From positions 166,967 through 230,966 of the forward strand of contig CAZPCB010000002.1 in assembly GCA_964585065.1 (NCBI GenBank): a DNA stretch of 64,000 nt, in the 5' to 3' direction. Shown one piece after another: positions 1-64,000 of this stretch (positions are counted from its first letter, which is position 1; each line of letters begins with the position of its first letter). This DNA comes from an uncultured Candidatus Saccharibacteria bacterium. GTDB lineage: Bacteria; Patescibacteriota; Minisyncoccia; SW-4-49-11. Both the position numbers and the translations under genes were made by a program. The notes beneath the pieces are model-generated. The model saw nothing but the letters and a program-made list of their open reading frames with translations. It did no database searches and was not told where the DNA came from.

Positions 1-44
1 TTCATATATGTTATAATTTAGATATATTAATAGTATAGCATGAT

Positions 45-635
45 ATGAAAATAATTTTGACGGGAGCACATGGTACGGGTAAAAGCACTTTATTGGAGCC
101 TTTAAGAGAATATTATCAGTTAAATACTCTCAAAAGAACAGTGAGGAATTTTTGGGAGGATAATGGTGTAGTTGATTTTGAAAAATTACCGAGTGATGTA
201 CGGGCTATATTCCAAAAGCATTTATTACTTAATCAATTAGATAAAGAAAATGATTTGTGGGAAGGGGGATTTATTACCGATAGATCAGTACTCGATTATC
301 TTGGGTATACGGTGGTATCAAGTACTATGTCTGATATTGATTTAGAGTTATATAAAGCTCTCATTCGAGAGAGATTATTGCAATATGATTATATTATTTA
401 TTGTCCGGTAGAATTCCCAGCAGAGGCAGAATATTTGAGGGCCGATCCCAAATCACAAATACAAGTTGCAGATGTATTAGAAGAACATTTAGCTTTATGG
501 TTAAAACCAGAACAATATTGTATTGCAAGAGGTAGTGTAGAAGAGAGGCTAGAGCAAATTAAGCAATTTATTGGGACTCCAAATATCTCTGTAAACTATA
601 TTTCCAATGAGGAATCGGAGAATTTACTATGGTAG
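45..635 (+). CDS. P-loop NTPase, AAA_28/NadR-like predicted nucleoside/nucleotide kinase
   Basis: N-terminal Walker A motif MKIILTGAHGTGKST. ATG start at 45. The 3' end overlaps convergent rfbD by about 68 nt. Confidence 0.5.
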   Translation: MKIILTGAHGTGKSTLLEPLREYYQLNTLKRTVRNFWEDNGVVDFEKLPSDVRAIFQKHLLLNQLDKENDLWEGGFITDRSVLDYLGYTVVSSTMSDIDLELYKALIRERLLQYDYIIYCPVEFPAEAEYLRADPKSQIQVADVLEEHLALWLKPEQYCIARGSVEERLEQIKQFIGTPNISVNYISNEESENLLW

Positions 636-1404
636 TAATGCGTCTTTTATCGAGTACAGAATAATAGGGTCTTTGAGCAGGAGTAGGATAATCTGTGGTT
701 GGAATTGGTATTATTTGGCATTTGATATTTTGTAGGTTTACAATTTCATAAGTAAAATCATACCAAGATGCCACACCTTGATTAGAATAATGTAAAATTT
801 GTTTTGTCCCAGATGGGAGTTTGGGTAATAATTCAAGAATAGCTTTAGCTAAATCAGGAGCATAAGTTGGGCTTCCAATTTGATCTGAAACTATATTGAG
901 TATATCTCGCTCTTGGGCAAGGCGGATGATTGACTTTACAAAATTATTGCCATAAGGAGAATATAGCCAAGAAGTTCGAATAATATATGCTGAATGCGCA
1001 AGTTCTATAATAGCCTTCTCACCCTCTAATTTGGATTTACCATATATGGAAAGGGGATTAGTAGTGTCATCTTCTGTATAGGGAATATGATTTGTCCCAT
1101 CGAATACATAATCAGTGGAAATATGTATAAGGGGAATTGTGAATTGCTGACTAATAAGGGCAAGATTATGAGCTCCCTCACTATTTACTTGATAGGCAAT
1201 TTCAATTTCTTGCTCGGCTTTATCTACTGCGGTATAGGCAGCCGCATTGATAATAGAATTAATAAAATTTTTCTCTACAAAATCTTGTAGAGCTGATATA
1301 TTAGTAATATCTAATTCACGACCTTTGAATATAGCTTGCTCGTCAGTGAGAATAGCTCTTAGACATTGTCCCAATTGCCCATTGGCTCCTGTTACCAATA
1401 TCAT
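568..1404 (-). CDS. rfbD: dTDP-4-dehydrorhamnose reductase
   Basis: Rossmann motif MILVTGANGQLG and HISTDYVFDG are typical of RmlD. The start is placed at the internal ATG at 1404-1402, which forms an ATGA overlap with the rfbC stop; the ORF track extends to 1437. Confidence 0.8.
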   Translation of the reverse strand: MILVTGANGQLGQCLRAILTDEQAIFKGRELDITNISALQDFVEKNFINSIINAAAYTAVDKAEQEIEIAYQVNSEGAHNLALISQQFTIPLIHISTDYVFDGTNHIPYTEDDTTNPLSIYGKSKLEGEKAIIELAHSAYIIRTSWLYSPYGNNFVKSIIRLAQERDILNIVSDQIGSPTYAPDLAKAILELLPKLPSGTKQILHYSNQGVASWYDFTYEIVNLQNIKCQIIPIPTTDYPTPAQRPYYSVLDKRRITTIVNSPIPHWKYSLQRYLESQ

Positions 1405-1949
1405 AGCTTTCCTAAATATTCTTCTAAACTCGGCCATTGCAAATCTCTATCGGCAACTATTTGTTTATTTTGTGGAATTTGCCAGTCGATATTAAGCGTG
1501 GAATCAGAAAAAATAATTCCTCCTTCAGCTTCTTTATTATAATTATTATCGCATTTATAGGCAAAAATTGCTGTCTCAGACAATACGGCAAATCCATGAG
1601 CAAAACCTCGAGGAATAAGTAATTGTCTAAAGTTTTTGTCAGATAATTCTACAGCTATATATTGCCCCCGAGTTGGGGAGTTGGGTCTTAAATCTACTGC
1701 TACATCGAGTACAATTCCCGATACAGCTCTTACTAATTTAGCTTGTGCTGATTCTCCTGTTTGAAAATGTAATCCCCGAATAGTGCCATATTGAGAGAAT
1801 GACTGATTATCTTGTACAAAGCTATAATTCAGATTTTTATCTGTAAACTTTATCTGACTATATGTTTCTACAAAATATCCTCGTGTATCTGTGAAAACCT
1901 GAGGTGCTATAATAAGTAAATCTGGAATTGAGGTTTTTATAATATTCAT
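1401..1949 (-). CDS. rfbC: dTDP-4-dehydrorhamnose 3,5-epimerase
   Basis: 182 aa with cupin-type RmlC sequence (PQVFTDTRGYFVETY, RGLHFQ). TGcTATACT promoter motif 8 nt upstream of the ATG. Confidence 0.85.
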   Translation of the reverse strand: MNIIKTSIPDLLIIAPQVFTDTRGYFVETYSQIKFTDKNLNYSFVQDNQSFSQYGTIRGLHFQTGESAQAKLVRAVSGIVLDVAVDLRPNSPTRGQYIAVELSDKNFRQLLIPRGFAHGFAVLSETAIFAYKCDNNYNKEAEGGIIFSDSTLNIDWQIPQNKQIVADRDLQWPSLEEYLGKL

Positions 1950-2010
1950 ACTATTAAGTATAGCATATCGTTATATAAAATGGTATAAATGCTAGTCAGG
2001 TTAAATGCTC

Positions 2011-2039
2011 TTGACAATTTTAATGGGAATAGTATAATA
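2011..2039 (+). promoter_or_regulatory. Consensus sigma70-type promoter (TTGACA-17nt-TATAAT) driving the downstream GC-rich RNA
   Basis: TTGACA at 2011-2016, 17-nt spacer, TATAAT at 2034-2039. Predicted TSS about 2046. Confidence 0.6.
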
Positions 2040-2045
2040 ATATAC

Positions 2046-2312
2046 GTTGTTCATCTAAGAGGTTTATGACCAGTTCTGCTTGGGATCTTATTACAACGCC
2101 CAAAGGAACATTTTCAGTACCCCGTAGGCATCGTACATGTGAGGTGAGTGGGGACTCATGTCTCTGTCCCTTAGGGGAATGCCGATTCCTCAACCCTCTT
2201 CCCCCACATCCGGTGAATGCAGTAGAGGACCTTTTCAAGGTTGGTCGCTAACCTAATCTCCATCAGATCAAAAAGAGAGTCGTCCACATAGGATTGACTC
2301 TTTTCATTTTAT
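2046..2312 (+). ncRNA. Unidentified GC-rich structured RNA (about 260 nt) with its own promoter and terminator
   Basis: GC-rich block in an AT-rich genome. Nested hairpins (GGGGAC..GUCCC, GGGGAAU-GCCG-AUUCCUC, long-range GUGGGGA/UCCCCCAC pairing). Ends in a stem-loop plus U-run at 2271-2312. No match seen by eye to tmRNA, RNase P, SRP, 6S or T-box signatures. Confidence 0.45.
2271..2312 (+). terminator. Intrinsic terminator hairpin (AAAGAGAGUC ... GACUCUUUUC + AUUUUAU)
   Basis: About 9-bp stem with 14-nt loop followed by a U-rich tract. Confidence 0.5.
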
Positions 2313-2483
2313 AGATAATAGAAAAAGCCCTCAATGCAGGGGCTTACATTTGCATGCTGCGTCTGAATCCCTTATTATAGACATCGGAAAATAATATATT
2401 TTTCCCTTGAAGTTAAGGTGGGTTTCAATTTTTCGCAGCCCCATTCTGAAGGCTTTATACCAGTATATAGTATTTTAGGTGAA

Positions 2484-2512
2484 TTGAAAAGGAAGTAATT
2501 TTATGCTATGAT
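2484..2512 (+). promoter_or_regulatory. Putative ileS promoter (TTGAAA-17-TATGAT)
   Basis: TTGAAA at 2484-2489 and TATGAT at 2507-2512, about 27 nt upstream of the ileS ATG. Confidence 0.4.
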
Positions 2513-2538
2513 AAATGCAATGATTAATCAATTTTGTT

Positions 2539-5424
2539 ATGTTTAATAAACCTCCCTTTAATGTTTCTTTTCCTGATTTGGAAAAAGATATACTTGAGTT
2601 TTGGAAAATTGAGAATATTCTACAAAAATCTATAGAGTCACGGCCCGCAGATAAGACCAAAACATTTTATGATGGGCCTATTACGGCAAATGGGGAGCCT
2701 CATTCAGGACATATGCTTACTTTTGCATTGAAGGATATTATGCCTCGTTATTGGACTATGAAAGGATATAGAGTTACTCGTAGTCTTGGTTGGGACTGTC
2801 AGGGTATTCCAGTTGAATATGAGATTGAAAAGAAACTTGGATTTCAACAAAAAAAGGATATAGAAGAATATGGAATAGCCAAATTTAATCAATTATGTCG
2901 TGAATCGGTATCTACTCATCGTGAGGGTATTATTGAATTAGAAGAAAAATTAGGAAGACTTACCAATTCGGATGAAGAATATGCTACTATGGATGCTGAT
3001 TATATTGAATCAGTATGGTGGAGTTTATCAGAATTATATCGCAAGGGGCTTTTGTATGAAGGATTCAAAGTAGTGCCATATTCTACTCGGGCAGGCACAA
3101 CACTTTCTAATGCTGAGGTGGCACTGGGAGGGTATAAAAAACAAATTGATCCTGCTGTTACGATTAAATTTGAGCTAATAGATAAAGCTAATACCTTTGT
3201 ACTTGCCTGGACTACTACTCCTTGGACTTTACCTACTAATTTTGCTTTAGCTGTAGGTAAGGATATTGATTATATTGAAGTTAGCATACTGAATACAGAA
3301 GAGCATTATATTGTGGCTCGGGATTTAGCCGAGAATATATTCGGGTTAGATTATACCGTAGTGGAAGAATATAAGGGTTCGGATTTGGTTGGAAAATCTT
3401 ATAAACCTTTATTTGATTTTTTTGAGGGAAAAGAATATTCTTTTGTCATTTATGATGGCGCCCATGTTACGACAGAATCTGGTACTGGTATTGTACATCT
3501 TGCTCCTTATGGTGCTGAGGACAATGAAATTTTCCAGCAAGTAGGAATTCTATCGGTAGATGTGATTAATGATCAAGGTGATTTTATTGATGAAATTAAG
3601 CCCTATGCAGGGATGTTTTATCGTAAAGCTAACAAATATATTATTGAGGATTTGAGAACAGCAAATAAGCTTTATAAAGTGGAGGATTATGAGCATGATT
3701 TGCCTATGTGTTGGCGTACGAACACTCCTTTGATTTATAAGCCTATTACTTCTTGGTATGTAGCAATGAGTACTTTGCGTGATAGATTAGCAGAGAATAA
3801 TAATGCTATTGGCTGGATTCCTGATCATATTAAAGAGGGGAGATTTGGTAATTGGTTGAGAGAAATCAAAGATTGGGGGATTTCTCGGACACGATATTGG
3901 GGTACTCCACTTCCAATATGGAAATCTGAATCAGGTAAGACGAAAATTATTGGTTCATTTACTGAATTAAAAGAATTATCTGGAGTTGAGTTGGATGACC
4001 CCCATAGACCTTTTGTAGATGATATATCATTTACGTTTGAGGGAGAGACATATAACAGAATTCCTGATGTATTAGATGTTTGGTATGATTCAGGGTCTAT
4101 GCCTTTTGCTCGATTTCATTATCCTTTTGAAAATAAAGAATTATTTGAGTCTAAATTCCCAGCAGAATATATCGCTGAAGGGGTGGATCAGACTAGAGGT
4201 TGGTTTTATTCTCTTCTTGCTCTCTCTACCGCATTATTTGATCAGCCAAGCTATCGCAATGTGATTGTAAATGGATTAGTTTTAGCTGATGATGGACAAA
4301 AATTATCTAAGAGTAAGAAAAATTATACTAATCCAATTGAGCTTATTGATCAATTTGGAGCTGATGCTGTGAGACTTAACTTTTTCTCTACTCCAATCTC
4401 AGCAGGAGAAGATACTATTATTTCAGGGAAGACAGTCAAACTTATGACTCAAGAATATATATTGCCTCTATGGAATATATATAGTTTTCTTGTTACCTAT
4501 GCTAATGTGAGTGATTGGACTCCTGCTTCTCAATCTGAAAAGCCCAAAAATCCTAAAAATGAATGGTTATATACGAGACTCAATTATACTATTCAAGAGG
4601 TGAATATGTCTCTAGATAATTATCGTATACCTCAGGCTACTCGTGAGATTAAAGCTTGTATGGATGATATGTCTAAATGGTATATTCGTACAGCTCGTAA
4701 TGATTTTGCAAGCGGAGATATTGAATTCCTACAAACTTTATATGATAATTTTGTAAGATTGTTGCATCTCCTGGCACCATTTGCTCCATTTATTACCGAA
4801 TATCTCTATCAGCAATTAGTGGTATCACAAAATTCTGAGGCTAGTCAGTCAATTCATTTAAGTCAATATCCAGAATATGATGGTAAAATCGATGAGTTAG
4901 TATTGAATCAAGTAGAACAGGTAAAAGTTATTCTGGAGCAAGGATTTAAGCTTCGAGAAGTATCGAGTATCAAGGTAAGGCAGCCGTTACAATCACTCGG
5001 AGTAGAGGGATTAGAACTTACTGATTGGATGCAAGATATTATCAAGACAGAAATTAATGTAAAACAGGTATTAACTCATAAAGTTTCAGATAATAGTATT
5101 GAACATTTAGGATATATATTAAGCCTTGATGATATTATTACAGATGAACTTCGTGAGGAGGGATTAGTGCGAGAATTAATTCGTAATCTTCAAATTACTC
5201 GTAAAAATGCTCGCCTTTCTAAGGAGCAGAATATTAAACTTGCTGTAGATGCTTCAGATATAATTGTAAATCTTATCAAGTCTCATCAAGCAATTATTAG
5301 TGAGCCTGTAGGTGTGGTGGAATGGGAATTTACATCTCTTACTGAACCAGAAAATACGCAAAAAGTAAAAGTAGAACAAGAGGAATTTTTGATTTATATC
5401 ACAGTACTTGAGGAGACAAAATAG
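2539..5424 (+). CDS. ileS: Isoleucine--tRNA ligase
   Basis: 961 aa class I aaRS with HIGH-like motif (PHSGHML), KMSKS motif (KLSKSKKN) and editing-domain length. Confidence 0.95.
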   Translation: MFNKPPFNVSFPDLEKDILEFWKIENILQKSIESRPADKTKTFYDGPITANGEPHSGHMLTFALKDIMPRYWTMKGYRVTRSLGWDCQGIPVEYEIEKKLGFQQKKDIEEYGIAKFNQLCRESVSTHREGIIELEEKLGRLTNSDEEYATMDADYIESVWWSLSELYRKGLLYEGFKVVPYSTRAGTTLSNAEVALGGYKKQIDPAVTIKFELIDKANTFVLAWTTTPWTLPTNFALAVGKDIDYIEVSILNTEEHYIVARDLAENIFGLDYTVVEEYKGSDLVGKSYKPLFDFFEGKEYSFVIYDGAHVTTESGTGIVHLAPYGAEDNEIFQQVGILSVDVINDQGDFIDEIKPYAGMFYRKANKYIIEDLRTANKLYKVEDYEHDLPMCWRTNTPLIYKPITSWYVAMSTLRDRLAENNNAIGWIPDHIKEGRFGNWLREIKDWGISRTRYWGTPLPIWKSESGKTKIIGSFTELKELSGVELDDPHRPFVDDISFTFEGETYNRIPDVLDVWYDSGSMPFARFHYPFENKELFESKFPAEYIAEGVDQTRGWFYSLLALSTALFDQPSYRNVIVNGLVLADDGQKLSKSKKNYTNPIELIDQFGADAVRLNFFSTPISAGEDTIISGKTVKLMTQEYILPLWNIYSFLVTYANVSDWTPASQSEKPKNPKNEWLYTRLNYTIQEVNMSLDNYRIPQATREIKACMDDMSKWYIRTARNDFASGDIEFLQTLYDNFVRLLHLLAPFAPFITEYLYQQLVVSQNSEASQSIHLSQYPEYDGKIDELVLNQVEQVKVILEQGFKLREVSSIKVRQPLQSLGVEGLELTDWMQDIIKTEINVKQVLTHKVSDNSIEHLGYILSLDDIITDELREEGLVRELIRNLQITRKNARLSKEQNIKLAVDASDIIVNLIKSHQAIISEPVGVVEWEFTSLTEPENTQKVKVEQEEFLIYITVLEETK

Positions 5425-5427
5425 TCT

Positions 5428-6231
5428 ATGAAAATAATCAAAGAACAAGAATTCATACAGCTTGTTTGGGATTATTATTATCAGCATAAGAGACCCATGC
5501 CTTGGAGGGATAATACCAATCCCTATTGGGTTATTGTCTCTGAGATTATGCTACAGCAAACTCAAGTAGCGAGAGTTCTTGAGAAATTCCCTATATTCAT
5601 AAAGCAATTCCCAAGTTTTGAAGTTTTGGCAGAATCTAGTCTTTTGGAAGTATTGCAGGCTTGGCAGGGATTGGGTTATAATCGGCGAGGTAAATATCTT
5701 TGGCAAATTTCCCAAAAGATAATGCAGGAATATGATGGGGTTCTACCAGATAATCCTGATATATTAATTCATTTTCCTGGTATTGGTAAGGCTACAGCTG
5801 CTTCAATTATAGCCTTTGCTTATAATAAGCCCACCATATTTATTGAGACAAATATTAGGCGAGTTTATATTCATCATTTTTTCTCTGAAGCAGAGAATAT
5901 TCCGGATAATGATCTAATTCCTCTTATTGAGAAGACAGTATCTAAGGATAATCCAAGAGAATGGTATTATGCTTTGATGGATTATGGAACTTATCTGAAA
6001 ACTCAAATTAGTAATCCTAATCGTAAAAGTAAACATTATACTCGCCAAAGTGTATTTGAAGGTTCTAATAGACAAATACGTTCACAAATTATCAAACTAT
6101 TATTACAAGGACCAAAAACTTTGTCTGAGATACAAGATATGATTTCAGATAGTAGGGTTCAAGATAATATAGAATCTTTAGTAAAAGAAGAATTAATAAA
6201 AAAGGAGAAAAATCAGTATATAATTCGTTAA
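5428..6231 (+). CDS. HhH-GPD base-excision DNA glycosylase (MutY/endonuclease III-like)
   Basis: PWR..NPYWVIVSEIMLQQTQV motif and helix-hairpin-helix region. No C-terminal 4-Cys Fe-S cluster motif visible. Confidence 0.7.
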   Translation: MKIIKEQEFIQLVWDYYYQHKRPMPWRDNTNPYWVIVSEIMLQQTQVARVLEKFPIFIKQFPSFEVLAESSLLEVLQAWQGLGYNRRGKYLWQISQKIMQEYDGVLPDNPDILIHFPGIGKATAASIIAFAYNKPTIFIETNIRRVYIHHFFSEAENIPDNDLIPLIEKTVSKDNPREWYYALMDYGTYLKTQISNPNRKSKHYTRQSVFEGSNRQIRSQIIKLLLQGPKTLSEIQDMISDSRVQDNIESLVKEELIKKEKNQYIIR

Positions 6232-6279
6232 ATAGTAACATTTATGCTATACTATATGTAATATAATGTAGTATAATAT

Positions 6280-7548
6280 ATGCCACAAAACCCTAAAAAA
6301 ATTCTAATTCTTTCTTGGGAAATATTGCCTTTGATGGAAGGTGGATTGGGGGTATTGGTGCGAAGCTTAGTGGATGAATTACGCCACCAAGGAGCAGAGG
6401 TCACTATTTTAACACCTCATAATACTGATGATATTGAGGATGTTATTTCACTTGAATTGGGAGTGAAGAAATATAGTAAATCAGATACGTCTATTCCTGG
6501 ACTGAAGGATTTTGTATTAAAAGAATTTGTTCCAAAAGGGAAAAAGAAATATGTAAAATGGCCACAATTATATAGTGAGTCAGTAGTAAAAAGAGCTACT
6601 CTGTACCCTAATCATACTCCTATTTCAACCAGAGCTTATGCCTATGCAGTGTATGATTGGCTACAAGAAAATGGCCAAGATTTTGATGTAATATATGGTA
6701 TGGATTGGATGGCTATACCAGCACATTTGCTTTTAGTTCATCATAATATTACTATCCCATTTTATTATCATATTAATTCTACTGAAGTTGATCGCTCAGG
6801 TGGACATATACATAATAATGATCATACAGCAAGAACTTTATATGAACTTGAGAAAAAGGGATTTTATTTGGCAGAAAAAATTGCAGTAGTATCAGATATA
6901 TCTAAACAAATATTAATTGAGGATTATAATATTCCTGAGGAGAGAATTTATCCTATATATAATGATATTAGTTTTGAGCCTGAGAAAATTGGATTTGAGC
7001 ATTTGGATCGCGGTAAAAATGTGTTATTTATGGGGCGTGTTGTGGCACAGAAAGGATTATTCTTTTTGATTGAAACAGCAGTACGGGTTCTTCAAATTGA
7101 TTCTCAAGTTACATTTATTATTGCGGGGGATGGTTCTATAGAAGGGAATCTTTTACCAGAAATTGTAGAGCATGTAGCAAAACGTAAATTAGAGCGAAAT
7201 ATTGTATTTACGGGTTGGGTTAATAGTGAATCCAAAAAACAATTATATAAAACTAGCCAATTATTTGTTATGCCATCTCCTAATGAGCCATTTGGACTTA
7301 CCGCCTTGGAGGCAATTCGCTCAGGAGTACCTACTATTGCTTCAGAGACAAGTGGATTTATTAGTGTAGTGCCCTCAACCCCAACTTTTGCCTATTATGA
7401 TATTGAAGCCTTTGCTAATACCATACTTCATTTTATTCAAAATAAAGATGCTCGAATTGATTTATTAAAAAGGCAACAAGAAGATTTATCTCATCATAGT
7501 TGGCCACAAGAAGTGAAAAAATTATTGAGTTTAATAGAGGCGGTATGA
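6280..7548 (+). CDS. GT4/GT5 glycosyltransferase, alpha-glucan (glycogen/starch) synthase-like
   Basis: N-terminus KILILSWEILPLMEGGLGVLV resembles the GlgA KTGGL region. C-terminal EPFGLTALEA retaining-GT motif. Confidence 0.6.
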   Translation: MPQNPKKILILSWEILPLMEGGLGVLVRSLVDELRHQGAEVTILTPHNTDDIEDVISLELGVKKYSKSDTSIPGLKDFVLKEFVPKGKKKYVKWPQLYSESVVKRATLYPNHTPISTRAYAYAVYDWLQENGQDFDVIYGMDWMAIPAHLLLVHHNITIPFYYHINSTEVDRSGGHIHNNDHTARTLYELEKKGFYLAEKIAVVSDISKQILIEDYNIPEERIYPIYNDISFEPEKIGFEHLDRGKNVLFMGRVVAQKGLFFLIETAVRVLQIDSQVTFIIAGDGSIEGNLLPEIVEHVAKRKLERNIVFTGWVNSESKKQLYKTSQLFVMPSPNEPFGLTALEAIRSGVPTIASETSGFISVVPSTPTFAYYDIEAFANTILHFIQNKDARIDLLKRQQEDLSHHSWPQEVKKLLSLIEAV

Positions 7549-8636
7549 CAAAAGATATAAAGATACCAGTTTCGCTCAAAGAGGAATATCCCGTAGTGAT
7601 TTCTTTGTCTTTAATTTTTTCTTATACTTCTAAATCTTTAGTGGATATTTTGAAAAACCCAAAACTTCCTTTTGTGGATAAAAAACAAAGTGATACTATT
7701 TGGGAAAAAGAATTCAATACCATATATATTCCCTTATTTGAATTTCTGTATAAGCAAAATATTAAAGCTGCAGTAATTATTACAGGACATTTTCTTGATA
7801 TTGCTGCTCGTAAATATCCAGCATTCTTAGATATTTTACAAAAAATGATTCAAAAAGATTTACTATATATTATTCCAGATGCCTATTGGGGAAGTAGTCA
7901 TCTTAGTATGTATTATTTTGATTGGTGGAAAGATGAAATTGCAGGAACTATAGAGCGAATAAAAGAGTATTTAAACATTATACCAACTTCCGTATATGTG
8001 CCTTTACTGTATCGACAATTACCATTAGAAAAATTATTAACAAGTTTTGGAATAGTAGATTTTGTGACCATAGTAGATGAACGTAAAGGAGGGATTTTGA
8101 CTATGCCATTAAAATCATTTCGGCGTTTTCGAGGGGGGAGAGTAACTTGGATAAAAGAGGTGGAGAAAACAGATATTAATATTCATTGGTATCCTTATAC
8201 CCATTATTTTGATTTGATGAATGTAAAAAATCATCAAACAATAGAATTGATGACAAAATCAATAGGACTTGAAATAGCACTTGCCTCAACCAAAGCTCAA
8301 ATTGTGAAAAGTAAACCAAAAAAGAAGTCCTCTCTTCGTATACAAGAAGAGCGTAATTGGTCACGATATAGTAATCTTCAAAAAGGAGTATTTAGGCTAT
8401 GGGAATATGCTACCTATATGCTCGGAAAAGAACATGCAGAAATTGATACCATTGATGATGATCCCTTAATGCGAAATTTGTTTTATAGTATGAATAGAGA
8501 TTTCTTTTATTATCTTGGATATGATAATTATACCAAAAAACAACAAATTCCTTTTACTTCACCCTATGAATCATTTATTCATATTCAGAATACCAATATA
8601 CAATTAGAAATTTTATTTAATCAGAGAGAAACATAG
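7545..8636 (+). CDS. Hypothetical protein between glucan synthase-like GT and phosphorylase (possible glucan-processing enzyme)
   Basis: ATG at 7545 overlaps the upstream stop (ATGA). No confident family assignment; the call rests on context only. Confidence 0.3.
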   Translation: MTKDIKIPVSLKEEYPVVISLSLIFSYTSKSLVDILKNPKLPFVDKKQSDTIWEKEFNTIYIPLFEFLYKQNIKAAVIITGHFLDIAARKYPAFLDILQKMIQKDLLYIIPDAYWGSSHLSMYYFDWWKDEIAGTIERIKEYLNIIPTSVYVPLLYRQLPLEKLLTSFGIVDFVTIVDERKGGILTMPLKSFRRFRGGRVTWIKEVEKTDINIHWYPYTHYFDLMNVKNHQTIELMTKSIGLEIALASTKAQIVKSKPKKKSSLRIQEERNWSRYSNLQKGVFRLWEYATYMLGKEHAEIDTIDDDPLMRNLFYSMNRDFFYYLGYDNYTKKQQIPFTSPYESFIHIQNTNIQLEILFNQRET

Positions 8637-8642
8637 TATATA

Positions 8643-10262
8643 TTAATGCTTATATCCTTTACGAATATATTCTAATACCATGCGCTGAGTATTATAATAG
8701 CTTCCAATGAGGGATATTGCAGATCTTTGCATTCGGGTAAATTTTTCTCTATTATTATAAAATACATCTAGAGCATTCCCAATATTATCATACATACTAT
8801 TGATTTCCTGATACTCGTCTTCCCCCGATATTGTCCATCCATTAACATGATGTATACCACTTTCAGGCCACCAACCATCATAGGTGGATATATTGAGCAC
8901 TCCATTGAGAGAGGCCTTCATACCACTAGTTCCTGAGGCTTCATAGGATATACGAGGGGTATTAAGCCAAACATCTACACCACTAACAAGAAGTTTGGAC
9001 AATTCCATATTATAATTGGGTAAATACATAATTTTGAGATAATCGTTAGAATGCTCTTTGGCAATATCTAATATTCGTTTAATAATATCAAATCCTACAT
9101 TATCGGTGTGATAGGCCTTCCCTGCAAAAATAATATTAAGTCCTTTATATTGCTCAGCAAGTTTAGCCAGTCTCTCAATATCAGAAAATATAAGATGAGC
9201 TCTTTTGTACTCAGTAGCACGACGGGCAAATCCTATGGTGAAGGCATTGGGTAGAAAATTGATATCAGGCTGTTGTTTGAGATATTCAGCTAATATATCT
9301 TTATTGATTTGATGAGCTTGTTGTATATCAGCAATTGGAATCCCATCAATATAGCGTAAAATTTCTGGATGTGTTTCCCAGCTAGGATAATATGATTGAA
9401 ATACTTTATTCATAGATTCAGAAATCCAAGTATGACTATGAATTCCATTAGTAATAGAATCAATTATGTGTTCTGGAAACATAGCCTGAGATACTTCTTG
9501 ATGTTTTTGGGAGACGGCATTAGAATAATCAGCAAGAGACAAAGCAAGTCGCGTAAGATTAATAGTATGCTCATCTTCAAAGGCATCTTTTGGTAAATGC
9601 TGTAATTGCTCTGATGTACATATTCCTTGTAACCATTCTATAGGAAGACGAGTATGCCCGCCCAGAAGGGGAGTATGAGTAGTGAATACTACCTGAGAAA
9701 TAGGATGATCAATCACCAGTGAAATAAGGGCACTATGGCTTTCATTGAGATGAAAGGTATCAATATTATTAAGCCCAAGACTATCAAGAGCATATTTGCT
9801 CCCAAGTCCTAATATGAGTAATTGTCTTCTGAATATTTCGGGATCTGGGGAATATACTTTATCGGAAACTGCTCTGAATAAATCTGAATTCTCAGGTAAA
9901 TCAGTATCTAATAAAAGTATGGATACTGATTTATTAGAAAGAGAAGAAGTATAACTATATTCCCAAATATTGATTTGTACGGTTTCCTGTGCAAATTGAA
10001 TACTTGTTTTCCCAATTAGATTGAGTAATTTGGTATAATCCCATTCTTGAGGATTTGCAATTTGCCCTTGCTCAGCATCTAATACTTGGTCTAGATATCC
10101 ATGTTTATATAATATCCCAACACCAATTACAGGAAGTCCCAAATCAGCAAAACTTTTCATAGTGTCTCCAGCCAAAATTCCAAGACCTCCAGTATAAATT
10201 TTGATATCATCAGAAAGCCCAAATTCCATACAGATATAGGCGGTACTCGGGATATAATTCAT
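8643..10262 (-). CDS. Alpha-glucan phosphorylase (GT35 family, short maltodextrin/glycogen phosphorylase type)
   Basis: N-terminal FGLSDDIKIYTGGLGILAGDTMKSFADLGLPVIGVGILYKHGY is characteristic of the alpha-glucan phosphorylase family. Confidence 0.8.
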   Translation of the reverse strand: MNYIPSTAYICMEFGLSDDIKIYTGGLGILAGDTMKSFADLGLPVIGVGILYKHGYLDQVLDAEQGQIANPQEWDYTKLLNLIGKTSIQFAQETVQINIWEYSYTSSLSNKSVSILLLDTDLPENSDLFRAVSDKVYSPDPEIFRRQLLILGLGSKYALDSLGLNNIDTFHLNESHSALISLVIDHPISQVVFTTHTPLLGGHTRLPIEWLQGICTSEQLQHLPKDAFEDEHTINLTRLALSLADYSNAVSQKHQEVSQAMFPEHIIDSITNGIHSHTWISESMNKVFQSYYPSWETHPEILRYIDGIPIADIQQAHQINKDILAEYLKQQPDINFLPNAFTIGFARRATEYKRAHLIFSDIERLAKLAEQYKGLNIIFAGKAYHTDNVGFDIIKRILDIAKEHSNDYLKIMYLPNYNMELSKLLVSGVDVWLNTPRISYEASGTSGMKASLNGVLNISTYDGWWPESGIHHVNGWTISGEDEYQEINSMYDNIGNALDVFYNNREKFTRMQRSAISLIGSYYNTQRMVLEYIRKGYKH

Positions 10263-10310
10263 TGTATTTGTATTATGTATATCTATTAGTATAGCATATT
10301 ATTGGGATAA

Positions 10311-10332
10311 CAAAAAATCCCCTTATCGGGGA
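10311..10332 (-). terminator. Intrinsic terminator after rpmA (UCCCC-GAUAA-GGGGA + U-run on the minus strand)
   Basis: Hairpin TCCCCttatcGGGGA preceded on the + strand by an A6 run. Confidence 0.5.
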
Positions 10333-10353
10333 CATCTTGTTATGAGAGCTAAT

Positions 10354-10626
10354 TTAGATTACAGATACTGTTTTGATGATATGCTTTTTTCCAGTAAATG
10401 AAACTTTACGAGCTTTTCCAAATTCAATAACTCCATTTGCAATTGCATATAATGTGTCATCTGCTCCACGAGAAACATTTTTTCCAGCATGAAATTTAGT
10501 TCCACGTTGTCGAATAATGATATTCCCTTTTTCTACTTTTTGTCCAGCATATAGCTTAACTCCAAGATATTTTGGGTTTGAATCTCTACCTAAGGCTGTA
10601 GAACCACCAGCTTTTCTATGTGCCAT
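10354..10626 (-). CDS. rpmA: 50S ribosomal protein L27
   Basis: [24 protein letters not shown]...[13 protein letters not shown]. Start moved to the internal ATG at 10626. Confidence 0.9.
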
Positions 10627-10663
10627 ATCAAATAATGTTACTATATATGGTATAATAATACAT

Positions 10664-11047
10664 ATGAAATACCAATTTGTCAAGAATAGTGAAATTGTAC
10701 TGTTGATTATATCTGCAATATTGATAGGAGGGATTGCGTATTTTATTGGAAAAATTCAAACTTTAGAATCCCAACCAAATACAATACAAGTTGTGTATCC
10801 AGATGCTATTGCAATAAAAAAGGATACTATCAATACGTCTAATCAAGCCGCGGCCCACATCAATAGTACTATTGAGACAAAATTACAAACAGGTAAAATT
10901 ATAGCGAGTAAAAATGGAAAACGATATTATTATGAATCCTGTAGCGGTGTAAATCGTATTAAGCCAGAAAACAGAATATATTTTGATACGAAAGAACAAG
11001 CTGAAGCCAAGGGATTAACTATTGCTTCTGGATGTAAAGCCTTATGA
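10664..11047 (+). CDS. Small membrane-anchored protein with C-terminal Cys-pair module (YYYESCSG...IASGCKAL)
   Basis: Start at the internal ATG at 10664, immediately after a TATAAT box. N-terminal TM helix. Stop overlaps the next start (ATGA). Confidence 0.45.
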
Positions 11048-11853
11048 GAAAAACCTATATTCCCCGAACATATACCAAAAAGAAATCACCTGCTCGCAAA
11101 GCAAATCGATTCATAGAAATATTCCAATTTTTTATTTGGATTATATTTTTTGGGGGAATTGGATATGCCTTATATTCACCCATATTAAATATTGTGAATA
11201 TAGATATTCGAGTAGATAATGAAATATTACAAAAAAATATTAAATCAAAGTCTGAAGATTTAATACAAGCTCATAATCATTGGTATTATAATAATAAGAA
11301 TATTCTCCTTGCTCGTAGTGATATTCTTGAGAGAGAATTACAAAAAGAATTCCCACAAATTAAACATATTACTATTAAAAGGACAATAAATCGTTCATTG
11401 GAACTCACCATTCAACTTAGAAATCCCTTATTCACTATTTGTGAAAATACTATCTGCTCCAATATTAGTGATGATGGCGTCAATATTGGTAATGATTCTC
11501 TATCGGCTTCACTCATATCATTAACTGGGATTACTCCTAAGTCTCGTGGAGAAATTGTAGTTTCAGAGAGAGAAATAGCTTGGTTTAAAACTATTGTGGA
11601 AATGTATAATCAAATTGATGGCGTAAAAGTATCCTCAATTGCCATACAGCAAAAAGCAGAGAATAGAATATTGGGGGTATTCGTCTATACAGAACAAGGA
11701 TATTATATTATGCTAGATTTAGATACAGATATTATTTATCAAGCAGGGGCTTTAAAACAAGTCTTTATATCCCAGCTGCCTCCAGATCAAAGGCCTAATC
11801 TTCAATATATTGATTTACGGGTAAAGGATAGAGTATATTATAAGTTTAAATAA
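11044..11853 (+). CDS. FtsQ/DivIB-like cell division protein (POTRA-type)
   Basis: Basic N-terminus, single TM segment, then POTRA-like region (ILLARSDILERELQKEFPQIKHITIKR). Confidence 0.4.
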   Translation: MRKTYIPRTYTKKKSPARKANRFIEIFQFFIWIIFFGGIGYALYSPILNIVNIDIRVDNEILQKNIKSKSEDLIQAHNHWYYNNKNILLARSDILERELQKEFPQIKHITIKRTINRSLELTIQLRNPLFTICENTICSNISDDGVNIGNDSLSASLISLTGITPKSRGEIVVSEREIAWFKTIVEMYNQIDGVKVSSIAIQQKAENRILGVFVYTEQGYYIMLDLDTDIIYQAGALKQVFISQLPPDQRPNLQYIDLRVKDRVYYKFK

Positions 11854-11856
11854 TGT

Positions 11857-13650
11857 ATGAAACAGCATATTATCAAGTGGTATAATAAAATTCCCCTATG
11901 GGGATATGTTTTAGGTATTACGATAATACTTGCTGTGTTGGCATTTGGATCAAGTGCTGGAGATTCGTTAACAGTTGATGAAAGTCCTCATATTGGAGCT
12001 GGATATTCATATATTGCAAAGGGGGATTATCGACTGAATCCAGAACATCCACCTTTATTAAAAATGTTATCAGGGTCTTCTATTTGGCTTGGAGCAAAGC
12101 TCACGGGGAATACCGTTAATTTCCCAGATACTATTCCTGCTTGGACAGAAAAGGTTAATGCCCAATGGGATATTGGATATGCATTTCTCTTTCAATCAGG
12201 TAATGATGCTAATACTATTATATGGTGGGCTCGACTACCAACTATATTGATATTACTTTTAGGAGGGATTTATTTGACCTATTCGGTATATTATCATACT
12301 AAGAGTAAAGCTATTAGTGTTATTACCATTATATTATATGCATTTTCTCCTAATGTAATTGCTCACGGACGTCTTGTGACAACTGATATTATTGCAAGTA
12401 TGTCATTTATTATTGCTATTGATATTTGGGTGCGTTATCTCAAAAATCCTACCATTAAATATATTGGTTTACTTATTGTAGCTATATCATTTGCCTTTTT
12501 GTCTAAATTTTCTACTATTCTTTTATTGCCATTATTTTTTATGACCGGATTTGGGTATATTGCAGTAAAGTATTGGGGTAAAAAAAATATAATACGTAAA
12601 GGTGGTATTCTATTGCGAGATGCCCTTATTATAGCTATGGGAGTATTTGTAATTATCAATGGAGTATATTATTATACTATGCGAAATATGAGTGTTGATA
12701 CACAAATGAAATTAATTCAAGAATCATTCCCGCAAGATAATGCTATATCTCAAATTACAAAAAACAGTTTATCCCAGGTGGTTAATACTCCAGGGCTACA
12801 ATATTTTGGACAATATCTTTTAGGTCAGTCTATGGCAATACAAAGAGTAGGTGGGGGGAATACTACCTTTTTATTAGGGAGATTTACTAATCAGAGTTTT
12901 ACTGAGTATTTTCCAATCACCTATATATTAAAAGAACATTTAGGTATACTTGCGGTATTAGCAAGCTTACTACTAGTGAGTATAGTTCTTGGGATTCGAG
13001 CTATTCAGCATAAAAAGTTGAAATTCAATAGAAAATGGTTGCTCAAATACTGGTATGAATGGACGATAATCACTATGATACTCTTATATTGGTTTATTAG
13101 TATAAGAGGGAATTTGAATCTTGGAATACGACATATATTACCTGCCGTCATATTAACTTATATAATTATTGCTATTGGAATTGTACGTATATTATTACCT
13201 TTGAAATTTTCAAAAATAATTCTTGGTATATTTTTGATATGGTATATTGCTGCCACATTACTTGCATATCCTTCTTATCTCTCTCATTTAAATGTATTGG
13301 CAGGTCATGATCAAGGCTATCAAATCTTTACTGATTCTAATCTTGATTGGGGTCAGGACTTAAAACGATTGCATACATGGACGAAAGAGCAAAATATTGA
13401 TACACTATATATAGATTATTTTGGAACTGGAGATGTGAAATATTATCTTCCAGATATCAATATAATACCAGTAAAATCGAATGATGGACCTAAAATTGGC
13501 TATACTGCAATTAGTGCGACTATGTTTCAAGATTCATTTTATCTGAAACAAAAAAATCCAAATTATCAAGAATATTGGTGGTTAGCATGGAAAAAGCCAG
13601 ATTATATTATTGGGAATTCCATATTAATTTATTATAATAGCAGATATTAA
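11857..13650 (+). CDS. GT-C family glycosyltransferase (ArnT/PMT-like, GT39/GT83-type)
   Basis: Polytopic membrane protein. N-terminal loop DESPHIGAGYSY...NPEHPPLLK is typical of ArnT/PMT transferases. Confidence 0.65.
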   Translation: MKQHIIKWYNKIPLWGYVLGITIILAVLAFGSSAGDSLTVDESPHIGAGYSYIAKGDYRLNPEHPPLLKMLSGSSIWLGAKLTGNTVNFPDTIPAWTEKVNAQWDIGYAFLFQSGNDANTIIWWARLPTILILLLGGIYLTYSVYYHTKSKAISVITIILYAFSPNVIAHGRLVTTDIIASMSFIIAIDIWVRYLKNPTIKYIGLLIVAISFAFLSKFSTILLLPLFFMTGFGYIAVKYWGKKNIIRKGGILLRDALIIAMGVFVIINGVYYYTMRNMSVDTQMKLIQESFPQDNAISQITKNSLSQVVNTPGLQYFGQYLLGQSMAIQRVGGGNTTFLLGRFTNQSFTEYFPITYILKEHLGILAVLASLLLVSIVLGIRAIQHKKLKFNRKWLLKYWYEWTIITMILLYWFISIRGNLNLGIRHILPAVILTYIIIAIGIVRILLPLKFSKIILGIFLIWYIAATLLAYPSYLSHLNVLAGHDQGYQIFTDSNLDWGQDLKRLHTWTKEQNIDTLYIDYFGTGDVKYYLPDINIIPVKSNDGPKIGYTAISATMFQDSFYLKQKNPNYQEYWWLAWKKPDYIIGNSILIYYNSRY

Positions 13651-13654
13651 TTCC

Positions 13655-14116
13655 ATGGCAGAAATACAAAACAATTCAGAATCAATACCCCCACTAGAAC
13701 ACAATACTCCATCAGAACAAAGTATTGAGCGTAATTTCGAACAAATTACTCCTTTAGAGCAAAATAATCCAGTGGTGGAAAAGTATATAGAGAGCTCAGC
13801 ATATCAGGAGGCGCAAACTCATATCAAACAAGTAGTAGAAGAACAAAAAGTTGTACATCAACAAAATCCTATTGCAAAACCTTTATCTCCAAAATTACAA
13901 GAAAAATATGGATGGTTATTATCAATTCCAGAAGAGACAAGAACAGAAGTTTCTGTTAAATTGATTACCACAAAAGGTAAAGATATATTAGAGGTAATAC
14001 ATGCTTTTTTAGCTATTGAAGATTATGTAGGATTAGATAGATTGGAGGAATCTTTGAATGAAGTCTATCCAACTTTGATTCAAGAAGGTATACTAAGAGA
14101 TATACACGATAAATAA
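13655..14116 (+). CDS. Hypothetical protein
   Basis: 153-aa ORF directly upstream of the VirD4-like gene. No recognisable motif. Confidence 0.4.
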   Translation: MAEIQNNSESIPPLEHNTPSEQSIERNFEQITPLEQNNPVVEKYIESSAYQEAQTHIKQVVEEQKVVHQQNPIAKPLSPKLQEKYGWLLSIPEETRTEVSVKLITTKGKDILEVIHAFLAIEDYVGLDRLEESLNEVYPTLIQEGILRDIHDK

Positions 14117-14124
14117 ATATCAAT

Positions 14125-16548
14125 ATGATAATTGTACTCTATGTACTGCTAGTGCTATGGGTTATTGCTATAACATTTATTATAGCAACGGTTATTATAC
14201 ATCCATTTTGGGAAAAACGTCGTATTAATCGGGGACTTGCAATGACACAATATCAAATTATTGTACCTCGCAATATCCCTAATCCAGAAGCTAATATCAA
14301 AGATTTAATTAGTGTGATGGAACAGGTATATGCGGGGTTCTCTTATCTCAAATTAGAGAAATTAGTCAATCGTCTTAGATATGGGAGTCCTTATATTTCT
14401 CTTGAAATTGTAAGCCCTACCGAGCGAGATGAAATTAATTTTTATATTGGAGTTCCAAAAGGGTATGAATCTATTTTTGAAAAACAAATTCATGGAGTAT
14501 ATCCAGAAGCTGAGCTGAAGCATATTACCGATTATAATGTATTACTCCCTGAAGGAGAAATTCGGGCCGGATACTTACAGCTTAAAAAACCCTATATTCT
14601 CCCTATTAGAACCTATAAAGAATTAGAAACTAATCCTTTGAATGTGATTACCTCGGCTCTGTCTAAAATTCAGGAAGATGAAAGTGCAGTGGTACAGATT
14701 TTAATACAAAGAGTATCGGATGATTGGAGTAGTAGTGGTAAGAAGGTAGTGAAAAAAATGCAAAAAGGAGAAAGCTTCAAAAATGCATATAATGAAGTTT
14801 TTGGGGGGATTGATAAGCAATTTTTGAAAACTTTAGGTTCTGCTACAAAGTCTAAATCAACGGAAGTCTCTGAGCCAAAAATGTTAAGTCCTCAGGAGTC
14901 TATTATGATGGAGAAAATTAGTCAAAAAACAGGTAAAATTGCCTATGCGACTAATATTAGATTATTAACTATATCTCGAGATAGCCAAAGAGCAGATGTA
15001 TTATTTGATCAATTAGAGGGTGCTTTTTCTCAATTTGCCAATGGAGATCTGAATCAATTTAAAGTAATCAAATATCCTATAAAGAATATTAAACAATTTA
15101 TTTATACCTTTATATTCCGATTATTCTCAGTAAAAGAATCAATGTTATTAAATAGTGAGGAATTGACGAGTATATATCATATTCCTGCTGTGGGAGTGGA
15201 GACTCCAAAAGTAACTTGGATTACTTCTAAAACCTCACATCCTCCAGTTGATTTGCCAAAGGAAGGATTATTATTAGGGAAGAATATATATCGTGGTGAA
15301 GAAATTGAGGTAAGAATTGCAGAAGAGGATAGGAGACGTCATATGTATCTTATTGGACAAACAGGAACAGGTAAAAGTTCTTTGATGAAAAAAATGATAC
15401 AAGAAGATTTGCAAGCAGGACATGGTCTTGCTCTATTAGATCCTAATGGAGATTTTGCCGTGGAAGTATTGGGTATGATTCCAGAGCATCGTATGCAAGA
15501 TGTGATTTATTTTAATCCTGCTGATACTAATTATCCTATGGGACTTAATATTCTGGAAGCCCGCACACATGAGGAAAAAGATTTCTTGATACAAGAAATG
15601 ATTTCTATTTTTTATAAATTGGTATCTGATCCAAGTATGATAGGGCCAATATTTGAGCATAATATGCGAATGGCAATGTCAGCTTTAATGTCAGATGTCA
15701 ATAATCCAAGAACTCTGGTAGAAATACCTCTTATGTTTACTGATGAGGCATTTAGGAGACAAGTATTATTAACAGTTGACGATCCTGTCATACGGCATTT
15801 TTGGGAAAAAGAATTCCCTGCTACACAAAAAGGATCTCAAGCAGGAGATACACTTGGATATCTATTGAGTAAATTAGGGCGATTCATAGAAAATGAAATG
15901 GTACGTAATATTATTGGGCAATCTCGTTCAGCCTTTGATTTTCAAGATATTATGAATTCAGGTAAAATTTTGATTGGTAATCTTTCTAAAGGAGGGTTGG
16001 GAGAACAGAATAGCAATTTATTAGGTATGTTACTGGTATCCAAATTACAAATGGCAGCCTTTAAGCGAAATGAAATTCCAGAAGAACAGAGAAGAGATTT
16101 TTATTTGTATTTAGATGAGTTTCAAAACTTTACCACAGATAGTATATCTACCATTCTCTCTGAGGCTCGCAAATATCGATTATGTCTCATATTGGCCCAT
16201 CAATATATAGGACAATTATCTGAGGGGATAAAGAATGCAGTATTTGGGAATGTGGGTACTGTGGTGAGTTTCCGTATTGGCTCCGAGGATGCTGAAATTA
16301 TTGCTCAGCGTATGCAACCATATTATAGTGCTGAGGATTTAGTGTCAATTGACAATCTAAAGTCAGTAATAACCTTGATGATACAGGGTAAGACCAGTAA
16401 AGCTTTTAATATGGATATTATATTCGCTGATAAGACGAATGCATCTTTACAACAACGGGTAATATTAGAGTCTCGCAATAAATATGCCAAGCCGGCAGCT
16501 GAAATACGAGCGGATATATCGAGTCGTACGCAAAGTATGTTCGAATAG
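14125..16548 (+). CDS. Type IV secretion/conjugation coupling protein-like ATPase (VirD4/TrwB/TraG family)
   Basis: N-terminal TM helix. Walker A HMYLIGQTGTGKSS followed by LLDPNGDF, matching the TrwB GATGTGKS...IVDPNGD arrangement. Walker B-like YLYLDEFQNF. Confidence 0.6.
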   Translation: MIIVLYVLLVLWVIAITFIIATVIIHPFWEKRRINRGLAMTQYQIIVPRNIPNPEANIKDLISVMEQVYAGFSYLKLEKLVNRLRYGSPYISLEIVSPTERDEINFYIGVPKGYESIFEKQIHGVYPEAELKHITDYNVLLPEGEIRAGYLQLKKPYILPIRTYKELETNPLNVITSALSKIQEDESAVVQILIQRVSDDWSSSGKKVVKKMQKGESFKNAYNEVFGGIDKQFLKTLGSATKSKSTEVSEPKMLSPQESIMMEKISQKTGKIAYATNIRLLTISRDSQRADVLFDQLEGAFSQFANGDLNQFKVIKYPIKNIKQFIYTFIFRLFSVKESMLLNSEELTSIYHIPAVGVETPKVTWITSKTSHPPVDLPKEGLLLGKNIYRGEEIEVRIAEEDRRRHMYLIGQTGTGKSSLMKKMIQEDLQAGHGLALLDPNGDFAVEVLGMIPEHRMQDVIYFNPADTNYPMGLNILEARTHEEKDFLIQEMISIFYKLVSDPSMIGPIFEHNMRMAMSALMSDVNNPRTLVEIPLMFTDEAFRRQVLLTVDDPVIRHFWEKEFPATQKGSQAGDTLGYLLSKLGRFIENEMVRNIIGQSRSAFDFQDIMNSGKILIGNLSKGGLGEQNSNLLGMLLVSKLQMAAFKRNEIPEEQRRDFYLYLDEFQNFTTDSISTILSEARKYRLCLILAHQYIGQLSEGIKNAVFGNVGTVVSFRIGSEDAEIIAQRMQPYYSAEDLVSIDNLKSVITLMIQGKTSKAFNMDIIFADKTNASLQQRVILESRNKYAKPAAEIRADISSRTQSMFE

Positions 16549-16603
16549 AAATATAGCTAGTATATGATATACTTAATAGTATATTGAAATTATAATAGAG
16601 ATT

Positions 16604-17578
16604 ATGAGTAATATTTGTCTTACAGGAATACAGCCGACAGGAAAATTACATATTGGGAATTATTTTGGGGCAATGAAACCTCTATTAGAATTGTCACAGA
16701 ATTCTGAAATTGATAGCATATTTATTTTTGTGGCGAATCTTCATGCTCTTAATAGTATTAAAGATGCGGAGACATTAAAGGCTTATACTACTGATATTGT
16801 ACTTGATTATCTTGCTTTGGGGCTCGATATCAATAAAACCAGTTTATTCCTACAATCAGATATACGAGAGCTTACTGAGCTTACTTGGATATTCAATAAT
16901 CTTGTTAGTGTTGCCTATCTCGAGCGTTCACATGCCTATAAAGATGCTATTGCTAATGGGAAAGAAGCAAGTATGGGATTGTTTGATTATCCGGTATTAA
17001 TGGCAGCAGATATATTATTATATAAATCAACTATTGTACCCGTAGGGCAAGATCAAAAACAACATATTGAGATAGCACAAAAAATTGCAGATAAATTTAA
17101 TTCTCAATATGGAGAAATTTTTATTAGACCAAAGCCCTATATTCAATCAGAAACTGCTATTGTACAGGGACTTGATGGGAGGAAAATGAGTAAATCATAT
17201 AAGAATACCATAGAATTATTTGAAGCTGAGAATAGTATTCGTTTAAAAGTCAGTAAAATAATAACAGACTCCAAAGCACCAAATGAACCAAAAGACCCAA
17301 CAACCTGTAATATATTATCTTTATATCGTCTATTTGCATCCCCAGAGGAAATTACTCATATTGAGGGTCAATATCGAGAGGGGACTATATCATATCGTGA
17401 AGCAAAAGAATTATTAGCTGAAGCAATTTTAAGCTATTTTGCCGCTATTCGCCAAAAGCGACAAGAATTATTATCACAACCAGAATATATACAAGATATA
17501 TTACATAAAGGATCTCAAAATGCTCAAACTATTGCAAAAGAAACTATGAATCAAGTTCGACAAGTAGTAGGTATATAA
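16604..17578 (+). CDS. trpS: Tryptophan--tRNA ligase
   Basis: GIQPTGKLHIGNY (HIGH region) and KMSKS motif. Confidence 0.9.
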   Translation: MSNICLTGIQPTGKLHIGNYFGAMKPLLELSQNSEIDSIFIFVANLHALNSIKDAETLKAYTTDIVLDYLALGLDINKTSLFLQSDIRELTELTWIFNNLVSVAYLERSHAYKDAIANGKEASMGLFDYPVLMAADILLYKSTIVPVGQDQKQHIEIAQKIADKFNSQYGEIFIRPKPYIQSETAIVQGLDGRKMSKSYKNTIELFEAENSIRLKVSKIITDSKAPNEPKDPTTCNILSLYRLFASPEEITHIEGQYREGTISYREAKELLAEAILSYFAAIRQKRQELLSQPEYIQDILHKGSQNAQTIAKETMNQVRQVVGI

Positions 17579-17584
17579 TAAAAA

Positions 17585-19195
17585 TTATAAACTATCTTTA
17601 AAGATATCAGCAATGGTATCATTCATATCTTTTGGCTCATCATTGTCTATTGAATGAGAGAGTTCATAGTTATGAGCTGGAGCGGTGATTTTTTGCGCAA
17701 TAAAATTAATACCAACAATGGATTCTATAAATTCAGCAATACTATCTAATATAATATTGCTATGTTTTTCTAATCTATCTCGATAAAAATTAGACTCAAC
17801 TGCAATAGTTAGGGTTTCATCAGATAATTCAATAGGTTGGGTTTTAGCAAATATAACACTAAGACTTTTATTTGATTTGCTAAGAGACTTATTAATTTCA
17901 GGATAGAGTTTTTGGACATTATCAATATCAGGAGATACAGTTTTTCTGATGGGAGCTGGAGCTTTGATCTCAGCTTTAATAGGTTCTTGTATTTTAGGTT
18001 CGATTTCATATTTAGCTTTAGACTCTTTAATCTCGGTTTTTGTGATAGATTTTTTTAATTCTTTTGTCCTAGGGATAGTATCAATTTCAGTATCAGATGG
18101 GGGAGTATTCTGGCCCCATATTTGAGCAATAATTAATTCTAGGGGTAAATAGGGGATATAGGCAGAATGAGTTTGAGATTTTACTCTTTCTAATTCTTGT
18201 ATGAATATAATAATTTTTGACTGAGTAATAGCTTTAGAGAGCTTGGTAAGCTTATCATACTCAGACTCTAATAATGGGCTTATATCAAGTAAATTAGGGC
18301 TAATTTGTATCAGGAATATTGAATGAGATATGGTCAGTAAGTTCAATAACAATTGTGGTATTCCAAATCCCTCATCATAAAGATTATGAATATGTCTAAT
18401 GGCGGGATACAAATCTCCCTTGGAGAGAAATTCTAATAATGTGTAGGCTTCAAAATAGGAGTTTTTACCAAGAATTGTTGAGGCAAATTCAGTATTAATA
18501 TCTTTTATTCCAGAGGAAATAAGTTTGCCTAAAATACTCTCAGCATCTCTGGCTCCTCCCATAGCCTGTAGGATAACTTGATTTACCACAGACTCATCAA
18601 TAGTAACTTTTTCGGCTTTTGTGATATACAGAATTTTTTCTCTAAGCTCAGCTGAAGATAGGGGTTTGAAATCAAATTTTTGTACACGAGATAAAATGGT
18701 AGGGAGCATTTTATGGGCATCGGTTGTTGCTAGTATAAATATGGTATTCTTTGGGGGTTCTTCAAGAGTTTTCAATAATGCATTAGAGGCATCCTTGGTG
18801 AGCATATGAGACTCATCAATAATATAAATTTTATATCCATTTTTTTGAGAGGGGGCAAAACGCACAGCTTCCTTGAGATTGCGAATTTCATCAATACCGC
18901 GATTAGAGGCGGCATCAATTTCAATTAAATCAATAAAAGCATTGTCATTAATTGCCTTACAATTATCACAAATATTACATGGTTCAGCAGAATTCTCTTT
19001 GCGCTTGAGACAATTGAGTGCCTTGGCAAAAATTCTTGCCATAGTAGTTTTACCAGTACCACGAGGTCCACTAAATAAATAAGAATGCACCGTACGATTA
19101 TGAATAATAGCATTCTGAAGAGTGGTCTTCACAATTTCTTGTCCAACAACTTGTGTGAAAGTTTGAGGTCTATAAGTTCGGTATAAGGCTGGCAT
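17585..19195 (-). CDS. dnaX: DNA polymerase III subunit gamma/tau
   Basis: YRPQTF..VVGQE...SGPRGTGKTT clamp-loader AAA+ motifs and zinc module CNICDNCK. Confidence 0.9.
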   Translation of the reverse strand: MPALYRTYRPQTFTQVVGQEIVKTTLQNAIIHNRTVHSYLFSGPRGTGKTTMARIFAKALNCLKRKENSAEPCNICDNCKAINDNAFIDLIEIDAASNRGIDEIRNLKEAVRFAPSQKNGYKIYIIDESHMLTKDASNALLKTLEEPPKNTIFILATTDAHKMLPTILSRVQKFDFKPLSSAELREKILYITKAEKVTIDESVVNQVILQAMGGARDAESILGKLISSGIKDINTEFASTILGKNSYFEAYTLLEFLSKGDLYPAIRHIHNLYDEGFGIPQLLLNLLTISHSIFLIQISPNLLDISPLLESEYDKLTKLSKAITQSKIIIFIQELERVKSQTHSAYIPYLPLELIIAQIWGQNTPPSDTEIDTIPRTKELKKSITKTEIKESKAKYEIEPKIQEPIKAEIKAPAPIRKTVSPDIDNVQKLYPEINKSLSKSNKSLSVIFAKTQPIELSDETLTIAVESNFYRDRLEKHSNIILDSIAEFIESIVGINFIAQKITAPAHNYELSHSIDNDEPKDMNDTIADIFKDSL

Positions 19196-19206
19196 ATATC
19201 TGTGTA

Positions 19207-19653
19207 TTATTTACGGAAGACAAAAAATTTATAACCAACAAAGCTCACAATCATTGATCCCCCTGTTCCTAATAGTTTACCAATAATTGCCGGATCTATC
19301 AATTGAGAGGGGATAAAAGATAAGGATAGTGGGAGGAGAATAGTTGCTGGCAATATGAATATGGTTAGCCTTAATATAGTGGTATTAACAATAAATCCTA
19401 AGGCATTCACAATGAGAAAACTCCCAAATTCTCGAGGCTTAGTTTTTTTCTTATGTTGAAAGGTAATATATTTATTGGCAAAATAACTAAATATAATAGC
19501 AGTAATTATGGAGATGAGATTAATATAGATAATAGAATGTGATTCATTAGAAATATTAAAGCTATATTTCAATAAAGCAAATACCCCGATATCAATCGAG
19601 GTATTTAGAACTCCAATAATAGCAAAGAGTATTATTTCACGTGTTTTTACCAA
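19207..19653 (-). CDS. GtrA-family membrane protein (polysaccharide synthesis/translocation-associated)
   Basis: Four-TM small protein of GtrA type. Apparent TTG start; no in-frame ATG near the N-terminus. Confidence 0.6.
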   Translation of the reverse strand: MVKTREIILFAIIGVLNTSIDIGVFALLKYSFNISNESHSIIYINLISIITAIIFSYFANKYITFQHKKKTKPREFGSFLIVNALGFIVNTTILRLTIFILPATILLPLSLSFIPSQLIDPAIIGKLLGTGGSMIVSFVGYKFFVFRK

Positions 19654-20339
19654 GGCTGTATTTTTAGTGGTTCATCAGAATTTTCTTCTTCAGATTTAGT
19701 ATCCTCTGAAGCTTCCTCTAGAAGGGGAGTATCATCTACAATTTCCTCATCAATGTCAATATTAGGGACTACTTCAGGAGTATCATTGAGATTAGATGGA
19801 GCATTCGTATTTATAATTCCAAGTGCTTGAGCTGATACTACATTTTCAATAGCTGCCCATTCACTTTTTTTGGTAAGTGGGGTGAGAATTGTTACTTCAT
19901 CACCAGGAGATAATCTAAAATAGGTTACAGAAGCAGTTAAAAGTCTATATAATTCATTTCCTACTTTTGCAAAATAACTATTATCTTGATAAATAATATT
20001 CCCAATAGCTCGACGTCGTGGAGCGGGTCCAATTTGCTTATAAATAAAAGCTCCATCAGCGGTAATAGTAAGCTTTAATTGATCTCCTTCAATTAATTTA
20101 GATTTACTAGCATAATTAGCAGGTACTGGATATTGTTTTTTGGTGTCATCCACCATATATTCACCAGTAAATTCTCCAAGAACAACTTTTTCAGCTTGCC
20201 CAACTACACTTACATAGGATTGATTAGCCCCTGCAACTTGAGTCAACATAGCACGAGCTTGATTGAGTCGAGCTTCTGCTTCTTTTACGATTTGTTCTAA
20301 CTCAGCAATTTGCTGAGATTTGTCCTCAGTATTTGACAT
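19647..20339 (-). CDS. Hypothetical protein (N-terminal coiled coil, acidic C-terminus)
   Basis: 230-aa ORF. TGaTATACT motif about 30 nt upstream. Confidence 0.4.
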   Translation of the reverse strand: MSNTEDKSQQIAELEQIVKEAEARLNQARAMLTQVAGANQSYVSVVGQAEKVVLGEFTGEYMVDDTKKQYPVPANYASKSKLIEGDQLKLTITADGAFIYKQIGPAPRRRAIGNIIYQDNSYFAKVGNELYRLLTASVTYFRLSPGDEVTILTPLTKKSEWAAIENVVSAQALGIINTNAPSNLNDTPEVVPNIDIDEEIVDDTPLLEEASEDTKSEEENSDEPLKIQPW

Positions 20340-20399
20340 ATCTGTGCTTTTTATTTTGATATTATTACTACAATATTAGTATATCATATTGTAAATTTA

Positions 20400-20428
20400 T
20401 TGACAAGGGGATAATGAAACGGATATAA
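20400..20428 (+). promoter_or_regulatory. Consensus promoter TTGACA-17-TATAAT for tRNA-Leu
   Basis: TTGACA at 20400-20405, TATAAT at 20423-20428. The tRNA begins about 18 nt downstream. Confidence 0.6.
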
Positions 20429-20445
20429 TAGATAAGTTCGTATTG

Positions 20446-20528
20446 GCTGGTGTGGTGGAATGGTAGACACGAAGGACTCAAAATCCTTTGGAGGTAACTC
20501 CGTAACGGTTCAAGTCCGTTCACCAGCA
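20446..20528 (+). tRNA. tRNA-Leu (anticodon CAA), type II with long variable arm
   Basis: Acceptor GCTGGTG/CACCAGC. Anticodon stem AAGGA/TCCTT with loop CTCAAAA. Variable stem GGAG/CTCC. T-arm AACGG-TTCAAGT-CCGTT. No encoded CCA. Confidence 0.85.
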
Positions 20529-20534
20529 CAAGTA

Positions 20535-20568
20535 TAAAAAACCTCCCAATTCTTTGGGAGGTTTTTTA
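20535..20568. terminator. Bidirectional intrinsic terminator (AAAAAACCUCCCAA-uucu-UUGGGAGGUUUUUU)
   Basis: Perfect 9-bp GC-rich stem flanked by A-run and T-run. Sits between tRNA-Leu (+) and the 3' end of the minus-strand pilin gene. Confidence 0.6.
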
Positions 20569-20598
20569 TACTTGTTGTATTGCTATTGTGCTGGGATT

Positions 20599-22482
20599 TT
20601 AATCTAGGGTACCAATATAATTATATCGAGCTATATACATATCTCTATTACTAGTAGGTGTGAGTGAGATTTGATTAGTACCGCCAATACCAAATGTTGC
20701 AAAACTATTAAAGTCTCCCGCTATTACAAAACCTCCCAGTACCTTCCCAATTGCTATTCCTCTATCTGAACCCATTCCTCCAGCTCTTCGAGCCCAAGCA
20801 AGAGTCCCATCAGTATTATATTTAGCTATAAATACATCATCACTACCACTACTGGTCAGAATAGTCTGATTTGTTTCTCCCGGTCCAAAAGTAGCTGTTC
20901 CATTAAATTGCCCTGTTATAATACTACTTCCATCTATATTCCTCATTATATCAAAACTGCTATCATCATTTAGGCCCCCAGCTTTTTTAGCCCAGATTAA
21001 ACTACCATTATCACTATATTTAGCTATAAATATATCTGAACCACCACTGCTACTTAAGATGGTTTGATTTGTCTCTCCTGGTCCAAAAGTAGCTGTTCCT
21101 TGAAGGTTTCCTATTATAAGACTATCAGTATTAGGTAATGTTCTAACTGCTATGGGGCCATCCCAACCAATTCCACCAACCTTTCGAGCCCAAGCTAAGG
21201 TTCCATTAGTATTATATTTGGCTATAAATCCATCTATATCAGTAGTATTCGTCAATATAGTTTGATTTGCTTCTCCTTGTCCAAGAGTAATATTTCCATA
21301 AAAAGCTCCAATTATGATAGAGCTACCATCATTTAACATACTAACTCCTGTACTATCATCTATATCTGTACCACCAGCTTTTCGAGCCCAAGCAAGAGTC
21401 CCATCAGTATTATATTTAGCTATAAAAGCATCTCTATTCCCAGCATTAGCTACTAGAATAGTCTGATTTGTTTCTCCCGGTCCAAAAGTAGCTGTTCCCT
21501 GAAAGTATCCTACACTAATACTAGTCCCATCAGATAAAGTACTAATACCATAGCCACGTCCATAATCTCCTACTACACTACCAGTAACTCCTTTAGCCCA
21601 AGCAAGAGTCCCATTGGCATTATATTTAGCTATAAATGTGTTATTTGAGATAATACTATTTAATGTTGTTTGATTTGTTTCCCCTTGTCCAAACACTGCA
21701 GTCCCACTAATATAACCCGTTGTAATACTGCTCCCATCAGGAAGACAGCTAATACCATAGCTTATATCATAGTCATTTCCTCCATCCCGCCTAACCCAAG
21801 CCAAACTACCATCGATATTATATTTGGCTACAAATATATCATATCCACTCCCAACAGATGTACGTATGGTCTGATTTGTTTCTCCTGGGGCGAAGGTTGC
21901 ATTTCCTTGAAATAATCCTGTCACTATACTGCTCCCATCAGAATTAGTACACATTCCCCCTGTATTAATAATTTCTCCAGGACTTCCCCCAGCCCGCTTT
22001 GCAAAGTTAACTGGTGTTGCTGGAAGGGTAAAAGTTGTACTTTGAGATTCAGAAGTGAAAGTGGTATTATCAACACTATTAATTCCTCCCACTCCAATTT
22101 TACCATTTGTACTTTTTACTATATAAAAACCACTATTATTGATATCGGTGGAATATGAAGGGATGCTCGCAATATAATTGGGTACTAATACAGATAAATT
22201 TACCTTACCCGTACAAGAGGGTGCTCCTGTTTTACAAATTTCTAGAGAACTACCAGCAGGAACATTCTGGACATCAGTAGGATAAGCTCCAGTTTTGAGT
22301 GCATATTGTTCTATAGCTTGATAGAGAGTAAGGGCATCAGCTTTACGCTTATTGTCATTGACTTCAGTAATAATTCTACTTGGATTAAGAGTATATAATA
22401 CTGTAGCAAAGAGAACAGCAAGTAGAGCAATAACAAGAAGTATTTCGAGTAGGGTAAAACCTTTTTTTGTATAGGGTTTCAT
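20599..22482 (-). CDS. Type IV pilin-like protein with C-terminal SBBP-type beta-propeller repeats (putative pilus adhesin)
   Basis: Prepilin N-terminus MKPYTKKGFTLLEILLVIALLAV (class III signal, GFTLLE). About 8 tandem repeats of the form G..D.S.GIS.L.DGSSI..G.F.GTATFGPGETNQTIL....DAFIAKYN.DGTLAWARK.GG. Confidence 0.7.
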   Translation of the reverse strand: MKPYTKKGFTLLEILLVIALLAVLFATVLYTLNPSRIITEVNDNKRKADALTLYQAIEQYALKTGAYPTDVQNVPAGSSLEICKTGAPSCTGKVNLSVLVPNYIASIPSYSTDINNSGFYIVKSTNGKIGVGGINSVDNTTFTSESQSTTFTLPATPVNFAKRAGGSPGEIINTGGMCTNSDGSSIVTGLFQGNATFAPGETNQTIRTSVGSGYDIFVAKYNIDGSLAWVRRDGGNDYDISYGISCLPDGSSITTGYISGTAVFGQGETNQTTLNSIISNNTFIAKYNANGTLAWAKGVTGSVVGDYGRGYGISTLSDGTSISVGYFQGTATFGPGETNQTILVANAGNRDAFIAKYNTDGTLAWARKAGGTDIDDSTGVSMLNDGSSIIIGAFYGNITLGQGEANQTILTNTTDIDGFIAKYNTNGTLAWARKVGGIGWDGPIAVRTLPNTDSLIIGNLQGTATFGPGETNQTILSSSGGSDIFIAKYSDNGSLIWAKKAGGLNDDSSFDIMRNIDGSSIITGQFNGTATFGPGETNQTILTSSGSDDVFIAKYNTDGTLAWARRAGGMGSDRGIAIGKVLGGFVIAGDFNSFATFGIGGTNQISLTPTSNRDMYIARYNYIGTLD

Positions 22483-22587
22483 AATATATATTTTATTTCT
22501 AGATTAAGTTTAGTATAGCATAAAACTGTTATTGAGTGTATAGGGACTTTATGCTATACTTATACACATAAATCATTAAAATAATAT

Positions 22588-23910
22588 ATGTTGGATATAC
22601 TATATATTAAGGCAAATCAAGATTTTATTATTGAAGTTGCTAAAAATAAAAAAGTTGCTATAGATATAAATAAGTTATTGTCATTATACGAGGAGCGTCA
22701 AAATCTTTTGCAACAAATCGAGCAATTACGGGCGGATAAAAATACTATTGCTGATGAGATGAAGCAGATAGCAACTTTGTCTGGGGATGAGAAATCTGTA
22801 TTGATAGAGAGAGGAAAAGAGATTAAAGATTCTCTTAATACTTTAGAATTACAATATGAGAAAATAGATAGTGAATATCAGAATATTCTTTATCAAGTCC
22901 CGAATATATATTCCGAAGATACTCCTATTGGTTTATCTGAAGATGAGAATGTAATTCTAAGGCAAGTGGGGGAGAAGCCAAATTTTGATTTTACTCCTTT
23001 GGAGCATTGGCAATTAGGCAAAACTCTCAATCTTATTGATACTGAGAAATCAGCTGAAGTCTCAGGTTCTCGATTTGCGTATATCAAAGGAGATTTAGTA
23101 TTATTACAATTTGCTTTAATACAATGGGTATTATCTACCCTACAAGATACTACATTAATTGAATCTATTGCAAAAGGAGCGGGCTTAGAAGTATCTAATA
23201 AATCTTATAATCCTGTATTGCCCCCAGTTCTTATGCGACCTGATGTGATGAACCGTATGGGGAGGTTAGACCCTATTGATGATAGGTATCAGACTACGGA
23301 AGATGGGTTAATGTTAGTGGGGAGTGCCGAGCATACTTTAGGACCAATACATATAGATGAAATTCTAGATCAAAAACAATTACCTCTTCGATATGTAGGG
23401 TATTCTACTGCTTTTCGCCGTGAGGCAGGTACATATGGTAAAGATATGAAGGGAATATTACGACTTCATCAATTTGATAAAATTGAAATTGAGGTATTTA
23501 GTGATAAAGATAGTGGATTCGCTGAGCAAGAACTGATTCTAGCTATACAAGAATATTTGATGCAAAAATTAGAATTACCCTATCAAGTGGTACTCAAATG
23601 TTCAGGAGATATGGGAACTCCCGATGTGAGAGCCTATGATATTGAGACTTGGTTACCTGGGCAAAATCAATATAGAGAAACCCACACCTCAGATTATATG
23701 GGAGACTTTCAAGCTCGAAGATTACAAACTCGATATAAAGATAGCGATGGGCAAAAACATTTCATACATATGAATGATGCCACCGTATTTGCAATTGGCC
23801 GAATATTAATTGCTATTATGGAAAATTATCAGCAGGCTGATGGAAGTATTCGTATTCCACAAATCCTACAATCATATATTCATAAAGATAGTATTACCAA
23901 TACAAAATAA
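22588..23910 (+). CDS. serS: Serine--tRNA ligase
   Basis: N-terminal coiled-coil arm. Class II motif 2 (FRREAGTYGKDMKGILRLHQFDKIE). Confidence 0.9.
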   Translation: MLDILYIKANQDFIIEVAKNKKVAIDINKLLSLYEERQNLLQQIEQLRADKNTIADEMKQIATLSGDEKSVLIERGKEIKDSLNTLELQYEKIDSEYQNILYQVPNIYSEDTPIGLSEDENVILRQVGEKPNFDFTPLEHWQLGKTLNLIDTEKSAEVSGSRFAYIKGDLVLLQFALIQWVLSTLQDTTLIESIAKGAGLEVSNKSYNPVLPPVLMRPDVMNRMGRLDPIDDRYQTTEDGLMLVGSAEHTLGPIHIDEILDQKQLPLRYVGYSTAFRREAGTYGKDMKGILRLHQFDKIEIEVFSDKDSGFAEQELILAIQEYLMQKLELPYQVVLKCSGDMGTPDVRAYDIETWLPGQNQYRETHTSDYMGDFQARRLQTRYKDSDGQKHFIHMNDATVFAIGRILIAIMENYQQADGSIRIPQILQSYIHKDSITNTK

Positions 23911-23911
23911 T

Positions 23912-25147
23912 ATGTTAATCAGATTAATAAAATCTTCTTGCTTAGTAATCGGGATGCTATTGATATTGGCTCTCCCTATTTTGAGTTTTGCTCAGGATGA
24001 TGTAATGACTGAACCTAATATTTCAGAGTCTAATAATACTGTTACGGAAGACTTGGGTTCCCCAGAGGCTATATCCTATAATAAGCCAGATTCTTTTTAT
24101 CGTGCAGAAGTACAAGGAGTTGAGAGTAAAGAAACAGAGATTTTAGGAAGAAAAGTAACTTCTCAAAATCTCACAATGAAAATTTTAGATAAAGATAAAA
24201 AAGGAGAAATTATAGTTGTAGATAATGGGGGAGGAGCTGATTTACAAGAAAGTCAAATATATAAAAAAGGAGATATATTAATTGTAGTTAAGACAAGAGT
24301 TGGGGGGTCTGATCAATATTATGTCCAAGATAGATATCGATTACCAGGACTATTTGGAATGATAGCAGTATTCTTAATTCTTACAATTGTTTTTGCTCGA
24401 AGGCAGGGGATAGGATCTATTATTGGACTTATTGCAAGCATAGGAATTCTGGTCGGATATCTTGTCCCTGCATTATTGGGGGGGCAGAATCCTGTATTAG
24501 TAACCTTTATAGCGAGCATAGCTATTATTACTTTGACTTTATTTATTTCGCATGGATTTAGAGTCAGGACCTTTATATCTTTTGTTGCTATGAATATTAC
24601 ACTTGGACTTGCTTATGGAATATCCGTGATATTCGTATATATGGCACATATGTTTGGAGTAGGGAGTGAAGATACATTTTATCTTGCCTCTATTAGTAGT
24701 GTAGATTTAGATTTGAGGGGGATATTGCTTGCTGGGGTAATTATTGGTATGCTTGGAGTATTAGATGATGTAACTGTTGCTCAGGCCGCAACAATTGATG
24801 AGATAAAGCGGGCTAATCCTAAAACACGATTTAAACAATTATATACAGCCGGTATGTCGGTAGGACGCGATCATATTGCCTCATTAGTTAATACTCTTGC
24901 CTTAGCTTATGTAGGGTCAAGTTTGCCATTATTCTTATTACTTTATATTAATAGTGCTAATGTCCCAATTTGGGTGACATTGAATTCTGAATTTATTGCT
25001 CAAGAATTAATTCGTACAATGGCGGGAAGTATTGCAATTGTCTTAGCCGTCCCTATTACGAGTTTGATAGCGGCCAAAGTATTCGATAATTATATACATA
25101 AACCAAGGGATACACATGATATTGCTCATCATGGACATAGTCATTAA
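23912..25147 (+). CDS. YibE/F-like polytopic membrane protein with His-rich C-terminus
   Basis: Start reassigned to the ATG at 23912 just after the serS stop. Signal/TM segment followed by multiple TM segments. C-terminal HDIAHHGHSH. Confidence 0.4.
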   Translation: MLIRLIKSSCLVIGMLLILALPILSFAQDDVMTEPNISESNNTVTEDLGSPEAISYNKPDSFYRAEVQGVESKETEILGRKVTSQNLTMKILDKDKKGEIIVVDNGGGADLQESQIYKKGDILIVVKTRVGGSDQYYVQDRYRLPGLFGMIAVFLILTIVFARRQGIGSIIGLIASIGILVGYLVPALLGGQNPVLVTFIASIAIITLTLFISHGFRVRTFISFVAMNITLGLAYGISVIFVYMAHMFGVGSEDTFYLASISSVDLDLRGILLAGVIIGMLGVLDDVTVAQAATIDEIKRANPKTRFKQLYTAGMSVGRDHIASLVNTLALAYVGSSLPLFLLLYINSANVPIWVTLNSEFIAQELIRTMAGSIAIVLAVPITSLIAAKVFDNYIHKPRDTHDIAHHGHSH

Positions 25148-25208
25148 TTGATATATTCATAATTCTTATGATATACTATAAAAGAATTATAAAGATTAAG
25201 ATATAGAT

Positions 25209-25865
25209 ATGAGCGATATAACAGAAAATAATTTTATTGGAAAAGGAATACTTATTGTTACGGTATTAGTAGTGATAGGTGCTATTGTTTGGGGACTTAA
25301 TACTCAAAGTTCAGGATCTCGTAATGTAAATGTAGAAGTTACAGATGAGGATACTTATCTTGGAAATAAAGATGCCAAAGTTACTCTAGTAGAATATTCT
25401 GATTTTCAATGTCCTGCATGTAAGGCTTATGAAGATATTGTGAAACAACTTCGGGATTCTTATAGTCCAGAGGATTTAAAATTTGTATATAGACATTTCC
25501 CACTTCGTAGTATTCACCCTAATGCTGATATTGCCGCTCAAGCTGCCGAAGCTGCAGGTGAGGAGGGGAAATTCTGGGAAATGAAATCTCTCTTATTCGA
25601 AAAACAATCTGAATGGGAAAAGGAAAAAGATCCTAAGGGATTATTCGGAGCTTATGCAAAATCATTAGGAATAGATGTAGGTAAATTTGATGAGGATTTG
25701 AAAGCAGATGACGATTCAAAAGAGCGAGTAGAAAAAGATTATCAATCAGGAGTTGCTCTTGATATTGCCTCTACACCCACCTTTATACTAAATGGAGTAA
25801 TTATCAAAAACCCTCAAAGTGTTGATGAATTCAAATCTCTTATTGATGCTGAACTCAAGAAATAA
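25209..25865 (+). CDS. Membrane-anchored DsbA-family thiol:disulfide oxidoreductase
   Basis: N-terminal TM anchor. Thioredoxin fold with CxxC active site (DFQCPACKAY). Confidence 0.65.
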   Translation: MSDITENNFIGKGILIVTVLVVIGAIVWGLNTQSSGSRNVNVEVTDEDTYLGNKDAKVTLVEYSDFQCPACKAYEDIVKQLRDSYSPEDLKFVYRHFPLRSIHPNADIAAQAAEAAGEEGKFWEMKSLLFEKQSEWEKEKDPKGLFGAYAKSLGIDVGKFDEDLKADDDSKERVEKDYQSGVALDIASTPTFILNGVIIKNPQSVDEFKSLIDAELKK

Positions 25866-25873
25866 TTTAGTCC

Positions 25874-26449
25874 ATGATAGCAAAGCCTGACTTTGAACAT
25901 GTCGTATTAGTAACTGAGCTCGATGAAGTAATTGGAGTAGCACCAAAATCTGAGGTGCATACTCTCACAACCCCTCTTCATCGAGCTTTTTCTTTATTCC
26001 TATTCCGACCTGGGGACAGGCAATTCCTTATTCAGCAAAGATGGCGGTGTAAGAAAACCTGGCCCCTTGTATGGTCTAATAGTTGTTGTGGACATCCGGA
26101 ACTTGGTGAGGCTACTATTGATGCGGTCAGGAGACGAGCAAAATTTGAATTGGGAGTTGAGAATTTTGATATATTAGAAGAGGTGAGCCCTTATCGTTAT
26201 ACCTTTGAGCGAGATGGAGTCGTAGAAAATGAAATATGTCCTATTTATTTTGGTATTAGTTCAGACCCAATTCACCCTCATCCCGAGGAGGTGGAAGCTT
26301 ATCGTTGGCTTAGCTGGGATCAATTTGTGAGTGAGGCTTTTGCTGATGATAAGACATTCTCCGAATGGTGCCGAGAAGAATTGAGATTATTAGAGCAAAC
26401 ACAATTATTCAAGGATTTTATGAAAATTAATATAATTGTCATACTTTGA
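25874..26449 (+). CDS. idi: Isopentenyl-diphosphate delta-isomerase, type 1 (Nudix fold)
   Basis: LHRAFSLFLF...WSNSCCGHP...ENEICP match the E. coli Idi catalytic Cys and Glu regions. Confidence 0.8.
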   Translation: MIAKPDFEHVVLVTELDEVIGVAPKSEVHTLTTPLHRAFSLFLFRPGDRQFLIQQRWRCKKTWPLVWSNSCCGHPELGEATIDAVRRRAKFELGVENFDILEEVSPYRYTFERDGVVENEICPIYFGISSDPIHPHPEEVEAYRWLSWDQFVSEAFADDKTFSEWCREELRLLEQTQLFKDFMKINIIVIL

Positions 26450-26510
26450 CAAAATACTAATACAAGCTATACTATAAGTACATGCTGTTCGGCATGCCTG
26501 TCCCATTATC

Positions 26511-26819
26511 ATGGTGATTGACATGGCTCAGACTCAGTTTGGATTCTTAACTCGAGAAAGAGAAGAGGAAATTGTGGAGAGAGGAATATTAGCTTTACAA
26601 CCACAATTCCATACTTTTTTCCTTCGCCGAGAGCCTCGAGTTCGTGATTGGGAAGAATCACTTTGGATATTAAGGAAACAAATGTGTCATACCTTTATCC
26701 AAAATGGTATGAAAGCAAAGCAAGCAGAGAAACATACAGATCATATTCTTGAATCTATATTGACACAACTTGTGCTGAAGGAATTTGCTCATATCATCAA
26801 TCCCAATGAAAACATATAA
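26511..26819 (+). CDS. Hypothetical protein
   Basis: 102-aa ORF with ATG start. No recognisable motifs. Confidence 0.35.
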   Translation: MVIDMAQTQFGFLTREREEEIVERGILALQPQFHTFFLRREPRVRDWEESLWILRKQMCHTFIQNGMKAKQAEKHTDHILESILTQLVLKEFAHIINPNENI

Positions 26820-26925
26820 AGCTCTGTATATCCCGCCTTCTCTTATGTTGGTGGGAATTTTTTCTTTTGACCATATAAACATATTATGGTATATATAATA
26901 TGTCTTGTATTGGGTCTATTCCCTT

Positions 26926-27225
26926 ATGTCACATCTGAATCGCCGTCAAACAATTATTGTTGGATTTGGGGGATTAACTCTAGGACTTGTAGGGGGATTA
27001 GTTTTTCAAAGCCTCTTAGTAACTACTACTCCAAAGATGAAATTACCTGATGATTTATCTCAGACATATCAGGTGCTTGCCAGGAGAACCTTTATTCTAG
27101 CACCTGGACAATGTGAACTCGGATCCTTGGATTATCCAGTTAAAACTCCTATCAATACCTCTCAATCTATCATTCTAGTATGTGGTAAGGGTATAGATGG
27201 GAGAGTAGTTACCAATTTCCCTTAA
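26926..27225 (+). CDS. Hypothetical small secreted/membrane protein
   Basis: The ORF track begins at a TTG (26905). The first in-frame ATG is at 26926. Hydrophobic N-terminal segment. Confidence 0.3.
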   Translation: MSHLNRRQTIIVGFGGLTLGLVGGLVFQSLLVTTTPKMKLPDDLSQTYQVLARRTFILAPGQCELGSLDYPVKTPINTSQSIILVCGKGIDGRVVTNFP

Positions 27226-27267
27226 TATCTCAATTCTATGAGCCACCCCAAGGGATGGCTTTTTCTT

Positions 27268-28218
27268 TTATACTTTATTATCTTCTTCTAATTTATGAAT
27301 ATAGCTATAAGCTGATAAGGCGGCTTTGACAGCGTCTCCAGCGGAGATATTATTTTGCTTATAAGCTTCATCGGTTATATCTCCGGCGGCGAATATTCCT
27401 GCTTGTGAAGTAGTGCCATATTTATGATCTAGTATGATTTCTCCAATTTGATTGGTATTAACTAGATGCTTGACTATATCTGAATTCGGAAGAGATCCAA
27501 TTTCAATAAATAACCCTGTAATAGCAAGCTCACTGTTCTCTTGTGTTTTGAGATTCTGATAATGAACTCCTGTCATTAATTTTTCTCCGAATATATCAGT
27601 GACTACCGTATTATAAAGTATACCTTTGAAATTAGGGTGTTTTTGAATTTTCTCAGCAGTTTGAGGGTCTCCCTTTAGTTCATCACTACGATTAAAGAGA
27701 TAGACTTCACTGGCATAGGATAGTAAATCTAATACACTTTCGAGACCCGCATTTCCTCCTCCCACGACAGCTACTTTTTGTCCTTCAAAAAACGGAGCAT
27801 CACAAGTAGCACAATAAGCTACACCTTTTGCGGAGAATTCTGCCTCTCCAGGAATATCTAATTTGCGACGATGTGCTCCCATACCAAGAATTAAGGTTTT
27901 AGTTTGAAAGGTTTTACCTCCTTCAGTCACAATTTCATATACAGGGTAGGGGCTTTCACTAATTTGATTAATACTGATAACTTTATCTATTAAAGTCTCA
28001 AGTCCTGATTGGGCTTTGATATGCGCCTCAAACTTTTGGGCTAAATCAAATCCAGAAATTCTAATATCTCCAATCCAATTATCAATATCATTAGATACTA
28101 CTGATTGCCCTCCAAAACCATCGGTAATAAGTATGGCTTTTAATTGTTTGCGGGCGGCATATATAGAGGCGGCAGTTCCTGTAGGCCCTCCTCCAATAAT
28201 AATAGTGTCATAAATCAT
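27268..28218 (-). CDS. trxB: Thioredoxin-disulfide reductase
   Basis: FAD motif IIGGGPTGTAA, redox-active CATCD, NADPH motif VVGGGNAG. Confidence 0.9.
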   Translation of the reverse strand: MIYDTIIIGGGPTGTAASIYAARKQLKAILITDGFGGQSVVSNDIDNWIGDIRISGFDLAQKFEAHIKAQSGLETLIDKVISINQISESPYPVYEIVTEGGKTFQTKTLILGMGAHRRKLDIPGEAEFSAKGVAYCATCDAPFFEGQKVAVVGGGNAGLESVLDLLSYASEVYLFNRSDELKGDPQTAEKIQKHPNFKGILYNTVVTDIFGEKLMTGVHYQNLKTQENSELAITGLFIEIGSLPNSDIVKHLVNTNQIGEIILDHKYGTTSQAGIFAAGDITDEAYKQNNISAGDAVKAALSAYSYIHKLEEDNKV

Positions 28219-28301
28219 ATTTGCTTGAGTTTAATGAGAATGTATTTTGATAATATAGGAATATTTGATATACTTATATCATAATAGAATAATAATATAA
28301 T

Positions 28302-29045
28302 ATGGGAAATAAATCAATTTTATTAGTAGTAGCTTCCATTTTACTTTCAGGTATGATGATTGCAACAGCAATAATATTCAATGGATATCAGAGTAGAAGT
28401 AATAATAATACGGCTACGAATGATTTACCACAAGTTGATAATAATGACCCAGTAGAGGCGCGCGATATTAATGTTGATATTTCTGATGATACTCCATATC
28501 TTGGAAAAAAATCAGAGGCCAAAATTGCAATTATAGAGTTTAGCGATTATGAATGTCCTTTTTGTAAAAAATTCCATGAAGGAGCAAGACCTGATATAAT
28601 TGACAAATATGTAAATACTGGAAAAGCAATATTAGCTTGGAAAGATTATCCATTAGAATTCCATGATCCTCTTGCAACCAAGCAAGCGATAGCAGCTCAA
28701 TGTGCATATGAACAAAAAGGAAATGAGGGATATTTTGCATATGCTGATTTGATATTCAATAAAACTGAAAGTGGTGGAGATGGAATGAAAGAAGAAGAAT
28801 TAAATATATTAGCTAAAGGGATAGAGGGGCTTGATACTGCGAAATTTGATACTTGTCTGAAAGAAGAAAAAACTCTCAATAAAGTAAAAGCAGGTACAAA
28901 ATTTGGTAATGATAATGGAATTACGGGAACTCCTGGATTTATTATTGGAAAATTAGAAAATGGTAAATTAGTTGGGGGTATTCGAATTGCAGGGGCTTTA
29001 CCACTCGCAACATTCCAAGGATATCTTGATGACCTTTTGAAATAA
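28302..29045 (+). CDS. Membrane-anchored DsbA-family thiol:disulfide oxidoreductase (second copy)
   Basis: TM anchor and CxxC motif FSDYECPFCKKFH. Confidence 0.65.
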   Translation: MGNKSILLVVASILLSGMMIATAIIFNGYQSRSNNNTATNDLPQVDNNDPVEARDINVDISDDTPYLGKKSEAKIAIIEFSDYECPFCKKFHEGARPDIIDKYVNTGKAILAWKDYPLEFHDPLATKQAIAAQCAYEQKGNEGYFAYADLIFNKTESGGDGMKEEELNILAKGIEGLDTAKFDTCLKEEKTLNKVKAGTKFGNDNGITGTPGFIIGKLENGKLVGGIRIAGALPLATFQGYLDDLLK

Positions 29046-29077
29046 TATGCTATACTAATAATGTAAATTAATAATAA

Positions 29078-29329
29078 ATGATTATGAGTACTCCCAATAT
29101 ACAAATTTATTCAACTCCTACCTGTGGGTTTTGTAAACAAGCCAAAGAATTCTTAGCTGAGAATAACATTCCCTTTGTTGACTATAATGTAGCGGCTGAT
29201 GCTGAAAAGCGAAATGAATTAGTTGAAAAAAGTGGTCAGCTTGGTGTCCCAGTTATTGATGTAGATGGTCAAATTCTCATCGGTTATGATAGAGCTACTT
29301 TAGCAAAACTTGTAGGAATTGAGGCCTAA
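29078..29329 (+). CDS. Glutaredoxin-family small redox protein
   Basis: 83 aa. IQIYSTPTCGFCKQAKEFL is a glutaredoxin/NrdH-like CxxC motif. Confidence 0.6.
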   Translation: MIMSTPNIQIYSTPTCGFCKQAKEFLAENNIPFVDYNVAADAEKRNELVEKSGQLGVPVIDVDGQILIGYDRATLAKLVGIEA

Positions 29330-29342
29330 ATCAATTCCAAAC

Positions 29343-29378
29343 AAAAAAGACAGACTGTAAAATCTGTCTTTTTTGTTT
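29343..29378. terminator. Bidirectional intrinsic terminator (AAAAGACAGA-cuguaaaa-UCUGUCUUUU)
   Basis: Hairpin flanked by A-run and T-run between convergent glutaredoxin and peroxiredoxin genes. Confidence 0.6.
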
Positions 29379-29393
29379 TATGAAGAGAATAGA

Positions 29394-29915
29394 CTATAAA
29401 GTAGCCTCTCCTTCTTCCCATTCTACAGGACATAGACCTCCATTTTTTAGAGCTGAGAGAACTCTTACTGTCTCATCAATACTTCGCCCGACATTTAGGT
29501 CAGATACTACTGCGTATCGTAATATTCCAAGAGGATCAATAATGAAAGTTCCACGAAGGGAAACTCCGCCATCATTATCTACAAGAATATTATAATCATC
29601 TGCAGTTTCTTTACGAAAATCTGAGAGAAGTGGAAATTCTAATTTTCCTAAATCTTTTTCTACCCAAGCTTTATGTGAATGTACGCTATCTACACTAGCT
29701 CCAAGTACTTGAGCTCCAAGTTTATTGAATTCCTCAATTTGTTTGTTGAACCCTGTGATTTCAGTTGGACATACAAAGGTGAAATCAAGAGGGTAAAAGA
29801 ATAGTACTACCCATTTCCCAGATCCAGTGATATGGGATAATGAATATTCTGCAAATTTTCCATCTTGATATCCTTGTAAGGTGAAATCAGGGGCTGGTTG
29901 TCCTACTTTGATCAT
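29394..29915 (-). CDS. Peroxiredoxin (AhpC/TSA family)
   Basis: FFYPLDFTFVCPTEI peroxidatic-Cys motif. C-terminal Cys in GGLCPVEW. Confidence 0.85.
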   Translation of the reverse strand: MIKVGQPAPDFTLQGYQDGKFAEYSLSHITGSGKWVVLFFYPLDFTFVCPTEITGFNKQIEEFNKLGAQVLGASVDSVHSHKAWVEKDLGKLEFPLLSDFRKETADDYNILVDNDGGVSLRGTFIIDPLGILRYAVVSDLNVGRSIDETVRVLSALKNGGLCPVEWEEGEATL

Positions 29916-30047
29916 AATTATAGTATTTATTGAATATTGAGTATATATGAATATACCATGTGTAGTATATCATAAAATAGCCTATATTTGAACTTATCTA
30001 CAATGACATCTAATTATGATATACTGGTATAAGAATAATACAATATT

Positions 30048-30644
30048 ATGATTGCGAGCTTATCTGGAAAAATTCAATATAAAAATCAGAATAGTCTTAT
30101 TGTGGATGTGAATGGAGTGGGGTATGCTATATTAGTAAATAGTATTACCTTGAGTTCACTGGGATTAGTAGGGGATGAGGTGTCACTCATTACCTATCTT
30201 GATGTTAAAGAGGATAGTTTAATTTTATTTGGATTTTTGGATATGTTATCATTTGAATTATTTAAGTATTTGATTTCAGTGAATGGAGTGGGGGCAAAAA
30301 GTGCCTTAGCTTTATTAGATCTTGATCAGCCTGAAGCTTTGATGAGAGCTATACAACAAGAAAGAGTCAATATACTCAATCAAGCTTCTGGTATTGGTAA
30401 AAAAACAGCCGAGAGAATTGTATTGGAGCTTCGAGATAAATTAGGTGCTTTAGCTTATATAGATGGGGGAGAGAATATTTCCTCCGATTCAACTCAAGAA
30501 TATCAAGGTACTCAAGATGTTTGGGATGCTCTGGAGTCTCTTGGGTATAAGTCAATACAAATTCAGAGAATTATGCCTCAATTAGATTCTAATCTTGAGG
30601 TGTCAGAGCAAATTCGCCAAGCCCTCAAATTATTACAAAAATAA
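30048..30644 (+). CDS. ruvA: Holliday junction branch-migration protein RuvA
   Basis: MIASLSGKI...VDVNGVGYAI OB-fold N-terminus. HhH domain II. C-terminal RuvB-interaction domain. Confidence 0.85.
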   Translation: MIASLSGKIQYKNQNSLIVDVNGVGYAILVNSITLSSLGLVGDEVSLITYLDVKEDSLILFGFLDMLSFELFKYLISVNGVGAKSALALLDLDQPEALMRAIQQERVNILNQASGIGKKTAERIVLELRDKLGALAYIDGGENISSDSTQEYQGTQDVWDALESLGYKSIQIQRIMPQLDSNLEVSEQIRQALKLLQK

Positions 30645-30654
30645 CAATAATCAT

Positions 30655-31113
30655 ATGAGTATCTCAACTATATATATTGGATCTGATCATAGAGGATTTG
30701 ATCTCAAGCAACATATTATACAGTTTCTAAAGACAAAAGGAATAGAAATTATTGATATTGGGAATACAGTATATGATGAGCATGATGATTATCCTGACTA
30801 TGCTACTGAGGTGGCTCGTGCAGTTGCGTCTAATTCAGATTCACTTGGTATTTTAGTTTGTGGAACAGGAGTAGGTGTGAGTATAGTGGCAAATAAAATA
30901 CATGGTATTAGATCAGCGGTATTGAGTGCTATTGAGACAGTTGCTATAGCCCGAGCACATAATCATATTAATGTATTGGCCCTATCTGCTAATCTTGAAA
31001 TTGAGCAAATCCCCGATATAGTAGAAACTTTTATTGATACAGAACCATCTTTGGAAGAGAGGCATATTCGACGTTTGGCTAAAATAACTGAATTAGAATA
31101 TAATCAATTATAA
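30655..31113 (+). CDS. rpiB: Ribose-5-phosphate isomerase B
   Basis: IYIGSDHRGFDLKQHI...VCGTGVGVSIVANK. Start reassigned to the ATG at 30655. Confidence 0.85.
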   Translation: MSISTIYIGSDHRGFDLKQHIIQFLKTKGIEIIDIGNTVYDEHDDYPDYATEVARAVASNSDSLGILVCGTGVGVSIVANKIHGIRSAVLSAIETVAIARAHNHINVLALSANLEIEQIPDIVETFIDTEPSLEERHIRRLAKITELEYNQL

Positions 31114-31114
31114 T

Positions 31115-32956
31115 ATGGCAAATTCTCCTGAAAAATTAAAAGTATTGTCAGCTCTTGCTCGTTATTGGAGTCTTTATGCAACAACTCAAGCAGGCTCAGG
31201 TCATCCGAGCTCTTCTTTATCAGTAGCTGAATTGGGGGTTGGATTATTTTTTGGGGGAGAATTTCATTATGATATTACAGATTCTAAAAGTCCTTATAAT
31301 GATAGATTTATTTTATCAAAAGGTCATGCAGCACCTTTGCTGTATAGTCTTTGGCTATTAGCAGGAGTTATTACCCCAGAGGAAATACAAGAATTACGCG
31401 AATTCGACAGTGTATTAGAGGGACATCCGAGTAAACGATTTATTTTTACTGATGCTGCCACAGGTTCTCTCGGGCAAGGCGTAGGTATTGGAATAGGATA
31501 TGCTCTCAATGCTAAAAATTTTGATAAAACTAATATATATACCTATGTTTTATTGGGAGACAGTGAACTTGCAGAAGGTTCAATATGGGAAAGCGTTGAG
31601 AGTGCAGCCTATTATCAATTAAATAATCTTATTGCATTAATTGACATTAATCGATTAGGGCAAAGAGGTGAGACTATGCAGGGATATCATATAGATGTAT
31701 ATCGCCAGCGATTTGAGGCCTTTGGTTGGAATGTCATTGCAATTGATGGACATAATGTCACTGAAGTAGTGTCAGCTTTAACTAATGCCAAAAAATCAGA
31801 GAACCCAACAGTAATACTGGCTCAAACCATTAAAGGAAAAGGGATATCATTGATAGAGGATAAAGACAATTGGCATGGTAAGGCATTAAGTCAAGAACAA
31901 TTTGATGAATATATTCATGAATTAGGGGATATAGATTTGACTTTAAGAGCAGAAATACCAGTCCCCACAATTACCGGAATTACCCCCTATACTCCACCAG
32001 TTTTTGATGTAAATTCCTATCCCCGCTATGATTTGGATACATTGGTATCTGCCCGTAAAGCTTTTGGAGATGCTCTTGATATTTTGACCCGCAATTATTC
32101 AGACATTATTGTATTAGATGCTGAGGTAAGTAATTCTACTTTTGCGAGTCACGCCGACCCTGAGAGATTTATTGAGATGTTTATTGCAGAACAAAATATG
32201 ATTGAGGTTGCAATAGGATTGTCTCTGTCTGGTAAAAAACCTTTTGCCTCATCTTTTGCAGGATTTTTAACCAGAGCCTATGATCAAATTCGTATGGCAC
32301 AATATAATAATCCTAATATGGTTATTATAGGTACTCATGCAGGTATATCTATTGGAGCTGATGGACCATCTCAAATGGCACTTAATGATATTGCTTTTTT
32401 TAGAGGATTATTTGGCTCAATAGTATTATATCCAAGTGATGCGGTATCAGCTCTTAAATTGACTGAACAAGCTTATCTATATCAGGGTCTTAGTTATCTT
32501 CGTATAACGCGAGCAGATGTCCCAGTATTATACTCTCCAGATGAAACCTTTGTAGTGGGGGGGGGTAAAGTATTACATCAAAGCGAGGCGGATGAATATA
32601 CATTAATTGGAGCTGGAATTACTGTCTATGAATGTTTGAAAGCCTATGATATACTACAATCAAGAGGAGTCAGAGTTCGAGTTATTGACTTATATAGTAT
32701 AAAACCTCTTGATACAGCGACTTTACATAGTGCGGCTCGGGAGACCAAAGGATTTATTATTGTAGAAGATCATCATATTTCAGGAGGAATTGCAGAGGCA
32801 ATACGATCTGAGTTAGAAGATATATTAATACCAATACGATCTTTATCAGTACAAGAAATTCCACGTAGTGGTAGGCCAGAAGAATTATTAACCTTTGAGC
32901 AAATTAATGTGGATAGTATAATAGGACAAGTAGAAAGTCTAAGACAAGATATATGA
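31115..32956 (+). CDS. tkt: Transketolase
   Basis: TPP-binding N-terminus SGHPSSSLS, GDSELAEGSIWE, pyrimidine-binding and C-terminal domains. 613 aa. Confidence 0.9.
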   Translation: MANSPEKLKVLSALARYWSLYATTQAGSGHPSSSLSVAELGVGLFFGGEFHYDITDSKSPYNDRFILSKGHAAPLLYSLWLLAGVITPEEIQELREFDSVLEGHPSKRFIFTDAATGSLGQGVGIGIGYALNAKNFDKTNIYTYVLLGDSELAEGSIWESVESAAYYQLNNLIALIDINRLGQRGETMQGYHIDVYRQRFEAFGWNVIAIDGHNVTEVVSALTNAKKSENPTVILAQTIKGKGISLIEDKDNWHGKALSQEQFDEYIHELGDIDLTLRAEIPVPTITGITPYTPPVFDVNSYPRYDLDTLVSARKAFGDALDILTRNYSDIIVLDAEVSNSTFASHADPERFIEMFIAEQNMIEVAIGLSLSGKKPFASSFAGFLTRAYDQIRMAQYNNPNMVIIGTHAGISIGADGPSQMALNDIAFFRGLFGSIVLYPSDAVSALKLTEQAYLYQGLSYLRITRADVPVLYSPDETFVVGGGKVLHQSEADEYTLIGAGITVYECLKAYDILQSRGVRVRVIDLYSIKPLDTATLHSAARETKGFIIVEDHHISGGIAEAIRSELEDILIPIRSLSVQEIPRSGRPEELLTFEQINVDSIIGQVESLRQDI

Positions 32957-33621
32957 TAGAAGTCAAAAATTTATCAAAAATCTATCAAATGAATGCAGAG
33001 AACAAAGTCTTTGCATTAAATGATATTTCATTTACCGCCGAGACCAAAGAAATGGTGGCTATTATTGGAAGTTCTGGATCTGGAAAATCTACTCTTTTGA
33101 ATATATTGGGGGGACTTGATCGTATTTATGAGGGTGAGGTAATTGTAGATAATAAAGATATTAAAGATTATAACCCCAATATATATCGAAGATTTAAAGT
33201 TGGGACTATTTTTCAGCAATTTAATCTTATATCGGCTTTGAATGTACTGGAGAATATATTGCTTCCAGTCAAATTTGGAAAACAATTATCAGTGAAGGAA
33301 TCGGAAGATAGAGCAAAATATCTATTGGATAAAGTAGGTTTGTTAGATAGATTAAAGCATAAGCCAAGCGAACTATCAGGAGGACAAATGCAAAGAGTAG
33401 CTATTGCCCGAGCTTTGCTTGCGAAGCCAGAAATATTATTAGCTGATGAGCCAACAGGAAATCTGGATTCAGTTACCGGTAAGGAAATAATGCATTTATT
33501 ATTCGAATTAAATGCTGAAGAGAGTATGACTATGTTTCTTGTTACTCATGATTTACATTTGGCTGAGGGAATAGACAGGAAACTATTCTTACGAGATGGT
33601 AGAATAGTAGATAATATATAA
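32953..33621 (+). CDS. ABC transporter ATP-binding protein (MacB/LolD-like)
   Basis: Walker A GSSGSGKST, signature LSGGQMQRVAIARAL, Walker B LLADEPTGNLD. ATGA overlap with tkt. Confidence 0.85.
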   Translation: MIEVKNLSKIYQMNAENKVFALNDISFTAETKEMVAIIGSSGSGKSTLLNILGGLDRIYEGEVIVDNKDIKDYNPNIYRRFKVGTIFQQFNLISALNVLENILLPVKFGKQLSVKESEDRAKYLLDKVGLLDRLKHKPSELSGGQMQRVAIARALLAKPEILLADEPTGNLDSVTGKEIMHLLFELNAEESMTMFLVTHDLHLAEGIDRKLFLRDGRIVDNI

Positions 33622-33624
33622 TAT

Positions 33625-34905
33625 ATGATTGGATATGCCATTAGTTTAGTCACAAGACGAAAATTAAGAACAATATTAACGAGTTTAGGTATTACTATTG
33701 CAGTTATTCTATTATCTTTGATTATTTTTGGAATGCAGGATCTTAAAAAATTATTAGTGAGTGCCATTCAGACACAATTCAAATCAAATGAAATATTTAT
33801 TTCTAATTCCGGGGGAGCTGGAGTTTTTGCGCCTCCATCAGCTGAAGAAACTGATGCGAATGAAACTACGCTTATTACTCAAGATGTGGTGAATAATATT
33901 AAAAAAATAGAAGGGGTAGACAATACAGTACCTGTTACTATTGTGAATAATCTTGAGATTAAAGTAGACGGTAAAGATAAAGCCTATAGCCCAGCTTTTA
34001 TATCGGGATGGGATATAAAGGGAGATGACACCTATTTTACTGATTTCTGGGGAGATAAAAGTAAGCCAGAAGGAAATAGTATTTTTGTTTCAAAATCAGT
34101 AGCTGAATTCTATGATATTAAACCAGAAGATTTAATTGGGAAAAAAGTAAGTTTTATTACCTCAAAAAGTGCTTTATTTGGCACAGTGAAAACTAAGGAA
34201 ATTCTCGATAGGAAATTCGACTATACTATCAAAGGAGTATTTGACCCAGGGTCAGATCGCAATGATGCTATTGTTTCCCTTGATACTTCTGTGGCAATTC
34301 TCACCGATATTGGCGGATTTGATTCTAAAGATGAATATATTTCATCAGTAGGATATGATTTACTTCGAGTAACAGGGGATGAGGCTAATATTAAAGGTAT
34401 TAAACAGGAAATAAAAGATACATATAATTTTAAAGGAATATTTACCGCAGATGATGTATTAGGATTCTTGAATCAAATTATTCAGGCCTTTACTATTGCT
34501 CTTATAGCATTTGGTACCATATCAGCAGTGATTGCAGCCATTGGAATTACCAATACTATGGTAATGAGTATTTATGAGCAAACCAAAGAAATTGGTATAT
34601 TAAAGGCAATGGGAGCATCTAATGGACAGATTTTAGGAGTATTCTTGATACAATCAGCTTTAATCGGATTATTAGGAGGTATAGTTGGGCTATTCGTAGT
34701 AATTGCAAGTATGCAAATTGGAAATATATTTATTGTACAACAACTCAAAGACATTGGTTTTGAAGTTGATACATTTTTCCATTTTAATCTTGGCTCAACT
34801 CTGATAATTGTAGCGATAAGTATATCTATTGGAATATTAGCAGGAATTTACCCGGCTCTTAAGGCTGCTACACTCAATCCAGTAAAAGCTTTAAGATCAG
34901 AATAA
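33625..34905 (+). CDS. ABC transporter permease, FtsX/MacB-like
   Basis: N-terminal TM segment, large periplasmic domain, C-terminal 3-TM FtsX-type module. Confidence 0.75.
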   Translation: MIGYAISLVTRRKLRTILTSLGITIAVILLSLIIFGMQDLKKLLVSAIQTQFKSNEIFISNSGGAGVFAPPSAEETDANETTLITQDVVNNIKKIEGVDNTVPVTIVNNLEIKVDGKDKAYSPAFISGWDIKGDDTYFTDFWGDKSKPEGNSIFVSKSVAEFYDIKPEDLIGKKVSFITSKSALFGTVKTKEILDRKFDYTIKGVFDPGSDRNDAIVSLDTSVAILTDIGGFDSKDEYISSVGYDLLRVTGDEANIKGIKQEIKDTYNFKGIFTADDVLGFLNQIIQAFTIALIAFGTISAVIAAIGITNTMVMSIYEQTKEIGILKAMGASNGQILGVFLIQSALIGLLGGIVGLFVVIASMQIGNIFIVQQLKDIGFEVDTFFHFNLGSTLIIVAISISIGILAGIYPALKAATLNPVKALRSE

Positions 34906-34955
34906 TTATACAAAGATCAAAAATAGGGTATAATAGAAAAAGATAAAATATAAAA

Positions 34956-36206
34956 ATGCAAAAAAAAGGGTTTACATTATTAGAGGTATTACTGGTTATC
35001 GCTTTAATAGGGATATTATTGACTATTATATTGGTAGTCCTCAATCCAAGGGAGCGTTTTGCTGTAGCTCGTAATGATGTTAGGAAATCTGATATACAAA
35101 AATTAGAAGGAGCTCTTACCCAATATCGCTTACAAGAGGGATCCTATCCTGCGGGACTTACTTCAACCTTACAAGAAATTTGTGACCCAGATATTAGTAA
35201 TCCTTCCGTAAATTGTGGTAGCTATATTAACTTATCATCTCTTGTCCCAACTTATATTCAATCCATACCACAAGATCCCCAAGACACTGATTCAACAGGA
35301 GGTTCTGGATATCAAGTTGCGGTAGATGTGACACGAAATGTAGTAGCACTAAAAGCAATACAGGCAGAATCCTCAGCTACAATATCTATTAATGACCCCT
35401 TATCATCGGCTCTACCAAGTACAGCGGTAAATACACCACTTGCAGCAAGTAACCCTTCCATAACTAGTCAAACTCCACCTTTAGTACCTAATACAGGAGA
35501 TGTATCGCTACTGCTCCATGCGGATGGTAGTTTTGCGGACAGTAGTCCTAATAATTTTGTTCCAATGAGTACTGGAGGGACTCCCGGAGTGAGTGGCGAG
35601 GGGGTGCAAATTAGTACTACTCAGAGCAAGTTTGGTGGTTCAAGCCTATTCTTCCCAGATGTGGACATAAATAATGCCCCCTATCCTGCGTTGTCATATT
35701 GGACACCTGAGTCTGGTGGATATAATTATTTCCCTGAGTTTAGCCTAGGAAATACTTATACAATTGAAGCATGGGTCTACGCAATTACACCCAGGGGAGG
35801 AATAGTTGAGAGGCTTGCTGGAGCTTTTTCACAGGAATATGGGTACTCTATGACGTTTGAAGGAGCACGAATAAAATGTTACTTTTACGGAACCTTCGAC
35901 GGTTCAGGATTTCAACAGTATATCTTAGCTCCTTCTGCATTTCCCACCTCAACCTGGGTTCATGTAGCGATGGTTCGTAGTGGAACAAACGGAGCCTTAT
36001 ACATTAACGGTGAGTCAGTTGGTACTATAAATAATCTTAACACTCCGCAAGGAAGTGTTAAGCCGGTTCGTATAGGTTCAAAAAGTGTTGGAAGCGGAGG
36101 AAATTATAACACTATCTTCTTCAACGGTTACATAGATGATCTACGTATCACTAAAGGAGTTGCCATATACACCTCTAACTTCACCCCACCTACTTCAGCT
36201 TTTTGA
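34956..36206 (+). CDS. Type IV pilin-like protein with C-terminal LamG/concanavalin A-like lectin domain
   Basis: Prepilin N-terminus MQKKGFTLLEVLLVIALIG. C-terminal 160 aa has the LamG_3 pattern (TWVHVAMVRSG..ALYINGESVG...FNGYIDDLRITKG). Confidence 0.65.
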   Translation: MQKKGFTLLEVLLVIALIGILLTIILVVLNPRERFAVARNDVRKSDIQKLEGALTQYRLQEGSYPAGLTSTLQEICDPDISNPSVNCGSYINLSSLVPTYIQSIPQDPQDTDSTGGSGYQVAVDVTRNVVALKAIQAESSATISINDPLSSALPSTAVNTPLAASNPSITSQTPPLVPNTGDVSLLLHADGSFADSSPNNFVPMSTGGTPGVSGEGVQISTTQSKFGGSSLFFPDVDINNAPYPALSYWTPESGGYNYFPEFSLGNTYTIEAWVYAITPRGGIVERLAGAFSQEYGYSMTFEGARIKCYFYGTFDGSGFQQYILAPSAFPTSTWVHVAMVRSGTNGALYINGESVGTINNLNTPQGSVKPVRIGSKSVGSGGNYNTIFFNGYIDDLRITKGVAIYTSNFTPPTSAF

Positions 36207-36269
36207 TGGGTTATATGTGACCACTTTTTCTGTTGATTAAAGAATTATTATTACCGCTAGAGTAGTATA

Positions 36270-36455
36270 TTGATCAGAGGTGATGGGTCTCGAGGTAATA
36301 CCTTTAATATCGGGGCAGGATTTACGAGTACTGCTCAGAGTATTATACAACAAAATGATGGGAACTTCGTTATAGGTGGCTATTTTGCTACTTATCAAGG
36401 AGTAGCAGAAGCTTATATAGCTCGTCTTAATACAGATGGAAGTAGTGCTCAGTAA
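36270..36455 (+). pseudogene. Remnant of a beta-propeller repeat (IARLNTDGS-type) with no proper start
   Basis: The ORF opens with TTG and has no ATG. The translation GYFATYQGVAEAYIARLNTDGS resembles one blade of the repeat in the pilin at 20599-22482 (FIAKYNTDGT). Confidence 0.35.
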
Positions 36456-36517
36456 GATATTACCCTATCTTTTTTATCATAAATATTCTATACTAGGTCT
36501 AAGATAATGTATTATAT

Positions 36518-37180
36518 ATGAGTATTATAGTTCCCGCGATATTGGCAAGTACCAAACAAGAATTCCGAGAATATCTCAATCAAATTAAATCTGTAGCTCA
36601 TAATATTCAAATAGATATTATGGATGGTGAATTTGTGGAGAGTAAATCTTTATTCCCGAGAGAGTTTTTCTATGAAGATTTTGGAAGTCTCAAAGTGGAA
36701 ATTCATATTATGGCTACTTTCAAAAATACCCAAGATATTATTGAAAGCCTAAAATCATTTGCTCCTCTTACTCGTATTATTGTACATCAAGAAAGTTGTG
36801 AAAATCTTGAGCAATTGCGTCAATTAGTAAATCAAGTAAAGGGTATTAATAAAGAGATCTCTATTGCAATTAACCCCGATACTGATATACGAGATATTGG
36901 TAAAGTAGTAAAGAAAATTGAAGGAGTACAATTCATGGGTGTTAATCCCGGATTTTATGGAGCAGCATTACAAGAAAAGGTTTATAATAAAGTAACTGAA
37001 TTCAAAGAGCGTTATACTATGTATGAGGGAGATATAGCTTGGGATGGGGGAGTTAATAAAGACAATATTAGGACTATTCAAGATTTAGGTGTGAATCGTA
37101 TTGCTATTGGAAGTGGTATATTCAAATCAGATAATCCAGCTCAAAGTTATCAGGAATTAATTATTCTATTAAAGGCATAA
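36518..37180 (+). CDS. rpe: Ribulose-phosphate 3-epimerase
   Basis: IDIMDGEFV, VNPGFYG, IAWDGGVN and IAIGSGIF match the RPE TIM-barrel motifs. Confidence 0.7.
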   Translation: MSIIVPAILASTKQEFREYLNQIKSVAHNIQIDIMDGEFVESKSLFPREFFYEDFGSLKVEIHIMATFKNTQDIIESLKSFAPLTRIIVHQESCENLEQLRQLVNQVKGINKEISIAINPDTDIRDIGKVVKKIEGVQFMGVNPGFYGAALQEKVYNKVTEFKERYTMYEGDIAWDGGVNKDNIRTIQDLGVNRIAIGSGIFKSDNPAQSYQELIILLKA

Positions 37181-37191
37181 TTGAGACAATT

Positions 37192-38487
37192 ATGGCAAAT
37201 CCACTCATATCAAAACTAAAATCATATTATCATATTGCGATTACCTATGGAGCTCATATTATAACGGGTCGCCCAAGTGAATCAATGATAGTAATAGGAA
37301 TTACGGGAACTAAGGGTAAGACGAGTACTGTCTATGCTCTCTATCAAGTGCTTATCAAATTAGGGCTTAAGGTGGGATTGTCCTCTTCTGTATATACCAG
37401 TAATGGTAAAGAATTAATCAAAAATCCTATTCGAAATTCCATGCCAGGAAGAGGCAGAATTCATCAATTAATGAGAGAATCTCAACAAAATGGGGCGACT
37501 GTATTCATTGTAGAGGTTACTAGTGAGGGATTGGCTCAAAATCGTCATCTTGGTATTCATTTTGACTCTGTTGTAATTACCAATTTATATCCAGAGCATT
37601 TGGAAGCTCATGGAGGTTTTGAGAATTATAAAAGAGCTAAAGGAATATTATTCAACGTTTTTGATACAGCTAAGACTAAAACTGTGCAAGGCAAAGTCAT
37701 TCAGCCTATATCTTGGGTGAATCAAGATGATGAACATCAAGAATATTATCGCAACTTAACACAAAAAACAGTATATTCAATTGGGAAATCAGATAAGGCT
37801 CGTATACAAATGAAATCGATTGAATCAGATGAAAATGGATTGGTATTCACCTATACTGATAAAAATCTTAATACATCCTATCAAGTTACAACCCCAGTTC
37901 TAGGAGAATTTATGGGATATAATCTGTTATTTGTAATTGGTATAGCTCATTGGTTAGGTTTTGAATATGAAGCTATTAACAAAACTCTAGCTACATTAAA
38001 TGATATTCCGGGGCGTATGAATAAAATTGCCACAAATCCAACAATTTTTGTTGATTATGCCCATATTCCAGAAGCTTTAGAAAAAGTATATCAAACTATT
38101 AATTTAAGTTTTAAGGGTAAGGGAAAAACTATTGCCATATTAGGTTCTTGTGGTGGGGGAAGAGATACATGGAAGCGCTTACCAATGGGAAAAATTGCAG
38201 GACAAATGAATGATTATGTTATTGTAACAGATGAAGATCCCTATGATGAAAATCCCCAAGCTATTATTGATGAGGTATTCTCAGGGGTACTTGAGTCAGG
38301 AAAAATTGAGAATACGAATGCCTGGAAAGTATTATCTCGCCGAGATGCTATTATAAAAGCACTTGCTTTAGCTGAGAGAGAAGATGTGATTATTGTAACA
38401 GGGAAGGGGAGTGAAACTAGTATTATGAGAGCCAAGGGAGAAAAAGAAAATTGGAATGATACCGAGGTTGTTTTAAGCTTATTATGA
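37192..38487 (+). CDS. Mur ligase family protein lacking the N-terminal UDP-binding domain (MurE/MurF-, MurT- or CapB-like)
   Basis: P-loop IGITGTKGKTST starts only about 35 aa from the N-terminus. Mur ligase central and C-terminal domains are present (DEDPYDENP). Confidence 0.55.
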   Translation: MANPLISKLKSYYHIAITYGAHIITGRPSESMIVIGITGTKGKTSTVYALYQVLIKLGLKVGLSSSVYTSNGKELIKNPIRNSMPGRGRIHQLMRESQQNGATVFIVEVTSEGLAQNRHLGIHFDSVVITNLYPEHLEAHGGFENYKRAKGILFNVFDTAKTKTVQGKVIQPISWVNQDDEHQEYYRNLTQKTVYSIGKSDKARIQMKSIESDENGLVFTYTDKNLNTSYQVTTPVLGEFMGYNLLFVIGIAHWLGFEYEAINKTLATLNDIPGRMNKIATNPTIFVDYAHIPEALEKVYQTINLSFKGKGKTIAILGSCGGGRDTWKRLPMGKIAGQMNDYVIVTDEDPYDENPQAIIDEVFSGVLESGKIENTNAWKVLSRRDAIIKALALAEREDVIIVTGKGSETSIMRAKGEKENWNDTEVVLSLL

Positions 38488-38539
38488 AAATAAAATAATC
38501 ATATGGTATACTAAAAAATAAGTAACCAATATATATAGT

Positions 38540-39805
38540 ATGCAAAATAAAAAAGAAAAAGGCTTTACATTATTGGAGATATTACTAGTAATAGCAGTAA
38601 TAGGAATATTAGCAGCTATAGTATTAATTGCTATTAATCCTAATAAACAAATAGCGCAAGCTCGTAATACTGCTAGGAAAGTTGATATTAATACATTAGA
38701 AAAAGCCTTAAGACAATATTCTATAGATAATGCAGGTCAGCTCCCAAATGTAATACTGAATCAATATAAAGTAATTTGTAGACAAGGTATTACTGATCCT
38801 TCTTGTATTAATCTTGATGTTTTGGTACCCACATATATTGCGGCTATTCCTCGGGATACACAATCAAATACTATTAATACAGGATATTCGGTAGCAGTAA
38901 ATCCCAATAATACGAATGTTTCTATTGTTGCAAATTTAGCTGAACAGTTTGTAGAAATTTCAATTAATAAATTTAATGAAGGAAGTGGTGCTTCGGCTTT
39001 ATTAGCAGCTAATTCTTGTCAATCTATTTTGTCTTCTGGATACTCAACTGGAAATGGAGTATATTGGATTAATTTACCTACTTCAGGTGCTACACAGATA
39101 TATTGTCTTATGGATACATTATTTGATGGTGGTGGCTGGATGTTGGCTATGAAAGCTACTCGCGGCACTACATTTAATTACGACTCTGCTCATTGGACTA
39201 CAACAACAACATTAAATCCCACCGATCTAACGAGAAACGATGCGGATGCTAAGTATCATACTATGAACTATTACCCCACCAGGGATTTAATGGCCGTGTG
39301 GCCAGATATCCCAACAGCTGGAGGAAGTATTCCTAATACTGGAAGCTGGACTTGGTTGGAAAAGAATTTTTACAATGGTGGTAATCGAACTACTCCTATA
39401 AATTTCTTTAGCACAATGGGAACATATAATAATGGCGGAACACCTAGTACGGGTGATTATGGCGGCTATTTTATTAAAGACGCTAAGACATTTAGTGGCT
39501 GGGCAAATGGTGTGTTTTCGAGCCAGGTAGATATTAGATTTTATGGATTCAACTTTATCAATCATCCTAATTACGGATTTAATGGTAGAGTCCGTTGGGG
39601 ATTTGGATGGAATGAGAATGGTGAGGGACTATATACTAGTCCTGCTACACTAGCCACCGGCTGGGCACCTGGGTCGGATGACGTAAGTGGTGGTATAGGT
39701 ATGGCAAGTCAATTTGGTAGTTATTCAGCTGGAGATATAATTAACTGCTGTCAAGATAATACAGGTATAAACCGATCCGCTAGAGTTGAATTATATATTA
39801 GATAA
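38540..39805 (+). CDS. Type IV pilin-like protein with C-terminal fibrinogen-related domain (FReD)
   Basis: Prepilin N-terminus MQNKKEKGFTLLEILLVIAVIG. The segment NSCQSILSSGYSTGNGVYWINLPTSGATQIYCLMDTLFDGGGWMLAMKATRGTTFNY matches the FReD core pattern C..G.SGvY.I.P...VyCDM.tdGGGWT..Q.R.dG..F. Confidence 0.7.
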   Translation: MQNKKEKGFTLLEILLVIAVIGILAAIVLIAINPNKQIAQARNTARKVDINTLEKALRQYSIDNAGQLPNVILNQYKVICRQGITDPSCINLDVLVPTYIAAIPRDTQSNTINTGYSVAVNPNNTNVSIVANLAEQFVEISINKFNEGSGASALLAANSCQSILSSGYSTGNGVYWINLPTSGATQIYCLMDTLFDGGGWMLAMKATRGTTFNYDSAHWTTTTTLNPTDLTRNDADAKYHTMNYYPTRDLMAVWPDIPTAGGSIPNTGSWTWLEKNFYNGGNRTTPINFFSTMGTYNNGGTPSTGDYGGYFIKDAKTFSGWANGVFSSQVDIRFYGFNFINHPNYGFNGRVRWGFGWNENGEGLYTSPATLATGWAPGSDDVSGGIGMASQFGSYSAGDIINCCQDNTGINRSARVELYIR

Positions 39806-39814
39806 CAAAATTAT

Positions 39815-41086
39815 ATGGCAAAATTTAAGATTAAAGGAAAGCAATTTGGTAAAAAGGGTTTAATTCCCGTATATGGAGCCAAGAATTCAGCAATAAAATT
39901 ATTACCAGCTACACTCTTGATTGATGGAGTAATAACTCTTCATAATATTCCCGATATTGATGATATTCGCGATATGATTGCGATATTGATTGCACTGGGG
40001 GCAAAGGTAGATAAAATCGCCCAACATTCTTATACTATTGATACCACTACTATTGATAATAATAAAATTCCTATTGAACTTGCAATTAAAATGCGAGCAT
40101 CATTTTTGTTTATTGCTCCATTATTAATTCGTTTTGGAGAAGTTGAATTTCCTCATCCTGGAGGAGATGCAATTGGTCGTAGGCCAATTGATATGACATT
40201 AGAAAGTCTTAGATTAATGGGAGCTGAAGTGATTGAGGATAATCAAAAATATATATTCCGATTACCCAATAAAAGTCTTAAAGGAATAGAATATATATTC
40301 AAATGGATTTCGCATACATCTACAGAGAATTTAATTATGGCGGCGGTAAAGGCAGAAGGGAAGACAATCATTTATAATGCTGCTCTTGAGCCAGAAATTA
40401 CTGCTCTTTGTGATATGTTAAGAGGAGCGGGAGCTCAGATTACTGGAGATGGTACCTCACAAATTGAAATTGAAGGAGTTCAAGAATTATCCTCAGTAGA
40501 ATATACTAATATACCAGATAGACTTGAGGCAGGTACATTTGCAATTTTAGCGGCTCTCACCCGAAGTAATATTATGGTTACTGATATTAATCCTAATCAT
40601 TTGAGAGTATTTTGGAAATTCCTTGATATGGCGGGTATACAATATGAATTAGGGGATGACTTTGTACATATTATTCCTCATCATAATAGCTATAAGGCTC
40701 TACAGCTTAAAACACATGAATATCCTGGTTTTGTAACTGATTTACAAGCCCCATTTACCCTTTTATTAACACAGGCTATTGGTACTTCGGTAGTGCAGGA
40801 GACTATATTTGATGGAAGATTATTTTATACGGATACTTTGAATCAAATGGGTGCTAATATCATTATGTGTGATCCCTATCGCGTAGTAGTAAATGGACCT
40901 ACTCAATTATATGGACGCAAAATAGAAAGCCCTGATGTAAGAGCTGGCATGACATTTTTATTAGCAGCTTTAATTGCTGAGAGAGATAGTGAAATTCATA
41001 ATATTTATCATATTGATAGAGGATATGAGAAAATAGAAGAGCGCCTCACCAATATAGGCTTTGATATTATACGAGAAAATACATAG
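39815..41086 (+). CDS. murA: UDP-N-acetylglucosamine 1-carboxyvinyltransferase
   Basis: 423-aa EPSP-synthase-fold enzyme. N-terminus KIKG...LIPVYGAKNSAIKLLPATLL is typical of MurA. Confidence 0.9.
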   Translation: MAKFKIKGKQFGKKGLIPVYGAKNSAIKLLPATLLIDGVITLHNIPDIDDIRDMIAILIALGAKVDKIAQHSYTIDTTTIDNNKIPIELAIKMRASFLFIAPLLIRFGEVEFPHPGGDAIGRRPIDMTLESLRLMGAEVIEDNQKYIFRLPNKSLKGIEYIFKWISHTSTENLIMAAVKAEGKTIIYNAALEPEITALCDMLRGAGAQITGDGTSQIEIEGVQELSSVEYTNIPDRLEAGTFAILAALTRSNIMVTDINPNHLRVFWKFLDMAGIQYELGDDFVHIIPHHNSYKALQLKTHEYPGFVTDLQAPFTLLLTQAIGTSVVQETIFDGRLFYTDTLNQMGANIIMCDPYRVVVNGPTQLYGRKIESPDVRAGMTFLLAALIAERDSEIHNIYHIDRGYEKIEERLTNIGFDIIRENT

Positions 41087-41099
41087 TCTTCTTTTAGGT

Positions 41100-41480
41100 T
41101 TTTTTACATATTGTCCCTCGCTGGCGAGGGGGGACCACAAAGTGGTGGGTGTGGACCTGATTATGAATAAGATGAGGAATATCATAGACAAAATATGAGT
41201 TATGTAGGGGCGACCTTACAGTCGCCTGTATTCCACCCCGTCCGCCTAAAGGAGACCAACCCCTCAAGAGGGAAATATATAAAAATGTAGTGTTCTAAAT
41301 ATTTCCTGCCTAGGTTGTGGGTATATAGGCCCGCTCTATATCATAAAATACATTGTCCTGAAAATTACCCTCTTGAGGGGTGCCATCTTTGATGGCGGGA
41401 TGGAGGACACTATTGTGTACCTATCTACATTTTAAATTTACCTCTTTGTCTACAAGCTCCTCATCTCAATCTCATACAAA
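41100..41480. repeat. GC-rich hairpin-dense palindromic intergenic element, copy A (paralogous to 56760-57300)
   Basis: Shares the core TATGAATAAGATGAG..ATC.TAGACAAAAT.GAG..GTAGGG..G.CCTTACA.TCGC and CC.CC.AAAGGAGA.CAA with copy B. Internal long inverted repeat (41233-41272 vs 41368-41423) includes CCCCTCAAGAGGG/CCCTCTTGAGGGG. Confidence 0.6.
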
Positions 41481-41518
41481 TTAATCATATATTCATAATT
41501 TCATGATATACTTTCTAT

Positions 41519-43015
41519 ATGTATATGCATAATATTAGTAGAGATAATTTAGAAATTGCCAGTAAACAACTTTGGGATTTTTTGAAACCGTATATATCTT
41601 ATCTTAATTCAGCTGATTTAGAGCAAGTAGAAATTGCTTTTATGCAAATGGTAGAAGCTCATCAGGAGCAAAGACGAAAAAGTGGAGAATATTATATTAC
41701 TCACCCAGTTTCAGCTTGTATTACTTTGGCTGATATGAAATTAGATAGGGACACATTAATTGCAGTATTACTTCATGATGTACCAGAAGACACCGAGGTA
41801 AGCCTAAGACAATTAGAAAAAGTATTTAGTCATGAAGTGATTTTTCTTATTTCAGGAGTAACTAAATTATCTAGTATCAAATATCAAGGAGAAGATAGAT
41901 ATGCCGAGAATTTACGGCGTATGTTTGTTGCTATGAGTCGTGATATTCGGGTTATTTTTATCAAATTAGCTGATAGAATTCATAATCTCGAAACTCTTGA
42001 TGCTCTACCTCTTGATAAGGCTCATCGTATTGCTCTTGAGAGTTTAGAAATATATGCCCCTATTGCCGAGAGATTAGGTATGGGAAAATTTCAAGATAGA
42101 TTAGAGAATTTAAGCTTTCCCTATGCTTACCCTCAAGAATATAAAGCTTTAGTAGATGAGGTAAAGCAAGAATATAATATTCGCCAAAATGTATTAGAAC
42201 ATATTCAAAAGAATATCGAGCATATATTTAATGAAGAAGATATTGAGCATATTAAAATTTATGGAAGAGCAAAAAAATATTATTCTTTGTATAAAAAATT
42301 AGATGCAGGAAAAACCGTAGATGAAGTATATGATTTGATTGCGCTAAGGATTATTACAAAAGATATTGCAACTTGTTATCAAGTATTCTCAATAATTCAA
42401 TCCCATTTTGAGCCTCTCGAGAATCGGGTAAAAGATTATATTGCCAAGCCAAAAGATAATGGATATCAAAGTATTCATACTACTGTTCGAGACAAGGATA
42501 CAGGAACGGTATTTGAAGTACAAATTCGCACGGAGGAAATGCATGAATATTGTGAATATGGAGTTGCATCACATTGGTCGTATAAACAAAAATCAGATAT
42601 AGATACTCATTCTTTTATTGATACAGATAAATTTAAATGGATACAAGATTTAGTTAATTTAGGTAAAGAGCCATTGTCGGAAGAAGAGTATTTACAATAT
42701 GTAAAATTAGATTTATTTCAGGATCAAATTTTTGTTATGACACCAAAGGGGGATGCTATTCGTTTACTTGAAGGTGCTACGGCTCTTGATTTTGCTTTTC
42801 GTATTCATCAAGATATTGGAAGACATGCGAGCCTAGCTAAGGTAAATGGAAGCCCGGTTAAATTATCAGAAAAGTTAAAAAATGGTGATATAGTAGAAAT
42901 TATCACCGATAAAAAACAAAAGCCTCATCGTGATTGGTTGAATATGGTCAAAACTCCTTCAGCAGCTCGTACTATACGCAATAATTTGCGTAAACAGGGG
43001 GTTAAATTGGGATAA
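41519..43015 (+). CDS. Short RelA/SpoT-homologue (p)ppGpp synthetase/hydrolase (HD + synthetase + TGS, no ACT/C-terminal regulatory region)
   Basis: HD motif HDVPEDT. Synthetase motifs (GRAKKYYSLYKKL, DLIALRII, YQSIHTTV, EVQIRTEEMHE). TGS domain at the C-terminus. 498 aa. Confidence 0.85.
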   Translation: MYMHNISRDNLEIASKQLWDFLKPYISYLNSADLEQVEIAFMQMVEAHQEQRRKSGEYYITHPVSACITLADMKLDRDTLIAVLLHDVPEDTEVSLRQLEKVFSHEVIFLISGVTKLSSIKYQGEDRYAENLRRMFVAMSRDIRVIFIKLADRIHNLETLDALPLDKAHRIALESLEIYAPIAERLGMGKFQDRLENLSFPYAYPQEYKALVDEVKQEYNIRQNVLEHIQKNIEHIFNEEDIEHIKIYGRAKKYYSLYKKLDAGKTVDEVYDLIALRIITKDIATCYQVFSIIQSHFEPLENRVKDYIAKPKDNGYQSIHTTVRDKDTGTVFEVQIRTEEMHEYCEYGVASHWSYKQKSDIDTHSFIDTDKFKWIQDLVNLGKEPLSEEEYLQYVKLDLFQDQIFVMTPKGDAIRLLEGATALDFAFRIHQDIGRHASLAKVNGSPVKLSEKLKNGDIVEIITDKKQKPHRDWLNMVKTPSAARTIRNNLRKQGVKLG

Positions 43016-43053
43016 ACTATGATATACTAATATAAGAGTAGTTAAGGAATGAT

Positions 43054-44055
43054 ATGGCGAAAAGAATAGGAATAGATTTGGGAACTGCAAATGTACTAGT
43101 ATTTTTACCCAATAAAGGTATTGTAATCAATGAGCCTTCAGTGGTGGCTGTTGATTTATATGATAATACAATTTTAGCTGTAGGAAATCAGGCCAAAGAA
43201 ATGATTGGAAGAACTCCTGATGGAATAAAAGCAGTACGCCCAATTCGAGATGGAGTTATTGCTGATTATCGAATGACAGAAGCTTTGATTGGATATTTAA
43301 TTCAAAAGGTAAGTAGTCGTATTCGTATTTTTCGACCAGATTGTATTATATCGGTTCCGGCTTCCATTACTTCTACCGAAAAAAGAGCGGTAATAGAAGT
43401 TGCTATGAATGTAGGGGCTCGCAATGCTTATGTGGTCAAAGAACCAATTTTAGCAGCCCTTGGAGCTGGTATTCCTATTGATGTCGCATCTGGAAGTATG
43501 GTTATTGATATTGGAGGAGGAACCACTGAGGTGGGAGTTATTTCTCTTGGAGGTATTGTCGCCTTTGCTTCAGCCCGAGTAGCGGGAGACAAATTAACTG
43601 AGGCAATAGTAATGCATATCAAGAAAAAATATAGTCTTGCTATTGGAGAGCAAACAGCAGAGGATATCAAAAAACATCTTGGCTCAGCACTTCCTATTGA
43701 AACCGATACTATGGATATTAGAGGTCGTGATGTATTGACTGGATTACCAAAAAATGTCACAATTACTTCAGAAGAAGTGACAATTGCGATGCAGGCTGAA
43801 CTTCGAGAAATTGTACAAACAGTAAAAAATGTTTTGCAGGATACTCCACCGGAACTGGCTAGTGATATTATTGAAAAAGGTATTGTGATTACAGGTGGTG
43901 GAGCTTTACTCAAAAATATAGCCGAACTTATTTCGAAATCAACAGGTGTGCCTTGTACTATTGCAGAAGATCCACTTTACTGTGTCGCTAAAGGAACAGG
44001 AATTATGCTTGATAGCCTCGATAAATATAAAAGAGTACTTGGACAACAAAGATAA
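43054..44055 (+). CDS. mreB: Rod shape-determining protein MreB
   Basis: Actin-fold motifs IGIDLGTANVLV, DIGGGTTEVGVIS, ITGGGALL. Confidence 0.9.
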   Translation: MAKRIGIDLGTANVLVFLPNKGIVINEPSVVAVDLYDNTILAVGNQAKEMIGRTPDGIKAVRPIRDGVIADYRMTEALIGYLIQKVSSRIRIFRPDCIISVPASITSTEKRAVIEVAMNVGARNAYVVKEPILAALGAGIPIDVASGSMVIDIGGGTTEVGVISLGGIVAFASARVAGDKLTEAIVMHIKKKYSLAIGEQTAEDIKKHLGSALPIETDTMDIRGRDVLTGLPKNVTITSEEVTIAMQAELREIVQTVKNVLQDTPPELASDIIEKGIVITGGGALLKNIAELISKSTGVPCTIAEDPLYCVAKGTGIMLDSLDKYKRVLGQQR

Positions 44056-44069
44056 AAATAATATCCACT

Positions 44070-45158
44070 ATGGTTATTGCTATTGATGCTTCAAAATTAG
44101 AAGTCATACATAAAACAGGTACCGAATATTATGCCGAGACATTAATTCGGGGATTATTACAATCTATCTCAGCCGAGCATAGTATTATTTTGTATTCACA
44201 TAAAGCTTTGCCTCAAGATATATGTGAAATTCACCCCAATACTCAAAATCATCTTATTAGCAATAATTTTCTCTGGACTTTATGGGGGTTGTCTCTTGCC
44301 TTACTCAAAGATAAGCCTAATAGATTTTATACTCCTGCGAGTATTATTCCTCCTATTCATCCCAAGCGAAGTATTATTGTAATACATGGACTTGAATATG
44401 AGGCTTTTCCTCAAGCCTATTCTTTATTCCGATTTTGGCATTTGGCTATATTCACCAAATTATCTGCTCGCTGGGCTTATAAGATTATAACTCCTACCAC
44501 TTCAACCAAAGAAGATTTAGCAAGTGAATATGAGATCAAAGAGAATAAAATTATTGTTATCCCTTCAGGTATACCACAGTCTCAGCAAAAAGATAAGGAT
44601 AGTATTCGACCAGAAATTGAATCATTAGTAAATACCACATATATTTTTGCAATTGGAAGAAAAGAATTACGTAAAAATCTTATTACCCTTATTAAAGCTT
44701 TTGATTTAGTAAAAAAAGATAAGCCAGAATTAAAACTTGTATTGGTAGGAGTTCCAGGATATGGGTATCGCGATATTCTCATGCAAATTAAAAAATCTCC
44801 CTCTAAAAAGGATATTATTGAATTTGATAGAGTGAATAATGCTGAGAAATTAGCATTATATCAGAATGCGAAAGTCTTGGCATATCCTTCTTATTATGAG
44901 GGATTTGGTTTTCCTATTCTGGAGGGCTTACAACAAGGTATTCCTGTTCTTGCTTCTGATATTCCAAGTTCTCGGGAAGTAGGTGCTGATATGATACAAT
45001 ATGTAGAGGTTGACAATATATCCGCCTGGGCAAATTCATTAAAAGAATTATTAGATTTTGAGCCTCAGGAAGAGATAATTACAAAGAGAAAAAAATATAC
45101 CAAGCAATTTAACTTTACAGACACAATTAATAAAACAAAAAATATTATTCTGGAATAA
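44070..45158 (+). CDS. Glycosyltransferase family 4 (GT-B, retaining)
   Basis: C-terminal E..GFGFPILEG..QGIPVLASD motif of GT4. Confidence 0.7.
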   Translation: MVIAIDASKLEVIHKTGTEYYAETLIRGLLQSISAEHSIILYSHKALPQDICEIHPNTQNHLISNNFLWTLWGLSLALLKDKPNRFYTPASIIPPIHPKRSIIVIHGLEYEAFPQAYSLFRFWHLAIFTKLSARWAYKIITPTTSTKEDLASEYEIKENKIIVIPSGIPQSQQKDKDSIRPEIESLVNTTYIFAIGRKELRKNLITLIKAFDLVKKDKPELKLVLVGVPGYGYRDILMQIKKSPSKKDIIEFDRVNNAEKLALYQNAKVLAYPSYYEGFGFPILEGLQQGIPVLASDIPSSREVGADMIQYVEVDNISAWANSLKELLDFEPQEEIITKRKKYTKQFNFTDTINKTKNIILE

Positions 45159-45159
45159 T

Positions 45160-45814
45160 ATGCCATCAATACCAAAAAAAATAAATCCTTGGAGAGATAT
45201 TTTATGGTTTAGTATAACAACTATACCTTTATTCTCAGCTTATTATGTAGGTACTGTATATGAGTCGGTTCCGGCTATAGAAATTGCATTAAAAGGATTT
45301 ACTAATACAGGATATCTCCTGATAGGATTTTCACTCTTACTAGGGTCTCTTGCAAAATTCTGGAATTATTTTGATAAGTTTCTCCATTATCGAAAACAGT
45401 TAGGGATAATTGGATTTATCTATATTCTCATACATGGCTTTATCGGGACATTGATTTATGTGCTTCCTACACCGGAAATATTATGGACAAATTATTGGGC
45501 TGTTGCTTTGGGTGTAATTGGACTCTATATATTATTTGTCTGCTATGCAATTTCAGAAATTGTGGTAATACAAAAATTAGGTGCCAAAAATTGGAGACGA
45601 CTTATTCGCTATCTTAGCTATACCGCCTTTATATTTGGTACTATTCATATATATTTAGCCAAATTACCAGTATGGCAAAGTTATATTGGCTCAGAGAGAC
45701 TATTTCCTCCATTATCTCTTATATTATTTAGCTTTGGGCTAGCGGTATTATTATTCCGATTTTATGTTTTTATATATGATACTTTGCATTTAGGGCATAG
45801 TACAGTGAAAGCTG

Positions 45815-45837
<23 letters not shown>
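45160..45837 (+). CDS. Ferric reductase-like transmembrane domain protein (MsrQ/YedZ-like heme-b membrane subunit)
   Basis: Six-TM protein with conserved His in TM segments (ILIHGFIG, IFGTIHIYL). Confidence 0.4.
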
Positions 45838-48737
<2,900 letters not shown>

Positions 48738-48756
48738 TTGACAATCAAATAGGAAT

Positions 48757-48794
48757 ATGAGTATACCATTATAGTTGTATACTCATATTTTGTT
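48757..48794 (+). terminator. Possible gyrB terminator hairpin (perfect 10-bp IR ATGAGTATAC/GTATACTCAT + AUUUUGUU)
   Basis: Perfect inverted repeat with 10-nt loop, 20 nt after the gyrB stop. AT-rich stem, so termination efficiency is uncertain. Confidence 0.35.
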
Positions 48795-48846
48795 AATACT
48801 TTTTGATTCTATATTGCTCATATAGAGGGAATATACTATAATGTAA

Positions 48847-49059
48847 ATGTTCTTTGCTGCAATTGCAGTGATTGAAGACCCTGAGATAGCCTCATTGATT
48901 GCAGCAGCATTGATATGTTTTCATAGGTCTGGATATCGACAAGAGTGGTGGAGAAATTATACGATAAAAGAAGGTAGGGTGTGTTTCAGTATACCAGGAG
49001 AGGCGGAATTTTGTTTTTGTCCTCTGCAGGTAAAGGTTATTGAGGTGAGGAGATATTAG
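48847..49059 (+). CDS. Small Cys-rich hypothetical protein (70 aa), apparently leaderless
   Basis: ATG 5 nt after a TATACTATAAT box. Cys residues in CFH, VCFS and FCFCP. Followed by a terminator at 49074-49106. Coding status uncertain. Confidence 0.25.
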   Translation: MFFAAIAVIEDPEIASLIAAALICFHRSGYRQEWWRNYTIKEGRVCFSIPGEAEFCFCPLQVKVIEVRRY

Positions 49060-49073
49060 AAATTCTCCCATTT

Positions 49074-49106
49074 AAAACCCAGATGTTTGTGCATCTTGGG
49101 TTTTTT
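49074..49106 (+). terminator. Intrinsic terminator (CCCAGAUG-uuugug-CAUCUUGGG + U6)
   Basis: GC-containing stem followed by TTTTTT. Confidence 0.5.
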
Positions 49107-49150
49107 CTTTGCTATACAAAAGGGCTTTTTTTGAGTATAATAAAGCCATT

Positions 49151-49223
49151 GCTCTCATAGTTCAACGGGATAGAACTGAGGACTCCTAAGCCTCCAATCC
49201 AAGTTCGAGTCTTGGTGAGAGCA
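49151..49223 (+). tRNA. tRNA-Arg (anticodon CCT)
   Basis: Acceptor GCTCTCA/TGAGAGC. D-arm GTTC..GAAC. Anticodon loop CTCCTAA. T-arm CCAAG-TTCGAGT-CTTGG. Discriminator A. 73 nt. Overlaps the start of track ORF 49212, which is therefore trimmed. Confidence 0.8.
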
Positions 49224-49274
49224 CATTTTTCAGACCTTTATGATATACTATATCAATACACAGATGAAAGGCAT

Positions 49275-50258
49275 ATGAAGCTAAAAGGAATTTATTGGGT
49301 ATTAGGAATTAGTCTGATTATAATCAGTATAGGTGGTGTTTTTTTAAGTTTAGCCGAGTCAAGTCAAGAGCAAAATGATTTAAGCCAAATTGGGGTATTG
49401 CATCATATTGCTATACAAGGAATGCCGGAGACTCAAATACAAGCAACAACAAAAGTATTAGAGCCCGCTCCTATTTCACGATTCCGTAAATTATCTGATA
49501 ATGTATCAGAGCCTAATTTGACCGCTCAATCAGCCATAGTGGTTGATTTTGCAACAGGAGATATATTATATCAAAAAAATCCCCTAGACCGTCATCAACC
49601 AGCAAGTATTGCCAAATTATTGACAGCAACCGTAGTGGATGATGAGTATGATTGGGGGGCTAATACCTATCTTACTATGACACAAACAGCTTTTGATATA
49701 TATGGAGGGAATTCCCTTCAGGTGGGGGAGAAATTTACTACTGAGGATATTATTAGGGCCGCATTAATGGTATCTAGTAATGACTCAGCAGAATTATTGG
49801 CTGAAAGTTTTGGAGGTGTAGAAAATTTTGTTGCTAAAATGAATAAAAAAGCTCAGGATTTAAAAATGGATCAAAGTCAATTTTTTAATGCTCATGGACT
49901 TGATGCAAAACCAGTAAGTAATTATAGCACAGCTGCTGATTTAATTAAATTAATTCAATACATGTATGATAATGACCCTGAACTCATAGATGTATTGCAG
50001 CAAAAAGAAACATTTATACAATCAGAATCAGGACAATCTATTCGATTAGGGAATACCAATGAATTATTAGGTGTTATGCCAGAAATGTTAGTAGCAAAAA
50101 CAGGGCTGACTGATGAGGCTGGGGAGACATTAAGTTCAGTGGTATCAATACAAAATCGTATTCTTGGTATTGTGGTTTTGCAGTCAGGTATTGGGGGCTA
50201 TCGTTTTCAAGACACTAAAAGTCTGATAAAATGGGTAGAAGATAACTATTCGATATGA
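49275..50258 (+). CDS. D-alanyl-D-alanine carboxypeptidase (peptidase S11, low-molecular-weight PBP)
   Basis: SxxK (ASIAKL), SxN (SSND) and KTG (AKTGLT) motifs. Start reassigned to the ATG at 49275, downstream of the tRNA. Confidence 0.8.
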   Translation: MKLKGIYWVLGISLIIISIGGVFLSLAESSQEQNDLSQIGVLHHIAIQGMPETQIQATTKVLEPAPISRFRKLSDNVSEPNLTAQSAIVVDFATGDILYQKNPLDRHQPASIAKLLTATVVDDEYDWGANTYLTMTQTAFDIYGGNSLQVGEKFTTEDIIRAALMVSSNDSAELLAESFGGVENFVAKMNKKAQDLKMDQSQFFNAHGLDAKPVSNYSTAADLIKLIQYMYDNDPELIDVLQQKETFIQSESGQSIRLGNTNELLGVMPEMLVAKTGLTDEAGETLSSVVSIQNRILGIVVLQSGIGGYRFQDTKSLIKWVEDNYSI

Positions 50259-51019
50259 TTATAACTGTTACGAATCAGAAGGGGGGTACAGGAAAAACAA
50301 CTACAAGTATTAATCTAGCTTCATATTTAGCAAAATTAGGAAAAAAAGTGTTATTAGTAGATCTTGATCCCCAAAGTAATGCTACCAGTGGGCTTGGTTT
50401 TGAACTGGGAAATAAAGCTGGATTATATGAATTAATGATGGATGAGAATATTCCTTTAAGTCATAGCATTCATACGACTCGTTCTTCCAAATTAGATATT
50501 ATTGCAGGAACACCTGATGTTGCTGGAATTGGAGTCGAGCTGGTGAATATGCCAAGACGAGAATATGTATTAATGGATCAATTACAAAGCCTTAATCATT
50601 TATATGATTATATTATTATTGATTCTCCTCCAAGTTTAGGACTATTAACTATAAATGGATTGGTTGCTGCTGATAAAATTATTATTCCTGTACAATGTGA
50701 ATATTATGCATTAGAAGGATTAGGGCAATTACTAGAAACTATTCAATTAATTGCAGATAACTTGAAACCCGATTTATCGGTACTCGGAGCCGTGCTTACT
50801 ATGTATGATAGACGTAATAGATTATCAGCTATGGTAGCAAAAGAAGTAAGTAAATTTTTCCCAGGCTATGTATTTGATACTGTAATACCTCGTAATGTAA
50901 GTCTTTCAGAGGCTCCAAGTTTTGGAAAAGCAATTCATGATTATGCACCTTTATCCAAGGGTTCATTTGCATATCGTAAATTAGCTCAAGAACTTATTAA
51001 AATTACCAATAAGGGATAA
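50255..51019 (+). CDS. parA: Chromosome partitioning ATPase ParA/Soj
   Basis: Deviant Walker A NQKGGTGKTTT...VDLDPQ. ATGA overlap with the upstream gene. Confidence 0.85.
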   Translation: MIITVTNQKGGTGKTTTSINLASYLAKLGKKVLLVDLDPQSNATSGLGFELGNKAGLYELMMDENIPLSHSIHTTRSSKLDIIAGTPDVAGIGVELVNMPRREYVLMDQLQSLNHLYDYIIIDSPPSLGLLTINGLVAADKIIIPVQCEYYALEGLGQLLETIQLIADNLKPDLSVLGAVLTMYDRRNRLSAMVAKEVSKFFPGYVFDTVIPRNVSLSEAPSFGKAIHDYAPLSKGSFAYRKLAQELIKITNKG

Positions 51020-51069
51020 TTTTCAAATAATTAACTATATGGTATACTGAATATAGTTAATATGAATAT

Positions 51070-51942
51070 ATGAGTAAAAGTCCACTTGGAAGAGGATTAT
51101 CATCATTAATCCCCAATAAACCAGTAGAGACAGTAGCTGTCTTGCCACCACAAAAAACACAAATAGAATCTTCTCAAGGGGAGAGATTATTAGAAGTTTT
51201 TATCGATAGTATAGAGGCTAATCCTTATCAGCCAAGAATAGAATTTGTAGCTGAAGAAATTGAAAATCTATCTCGTTCTATACAGGAAAAAGGAATATTA
51301 CAACCCTTAGTGGTAACTGAAATACAAGAAGGTTCTTATCAATTAATTGCGGGTGAGCGACGTCTTAGAGCCGCTAAATTAGCAGGCCTGCAAACAGTTA
51401 CAGTAGTTGTGCGGAATAATGTTAGCGATCAGGATAAGGCAGAGCTTGCCTTAATTGAAAATATTCAAAGACAAAATTTGAATCCTATTGAAAGAGCTAA
51501 AGGATTTGCTGAATTACAGCATAAATTTCATATTACTCAAGATGATATTGCAAAACAATTAGATATTAGTCGCTCGGCTGTCGCTAATACGCTTCGATAT
51601 TTACAATTACCAGAAAGCGTACAATATGCTCTTTCAACGGGAGCTATTACAGAGGGACATGCAAAAATTATAGCGGGGCTGGCAACAGTAGAATTACAAG
51701 AACAGGTACTTGCTAATATTGTAACCAATGCTCTTAATGTCAGGCAAACAGAGAAAATTGTAAAAAAAGACCCTAATAGCCAATATAATCAAGTGAGTCC
51801 TGAAATAAAACAATGGGTTTCACAATTATCAGACACTCTTCATAATAAAGTAGAAATTAGGCGTAAAGGAAAACGCTATATTGTGACTTTAAATTTTTTT
51901 GAGGAGTCAGAAATTGAAAATTTATATAATAAACTTTCATAA
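51070..51942 (+). CDS. parB: Chromosome partitioning protein ParB/Spo0J
   Basis: ParB box (GERRLRAAKLAGL) and HTH region. Confidence 0.85.
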   Translation: MSKSPLGRGLSSLIPNKPVETVAVLPPQKTQIESSQGERLLEVFIDSIEANPYQPRIEFVAEEIENLSRSIQEKGILQPLVVTEIQEGSYQLIAGERRLRAAKLAGLQTVTVVVRNNVSDQDKAELALIENIQRQNLNPIERAKGFAELQHKFHITQDDIAKQLDISRSAVANTLRYLQLPESVQYALSTGAITEGHAKIIAGLATVELQEQVLANIVTNALNVRQTEKIVKKDPNSQYNQVSPEIKQWVSQLSDTLHNKVEIRRKGKRYIVTLNFFEESEIENLYNKLS

Positions 51943-51950
51943 AATACAAT

Positions 51951-52328
51951 ATGAATATTTTGAGTATTGACTATGGTGATGTTCGCATTGGGCTCGCGCA
52001 GGGTTCTACAGATCATAATATTGCTCTTCCACTGAAAGTAATACAAAATACTGATAAAGTTTGGGATGAATTACAAGAAATTATCACTCAATATGAAATT
52101 AATCATATTTTAGTTGGATTACCATTAAATTTTAAATCTGAGGATACTCAACAAACTACTAAGGTAAGAAATTTTATTACTGAATTAGATAAGCAATTTA
52201 ATGGGACTATTGAAGAATTTGACGAGAGATTAACGAGTGCTTTGGCAAAACGATATATTCCCAGAGGGCAAAGTATTGATGTGGAGTCAGCCCGTATTTT
52301 ATTAGAAGAATGGTTTGAAAAACAATAA
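51951..52328 (+). CDS. ruvX: Putative pre-16S rRNA nuclease / Holliday junction resolvase-like YqgF
   Basis: ILSIDYGDVRIGLA RNase H-like N-terminus. 125 aa. Confidence 0.8.
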   Translation: MNILSIDYGDVRIGLAQGSTDHNIALPLKVIQNTDKVWDELQEIITQYEINHILVGLPLNFKSEDTQQTTKVRNFITELDKQFNGTIEEFDERLTSALAKRYIPRGQSIDVESARILLEEWFEKQ

Positions 52329-52329
52329 T

Positions 52330-53049
52330 ATGAAAATAAGTGTTATAATACCTGCCTATAATGAAGCTAAGAGAATTACTCCGACTATCCGTGATATTGT
52401 CGAATATTTAGATCAAGTATCTCCAAAAGATTATGAAATTCTCATTGTATTAGATGGCTCCAAGGATAATACTCTTAATATAGTGACAGAACTCGCTCAA
52501 GAATATAAAGCCATTCGCATTATTCATAATGTCGTTAATCGTGGAAAAGGTGCCGTTGTAAGACAAGGTATATTAGAGTCAATAGGAGAATATGTATTAT
52601 TTATGGATGCTGATAATTCAACTCGTATACAGGAATTAGATGCTATGTTGCCGGTATTAAAGCAGGGGACTGAGATTGTTATTGGTTCTAGGGATATGAA
52701 GGAGAGCAAGGTAGAAATTCATCAAGCTTGGTATAAAGAATTATTGGGAGATCTTGGCAATTGGTGGATACAGATATTATTGGTTGGAGGGATACAAGAT
52801 ACACAATGTGGATTTAAAGCTTTTTCTGGTATTGCTGCTCGACGTATATTTGAAAAAGTGAGTATGCGGGGCTGGTCATTTGATATTGAAGTATTAGCTT
52901 TGGCTCGATACTTTGGATACTCTATCAAAGAAATGCCAGTTATATGGTATAATGATGACAGCTCACATGTAACATTAAAAGATTATATTGCGGTACTCCG
53001 AGATACTTTTATTATCAAATATAGAATCTGGACGGGATATTATCAATAA
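52330..53049 (+). CDS. Glycosyltransferase family 2 (dolichyl/polyprenyl-phosphate sugar transferase-like)
   Basis: ISVIIPAYNE...ILIVLDGSKDNT...FMDADNS (DxD) motifs. Confidence 0.75.
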   Translation: MKISVIIPAYNEAKRITPTIRDIVEYLDQVSPKDYEILIVLDGSKDNTLNIVTELAQEYKAIRIIHNVVNRGKGAVVRQGILESIGEYVLFMDADNSTRIQELDAMLPVLKQGTEIVIGSRDMKESKVEIHQAWYKELLGDLGNWWIQILLVGGIQDTQCGFKAFSGIAARRIFEKVSMRGWSFDIEVLALARYFGYSIKEMPVIWYNDDSSHVTLKDYIAVLRDTFIIKYRIWTGYYQ

Positions 53050-53057
53050 TATCATTT

Positions 53058-54056
53058 ATGAAAAAAACAAAAACAACTCAAGAATTTCGCCAAGATCCAT
53101 TCACCTCTGAATGGGTATTAGTTTCAACAGATAGGAATAATCGCCCACGTAGTCTTGTATCTCCTATACTCCAATCTAGTGATATATCAAAAATCCTTGA
53201 TCCTTTTGCTGATATTGTAAAAGGTAAATCAAAAGAAAAAATACTATTAACAATACAGGATGATGAAAATGAAGAGCAGGTATTTGTAGTTAATAATAAA
53301 TACCCATTATTTGCCTCAGTCAAAAACCCTCATTATCAGCATCAAGGACCTTATGATTTTGTTGCGGGCGAGGGGATTCATGAGCTTGTTATTTATCGAG
53401 ATATAGATACTCCTATACGCAATTTTTCTATTAAAAAATTAGCTTTGGTATTTAAAGCTTTTCAGAAGCGCAGTTTTGATATAATGAAGCAAAAACATAT
53501 TCGCTATATTGCGGTGATTCATAATAATGGACTGAAGGCTGGAGCCACTATAGCCCATCCACATTCCCAAATTATAGCCTCCCCGATAGTACCAGATGGT
53601 ATTGAGAGAATTATTGAAGGAGCTAGTCTCTATTATCGCTCACATAAAAGGGATTTAGCTGATATTATTATTAATTTTGAACAAGAATATAAAATACGAG
53701 TTATTGCAGAAAATGATGATTTTATTGCTTTTACTCCATATGCCTCCAAGGCAGCCTATGAAGTAGAAATATTTCCCAAAATAGCTCAAGCACATTTTGC
53801 ATATAGTGATGCTGGGACATTATATAATTTAGCTAAAATATATAAAATAATATTAAAGGCATATTATAGGGTTTTAGGAGATATTGATTATAATATGGCA
53901 ATAATTACAGCTCCTGTAGATGGCAATCTCTACAAGGGATTTCGATGGTTTATTCGGTTAACCCCGCGTATTGATTTTATCGGAGGTTATGAAATAGGTA
54001 CAGATACGGATATTTGTACTATATCTCCTGAATTTGCAGCCGATCTTTTGAGATAA
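53058..54056 (+). CDS. Galactose-1-phosphate uridylyltransferase-family protein (HIT-like nucleotidyltransferase)
   Basis: HxHxQ motif AHPHSQIIASP in GalT-like context. 332 aa. Confidence 0.55.
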   Translation: MKKTKTTQEFRQDPFTSEWVLVSTDRNNRPRSLVSPILQSSDISKILDPFADIVKGKSKEKILLTIQDDENEEQVFVVNNKYPLFASVKNPHYQHQGPYDFVAGEGIHELVIYRDIDTPIRNFSIKKLALVFKAFQKRSFDIMKQKHIRYIAVIHNNGLKAGATIAHPHSQIIASPIVPDGIERIIEGASLYYRSHKRDLADIIINFEQEYKIRVIAENDDFIAFTPYASKAAYEVEIFPKIAQAHFAYSDAGTLYNLAKIYKIILKAYYRVLGDIDYNMAIITAPVDGNLYKGFRWFIRLTPRIDFIGGYEIGTDTDICTISPEFAADLLR

Positions 54057-54058
54057 TT

Positions 54059-54718
54059 ATGTATAAGATTAAAAATCTTCCTCCCAATCAACAGCCTCGA
54101 GAGCGATTGATTGAGCTTGGAGCTGAGGCTTTAAGTCTAGAAGAATTATTATCTATTATTCTGGGTACGGGATATAAAGGAGAAAATGTTTTGGAATTAT
54201 CAAAAAGAATATTCCAAGATTATGGGTCTAAAGCTATCACAGGATATCATCGAGTAGAGGATATTATGCAAGATTTTAGTCTCCCAAGAGTTAAAGCTTG
54301 TCAGGTTTTAGCTTGTTTTGAAATAGGAAAGCGTATATTTGCTGACAATACAGTTGAGATCACTACTATTCACTCTCCTCAAGATGTATGGGAATTAGTA
54401 TCAGATATGTATACTCTCAAAAAAGAATATTTGCGGGGACTTTATCTCAATATAAAAAATCAAATTATTCATGATGAGATAATTTCAATAGGGACAATTG
54501 ATCAGAGTATTGCTCATCCTCGAGATATTTTTGCACCAGCTTTAAAATATCATGCAGCAGGTATTATTATTGTACATAATCACCCTTCTGGAGATATTAC
54601 TCCAAGCAAAGCAGATATAGTGCTTACTCAGCAATTAAAAGATATTGGTAAACTAATGTCTATACCAGTTCTCGACCACATTATTGTCAGTAAATCGGGA
54701 TATAAAAGTATTGAATAG
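54059..54718 (+). CDS. radC: RadC-family JAB/MPN domain protein
   Basis: N-terminal HhH-like PRERLIELGAEALSLEELLSIILGTG and JAMM motif HNHPSG. Confidence 0.8.
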   Translation: MYKIKNLPPNQQPRERLIELGAEALSLEELLSIILGTGYKGENVLELSKRIFQDYGSKAITGYHRVEDIMQDFSLPRVKACQVLACFEIGKRIFADNTVEITTIHSPQDVWELVSDMYTLKKEYLRGLYLNIKNQIIHDEIISIGTIDQSIAHPRDIFAPALKYHAAGIIIVHNHPSGDITPSKADIVLTQQLKDIGKLMSIPVLDHIIVSKSGYKSIE

Positions 54719-54831
54719 TACATAATATGTTAACTCATAACATATTATGTAGATAGCTTAAATATGCTATGTTTAGCCCTTTACTAATTGGGTAAAATAG
54801 TGTATAATTGCTCTATCTAATCAGAATCTTT

Positions 54832-55449
54832 ATGGCAGATATTCAACAAATACCAGAAGCACAACAAAAAGCAAAAAAAGGGCAAACTGAATTATGGGAT
54901 TTGATCCAAACAATACTTATTTTTGCTGTTGTTTATTTTGTCGTTAAGACATATATTGCACAGCCATTTTTGGTAAAAGGTCGTTCTATGGAACAAACAT
55001 TTTCAGATGGAGACTATCTCATTGTAGATGAATTCTCTTATCGCTTTCGTGATCCACAACGATTTGAAGTTGTTGTTTTCCATACTGAATTTATTCCGGG
55101 AGGAGCTGAGAGGGAATATTATATTAAAAGAGTAATTGGGCTTCCAGGAGATAGAGTGGTGATAAAAGATGGAAAAGTTACTATATATGAAAAGAATGGA
55201 GAAGTTCCAACTGAATTAGAGGAGGCTTATATTTTAGATGGGATTAAAACCCTTTCTCCTGAACCAATAGATATTGTCTTGGAGGCTAATAAATATTTTG
55301 TATTAGGAGATAATAGAGGGAATAGTTCAGATTCTCGCTATTGGGGGGTATTAGATAAGTCCTATATTGTGGGAAAACCTGCAGTTAGACTATTCCCATT
55401 CAATGAGATAACTGTGTTTTCCAAGGGGAAATTTATAGAAAGTAATTAA
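54832..55449 (+). CDS. lepB: Signal peptidase I
   Basis: VKGRSM (Ser nucleophile), YIKRVIGLPGD (Lys), GDNRGNSSDSRYWG. The ORF track starts at a TTG (54808). The first ATG at 54832 follows a TATAAT box at 54803-54808. Confidence 0.85.
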   Translation: MADIQQIPEAQQKAKKGQTELWDLIQTILIFAVVYFVVKTYIAQPFLVKGRSMEQTFSDGDYLIVDEFSYRFRDPQRFEVVVFHTEFIPGGAEREYYIKRVIGLPGDRVVIKDGKVTIYEKNGEVPTELEEAYILDGIKTLSPEPIDIVLEANKYFVLGDNRGNSSDSRYWGVLDKSYIVGKPAVRLFPFNEITVFSKGKFIESN

Positions 55450-55457
55450 CATAGAGT

Positions 55458-56738
55458 ATGAGTAATAAGATATTTCAGATAATTCCTTCACTATCACAAA
55501 ATAAAATTACAAGTGAAACAACTGCTATTTGGGAACATATTGTTGCGGATATACGATTAACCCTACAAAGTACAGGGTATCAGCATAATGTATTTGCTTT
55601 TAGTCAAAAAATTTCTTTATTTACTCCAGAAATAATTTCCGCATTAAATCTTAATGATAAAAAATCTTTACTGACTCTCAAAAGAGCAAGTAAAGATGCT
55701 ATTGTTATGAGTGTGCCAGGACCTATAAGTATATTCAAATCAGTTATTGATCATAATCTTGAATATCAAGAAGAACCATTAAAATTATTTGACTATGGAA
55801 TATCATTGGTAGATGAGGATGATGATATTACAACAGAGCCAAAGCAATTACATGTATTTAAAGCTGAATGTATTGGGGATGATACTCCTGTGAGGGATGC
55901 TGAATTAATTCTCACTACGTATCGAATGTTGGAAGAATTAGCCATACCTAATTTAATAGTGACAATAAATGAGCTTGGAGGGCAAGAATCTCGGCGAAAA
56001 TATTATGAGGAATTAGTGTCAAAGGCACAGCCTCGTTTTGCAGAATTAGTTCAATCATTACAATATAATCCTATACAATTATATAATGAATTATCTTCAG
56101 AAGATACTGATATTAATTTACGATTACCGCAAATTGTAGATTATTTGAGCACTTCTGAAACTCAGTATTTTAAAGCAATATTAGAATTTTTGGAGACATT
56201 AGATATTCCTTATGAATTAGATTCTAGTCTTTCGGGTTCAATTGGATTTAATGAGGGAGTATATTTTGAAATTAGAAGTCAGGATAATCCAGATATTGTA
56301 CTGGTACGTGGAGGAAGACATAATGAATTATTTACTCTTTTGGGAGGAGATAAAAAAGCAGGATCAGTGGGGGTAGAAATTTATGTGGATGCGCTTGTAC
56401 ATATTGTTGCACAAATACAGACAGATGTGGTGATTGAGAAAAAAAAGCCGGATATTTTTGTAGCTTCTATTGGTCCTGAAGGACAAAAAAGTGCTTTAAA
56501 AATATTATCTCTGATTCAAAAACATGGACTTGGAGTAAAAGAAAGCTTTGGAATCAAAAGTCTCAAACAACAATTATTAAAAGCAAAAAAATCAGATGCG
56601 GAGATTACTCTTATAGTTGGTCGTAAGGAGGCTGTGGATGGGACGGTTATACTTAGAGATAAAGAAAGTGAAAATCAAGAAGTAATACCTATTGAAAAAT
56701 TATTATCCATTATTAGTCATAAATTAGAGAAAGAATAA
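55458..56738 (+). CDS. Divergent histidyl-tRNA synthetase-like class II protein
   Basis: Class II motif-3-like RGGRHNELFTLLGG (cf. HisRS GGGRYDGL). HisRS-like N-terminal core. C-terminal anticodon-binding-type alpha/beta domain. Confidence 0.5.
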   Translation: MSNKIFQIIPSLSQNKITSETTAIWEHIVADIRLTLQSTGYQHNVFAFSQKISLFTPEIISALNLNDKKSLLTLKRASKDAIVMSVPGPISIFKSVIDHNLEYQEEPLKLFDYGISLVDEDDDITTEPKQLHVFKAECIGDDTPVRDAELILTTYRMLEELAIPNLIVTINELGGQESRRKYYEELVSKAQPRFAELVQSLQYNPIQLYNELSSEDTDINLRLPQIVDYLSTSETQYFKAILEFLETLDIPYELDSSLSGSIGFNEGVYFEIRSQDNPDIVLVRGGRHNELFTLLGGDKKAGSVGVEIYVDALVHIVAQIQTDVVIEKKKPDIFVASIGPEGQKSALKILSLIQKHGLGVKESFGIKSLKQQLLKAKKSDAEITLIVGRKEAVDGTVILRDKESENQEVIPIEKLLSIISHKLEKE

Positions 56739-56759
56739 ATTGGTAAATCAATACAAAGA

Positions 56760-57300
56760 CAAACAATAATTAATTATAAACTGTAGAGTGGTTGACAAGT
56801 GGGGGAGGAGGTCCCCTCCGAAGGGAGACAAAATACAAGTTGCACAAAAATCCAAACACAGGTGACTGAGAGGTCACCCCTACGAGATTTTATAAAAAGT
56901 TTGTATATATCTCAAGTGCTAATATATACAAACTAGGGTACTTTGTATATATCTATGAATAAGATGAGATACATCGTAGACAAAATGAGATTGGTGTAGG
57001 GTGGCCTTACAATCGCATATGTTTTCGTAACAAAAGAATTATTACTTTTATCCCCCCCTTTTTTTTTGGGGTAGGGGCTGAAAGGCGGGGGTGTATAAGA
57101 TAAAAACTTGAACTCTATCCACCTCCGGCCTGACGGCCACCTCCTCCAAAGGAGAACAATTTTTGTATCAAGCTATGTTTTGTAAGTTATTAATGTATAG
57201 TAATCTGTTTTATATATTAATTTCCCCATCTCCTACAGGTAATAGATAGTAATACAGAGAATAACCGTGACACTCCTCTCTGTACAGAGAATATAATATA
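56760..57300. repeat. GC-rich hairpin-dense palindromic intergenic element, copy B (paralogous to 41100-41480)
   Basis: Shares the core with copy A (about 80% identity over about 70 nt from 56954). Contains a perfect 11-bp palindrome TTTGTATATAT/ATATATACAAA (56900-56932), a C7T9G4 homopolymer run (57052-57071) and a direct repeat TACAGAGAATA. Confidence 0.6.
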
Positions 57301-57333
57301 TATTATAATAATAGTATATTAATTTTTATTATT

Positions 57334-58326
57334 ATGTCTAAAGATATAGATTCTAGTTTAGAATCATCAGGTGAAAAACAAGTTTATGCCTCATCTCAGA
57401 GAAGATTGATTGCATATGTTTTGGATTTTATTTTAGCATTCTGGATATCATATGTATTATATATAATAAGTTTTATTATCATTATATTAGCCCCGTTTCC
57501 TCTTGTTACCTTGTATAATAATATACATAATAGAGTGCTTGAACTATTTGATAACAATATAATAATTTTTGGATTGATTCTATATACTGTTTATTTTGGT
57601 TTATCCTTTCTCATCTTTGGGAATACATTGGGAGGGAAGTCTACGGGAATTAATGTTGTGAATACGGCAGGGGGTATTATATCTAAAAGAAAACTAGCTT
57701 TTAGGGGGCTGATTATAGGAGTGTTGACGTCATTATCTCCATTGATACTATTACTATCAATTACTACCTTATTTGATAAAAAGAAAAGAACTTTGTATGA
57801 TATGGTGCTTGGTACGGTGGTTAATAAAGAATTATCTCATAATAATTATGATTCACTACCACAAAATCAAGTATATGCATCAGCTTTAAGAAGATTTTCT
57901 GCATATACTTTAGATATAATTCTTTTGATTATTATTTCGGTTGTCTTGAGTACGGGGTTTTTATTTGCTTATTTGGGAGGTATTATAGGATCTGCTGGAT
58001 TTGATCCTTTTGTTGGGCTTGCTCAAAATCAATTTTTAACTGACATTGTAACTACAAATAAATATGAGAGCCTTTATAGTTTGATTTATATTTTTTACTT
58101 TTTCTTCTCATTTCTCCTATTTGGGAATACATGGGGAGGGTATATTTTGAAAATTGAATCAGTAAATAGTGGTGGTGAGCGAGCATCAAAAATTAAGCTT
58201 GCTTTTAGAGCTTTGTGGTTTGTATTAATCCCAATTAGTGCAATAACAGTTTTATTTAATGACAAAAAAAGAGCTGTACATGATGTAGTTTTCGGTACAG
58301 TGGTGACTAAAGATAGAATCTTATAG
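57334..58326 (+). CDS. RDD-family membrane protein with tandem duplicated RDD domains
   Basis: Two homologous halves, each starting YASSQRRLIAYVLDFIL / YASALRRFSAYTLDIIL and ending KKRTLYDMVLGTVV / KKRAVHDVVFGTVV. Confidence 0.5.
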   Translation: MSKDIDSSLESSGEKQVYASSQRRLIAYVLDFILAFWISYVLYIISFIIIILAPFPLVTLYNNIHNRVLELFDNNIIIFGLILYTVYFGLSFLIFGNTLGGKSTGINVVNTAGGIISKRKLAFRGLIIGVLTSLSPLILLLSITTLFDKKKRTLYDMVLGTVVNKELSHNNYDSLPQNQVYASALRRFSAYTLDIILLIIISVVLSTGFLFAYLGGIIGSAGFDPFVGLAQNQFLTDIVTTNKYESLYSLIYIFYFFFSFLLFGNTWGGYILKIESVNSGGERASKIKLAFRALWFVLIPISAITVLFNDKKRAVHDVVFGTVVTKDRIL

Positions 58327-58431
58327 GGTACTGGAAGTAAAAATTGTATTGAATACGATATATGGGGGGATATTTATTTTAGATTTATCTATTAATTTAC
58401 CCATTTCCTACACCTCATCTTATACATACTA

Positions 58432-58460
58432 TTGCTAATCTTTTGATTTTGTGATACAAT
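58432..58460 (+). promoter_or_regulatory. Putative rpsU promoter TTGCTA-17-TACAAT
   Basis: Hexamers at 58432-58437 and 58455-58460. Predicted TSS about 58467, immediately followed by a hairpin (AGUCUU-GCAA-AAGACU + U-run). Confidence 0.45.
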
Positions 58461-58525
58461 TTTAACAAAGTCTTGCAAAAGACTCATTTTTAGTGAATGA
58501 AAACAATGAAAGGAGGTTATATTAT

Positions 58526-58795
58526 ATGGTAGAAGTAAGAAAGAGAGAAAGAGAAAGCGTAGAGTCTATGATTCGACGCTTCACTCGACGTATTCAGAAA
58601 AGCGAAGTATTAGTTGAAGCCCGAGCCTCACGATTTTTGACCAAGAATAAGTCAAAGACCAAGCAAAGACAAGCAGCAATTAAAAAAGTTCAATTTTTAA
58701 CTGAGAAAGATAAATTAGTTAAAATGGGGAAAGTTCGTTCAACAGAAAGACTTCCTAATAAGTATAAGTTGAAAATTAAAGCAAGTATCAAATAA
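58526..58795 (+). CDS. rpsU: 30S ribosomal protein S21
   Basis: MVEVRKRERESVESMIRRFTRRIQKSEVL matches the S21 consensus. Strong SD AGGAGG 9 nt upstream; start moved to the ATG at 58526. Confidence 0.8.
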   Translation: MVEVRKRERESVESMIRRFTRRIQKSEVLVEARASRFLTKNKSKTKQRQAAIKKVQFLTEKDKLVKMGKVRSTERLPNKYKLKIKASIK

Positions 58796-58806
58796 TACCT
58801 TTCACT

Positions 58807-59247
58807 ATGTCTCAAATTGCGCTTCAAATTAAAAAAGATATGATACAGGCCATGAAAGATCATGATGATCTTAAAAAGACTGTACTCAGAACTTTTAGTT
58901 CAGAATTTAAAAATGCTGAAATTGATAAAGGAGCCCCTTTGGAGGATATTGATGTTCTTAAGGTATTGGCTCGACTTGAAAAACAACGAAAAGATTCTAT
59001 TCAAGCTTATCGCGATGCGGGAAGACAAGATTTGGTTGATTCAGAGCAGGCTGAACTTGATATTATTCAATCTTATTTGCCAGCAAAACTTTCAGATGAA
59101 GAATTAGCTCAATTAGTAGATGCGAGTATTGCTGAATTGGGAGATGCTGCGAATTTTGGTTCTGTGATGAAATCAGTAGTTACAAAAGCCCAAGGTAAGG
59201 CTGATGGGAATCAGATTAAAACCTTAGTTCAAGCTAAATTAGGATAA
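58807..59247 (+). CDS. GatB/YqeY domain protein
   Basis: YqeY-family sequence in the conserved rpsU-yqeY arrangement. Confidence 0.75.
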   Translation: MSQIALQIKKDMIQAMKDHDDLKKTVLRTFSSEFKNAEIDKGAPLEDIDVLKVLARLEKQRKDSIQAYRDAGRQDLVDSEQAELDIIQSYLPAKLSDEELAQLVDASIAELGDAANFGSVMKSVVTKAQGKADGNQIKTLVQAKLG

Positions 59248-59250
59248 TAT

Positions 59251-59709
59251 ATGATATTGGAATTTGAAACACAAGTTCCAAATATTCCGGACTATAATAA
59301 TCTTATAGCTTTATGTGTTGATACCTTTAGCAATTATATTGACCGTAACTTGCAAGAGACTACGGTCAGTATTGCTATTGTACCAGAAGAGACAATTCAA
59401 AGTCTCAATGCTCAATATAGGTCTCAGGATAAAGTAACTGATGTATTGTCATTCCCGCTATGGGATAAGGCGAGTATTCAGAGTTTGCCGGAGCAAATTT
59501 TAGGAGAAATTGTTATATGTTATAATCGTGCCCTGTCACAAGCTCAAGATTTAGAGCATAGTATAGAATATGAAATTGCTGTACTATGTATACATGGATT
59601 ATGTCATCTTATAGGATATGATCATTTGACGGATAGTGAATATGAGAAGATGAAAGAAGTGGAGCAAGAATTATTGACAATAGTCAAAAAACACTATTCC
59701 TTTTCCTAA
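59251..59709 (+). CDS. ybeY: Endoribonuclease YbeY (rRNA maturation factor)
   Basis: Zinc motif HGLCHLIGYDH. Confidence 0.85.
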   Translation: MILEFETQVPNIPDYNNLIALCVDTFSNYIDRNLQETTVSIAIVPEETIQSLNAQYRSQDKVTDVLSFPLWDKASIQSLPEQILGEIVICYNRALSQAQDLEHSIEYEIAVLCIHGLCHLIGYDHLTDSEYEKMKEVEQELLTIVKKHYSFS

Positions 59710-59755
59710 ATAAATGTGATATGATAAAAAGAGATAAAAACAATACAGATAAATT

Positions 59756-61018
59756 ATGTCCAAAAATGAAATAATAGTTGGATTAGACGTAGGAACATCA
59801 CTCACAAAGATAGCGGTAGGAAGGCGTTTGAGAGAAGACAAAGACCCTTCTATTATTGCTTTAGGTGTGGCTCCTAGTGAGGGTTTGAGGCGAGGTGTAG
59901 TAGTAGATATACAAGATGCTACTCGTAGTATTCATTTAGCCCTTGATTCAGCTTCTAAAATGATAGAAGAGGATATAAAACAGGTAATAGTATCATTGAA
60001 TGGTTCTCATATCAAAAGCTTTGAAACAGCAGGTAAAGTTGCCGTCTCTCGAGCTGATGGAGAGGTTACCGAAGAAGATATTGCAAGAGTATTATCTAAC
60101 GCCAATCCTGGTCCAAGTAGTCAAAATAAAGAAATTATTGCTATTATTCCTAAAACTTATATTCTTGATGAAGAATCAGGAATAAAAAATCCTGTTGGAA
60201 TGAATGGAATTCGTTTAGAATTAGAGGCTTTAATTCTGGAAGGGAATGCATCTCCTATTAGGAATTTAGAAAAATGTATACAAACTTTGGGTCTCGGGAT
60301 AGAACATCAGGAGGTTGGTATACTCGCCTCAGCTCAAGCGGTACTCACTAAAAAACAAAAAGATTTGGGAGTGGCTGTGATTGATTTGGGAGCTGGGACA
60401 ACTTCTCTTGCGGTTTATGAAGAGGGAAGACTTATTCATGTTGCTATTATTCCTGTTGGAGCTTCGCATATTACTAATGACATTGCGATTGGGCTTAGAA
60501 CATCAATTGAAGTTGCAGAAAAAGTAAAACTTAAATATGGTTCAGCGCTAGAAGATGCTCTGGGAGCGGACTCTAAACTCAAAATTGATTTAGCAAAAAT
60601 TAATTCAGAAGAAGTAGGAGTATTCCCTATATCCTATGTAGCGAGCATTATAGAAGCTCGATTAAAAGAAATTTTTGGTCTTATTATAAAAGAATTACAA
60701 GAAATAGAAAGAGAAGGACTATTACCGGCAGGAGCAGTATTAGTAGGAGGAGGAGCTGATTTAAGAGCAATAGCTGATTTAGCTAAACAAGAATTAAAGC
60801 TCCCTGTCAAAATTGGAATTCCTCAGGGAGTTGAAGGAAGTATTGCTGATGTGGATAACCCCATATATGCTAATTTGGTAGGACTAATCTTAGAAGGATT
60901 TGGGAATACCGAAGAAGATGGCAGTTTTGATTATGATGGAGGCCGACCAGCTAAGAAAAACCCATTCAAATTATGGAATCCTCTCAATAAACTTATTAAG
61001 ACTTTTCTTCCAGATTAA
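59756..61018 (+). CDS. ftsA: Cell division protein FtsA
   Basis: Actin-like ATPase: IVGLDVGTS, DLGAGTTSLAVY, LVGGGADL. Confidence 0.85.
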   Translation: MSKNEIIVGLDVGTSLTKIAVGRRLREDKDPSIIALGVAPSEGLRRGVVVDIQDATRSIHLALDSASKMIEEDIKQVIVSLNGSHIKSFETAGKVAVSRADGEVTEEDIARVLSNANPGPSSQNKEIIAIIPKTYILDEESGIKNPVGMNGIRLELEALILEGNASPIRNLEKCIQTLGLGIEHQEVGILASAQAVLTKKQKDLGVAVIDLGAGTTSLAVYEEGRLIHVAIIPVGASHITNDIAIGLRTSIEVAEKVKLKYGSALEDALGADSKLKIDLAKINSEEVGVFPISYVASIIEARLKEIFGLIIKELQEIEREGLLPAGAVLVGGGADLRAIADLAKQELKLPVKIGIPQGVEGSIADVDNPIYANLVGLILEGFGNTEEDGSFDYDGGRPAKKNPFKLWNPLNKLIKTFLPD

Positions 61019-61027
61019 AAAACATAT

Positions 61028-63052
61028 ATGAAATTATTTGATAATTTAATAGTATATGGACCAGAAAAAGAGGGTAATGGATCTCCTAGTTTAGAATTAT
61101 CAGCTCAAGAATTAGAGGCATTAAAAAGAGAAACAGAGGAAATTAAAGAAGTAGAACAAGGAGAGACTGTGTTTGAGGAAATTACAACTCCTGAGTCAGA
61201 AGCTGAAACAGAAATAAGTCTCGATGCTTTACTGGGAGATTTGGTAGGTGAATTACAACAAGAAGTAGAAGAGGCTAATAAGTCTCCATTTGAGATTGAT
61301 GAGGAGACAGGATTATCTCTACAGGGTCAGACAGTACAAGAAATTCAAGATAGGCTTGCTCAATTAGAGAATAGACAAGCTACTGATATTGAAGAGTCCA
61401 TTCATTCATCTCGGGGAGAAGAGCAGGGACAATTAAAGTCTATATTAGAAATAGCAAAAACAAGTCAAGATGATACATTATTGCAGATCCAAAAAGCTTT
61501 TAACAGCTTTAAGTCTTCATATCCTGACTCTCCAGTAACAATAGAAGCATTTATTGCAAAAAAAGATACCTTACAGAATATAGTAGATACCGATGAGAAA
61601 AAAGTACAAGAAGCCGAAGCCTCTCTCGCTACATTTGAAGCTGAGACCAAAAGACTTATTGATGAGGCTTATGAGACTGAGCTACAAACAACAAAAGATA
61701 GATTAGAGCCTTTAAAGCCAGAATATGAAGGGAGTGAAGTAGAAAAACATGATAAACAAGTTTTATTAGAGCAAAAATTAGAATTTTTATTAAACAATCC
61801 AGAAGAATTATTTAGTGATGCTCATATTGCTGAGATATTAGCAGTATATGGATTACAGGAGGGGCAAGATAAAATTCAAAACTTACAGGAACAAAGTAAA
61901 GAAGCTCAGGAACAACAAAAAAGGGATGATATCAAAGAAGAAATACTCCAAAATATATATTGGTCTAAAGATGAAATACCTGAATTAACACAAGCTATTA
62001 ATGCTGATATTGAAGCTAAATTAAAGCAATTACAAGAACAGTATCCTGATTTAGAGCCTATTACAATAGCATTAAAGTTATCGGGAAAAGACCGTTTTGC
62101 TTATCTTCTTGACTCAGAAGATCCTGAATTAGAGCAATTAGTATTCTGGTCTTCCTCTAAAGGAGATAAAAATTGGGATAATATATTAGCTGAACATCCT
62201 CAATTGAGACAATATGTAGAGAGTCAAGTTAATCATACATTTGCTGATCGAGAACAAAAAAAAGAGGACTTTCATATACAAAGAGAGAAGCAATCTCAGG
62301 AGCGTATTACTGCCACTATAGAAAATGGAGTTAGTCGTTATAAAAAGCAGGAAGTTAATCGTATACAAGGAGAAATATCTCAAATTCAGAATGATGAAGT
62401 TTTTTATTCACAAGATAGAAAAGATAAAAGTATTGTACAAAGTAAAGAAGCAATTCAGCTCACAGATATTAATGAATTTAAAGCATCAATACAGTCTGGA
62501 GTTGATGGAATAACCATAAATGAGGGAGGATTTATTACCCAAAATGATATTGCAGAATCTAATAAAAAGATTGATGAGGAAATGGTTGTATTACTTACTA
62601 AAATACAGGGATATATAACCGGTATGGGATATAAGCAGGATAAAGTCAGCTCTCTAGATGATTTGAATACATTTGGTGAACAAATTACTAATGATTTGAC
62701 TATCGAGAGTAAAAAACTGTTTAAGGATAAAGCTAAAATTACTCAGTTAGCAGCGTTACAAAAACATATTGAAGAAGTAAAGGAACAACATCAAACTCTT
62801 AATAATCAAAAAATAGAGAATCAAAAAATATTCAGACAAAGGTTAGAACGAGTAAGAGAACTTAATACTATTGCAGGAAGATTACCCCAGTATATTAAAG
62901 AAACCCTTATGGCATCACCAATGAATAGTATGTCTGAAAAACTTGATGCTATAGTACAAGAATTACAACAATATGAAACTTCTGCTGAATTACAAGCTCA
63001 AAGAGATAAAATTGATCAGTTACAGCGACAGATAGAAGAATTAAGAGGGTAA
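61028..63052 (+). CDS. Large acidic coiled-coil hypothetical protein immediately downstream of ftsA
   Basis: 674 aa, E/K/Q-rich with heptad-like periodicity. No tubulin/FtsZ GGGTGTG motif. Confidence 0.5.
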   Translation: MKLFDNLIVYGPEKEGNGSPSLELSAQELEALKRETEEIKEVEQGETVFEEITTPESEAETEISLDALLGDLVGELQQEVEEANKSPFEIDEETGLSLQGQTVQEIQDRLAQLENRQATDIEESIHSSRGEEQGQLKSILEIAKTSQDDTLLQIQKAFNSFKSSYPDSPVTIEAFIAKKDTLQNIVDTDEKKVQEAEASLATFEAETKRLIDEAYETELQTTKDRLEPLKPEYEGSEVEKHDKQVLLEQKLEFLLNNPEELFSDAHIAEILAVYGLQEGQDKIQNLQEQSKEAQEQQKRDDIKEEILQNIYWSKDEIPELTQAINADIEAKLKQLQEQYPDLEPITIALKLSGKDRFAYLLDSEDPELEQLVFWSSSKGDKNWDNILAEHPQLRQYVESQVNHTFADREQKKEDFHIQREKQSQERITATIENGVSRYKKQEVNRIQGEISQIQNDEVFYSQDRKDKSIVQSKEAIQLTDINEFKASIQSGVDGITINEGGFITQNDIAESNKKIDEEMVVLLTKIQGYITGMGYKQDKVSSLDDLNTFGEQITNDLTIESKKLFKDKAKITQLAALQKHIEEVKEQHQTLNNQKIENQKIFRQRLERVRELNTIAGRLPQYIKETLMASPMNSMSEKLDAIVQELQQYETSAELQAQRDKIDQLQRQIEELRG

Positions 63053-63057
63053 CTTAA

Positions 63058-63090
63058 AGAAAAATGCGACTGGTGGGTCGCATTTTAGGT
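63058..63090. terminator. Bidirectional intrinsic terminator (AAAAUGCGAC-ugguggg-GUCGCAUUUU)
   Basis: 7-bp GC-containing stem flanked by A-run and T-run between convergent genes. Confidence 0.5.
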
Positions 63091-63360
63091 CTCAACTGGG
63101 AGGGGGATGAGATCATCAATGATATCACTTATCATCATATGGGTTATATAGACATCATAATACATATCATGATGTCTAAATCGAAGTAGAGCATACTCTT
63201 TACTGGATCTATTATATAATTTTCTAAAATTATATATAAAATCTTCTTTAGTAATACCAATTGCATCTACAGATTGTGATTCTAAGATTACTAAGGTACT
63301 CACTGGTGATAATGATGTAATTGTAATTCTATAATCTATGATAGTTAAAATACGTTCCAT
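63085..63360 (-). CDS. Hypothetical small protein
   Basis: 91-aa ORF with ATG start. No motif. Confidence 0.3.
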   Translation of the reverse strand: MERILTIIDYRITITSLSPVSTLVILESQSVDAIGITKEDFIYNFRKLYNRSSKEYALLRFRHHDMYYDVYITHMMISDIIDDLIPLPVET

Positions 63361-63470
63361 AGAATAGTACCCTCAAAGAACAGTAAAAATATTTTACTAT
63401 ATCTCATCATGAATTGCAATTGTAATAGTCTTGATTCTATGCTATGATAGCAGAATAATAGAGTTTATTT

Positions 63471-64000
63471 ATGCCATATCCTACCAAAAAGAAGTCTAAA
63501 GCTATTCGCCGTAATAAGCGCGAAAAGCGTGAAGATGTCCCAAAGTCTGCTTTGCCCACTACCAAACATCGTCGTAATCCCGCCAATCAATTAAGTAAAG
63601 CCCCTAAGGGGAAGCTTAAAGATAAAGATGGGAGTCAATATGTATATGGGAAGAATTCAGTGCTTGAGATATTGAAAAGTGACCCAAAACGAGTTCAGAA
63701 AATTTATATTACTCGAGAAAATCAAGTACGAGATAAGCGTTTGGAGCAAATTTTGGAATTAGCTAAAGAATCTCTTGCCCTTATACAATATGTACCTATT
63801 CAGAAAATAACAGGATTATTAGAAAAAGAAATTGCCGAAGAAGGGGATTATACTCATCAAGGTATTATTGCAGTTGTAACCGCTGAGCCTTTACTGAGTT
63901 TAGAGGAATGGGCAGCTAGTATTAAAGAGAAAGTAGGGGATACTTCTCAAGGTTTAGTTATTGCCCTTGATGAAATTACTGATCAGCATAATATTGGAGC
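63471..64000 (+). CDS. TrmH/SpoU-family RNA 2'-O-methyltransferase (RlmB-like), 3'-truncated by the window end
   Basis: Lys/Arg-rich N-terminal extension, then YVYGKNSVLEIL...IYIT substrate-binding-domain pattern typical of RlmB. No stop codon before the window end. Confidence 0.5.
   Translation, partial: MPYPTKKKSKAIRRNKREKREDVPKSALPTTKHRRNPANQLSKAPKGKLKDKDGSQYVYGKNSVLEILKSDPKRVQKIYITRENQVRDKRLEQILELAKESLALIQYVPIQKITGLLEKEIAEEGDYTHQGIIAVVTAEPLLSLEEWAASIKEKVGDTSQGLVIALDEITDQHNIG

What the first reader, a model, noticed from the sequence alone, without database searches (positions are those of the whole stretch)
38540..39805. Type IV pilin fused to a fibrinogen-related domain
The ORF starts with a canonical prepilin leader (KGFTLLEILLVIAVIG), so it should be processed and incorporated into a pilus. 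Residues of about 150-300 match the fibrinogen C-terminal globular domain core (NSCQSILSSGYSTGNGVYWINLPTSGATQIYCLMDTLFDGGGWMLAMKATRGTTFNY versus C..G.SGvY.I.P...VyCDM.tdGGGWT..Q.R). Fibrinogen-related domains are carbohydrate/acetyl-group lectins and are rare in bacteria. Displayed on a pilus, this would be a lectin-tipped adhesin, plausibly for attachment to a host or partner cell surface.
Basis: partly seen in the sequence, partly recalled or inferred. Interest (0 to 1): 0.8.

Follow-up and report, generated by a model that had tools for sequence, protein, structure and literature searches.

The report
Pilin carrying an intelectin-like lectin module
A type IV pilin of an ultrasmall lake bacterium (Candidatus Paceibacteria) ends in a putative sugar-binding domain that resembles animal intelectins more than fibrinogen, is shared with phage tail-fibre-cluster genes, and has had its outer half recently swapped for a phage-type version, which may change what the pilus sticks to.

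The parts
38540..39805 (+). Whole gene: modular type IV prepilin, 421 aa plus stop
   Evidence: ORF list. 98% nt identical over 13 kb to a Candidatus Paceibacteria MAG contig, JBIIRM010000003.1. The same protein cluster (P0001) is seen on 4 contigs.
38540..38563 (+). Class III (prepilin) leader MQNKKEKG; predicted cleavage after Gly8
   Evidence: Read from the sequence: a short basic leader ending in Gly, then Phe(+1) and Glu(+5). N_methyl PF07963 E=5.3e-8 and TIGR02532.
38564..38719 (+). Alpha-1 helix of the pilin (residues 9-60); the hydrophobic N-terminal half is the filament-core/membrane segment
   Evidence: DSSP helices 11-32 and 34-60 in the model. phmmer hits to geopilin, GspG and PilA over residues 4-69. 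GspG model TIGR01710 E=2.8e-11, below its equivalog cutoff.
38720..38974 (+). Pilin globular head (residues 61-145) with Cys80/Cys89; three beta strands at 116-141
38975..39010 (+). Linker (residues 146-157, NEGSGASALLAA)
   Evidence: Lies between the last pilin strand and the first helix of the module in the model. Homology to non-pilin proteins starts here.
39011..39184 (+). Module lobe 1 (residues 158-215): fibrinogen-like segment with Cys160-Cys189 and YCLMDTLFDGGGWM
   Evidence: NF040941 on residues 159-202, 41.9 bits. Ficolin-3 E=0.0047. hhalign to intelectin-1, probability 92.7%, E=4.2e-7. pLDDT 93-97. 90.5% nt identical to sister gene P0002 and 61% to phage-type P0004.
39185..39772 (+). 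Module lobe 2 (residues 216-411): the half that corresponds to the intelectin-specific region, carrying the invariant WGFGWNENGEG, GSxDVSGGIGM, SAGDxINCCQD motifs; a recombinant cassette
39773..39805 (+). C-terminal strand INRSARVELYIR (residues 412-421) plus stop; downstream recombination anchor
   Evidence: 100% nt identical to P0002 and P0003, 67% to P0004. The motif ARVE[IV]Y[IV]R ends almost every family member. Intelectins end similarly, AAVLLFYR.
34956..36206 (+). Paralogous modular prepilin with a LamG/concanavalin-A-like module (same carrier family, different cargo)
   Evidence: N_methyl E=2.7e-6 and Laminin_G_3 E=3e-20. Pilin part 46.6% identical to the query's. The same gene is syntenic in L137.
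20599..22482 (-). Third paralogous modular prepilin (627 aa) with DUF5122 beta-propeller repeats
   Evidence: Prepilin motif KKGFTLLEILLVIA. N_methyl E=2e-5 and DUF5122 E=9e-7. Pilin part 45% identical.

Best explanation
The gene encodes a modular, probably minor, type IV pilin of a Candidatus Paceibacteria (CPR) bacterium. Shown: the N-terminal 145 residues are a pilin carrier, with a class III signal (Gly-1, Phe+1, Glu+5), a long alpha-1 helix and a small beta-sheet head. A short linker joins it to a 270-residue C-terminal module whose predicted fold is intelectin-like, that is, a divergent branch of the fibrinogen-related superfamily. The same module ends phage fibre-cluster proteins and surface proteins of several phyla. 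The fusion is chromosomal and syntenic in related genomes. The outer lobe (residues 216-411) was replaced by recombination with a phage-type allele. Inferred: a PilD-type peptidase cleaves the leader and the pilin is incorporated into a pilus, probably at or near the tip because the module is bulky. The module binds a cell-surface glycan, possibly through a Ca2+ ion held by the invariant N338/N358-E359-N360/acidic cluster in lobe 2, as intelectins do. This binding mediates attachment of the episymbiont to a host or partner cell. Exchange of lobe 2 changes binding specificity, in the way phage tail-fibre tip swaps change host range.
Against: No binding, processing or localisation data exist. 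No pilus machinery or prepilin peptidase lies within the window, and the rest of the MAG was not examined. Intelectin's structural-Ca motif HENxxxGxCTxGD is absent. The ligand-site mapping rests on low-confidence alignment, because model coordinates could not be superposed. The very high conservation of the module across carriers with presumably different targets (60-70% identity) is unusual for a specificity determinant and could instead indicate a common ligand or a non-lectin role. The pilin head (residues 61-106) is poorly modelled.
Confidence: 0.6

Rival explanations
1. One reading: a classic fibrinogen-related domain (ficolin or tachylectin-5 type) that binds acetyl groups through the P-domain pocket with its adjacent Ca2+ site, displayed on a pilus.
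Confidence: 0.08
2. It is a pilin-like protein that is not polymerised into long pili. It is either a pseudopilin of a T2SS/Com-like short filament or simply a surface protein anchored by its N-terminal helix, presenting the module at the cell surface.
For: The best equivalog-type similarities are to GspG/GspH pseudopilins and ComG pilins, all below their cutoffs. No pilus machinery lies in the window. Other CPR relatives carry the module on non-canonical N-terminal helices that lack Glu+5 (L004, L006, L030), with no N_methyl hit for L004 or L006.
Against: The canonical Gly-1/Phe+1/Glu+5 signal is normally tied to filament assembly. In TM7x, large-module minor pilins act with T4P filaments (PMC11623550).
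Confidence: 0.15
3. The module is not a lectin. It is an enzyme (for example a glycan-cleaving depolymerase) or a trimerisation/folding knob for fibrous proteins, conserved for structural reasons.
Against: All strong structural neighbours are lectins. No catalytic family was hit in Pfam, NCBIfam or PHROGs. A monomeric pilin carrier has no need for a trimerisation knob.
Confidence: 0.1
4. The module acts in phage defence or competition. By carrying the same receptor-binding lobe as a phage, the pilin masks or competes for the phage receptor.
For: Lobe 2 is 88% nt identical to a gene in a phage-type fibre cluster.
Against: Purely speculative. The host of that phage is unknown. The gene is a conserved syntenic housekeeping-region gene with two other adhesin-type pilin paralogs nearby.
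Confidence: 0.04

Closest known systems
Intelectins / X-type lectins (human intelectin-1 4WMQ/4WMY/6USC, Xenopus XEEL 4WMO, lamprey serum lectin 7E1E)
   Different: Only 16% identity. The structural-Ca motif HENxxxGxCTxGD is missing. Three of the four intelectin disulfides are absent, and a vicinal Cys403-Cys404 is present instead. The aromatic box W288/Y297 and E274 could not be mapped. Intelectins are soluble chordate trimers (PMC12800186), whereas this is a prokaryotic/phage module grafted onto carriers.
Classic fibrinogen-related domains (ficolins, FIBCD1, tenascin, angiopoietins; Pfam PF00147)
   Same: The YC.M...GGGW motif and A/B-region fold. Relatives of the module pass PF00147's threshold.
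Modular type IV pilins: S. sanguinis PilB (vWA) and PilC (concanavalin-A-like lectin) (PMC8179133, PMC9934059)
   Different: Different cargo fold, no experimental data, and the cargo here is shared and recombined with phage genes.
Nanosynbacter lyticus TM7x minor pilins PilX1 (jelly-roll, L-type-lectin-like) and PilX2 (beta-propeller) (PMC11623550)
   Same: CPR pilins with C-terminal lectin-like domains. Deleting pilX2 lowers host binding, and sugars inhibit binding. This window carries analogous LamG and beta-propeller pilins alongside the intelectin-like one.
   Different: A different CPR class (Paceibacteria rather than Saccharibacteria), and a third module type not described in that paper.
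T4-like cyanophage fibre-cluster proteins (phrog_1325; P-HM2 E3SSV2; ACG-2014h S-MbCM7_084/086; P-TIM40 gp043; P-SSM4 'Fibrinogen C-terminal domain-containing protein')
   Same: Homologous module, 38-52% identity over 91-96% of its length. phrog_1325 E=6e-30. BFVD E=1e-23.
   Different: The phage proteins have no signal peptide or pilin part, carry tail-fibre-type N-termini, and lie next to tail-fibre and tail-fibre-assembly genes. Their function is unannotated.
Cassette exchange at adhesin tips (phage tail-fibre mosaicism; Neisseria pilE/pilS variation), cited from general knowledge
   Same: A variable distal segment bounded by conserved anchors is replaced by recombination while the carrier stays constant.
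   Different: There are no silent cassettes in the window. The donor-like sequence is in a phage-type fibre cluster on a different replicon.

Membership tests
Type IV pilin (class III signal peptide proteins) | Short basic leader ending in Gly, then Phe/Met +1, Glu +5 and about 20 hydrophobic residues | tested here: met
   MQNKKEKG|FTLLEILLVIAVIGILAAIVLIAI. PF07963 32.6 bits (cutoff 21.2); TIGR02532 29 bits (cutoff 16.3).
Type IV pilin (class III signal peptide proteins) | Long alpha-1 helix packed on a small beta-sheet head | tested here: met
Type IV pilin (class III signal peptide proteins) | Cleaved and methylated by a prepilin peptidase and polymerised by PilB/PilC-type machinery | not tested
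   None of these genes lies in the 64-kb window. The other contigs of the MAG were not examined, and biochemistry cannot be done with these tools.
Modular pilins (Raynaud et al. 2021) | Pilin module plus an additional C-terminal domain that also occurs outside pilus biology | tested here: met
   The module is found on phage and surface proteins that have no pilin part. The architecture is listed in the paper's Dataset S1.
Classic fibrinogen-related domain (Pfam PF00147) | Significant match to the family HMM | tested here: not met
   No PF00147 hit at E<=1 for this protein. Relatives hit at 26-41 bits, but only on profile positions about 2-58 of 221.
Classic fibrinogen-related domain (Pfam PF00147) | N-terminal Cys pair and the YCDM...GGGWT motif | tested here: met
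   Cys160, Cys189 and YCLMDTLFDGGGWM. NF040941 41.9 bits, cutoff 30.
Classic fibrinogen-related domain (Pfam PF00147) | P-domain with its Ca2+ site and acetyl-binding pocket | tested here: not met
Intelectin / X-type lectin | Two-lobed fold: a FReD-like lobe plus an intelectin-specific lobe | tested here: met
Intelectin / X-type lectin | Structural Ca2+ sites (HENxxxGxCTxGD consensus, PMC9682848) | tested here: not met
   That segment falls in a gap in every hhalign alignment, and there is no such motif in the module.
Intelectin / X-type lectin | Ligand-binding Ca2+ residues (N243, N260, E262, E274; N243, N260 and E262 numbered from my own memory of the hIntL-1 structure, with E274, W288 and Y297 named as binding-site residues in PMC12800186) and the aromatic box W288/Y297 | tested here: inconclusive
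   The invariant N358 and N360 align with N260 and E262 in two of three alignments, and N338 lies next to N243. E274, W288 and Y297 could not be placed.
Intelectin / X-type lectin | Ca-dependent binding of exocyclic 1,2-diol glycans | not testable with these tools
   Requires purified protein.
NCBIfam NF040941 (bacterial fibrinogen-like YCDxxxxGGGW domain) | Score above the curated cutoff | tested here: met
   41.9 bits against 30, residues 159-202.
phrog_1325 (phage protein family, function unknown) | Significant HMM match over the module | tested here: met
   E=6.1e-30, residues 145-367 against profile positions 90-292 of 334.

The most novel reading that the evidence does not exclude
Episymbiotic CPR bacteria, and possibly DPANN archaea, arm their type IV filaments with the same intelectin-like receptor-binding module that phages carry in their tail-fibre clusters. 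They retarget it by swapping its ligand-binding lobe through recombination with phage alleles, which would be a host-range-switching mechanism shared between viruses and cellular parasites. The family would also be a prokaryotic/viral counterpart of the full two-lobed intelectin fold, which the literature treats as chordate-restricted.
Probability: 0.3. Interest if true: 0.75.

Novelty: new variant of a known kind. Interest (0 to 1): 0.55.

Why it matters
How ultrasmall CPR bacteria recognise and attach to their hosts is largely unknown. In the one genetically tractable case, lectin-like minor pilins are the leading candidates. This locus adds a third cargo type on the same pilin carrier family. 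It shows that this cargo is a widespread, unnamed module of phage fibre-cluster genes and microbial surface proteins. It also gives a sequence-level example of the ligand-side lobe being exchanged between a phage-type gene and a chromosomal pilin gene. If the module is a lectin, the family offers candidate glycan-recognition reagents and a route to predict CPR and phage targets. It also raises the question of how it relates to animal intelectins. The gene is in a MAG whose isolate name points to a multi-year lake sample series, so allele dynamics might be followed directly in the read data.

Tried and rejected
1. Pfam PF00147 on the query gave no hit at E<=1.

2. A sequence-profile search of the PDB with the family alignment gave only the N-terminal 60 residues of a lamprey intelectin-type lectin. 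Global hhalign failed.

3. I hypothesised that Cys160 (the canonical FReD disulfide partner) marks exported copies and Ala marks phage copies. This was rejected, because signal-peptide Bacteroidota copies also have Ala.

4. I looked for pilS-like silent cassettes or repeats of the module in the window and found none.

5. The promoter/terminator scan around the gene was at chance level.

6. Pilus machinery in the window: none found.

7. Archaeal pilin Pfam models on the DPANN proteins gave no hit, so their pilin-like N-termini rest on inspection only.

8. The AFDB50 fold library was not available. The Wesener 2015 intelectin paper is not held, so some ligand residue numbers are from memory, checked against the numbering of chain 4WMQ and against PMC12800186.

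9. Literature searches for intelectin-like domains in phages or pilins and for CPR pilin/tail-fibre sharing returned nothing specific.

10. The NJ tree of modules alone was only suggestive. The regional DNA comparison replaced it.

Full report
**Observation.** The ORF at 38540-39805 (+) is present and intact and encodes 421 aa. The quoted prepilin leader is at residues 7-22. It is supported by Pfam N_methyl (E=5.3e-8, above cutoff) and TIGR02532, and by phmmer matches of residues 4-69 to geopilin, GspG and PilA chains in the PDB. The quoted fibrinogen-like stretch is at residues 158-214. It is not a chance resemblance. NCBIfam NF040941 ('fibrinogen-like YCDxxxxGGGW domain-containing protein') matches residues 159-202 with 41.9 bits against a cutoff of 30, and ficolin-3 and tenascins are the only non-pilin PDB sequence hits. 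Pfam Fibrinogen_C (PF00147) does not appear even at E<=1.

**Source and setting.** The region is 98% nt identical over 13 kb to contig JBIIRM010000003.1 of a Candidatus Paceibacteria MAG (isolate ME2003-09-08pf_3300042542_group2_bin38), and the encoded protein differs by one residue. The window is about 34% G+C and carries housekeeping genes. Directly around the gene are rpe, a Mur ligase, murA, relA/spoT and mreB. Further away are aminoacyl-tRNA synthetases, gyrB, ftsA and parAB. No pilus assembly genes lie in the window. There are two DsbA-like thioredoxin genes. There are also two more prepilins whose pilin parts are 45-47% identical to this one but which carry other cargo: a LamG/concanavalin-A-like domain (34956-36206) and DUF5122 beta-propeller repeats (20599-22482, minus strand).

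**What the module is.** A search of 5.8 billion proteins gave 1,367 hits. The shared part is the C-terminal 250-275 residues, 45-86% identical in the best 120 hits (mostly 57-72%), on proteins with many different N-terminal parts and with no Pfam model over the shared region. An AlphaFold2 model built on 70 sequences has pLDDT of 90-97 over residues 150-290 and about 75-95 beyond; the pilin head at residues 61-106 is poor.

At profile level, a 341-sequence family alignment matches intelectin-1/XEEL with 92.7% probability and E=4.2e-7. The confident part is the FReD-like lobe. At low stringency the alignment runs colinearly from residue 158 to the last residue. Intelectin's structural-calcium motif HENxxxGxCTxGD (PMC9682848) falls in a gap. 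The invariant N358-E359-N360 aligns with intelectin's N260-T261-E262 in two of three alignments, but the remaining ligand-site residues cannot be placed. I could not superpose coordinates.

I therefore classify the module as a distinct prokaryotic/phage branch of the FReD/intelectin superfamily. It works like an intelectin in overall fold, but it is not a member of the intelectin family proper, and it is not a classic FReD with a P-domain pocket. Relatives whose motif is closer to YCDM..GGGWT do pass Pfam's Fibrinogen_C threshold, but only on the first about 55 profile positions.

**Distribution.** An exhaustive HMM search of 1.84 billion representatives finds 316 clusters at E<=1e-30, 705 at E<=1e-10 and 2,182 at E<=1e-3. 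The module matches phrog_1325, function unknown (E=6e-30). In deposited phages it occurs in T4-like cyanophages at 38-52% identity, in genes adjacent to tail-fibre and tail-fibre-assembly genes. BFVD confirms this at E=1e-23 for P-HM2, and one cyanophage protein there is already named 'Fibrinogen C-terminal domain-containing protein'. IMG/VR holds at least 171 confirmed stretches. None of the 35 viral host proteins I inspected is a pilin; they lack signal peptides and many have tail-fibre-type N-termini.

In cellular genomes the module sits at the extreme C-terminus (ending ARVE[IV]Y[IV]R) of several kinds of protein:
- other CPR prepilins or pseudopilin-like proteins;
- Bacteroidota proteins with Sec signal peptides;
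- very large Actinomycetota proteins;
- DPANN archaeal proteins whose N-termini look like archaeal pilins by eye, although Pfam did not confirm this.

**The fusion is stable, and the cargo is mosaic.** A 63%-identical ortholog (P0003) lies in the same gene order: LamG-pilin, rpe, Mur ligase, pilin-module, murA, relA, mreB, GT4. dN/dS against it is about 0.2 in both halves, although dS exceeds 1 and is saturated.

Comparison with a closer sister gene (P0002/L139) shows a block pattern:
- From 38464 to about 39183 (upstream flank, pilin part, linker, lobe 1), nt identity is 92-100%.
- From about 39184 to 39773 (residues 216-411, lobe 2), it falls to 62-74% with indels.
- At 39774-39833 it returns to 100%.

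In lobe 2 the window gene is 87.9% nt and 89% aa identical, with one gapped position, to P0004. P0004 is a 286-aa protein with no signal peptide. In lobe 1 the two are only 61% nt identical. Fisher tests on identical against different nucleotides give p=4e-36 (query vs P0002, residues 1-215 against 216-411) and p=4e-15 (query vs P0004, lobe 1 against lobe 2). Third-codon-position identity at identical residues rises in parallel, from 56% to 77%.

P0002 and P0003 are 94.6% nt identical in lobe 2 although only 70% identical in the pilin part, so cassettes also move between pilin genes. P0004 and the related P0010 each lie directly downstream of a gene ending in the same phage-family domain (phrog_17490/phrog_28536, E down to 6e-40). 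The gene upstream of P0004 also has weak tail-fibre hits, and the P0010 locus has virion-structural hits and very large ORFs without Pfam hits. The window-type allele in its pilin context is seen in independent assemblies (P0001 on 4 contigs, and L003 at 98% nt), which argues against an assembly chimera. No silent copies exist in the window.

**Mechanism.** Shown: a prepilin signal, a pilin fold, an intelectin-like cargo, a C-terminal position on phage fibre-cluster and surface proteins, and recombination of lobe 2. Inferred: cleavage after Gly8 and assembly into a pilus, probably as a minor pilin near the tip, because a 270-residue cargo would clash within the shaft, as argued for S. sanguinis PilB (PMC8179133). 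Also inferred is glycan binding by lobe 2, possibly Ca-dependent, mediating attachment to a partner cell. The closest experimental parallels are S. sanguinis PilB/PilC and the CPR bacterium TM7x. In TM7x the minor pilins PilX1 (jelly-roll) and PilX2 (beta-propeller) carry lectin-like C-terminal domains, pilX2 deletion roughly halves host binding, and rhamnose inhibits binding (PMC11623550). Swapping lobe 2 would then alter specificity.

**Novelty.** The kind is known. Modular pilins are described, and Dataset S1 of PMC8179133 lists 'IPR012902 - IPR002181' for 8 proteins. NCBIfam names the motif. PMC9682848 notes FReD-like segments in phages and bacteria while stating that the intelectin domain is absent from phages. 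As far as my searches show, three points are new: (a) the whole two-lobed module, not just the FReD-like segment, is intelectin-like in prokaryotes and phages; (b) the same module is mounted on CPR pilins, apparently on DPANN pilin-like proteins, and in phage fibre clusters; and (c) there is cassette-type exchange of the outer lobe between a phage-type gene and a chromosomal pilin gene.

**Verdict.** Function remains unproven. Interest is moderate, 0.55.

Noticed in passing
window 34956-36206 (+): A second modular prepilin (416 aa) with a Laminin_G_3/concanavalin-A-like module (E=3e-20). Its pilin part is 46.6% identical to the query's. It is conserved at the same position in the syntenic locus L137 and is analogous to S. 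sanguinis PilC and TM7x PilX1.
   Followed up: partly
window 20599-22482 (-): A third modular prepilin (627 aa; KKGFTLLEILLVIA) with DUF5122 beta-propeller repeats. Its pilin part is 45% identical to the query's, and it is analogous to TM7x PilX2.
   Followed up: partly
window 36270-36455 (+): A 61-aa ORF between the LamG pilin and rpe is a single DUF5122 beta-propeller repeat (E=4.4e-8, above cutoff). It may be a remnant of another propeller-bearing gene or cargo.
   Followed up: partly
L139 (P0002) vs L137 (P0003), lobe 2 of the module: These two pilin genes are 94.6% nt identical in lobe 2 but only 70% in the pilin part. This is a second, independent sign that lobe-2 cassettes move between Paceibacteria pilin genes.
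   Followed up: partly
L014 5956-7131, L015 5641-6753, P0148, P0182, P0196: Proteins from DPANN MAGs (Nanoarchaeota, unclassified archaeon) carry the same module behind N-termini that look like archaeal class III signals (e.g. MKRVMNKSGLSTIVVTLILVVLSLVAVGVVW). Pfam gave Fibrinogen_C but no archaeal pilin model, and mis-binning was not excluded.
   Followed up: partly
module residues 403-404 (window 39746-39751): A vicinal Cys-Cys pair is invariant in the 68 sequences first compared, and is replaced only in a few divergent relatives (e.g. L039). Cys189 is nearly invariant, while its FReD partner Cys160 is Ala in most phage-type and Bacteroidota copies. The disulfide pattern of the family is therefore unclear.
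   Followed up: partly
window 25209-25865 (+) and 28302-29045 (+): Two DsbA-like thioredoxin-fold proteins (Thioredoxin_4/DSBA) in a CPR genome, consistent with extracytoplasmic disulfide formation for exported pilins.
   Followed up: no
window 14125-16548 (+): An 807-aa protein with TrwB/VirD4-type coupling-protein domains (TrwB_AAD_bind, TraG-D_C). It may be part of the CPR type IV secretion/conjugation-like system discussed in PMC12102498.
   Followed up: no
L025 (Nonlabens xiamenensis strain 1Q3, NZ_RMVE01000006.1) vs L109/L118/L129: The module-bearing protein in this isolate genome has the same N-terminus and length (529 aa) as proteins on IMG/VR viral contigs, so it is probably prophage-encoded.
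   Followed up: no
window 7500-8636 (+) and 61028-63052 (+): Two sizeable ORFs (378 and 674 aa) with no Pfam hit at E<=1e-4.
   Followed up: no

Follow-up and report, generated by a model that had tools for sequence, protein, structure and literature searches.

Does the GC-rich spacer upstream of a RelA/SpoT homologue (relA) control that gene, or is it a passenger at this site? The spacer (region A) follows a murA-type gene in the window, by which we mean the whole 64-kb stretch of DNA analysed here. The window is compact, with ~33% GC and almost all genes on the plus strand, and GC-rich intergenic islands occur in only two places, region A and positions 56786-57157 within region B (Table 1). 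A first-pass annotation had offered three explanations: a structured regulatory RNA or leader-peptide attenuator, a small-RNA gene family, or a MITE-like mobile repeat. Our analyses make it probable that element A, the 315-bp unit within region A, is a selfish non-coding mosaic of MITE- and REP-like character that was inserted into the murA-relA spacer, and that it is no regulator of relA. Several parts of the initial description hold. The intergenic region, put at ~430 nt, measures 432 nt; its large imperfect inverted repeat exists, with core arms of 18 nt that are 94% complementary and an imperfect outward extension; the core said to recur at 56954 with ~80% identity does so (56954-57018, ~65 nt; 48 nt at 81% ungapped, 64 nt at 79.7% by BLAST), with 0.00 chance occurrences of its 25-nt consensus expected in the window; and the repeated CC.CC.AAAGGAGA.CAA module was found in both regions. 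All three GC-rich hairpins are present as well (CCCTCG-CTGG-CGAGGG at 41115-41130, ACCAC-AAA-GTGGT at 41134-41146 and GGCGAC-CTTACA-GTCGCC at 41209-41226), but the first had been written, from CCCTCGC onwards, with one G too many. Tandem periodicity was not detected in region A. A pattern scan across species-representative genomes assigns the window to Candidatus Paceibacteria (Patescibacteria/CPR). Across the aligned 8 kb that include region A, the MAG contig JBIIRM010000003.1 (L006) shares 98.4% identity with the window; the figure for region A alone is 99.1%, with 4 differences among 432 nt.

Table 1 Features of regions A and B and of their surroundings, in window coordinates.
Feature	Position	Strand	Remarks
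murA-type gene, EPSP_synthase family	39815-41086		5' neighbour of region A
Region A, murA-relA spacer	41087-41518		432 nt
Module M3: GTCC, hairpin CCCTCG-CTGG-CGAGGG, variable hairpin ACCAC-AAA-GTGGT, GGGTGTGGAC	41113-41156	+	
Element A, non-coding, 315 bp, tips 5'-TG...CA-3'	41164-41478	+	Flanks GATTA / AATTA (4/5 identical)
Left terminal repeat of element A (P-box), TGAATAAGATGAGGAATATCATAGACAAAA	41164-41193	+	26/30 match to consensus from 15 other loci
REP-like hairpin H1, GTAG GG GCGAC-CTTACA-GTCGC C	41204-41226	+	11 nt 3' of P-box; fits GT[A/G]G + palindrome
Internal long imperfect hairpin	41227-41410	+	Core arms 41259-41276 / 41364-41381; in minimum-free-energy fold
Right terminal repeat of element A, decayed inverted P-box, TTTGTCTACAAGCTCCTCATCTCAATCTCATACA	41445-41478	+	Inverted-repeat search, alignment of both ends
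Extended -10 promoter box of RelA/SpoT gene (predicted), TGATATACT	41504-41512	+	3' of element A
RelA/SpoT homologue, 498 aa	41519-43015		3' neighbour of region A
Region B	56739-57333		Between HisRS-like gene and RDD-family membrane protein gene
Module cluster left of copy B: CCCCTCC-GAA-GGGAG hairpin, inverted REP-like hairpin (56861-56883, GGTGACTGAGAGGTCACCCCTAC)	56800-56883	+	
P-box of copy B	56956-56985	+	30/30 identical to consensus
Interior of copy B: H1 (56996-57017), hairpin modules, decayed inverted P-box (57223-57237)	56986-57237	+	
RDD-family membrane protein gene	57334-58326	+	Inside 1.7-kb insertion; Pfam RDD
Inverted P-box tip CCTCATCTTATACA	58413-58426	+	Right boundary of hisS-S21 insertion; 14/14 match to L008 right end

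RelA orthologues were identified, their contigs fetched and the murA-relA spacers compared (L022-L026). In three relatives with RelA identities of 90%, 82% and 81% (L024, L025 and L026), the spacer is empty and measures 34, 35 and 15 nt, respectively; homology with this empty site restarts ~13 nt past the right end of element A. L022 (RelA identity 96%) carries a different insert in the same spacer, with a 138-aa pilin-like ORF, and L023 (94%) shows a run of Ns, an assembly gap, exactly at the position of region A. Among the loci compared, region A was carried only by the window's own strain cluster (L001-L006), whose differences in region A and its flanks are clustered in recombination tracts. 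The spacer comparison shows region A as a lineage-specific and, as judged from these alignments, apparently recent insertion. Insertion polymorphism, proposed in the first-pass annotation as a check, was thus found at murA-relA and likewise at the hisS-S21 spacer that holds region B, which is empty in L030-L033.

The predicted promoter of relA lies between the element and its gene. The motif TGnTATACT, for which 3.8 occurrences are expected in the window, was counted 24 times, typically ending 22-32 nt before start codons, and we therefore read it as the extended -10 box of the host's promoters; ordinary promoters of the window show no evident -35. The relA box is conserved in L022, a relative without element A. 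The location of the element upstream of RelA/SpoT, as first annotated, is correct as a position, but this promoter intervenes between the two.

Scans with core patterns found related copies in another Paceibacteria MAG (L007, L008 and L009) and in metagenome contigs (L010-L021), two of the latter looking like chance matches. The unit conserved across copies is a 30-nt sequence, TGAATAAGATGAGATACATCGTAGACAAAA, named the P-box here, which is identical at 30 of 30 positions in copy B, L008, L014, L017 and L021 and at 29 of 30 in L007 and L019, with 0.00 occurrences expected by chance in the window. It forms the left end of element A (TGAATAAGATGAGnnAnATCnTAGACAAAA), where it holds a -35-like TAGACA and the ATG of a mini-ORF annotated earlier. 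Six copies (A and B of the window, L007, L008, L009 and L020) have the hairpin H1, GTAGGGGCGACCTTACAGTCGCC, exactly 11 nt downstream of the P-box, with GC-rich hairpin modules after it. Five of these six have an imperfect inverted P-box ending in ...CTCATCTYATACA at the far end, with an inverted H1 just inside it in L008 and L009; no right end was detectable in L020. Because the far end carries this inverted P-box, we interpret these copies as elements of 290-420 bp whose terminal inverted repeats are long but imperfect and whose tips read 5'-TG...CA-3'.

L007, L008, L009 and region B served as references for placing the ends of element A, whose terminal inverted repeats are ~30 bp long and imperfect. 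The first-pass annotation had missed these terminal repeats. The two ends of L008 are identical at 26 of 29 positions with one gap, and the inverted ends are increasingly decayed in A, L009, L007 and B. Perfect direct repeats of 5 bp flank L008 (GAGTT/GAGTT) and L009 (AACCC/AACCC), and copy A has flanks that agree at four of five positions, the boundaries in all three cases having been set post hoc; flanking direct repeats are lacking in the decayed copies B and L007. In L008 and L009 the repeat similarity runs 3 nt into the tip (ACA), giving an approximate boundary and a duplication length of 5 or 8 bp. A perfect 5-mer flank match has an estimated probability of ~0.002 per element at AT-rich composition, so two among five elements are unlikely to arise by chance, even with post-hoc boundaries. 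The only ORF of at least 60 aa that touches element A is an antisense TTG ORF overlapping the end of murA. Of the three explanations offered at first, it is the MITE-like mobile repeat that is upheld, by terminal inverted repeats, by flanking direct repeats in the best-preserved relatives and by presence/absence polymorphism.

Comparison of the copies with one another revealed mobility and internal mosaicism. Copy B and L007 share 86.5% identity along a 193-nt stretch, yet the genes around them are unrelated. The L009 copy, ~15 nt downstream of a tRNA gene, is chimeric, its 5' part resembling L007 (90.7%) and its 3' 247 nt resembling L008 (94.3%). Single modules occur alone or in reverse orientation in L014, L017, L019 and L021, and module order and content vary from copy to copy. 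These alignments show sister copies at unrelated loci, between which modules have recombined. Directly outside the left end of element A lies a separate GC-rich unit, M3, whose scaffold is also present in L008, L014, L017 (twice) and L020. Its second hairpin, between CGAGGG and GGGTGTGGAC, exists in three stem versions (ACCAC/GTGGT, GTCGAC/GTCGAC and ACCGC/GCGGT), each of which was folded individually; similarly, GGCC/GGCC and GGCAC/GTGCC are found between CCACCTCC and ACCTCCTCC, and the hairpin module of copy B at 57119-57159 reads CCACCTCC-GGCCTGACGGCC-ACCTCCTCCAAAGGAGAACAA. Because the stems of these small hairpins differ yet stay complementary within conserved scaffolds, hairpin potential is maintained across copies, at the DNA or the RNA level. 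The compensatory changes would also fit selection on structure.

We propose that element A is a miniature non-autonomous transposable element with ~30-bp imperfect terminal inverted repeats and TG...CA tips. Its interior would consist of GC-rich hairpin modules of the CCCTC/GAGGG type, with the REP-like GTAG hairpin 11 nt inside the left end, and the core shared by A and B would be a transposon end, neither peptide nor RNA gene. A transposase encoded elsewhere in the genome would move the element in trans via its 30-bp ends, probably an enzyme of the DDE type because of the TG/CA tips and the short target duplication. No transposase, integrase or Y1 domain was present among the scanned window ORFs of at least 100 aa, and neither the window nor the fetched loci held a cognate transposase with matching ends. 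BLAST of region A against phage and plasmid collections gave no match, and a scan of viral contigs for the P-box gave only a chance match inside a phage gene. P-box ends are few, with two in the 64-kb window and three found in the MAG JBIKWJ, which speaks against the proposal. Any regulatory influence of the element on relA would be slight or absent at the present site, the most to be expected being that its hairpins decorate the 3' terminus of murA transcripts or make it more stable.

Region B holds an element of the type seen in A, which here forms part of a larger, 1.7-kb insertion at a second hotspot. Four relatives (L030-L033; HisRS-like proteins 66-93% identical) have hisS, 106 nt and then S21-YqeY-YbeY-FtsA; in the window, ~1.7 kb carrying the RDD gene, and absent from these four, is inserted between hisS and S21. 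The insertion comprises, in order, the cluster at 56800-56883, palindromic TTTGTATATAT repeats, the P-box, H1 with further modules, the decayed inverted P-box, the RDD gene and the inverted P-box tip, and homology with the empty site restarts 4 nt past this tip, at ATTGCTAA. The cluster is homologous to the 3' parts of L008 and L009 and to L021 114-144, and is lacking in L030-L033. At E<=1e-20, the RDD protein has only two homologues in 5.8 billion proteins, and in the strains with these homologues (L034 and L035) the hotspot also holds Fic and GmrSD_N genes. L035 has no hairpin block: its P-box runs nearly straight into what the window has after 57241. Because L034 and L035 join the P-box nearly directly to post-block sequence, the ~260-nt hairpin block is itself an indel polymorphism between strains with 93% identical RDD proteins.

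P-boxes also occur solo in other Paceibacteria, in eight loci: L010/L016 (one locus sampled twice), L011, L012, L014, L017, L018, L019 and L021. At six of the seven distinct solo loci, a -10 box lies 11 nt past the P-box (10 nt in L018), with unrelated intervening sequence; the box is of the extended TGnTATAnT type in five and TAGTAGAAT in L017. The corresponding gap in L010/L016 is 21 nt. The TAGACA of solo P-boxes can therefore be read as a -35 hexamer separated by ~17 nt from the -10 box. Each solo P-box is followed by one gene with its own terminator, starting 39-71 nt past the P-box; these genes encode unrelated small membrane proteins, a VanW-like protein and others, and L011 and L018 have orthologous small genes with a P-box before each. 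Synteny between L018 and the window extends to hisS, and 40 nt separate the hisS stop in L018 from the P-box. In all six hairpin-bearing copies the expected -10 position is taken by TAGGGGCGA, which is not a -10, so these copies are not promoter-like.

How solo P-boxes came to stand upstream of -10 boxes is not readily explained by simple decay of transposon ends. Solo P-boxes may be domesticated transposon ends, the transposon ends may mimic a host promoter or operator, or the P-box may be a recombination site. No inverted P-box, as a 'cargo transposon' would have, was found downstream of solo P-boxes within the fetched 1.5-9.7 kb. Tc1/IS630-like insertion at a TA in the -10 box was considered and rejected: conceptual TA...TA excision of the hairpin block does not produce the 17-nt spacing. 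It is conceivable, if rather unlikely, that the P-box is dual-purpose, serving both as an end for a transposase or recombinase and as a portable -35 or upstream promoter module that has spread through Paceibacteria. If this were true, it would switch on single-gene accessory units (small membrane proteins, VanW-like and RDD proteins) and would amount to a promoter-dispersal or cassette-integration system in reduced, regulator-poor CPR genomes, with the hairpin blocks as non-coding passengers.

The hairpins themselves allow for another type of mobility, in which a REP/REPIN system would rely on GTAG-hairpins, namely H1 with its inverted partner, as active units moved by a single-copy RAYT, a Y1 transposase of IS200/IS605-like character, and the P-box ends would be incidental. 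REP sequences are defined by a 5' GT[A/G]G tetranucleotide followed by a palindrome (PMC3686654), and H1 fits this definition. Further copies of H1 are present in L008, L020 and L021, with an inverted one at 56861-56883 in the window; L021 holds at 69-140 an inverted pair of H1 hairpins ~30 nt apart, arranged as in REPINs, and L019 a solo hairpin of this kind. A compensatory variant (GGCGAC/GTCGCC vs GGTGAC/GTCACC) and the BIME-like mosaic of units point in the same direction. In L008 and L009 the two H1 halves are ~280 nt apart, and copy A has no clean partner. We nevertheless regard REP/REPIN mobility as an unlikely account of the elements, since Y1-type transposition yields neither terminal inverted repeats nor target duplications and the full elements have both. 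Moreover, no Y1_Tnp domain was detected among the scanned window ORFs, only about three hairpins of the H1 type occur in 64 kb, and the literature searched gave no link of REPINs or RAYTs to Patescibacteria.

If the P-box were instead the promoter of a structured non-coding RNA gene family, the hairpin block would be an RNA that acts in trans or as a scaffold. A TAGACA that stands, in eight other loci, 17 nt away from an extended -10 box would suit such a gene, and so would the pairing of the 5' end with the 3' end, the compensatory stem changes in conserved scaffolds and the very stable predicted folds, with z-scores against shuffled sequences of -6.8 (sense) and -8.7 (antisense) for element A and of -6.8 to -11.3 across copies. 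However, minimum free energies and G-U counts for both strands of five copies revealed no sense-strand advantage, the antisense folding equally well or better in four of the five; TAGGGGCGA replaces the -10 after TAGACA in every hairpin-bearing copy; modules are shuffled, differing in order and content among copies; one copy is oriented opposite to both flanking genes; and element A is absent in close relatives and without an Rfam match. We therefore judge an RNA gene family, the second explanation of the first-pass annotation, to be distinctly improbable.

The P-box might also be a site-specific recombination site or cassette junction, at which hairpin blocks and single-gene units are swapped in an integron-like manner. 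In favour of such a site, six loci belonging to different genomes share the 30-bp block with 100% identity, and unrelated sequence begins sharply on either side of it; P-boxes coincide with breaks in synteny, as in the window and in L018, where they follow hisS; L035 has a P-box without the hairpin block; and the genes downstream are single-gene units with their own terminators. Yet no recombinase was found nearby, the P-box is without dyad symmetry of the Xer- or integrase-core type, and inverted P-boxes with flanking direct repeats fit transposition better. The sample comprises only ~15 loci, and we give this possibility little credence.

Regulation of relA in cis fares worst. The ATG of the mini-ORF is part of the P-box segment AAGATGAG. 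Copies A and B align gap-free from P-box to H1 (11 nt in both) with stop codons of the mini-ORF at different places, and at solo P-box loci the frame runs on into unrelated sequence. Mini-ORFs thus exist literally in both copies, as annotated, but they form no conserved ORF and are an accident of the P-box sequence. Region A contains no U-tract terminator. Rfam 15 at gathering threshold returned only two tRNAs across the window, and at E<=10 the best matches to regions A and B scored far below threshold; the Rfam/Infernal scan suggested at first accordingly gave nothing relevant to either region. A leader-peptide attenuator or riboswitch controlling relA/spoT, the first of the earlier explanations, which the position upstream of relA, an ATG-initiated ORF of 11-14 codons in both copies and possible alternative overlapping hairpins might suggest, is scarcely credible, as the relA promoter is downstream of the element, orthologous relA genes are without it, an unrelated gene follows the second copy, the stop of the ORF is not conserved, the same 30 nt stand elsewhere 5' of -10 boxes and unrelated sequence, untranscribed there, and no Rfam leader or riboswitch matches. 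Because the relA promoter is 3' of the element, the spacer is empty in relatives and Rfam gave no match, we conclude that element A does not regulate relA as an RNA, and annotation should avoid modelling it as a riboswitch or leader of relA/spoT.

The preferred reading, a selfish MITE/REP-like mosaic, bears on how these genomes are viewed. Patescibacteria genomes are usually presented as streamlined and repeat-poor, and the literature searched held no description of MITE, REP or palindromic repeats in them, so that repeats of the MITE/REP type would be new there as far as that literature goes. The family marks insertion hotspots, the murA-relA and hisS-S21 spacers holding different inserts in close strains, and it breaks metagenome assemblies, as the gap in L023 at exactly the position of the element illustrates. 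The one unusual aspect is that its end sequence also acts as a portable promoter module; such a 30-bp end, unchanged from genome to genome and at the same time a -35 module, offers a handle on the movement of promoters and small accessory genes in uncultivated bacteria.

Several known systems invite comparison. BOX elements of Streptococcus pneumoniae and Rickettsia palindromic elements are repeats of modular (A-B-C type) or palindromic build that lie scattered through small AT-rich genomes; they form stable hairpins, and their function is uncertain. Rickettsia palindromic elements often insert within genes. Both are unrelated sequence families, and the elements described here lie only between genes. 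CPR bacteria commonly carry TIGR arrays, which consist of regular tandem units beside a Nop-domain Tas gene (PMC12045711). Element A resembles them as hairpin-rich non-coding CPR DNA with variable stems between short conserved motifs, but a TIGR-Tas array was rejected, with no periodicity here, no Nop-domain protein in the window and the neighbours being murA, relA, hisS and RDD genes. The likeness to REP, REPIN and BIME sequences with their RAYTs (PMC3686654; PMC3116915) lies in the GT[A/G]G and ~20-nt GC-rich palindrome of H1, in inverted doublets, in mosaic units and in the strictly extragenic location. REPINs lack terminal inverted repeats and flanking duplications, whereas the composite elements here have them, and no RAYT gene was seen among the scanned window ORFs. 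We therefore treat the REP features of H1 as a resemblance, and as a rival mechanism for the hairpin modules, not as membership. Correia/NEMIS elements of Neisseria are intergenic, non-coding MITEs of ~100-400 bp with terminal inverted repeats of ~26-30 bp and short target duplications; their presence varies by strain, their ends carry promoter elements that can drive neighbouring genes, and they form long hairpins if transcribed. Correia elements duplicate TA, whereas the flanking repeats here are 5 bp (or 8) and the apparent copy number is low, and their interior differs from the shuffled GC-rich hairpin mosaic found here in an AT-rich genome. By these descriptions, the present family shares with the Correia/NEMIS elements its size, its non-coding nature, its intergenic location, inverted ends, variation among strains, long hairpins and ends that carry promoter elements.

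Two short spacers between housekeeping genes, murA-relA and hisS-S21, are insertion hotspots. Comparing the window (41087-41518 and 56739-58430) with loci carrying RelA orthologues (L022-L026), relatives with an empty hisS-S21 site (L030-L033), and strains with RDD homologues (L034, L035) showed that the inserts at both positions differ among closely related strains. Upstream of murA, the gene for a 421-aa protein is another strain-specific insertion, as it was missing at the corresponding position in L022 and L024-L026.

Promoters in the window appear to be of an extended -10 type: the (ATA)TGnTATACT box occurred in 24 exact copies (3.8 expected) and no recognisable -35 element was seen with these promoters across the window. 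Because the box preceding relA ends only 7 nt 5' of the annotated ATG, relA may be leaderless or start from a codon further downstream. Promoters close to the TTGACA-17-TATAAT consensus, such as the one at 2011-2040, are rare in this genome; the 270 nt 3' of that promoter (up to 2320) are GC-richer, are not conserved with comparison locus L014, and gave no match in Rfam. The adjoining 183-nt non-coding stretch 5' of ileS shared 88.5% identity with L014 (5982-6164), even though identity between these genomes is only about 81% at the protein level. Read on the minus strand, this stretch is a candidate small RNA (fold z = -3.6), for which Rfam gave nothing at E<=1.

Structured or repetitive sequence was also observed elsewhere. 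For the stretch preceding tRNA-Arg, which had no Rfam match, a gene caller placed a 70-aa ORF at its counterpart in L001 (a locus of the window's own strain cluster), and this ORF had no Pfam hits. The tandem repeats of the 627-aa ORF are 60-87% identical, with a weak match to a DUF5122 beta-propeller. At hisS-S21, the alternating TTTGTATATAT / ATATATACAAA copies number three in the window and about six in L034 and L035, where they lie 5' of a Fic gene; the arrangement resembles an operator or iteron array.

Features in the window and in comparison loci
Feature	Position	Strand	Description
Near-consensus promoter	2011-2040		TTGACA-17-TATAAT; conserved in L014
ileS-upstream stretch	2322-2504	-	TGGTATAAA -10-like box, ~135 nt, hairpin GCCCCTGCATTGAGGGC, TTTTT
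627-aa ORF	20599-22482	-	About six ~198-nt (66-aa) tandem repeats
421-aa protein	38540-39805		Type IV pilin N-methylation motif; between Mur ligase gene and murA
Structured-looking stretch	48840-49110		Immediately 5' of tRNA-Arg; terminator-like hairpin AAAACCCAGATG...CATCTTGGGTTTTTT
Alternating array	56898-56950; L035 113-235; L034 1821-1943		TTTGTATATAT / ATATATACAAA copies at hisS-S21 hotspot
Inserts across both hotspots			Pilin-like ORF; Fic, GmrSD_N and RDD genes; hairpin repeats

Follow-up and report, generated by a model that had tools for sequence, protein, structure and literature searches.

Bacterial MITEs are exemplified by the Correia elements of Neisseria and the RUP and BOX elements of pneumococci. 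The elements described here resemble them in being short (170-420 bp) and devoid of a transposase, with terminal repeats that match those of an autonomous insertion sequence (IS), and in being intergenic, multi-copy and strongly self-complementary, with some copies associated with promoters. They differ in their host, which is a streamlined CPR genome, in a mosaic interior pieced together from interchangeable GC-rich hairpin modules, and in the stacking of copies at promoter-proximal sites. Other described systems that invite comparison are the IS481 family, whose target duplications range from 2 to 15 bp and are mostly 6 bp (PMC10045372), the mobile insertion cassettes MIC231/IS231 of Bacillus cereus, which measure 0.7-3 kb (PMC6199540), and the REP/BIME/REPIN elements with their RAYT transposases (PMC3337134).

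We analysed a stretch of 64 kb (the window, at its full length) with a GC content of ~30% and tightly packed genes. An earlier note on this DNA had proposed that two of its spacers hold copies, A and B, of one repeated, partly palindromic, intergenic element family lying upstream of genes, and our analysis bears this out. Copy A lies between murA (39815-41086) and relA/spoT (41519-43015), and region B between a HisRS-like gene (55458-56738) and the gene for a tandem-RDD membrane protein (57334-58326), with an S21-like/YqeY/YbeY/FtsA operon 3' of the RDD gene; both elements are co-oriented with their downstream genes. The window has exactly two copies of the core TATGAATAAGATGAG, at 41162 and 56954, plus one inverted copy with 1 mismatch at 58414-58428, and A and B are 77% identical over 71 nt (41162-41232 versus 56954-57023). 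At 3 mismatches, the core 15-mer gave 10 matches versus 8.1 expected in the window, which is chance level, while the hairpin motif GTAGGGGYGACCTNNCAGTCRCCTGT (2 matches versus 0 expected) and the shared block TTAATTTMCCCATYTCCTAC (2 versus 0.06) were both above chance. Copy A recurs almost unchanged in JBIIRM010000003.1, its spacer has the same size in GCA_041447055.1, and the same element is carried at locus L009.

The core shared by A and B (TGAATAAGATGAGATACATCGTAGACAAAAT) is the left terminal inverted repeat (IRL) of an IS481-like insertion sequence of 1.12-1.16 kb. A wide search for the core, which the earlier note had suggested, was run with the pattern GAATAAGATGAGN{5,9}TAGACAAAA and gave 8 true places in 5 CPR MAGs (4 of these in JBIKWJ01), and 10 more places carrying the motif were found in metagenomes; a scan of viral contigs for the motif returned 0 matches, and ~63 of the 73 metagenome matches to a relaxed 19-base pattern were due to chance. 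Six intact IS copies were recovered from Parcubacteria/Paceibacteria metagenomes (L040, L094/95, L096, L097, L098 and L099), each encoding a transposase of 338-342 aa; the motif forms their IRL, and their right repeat (IRR) is an inverted copy within the 3' end of the ORF. At L040 the motif stands upstream of a 342-aa HTH+rve transposase, and in its five homologues (94% identity for L094/95, 71% for L099, 67% for L097, 65% for L098 and 64% for L096) it lies 100-140 nt before the start codon, the inverted copy falling within the last codons of the ORF. These insertion sequences are 1122-1157 bp long with TG...CA termini, and their terminal inverted repeats span 30-31 bp (5'-TGAATAAGATGAGATACATCGTAGACAAAA...CA-3'). 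The IRL begins TGAATAAGATGAG, the IRR ends CTCATCTCGTACA, and the two co-vary by lineage, as illustrated by CGTGGACA at both ends of L096 and L097. Some of the metagenomic IS contigs are possibly chimeric across the repeats. We also considered whether the motif might be an integron attC site or a Xer/dif module and rejected this reading, as the motif is not dyad-symmetric and is accounted for by the intact IS copies.

The transposases carry the Pfam domains rve, rve_3 and HTH_23/28/29. Their best NCBIfam model was NF033577 (IS481), matched over profile positions 2-283 of 284 at 179 bits, which is below the curated cut-off of 224, and the second was IS3 at 111 bits; NCBI assigns the name IS481 family to relatives at 43-44% identity. 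Like members of that family, the elements consist of a single ORF for an HTH + rve transposase of ~340 aa within ~1.1-1.2 kb, are bounded by TG...CA terminal inverted repeats and appear to make a short target duplication, here of 5 bp. Perfect duplications were found at L040 (TTAAT) and at L016, a complete 420-bp element with the motif and its inverted copy at its ends (GAGTT), whereas window copy A retains 4 of 5 positions and other copies 0-3 of 5. Besides the score below the curated cut-off, they differ from the family in the location of the ORF stop and in their insertion 5 bp upstream of -35 boxes. Without a stop of its own inside the IS, the transposase ORF reads through the right repeat, and in 4/4 copies examined (L040, L094/95, L096 and L097) the TGA that ends it belongs to a flanking TTGA(C) -35 box; the L098 transposase stops at a TAA further downstream. 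To our knowledge, no IS481 member inserts in this way beside -35 boxes.

We consider it probable, at roughly 0.8, that region B and copy A derive, as non-autonomous elements, from an IS481-like insertion sequence circulating in Paceibacteria/Parcubacteria. An HTH+rve (DDE) transposase supplied by an autonomous copy elsewhere would bind their repeats in trans and move the short elements, and the GC-rich hairpins would be the cargo of the MITE interior. A tblastn search with the IS transposase found none in the 64-kb window, and a pattern scan matched no intact IS in JBIIRM01 or JBIKWJ01, the two MITE-carrying MAGs; present-day mobility in the genome of the window is unproven. The features of copy A are as follows.

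41100-41163, + strand: older hairpin-module remnant, GTCCCTCGCTGGCGAGGG ... GGGTGTGGAC, upstream of MITE A and outside its left repeat
41164-41478, + strand: MITE A, 315 bp, with IR HMM matches at both ends
41164-41194: IRL of MITE A
41204-41229: GTAG-headed hairpin of MITE A
41259-41276, pairing with 41364-41381: long internal inverted repeat of MITE A
41445-41478: IRR of MITE A, ending ...CTCATACA

Region B is more complex. Direct reading found every sequence feature that had been listed for it in place, but the interval 56760-57300, previously described as one element, spans at least three pieces, namely a relic (B1), a MITE (B2) and an IS-derived leader of the RDD gene. The true unit of strain variation is 56739-58431. 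The features up to the end of B2 are listed here.

56739-58431, + strand: strain-variable block of 1.69 kb (B1, B2, leader, RDD gene and IRRs), from alignment to near-identical strains
~56741-56930, + strand: B1, probable degenerate MITE relic, from by-eye collinearity with the right half of the complete L016 MITE
TGGTAAATCAATACAAAGACAAAC, in B1: possible eroded IRL
~56812-56829: decayed CTCCCT/AGGGAG-type hairpin of B1
56858-56883: inverted GTAG hairpin of B1, a hairpin motif match
56900-56910, 56922-56932 and 56942-56952: palindrome arm TTTGTATATAT, its complement ATATATACAAA and a third arm
56956-57237, + strand: B2, a MITE of 282 bp, with IR HMM matches at both ends
56956-56986: IRL of B2
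56995-57020: decayed GTAG hairpin of B2
57052-57058, 57059-57067 and 57068-57071: homopolymer run of B2 (C7, T9 and G4)
57085-57094, pairing with 57119-57130 in the DNA fold: partial inverted repeat or long-range stem of B2, GGCGGGGGTG with CCACCTCCGGCC
57127-57138: GGCC-tgac-GGCC hairpin of B2
57140-57154: CCTCCTCC-aaa-GGAG hairpin of B2
57209-57237: IRR of B2, ...CCCCATCTCCTACA

Both window copy A (315 bp) and B2 (282 bp) are of MITE size, contain no transposase ORF and are bounded by terminal inverted repeats homologous to those of the autonomous insertion sequences; the IRL of B2 is identical at 31/31 positions to that of the intact IS at L095. Complete MITEs with both repeats were likewise found at L010, L016 and L017. 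The window holds two clear copies plus relics, and JBIKWJ01 has two MITEs and at least three solo repeats. The arms of MITE A are 60.7% self-complementary over 323 nt. Its possible target duplication pairs GATTA on the left (41159-41163) with AATTA on the right, and no empty site was found for it; B2 has no target duplication. Over 297 columns, including 27 gaps, B2 is 78.8% identical to the L010 MITE of another species, along its full length and with the AT-rich spacers included, although MreB is just 48% identical between the two genomes.

A different account of A and B would make them structured non-coding RNA genes or leaders that regulate relA/spoT and the RDD gene. It draws on the many GC-rich hairpins in a genome of ~30% GC, on the fold of MITE A, which is far more stable than its shuffles as DNA (z = -5.75), on the shared orientation of each element and its downstream gene, and on hairpins in matching positions of different copies that differ while preserving pairing (GGCC-tgac-GGCC, GTCACC-ttac-GGTGAC and GGCAC-tcc-GTGCC). 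Nevertheless, the fold of B2 barely beats its shuffles (z = -1.77) and several of its stems are broken, B2 and the L010 MITE are as conserved in their spacers as in their stems, and the 16 copies of the GTAG hairpin, the best-sampled one, show no covariation beyond that of shuffles, with a single double change, a score reached by 172 of 500 shuffles. Rfam returned nothing for the whole window at gathering thresholds or for both spacers at E<=10, where the best scores were far below gathering, and a tRNA/tmRNA scan of the window found just two ordinary tRNAs, both elsewhere. With ends that are transposon repeats with target duplications, and with a block that is dispensable in sister strains, a structured RNA is highly improbable.

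The interior modules themselves could instead be REP/BIME-like, spread by a RAYT (Y1, IS200-like) transposase independently of the flanking IS481-like repeats. The commonest module consists of GTAG plus a 7-bp GC-rich palindrome and the fetched loci contain it ~20 times, in either orientation; L075 holds an inverted, REPIN-like doublet, other modules also begin CGTAG, and modules occur outside repeat-bounded units as well. GTAG-headed GC-rich palindromes, inverted doublets and intergenic mosaic arrays are all shared with REP/BIME/REPIN elements, whereas here the hairpins lie within the bounds of DDE-type repeats and no Y1 transposase (RAYT) was seen among the window ORFs when these were read by eye. 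In addition, in L016 and A the GTAG hairpins adjoin the IS repeats symmetrically on the inner side, where a sub-terminal structure of a MITE would be expected. We regard a REP-like origin as unlikely; it concerns the interior modules alone and is compatible with derivation of A and B from the IS481-like element.

The earlier note had also drawn attention to a mini-ORF shared by A and B and to the C7-T9-G4 run of B2, suggesting some selection on the peptide and slipped-strand length variation of the run, which together would make a translated, switchable element with a conserved peptide and a phase-variable tract. The ORF is indeed present in both window copies, with the codon differences that had been reported, mostly conservative, and the C and T run lengths vary by species (C7T9 in the window, C5T3 in L010). 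However, the supposed peptide is encoded by the 30-31-nt terminal inverted repeat of the IS481-like insertion sequence. Conservation of the repeat begins exactly at TG and the preceding A of the ATG is a variable flank base, found in ~9 of 21 copies, which indicates that the start codon is an accident of the flank. After GACAAAA the frame enters unrelated sequence in different copies. No two copies agree in ORF length and C-terminus (11 versus 14 codons between A and B), and the same sequence recurs inverted at the right ends of elements. The run, for its part, occupies the position of a CCCCC-tttgga-GGGGG hairpin in the L010 MITE and is its decayed equivalent. It is interior to the MITE, over 200 nt away from the RDD promoter and outside any ORF or promoter spacer where a contingency locus would be expected, and SRR8942238, the one further assembly with the occupied allele, has it unchanged. 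At L093 the region is rearranged altogether. A switchable, translated element is scarcely credible on these grounds.

Upstream of B2, the perfect 11-bp palindrome at 56900-56932, with its left arm again at 56942, is present as originally described and sits at the position expected for the IRR of B1 (TTTGTATATATCTC...TATACA). The terminal repeats of B1 are too eroded for detection by the IR HMM, and we infer its status as a MITE relic from its collinearity with L016. The hairpin module at 41100-41163 upstream of MITE A is also found at L014, L017, L053, L064, L080 and L094.

Comparison of strains showed that the block made up of B1, B2, leader, RDD gene and right-end repeats is variable. The block is missing in L003, L005, L006, L007, L008 and GCA_041447055.1, identified through exact-protein look-ups (from the upstream gene the L008 contig retains just the final 28 codons, and GCA_041447055.1, on a contig of 106 kb, was read as a gene table), and in these empty-site strains the S21-like gene follows HisRS after 73 nt. 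The 1.69 kb are replaced there by ~11 nt, GGTTTGTAGGG, which differ from the occupied site and include TGTAGGG, resembling a repeat terminus; this is not a clean insertion, and comparing occupied with empty sites gave no simple boundaries for B. The difference may have arisen by either insertion or deletion. SRR8942238 carries the occupied allele, identical to the window, with a contig break at 57125-57143.

The remainder of the block, together with the promoter that follows it, comprises the features below.

57238-57333, + strand: IS-derived leader of the RDD gene, aligning with the IRL-to-transposase-ATG leader of L094, L040 and L099
57253-57263 and 57283-57293: direct repeat TACAGAGAATA, at the flanks of the leader hairpin
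57254-57260 and 57277-57283: leader hairpin (ACAGAGA/TCTCTGT)
57281-57309: promoter-like TGTACA-17-TATAAT of the RDD gene, from a promoter scan
57334-58326, + strand: gene for the tandem-RDD membrane protein of 330 aa (Pfam RDD), standing where an IS-like unit has its transposase ORF
58384-58426, - strand: right-end repeats, a variant IRR to 58412 (...CCCATTTCCTACA) and then a 14-nt standard terminus, CCTCATCTTATACA, to 58426
58427-58460, + strand: host promoter of the S21-like/YqeY/YbeY operon, 5 nt (TACTA) and then TTGCTA-17-(TGA)TACAAT, from a promoter scan

The 96 nt before the RDD start codon match the IS leader, its hairpin and TATAAT box included, and the direct repeat noticed previously, present twice, flanks this hairpin. 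At L092 a solo IRL stands where the window has B2 and the right-end repeats are represented by ...CCCCATCCCCTACA; the unit IRL-leader-RDD-IRR measures 1210 bp there. The repeats at L092 and the IS-homologous leader together correspond to a mobile insertion cassette as defined (PMC6199540), in that IS repeats enclose a passenger coding sequence without a transposase and IS-derived sequence adjoins the left repeat. As in MIC231, a passenger gene is flanked by IS repeats with a conserved IS-derived region beside the left one, and the 1210 bp fall within the quoted 0.7-3 kb; unlike MIC231, the RDD unit occurs at one locus solely and lacks target duplications. Movement of the unit as a whole was not seen, as it always lies upstream of the S21-like operon (in the window and at L091/92) without a target duplication, and RDD relatives at 93% and 91% identity are also upstream of this operon; the L093 contig ends too early to show the operon downstream of RDD. 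In our reading the RDD gene is enclosed by an IS-derived shell, made up of left repeat, IS leader with promoter, and right repeat, in the manner of such a cassette. At L092, genes for Fic, GmrSD and Shedu-like proteins lie upstream of the RDD unit, and at L093 an internally deleted transposase pseudogene directly follows the right repeat of RDD.

The right end of the window's RDD unit (58426) abuts the promoter of the S21-like operon, and this promoter is already present in the empty-site strains. Among nine independent IS or MITE right ends, seven have TTGnnn after a gap of 5 nt, with TTG at +6, and in 5 of these 7 junctions TAnnnT stands 17 nt further on. Binomial tests of the junctions gave P values of 1e-10 (TTG at +6) and 4e-14, both versus the composition of all fetched sequence and for a register chosen post hoc. 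The -35 hexamer lies outside the 5-bp duplication in L016 and L040, indicating that it is host DNA, and the right end faces the downstream promoter in 10/10 elements. Insertion would duplicate 5 bp directly upstream of the -35 box, with the right end toward the promoter. Any incoming copy would then separate the promoter from an older one, and progressively decayed relics would come to stack upstream of one gene, as may have happened with B1 and then B2, and with the remnant at 41100-41160 and then A. The empty site leaves just ~14 nt between stop codon and -35, and selection together with such tiny spacers could alone yield much of the junction pattern, so active targeting is offered here as a hypothesis.

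The left repeat also carries a -35-like hexamer. A further reading takes the motif itself to be primarily a host promoter or operator, formed by -35 TAGACA and an upstream protein-binding site, which would make A and B regulatory rather than mobile. Among the solo left repeats, 12 of 16 (~9 independent loci) have TAnnnT 17 nt after the hexamer, often preceded by TGn, and are followed by an unrelated, non-transposase host gene; the hexamer is TAGACA, or TTGACA in L072b, and TATAAT is found at spacer 18 in one further copy, L015, and also at 19 in L072b. At one orthologous locus in three genomes the motif is conserved at 29/30 positions while the adjacent spacer has diverged. In A and B2, by contrast, TGAGATTNGTGTAGGG follows the motif and a -10 box at 16-19 nt is lacking, and a promoter or regulon reading was rejected for these two and kept for the solo repeats alone. 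The motif is moreover the terminal repeat of intact IS copies, with its inverted counterpart at the opposite end, its conservation starts sharply at a transposon-type TG, and the downstream genes are functionally incoherent. It is very unlikely that A and B are host promoters or operators of this kind. Secondary promoter use of the solo repeats is plausible, and it leaves A and B unexplained. We also rejected an origin of solo repeats by crossover between TAGACA of the repeat and TTGACA of a host -35, given that the AAA after the hexamer is repeat-derived.

Returning to the IS481-like family, a tentative extension, to which we give somewhat less than even odds, is that it actively recognises sigma-70-type -35 sequences and inserts one-way exactly 5 bp upstream of TTGAC(A), using the TGA as its transposase stop. 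Such sites would be a safe haven in streamlined CPR genomes, whose intergenic spacers amount to hardly more than promoters; relics would stack there, left repeats (TAGACA) would have been exapted repeatedly as the -35 half of host promoters and the shell would be reused for passengers such as RDD.

Taken together, our results turn two puzzling 'palindromic' spacers of 430-600 bp in a CPR genome into ordinary transposon debris and remove the mini-ORF and the phase-variation story from its annotation. A full-text literature search gave no top-ranked paper joining CPR or Patescibacteria terms with REP or MITE terms, so the family and its autonomous IS are seemingly undescribed. An IS481-like insertion sequence, its MITEs and a cassette-like derivative are known kinds of element in an under-studied phylum, and the finding is in itself ordinary; its noteworthy part is the promoter-adjacent insertion pattern. 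As the strain-variable RDD block shows, these relics flag a place where genes are still being gained and lost; in a related lineage it holds the Shedu-, GmrSD- and Fic-like genes. Should the placement of right ends 5 nt from the -35 box be due to genuine targeting, it would represent a target specificity new among DDE transposons and would offer a concrete explanation for the persistence of mobile DNA in genomes that have hardly any intergenic sequence to spare.

At the right ends of the intact IS481-like insertion sequences in the metagenomic loci L040, L094/95, L096 and L097, the transposase ORF has no stop codon within the element (for example at L040:1274-1345). The reading frame continues across the right terminal inverted repeat and 5 nt beyond it, stopping where an adjoining TTGA(C/A) -35 box supplies the TGA, with a -10 box 17 nt further on. 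One junction in the window is grouped with these right ends:

58413-58460, right-end junction

In a locus carrying a relative of the window's tandem-RDD membrane protein gene (L093), an IS481-like transposase pseudogene with an internal deletion (1387-1889) directly follows the right repeat downstream of RDD, and lacks both left repeat and leader. Elsewhere, in the lineage whose RDD gene is 93% identical, the DNA preceding the RDD unit encodes Shedu-like (SduA_C), GmrSD_N and Fic proteins (L091:1-4800, L092:235-2061). Together these genes form a small island of defence type at the variable locus that also holds the RDD unit.

In L003, a near-identical strain without the 1.69-kb block 56739-58431, the empty site (3927-3945) holds an 11-nt filler, GGTTTGTAGGG, 2 nt away from the -35 box. 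Its TGTAGGG corresponds to the opening 7 nt of a variant repeat, TGTAGGGGATGGGG. This filler may be the trace of a past loss and not a site that was never occupied.

The SRR8942238 assembly of the occupied allele (L001, L002) breaks inside B2, the 282-bp MITE at 56956-57237, where the two sides overlap by 19 nt (57125-57143) in the CCGGCCTGACGGCCACCTC hairpin module, as expected if this module recurs elsewhere in the genome. Across two assemblies, L094 and L095 share one insertion sequence copy and one right flank (tRNA genes, rpoB) and differ in their left flanks, reflecting either rearrangement mediated by the insertion sequence or assembly chimerism across the repeat.

Further features of the window were as follows:

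2114-2233, GC-rich patch (120 nt, >57% GC) in the 588-nt spacer 1950-2538, upstream of a 961-aa ORF; no Rfam match, no likeness to the MITE modules
20599-22482, minus strand, 627-aa ORF with a type-IV-pilin-like N-terminus and about six internal tandem 198-nt repeats
34956-36206, pilin-like ORF
38540-39805, pilin-like ORF

Finally, left terminal repeats also occur alone (L011, L013/L053/L089, L014 (two sites)/L075, L015, L064/L072, L066, L072:2475-2504 and L080), with no partner repeat within kilobases at these loci. Their -35-like TAGACA is followed, after 17 nt, by a (TGn)TAnnnT box that precedes unrelated host genes. The solo left repeats look like exapted promoter halves.
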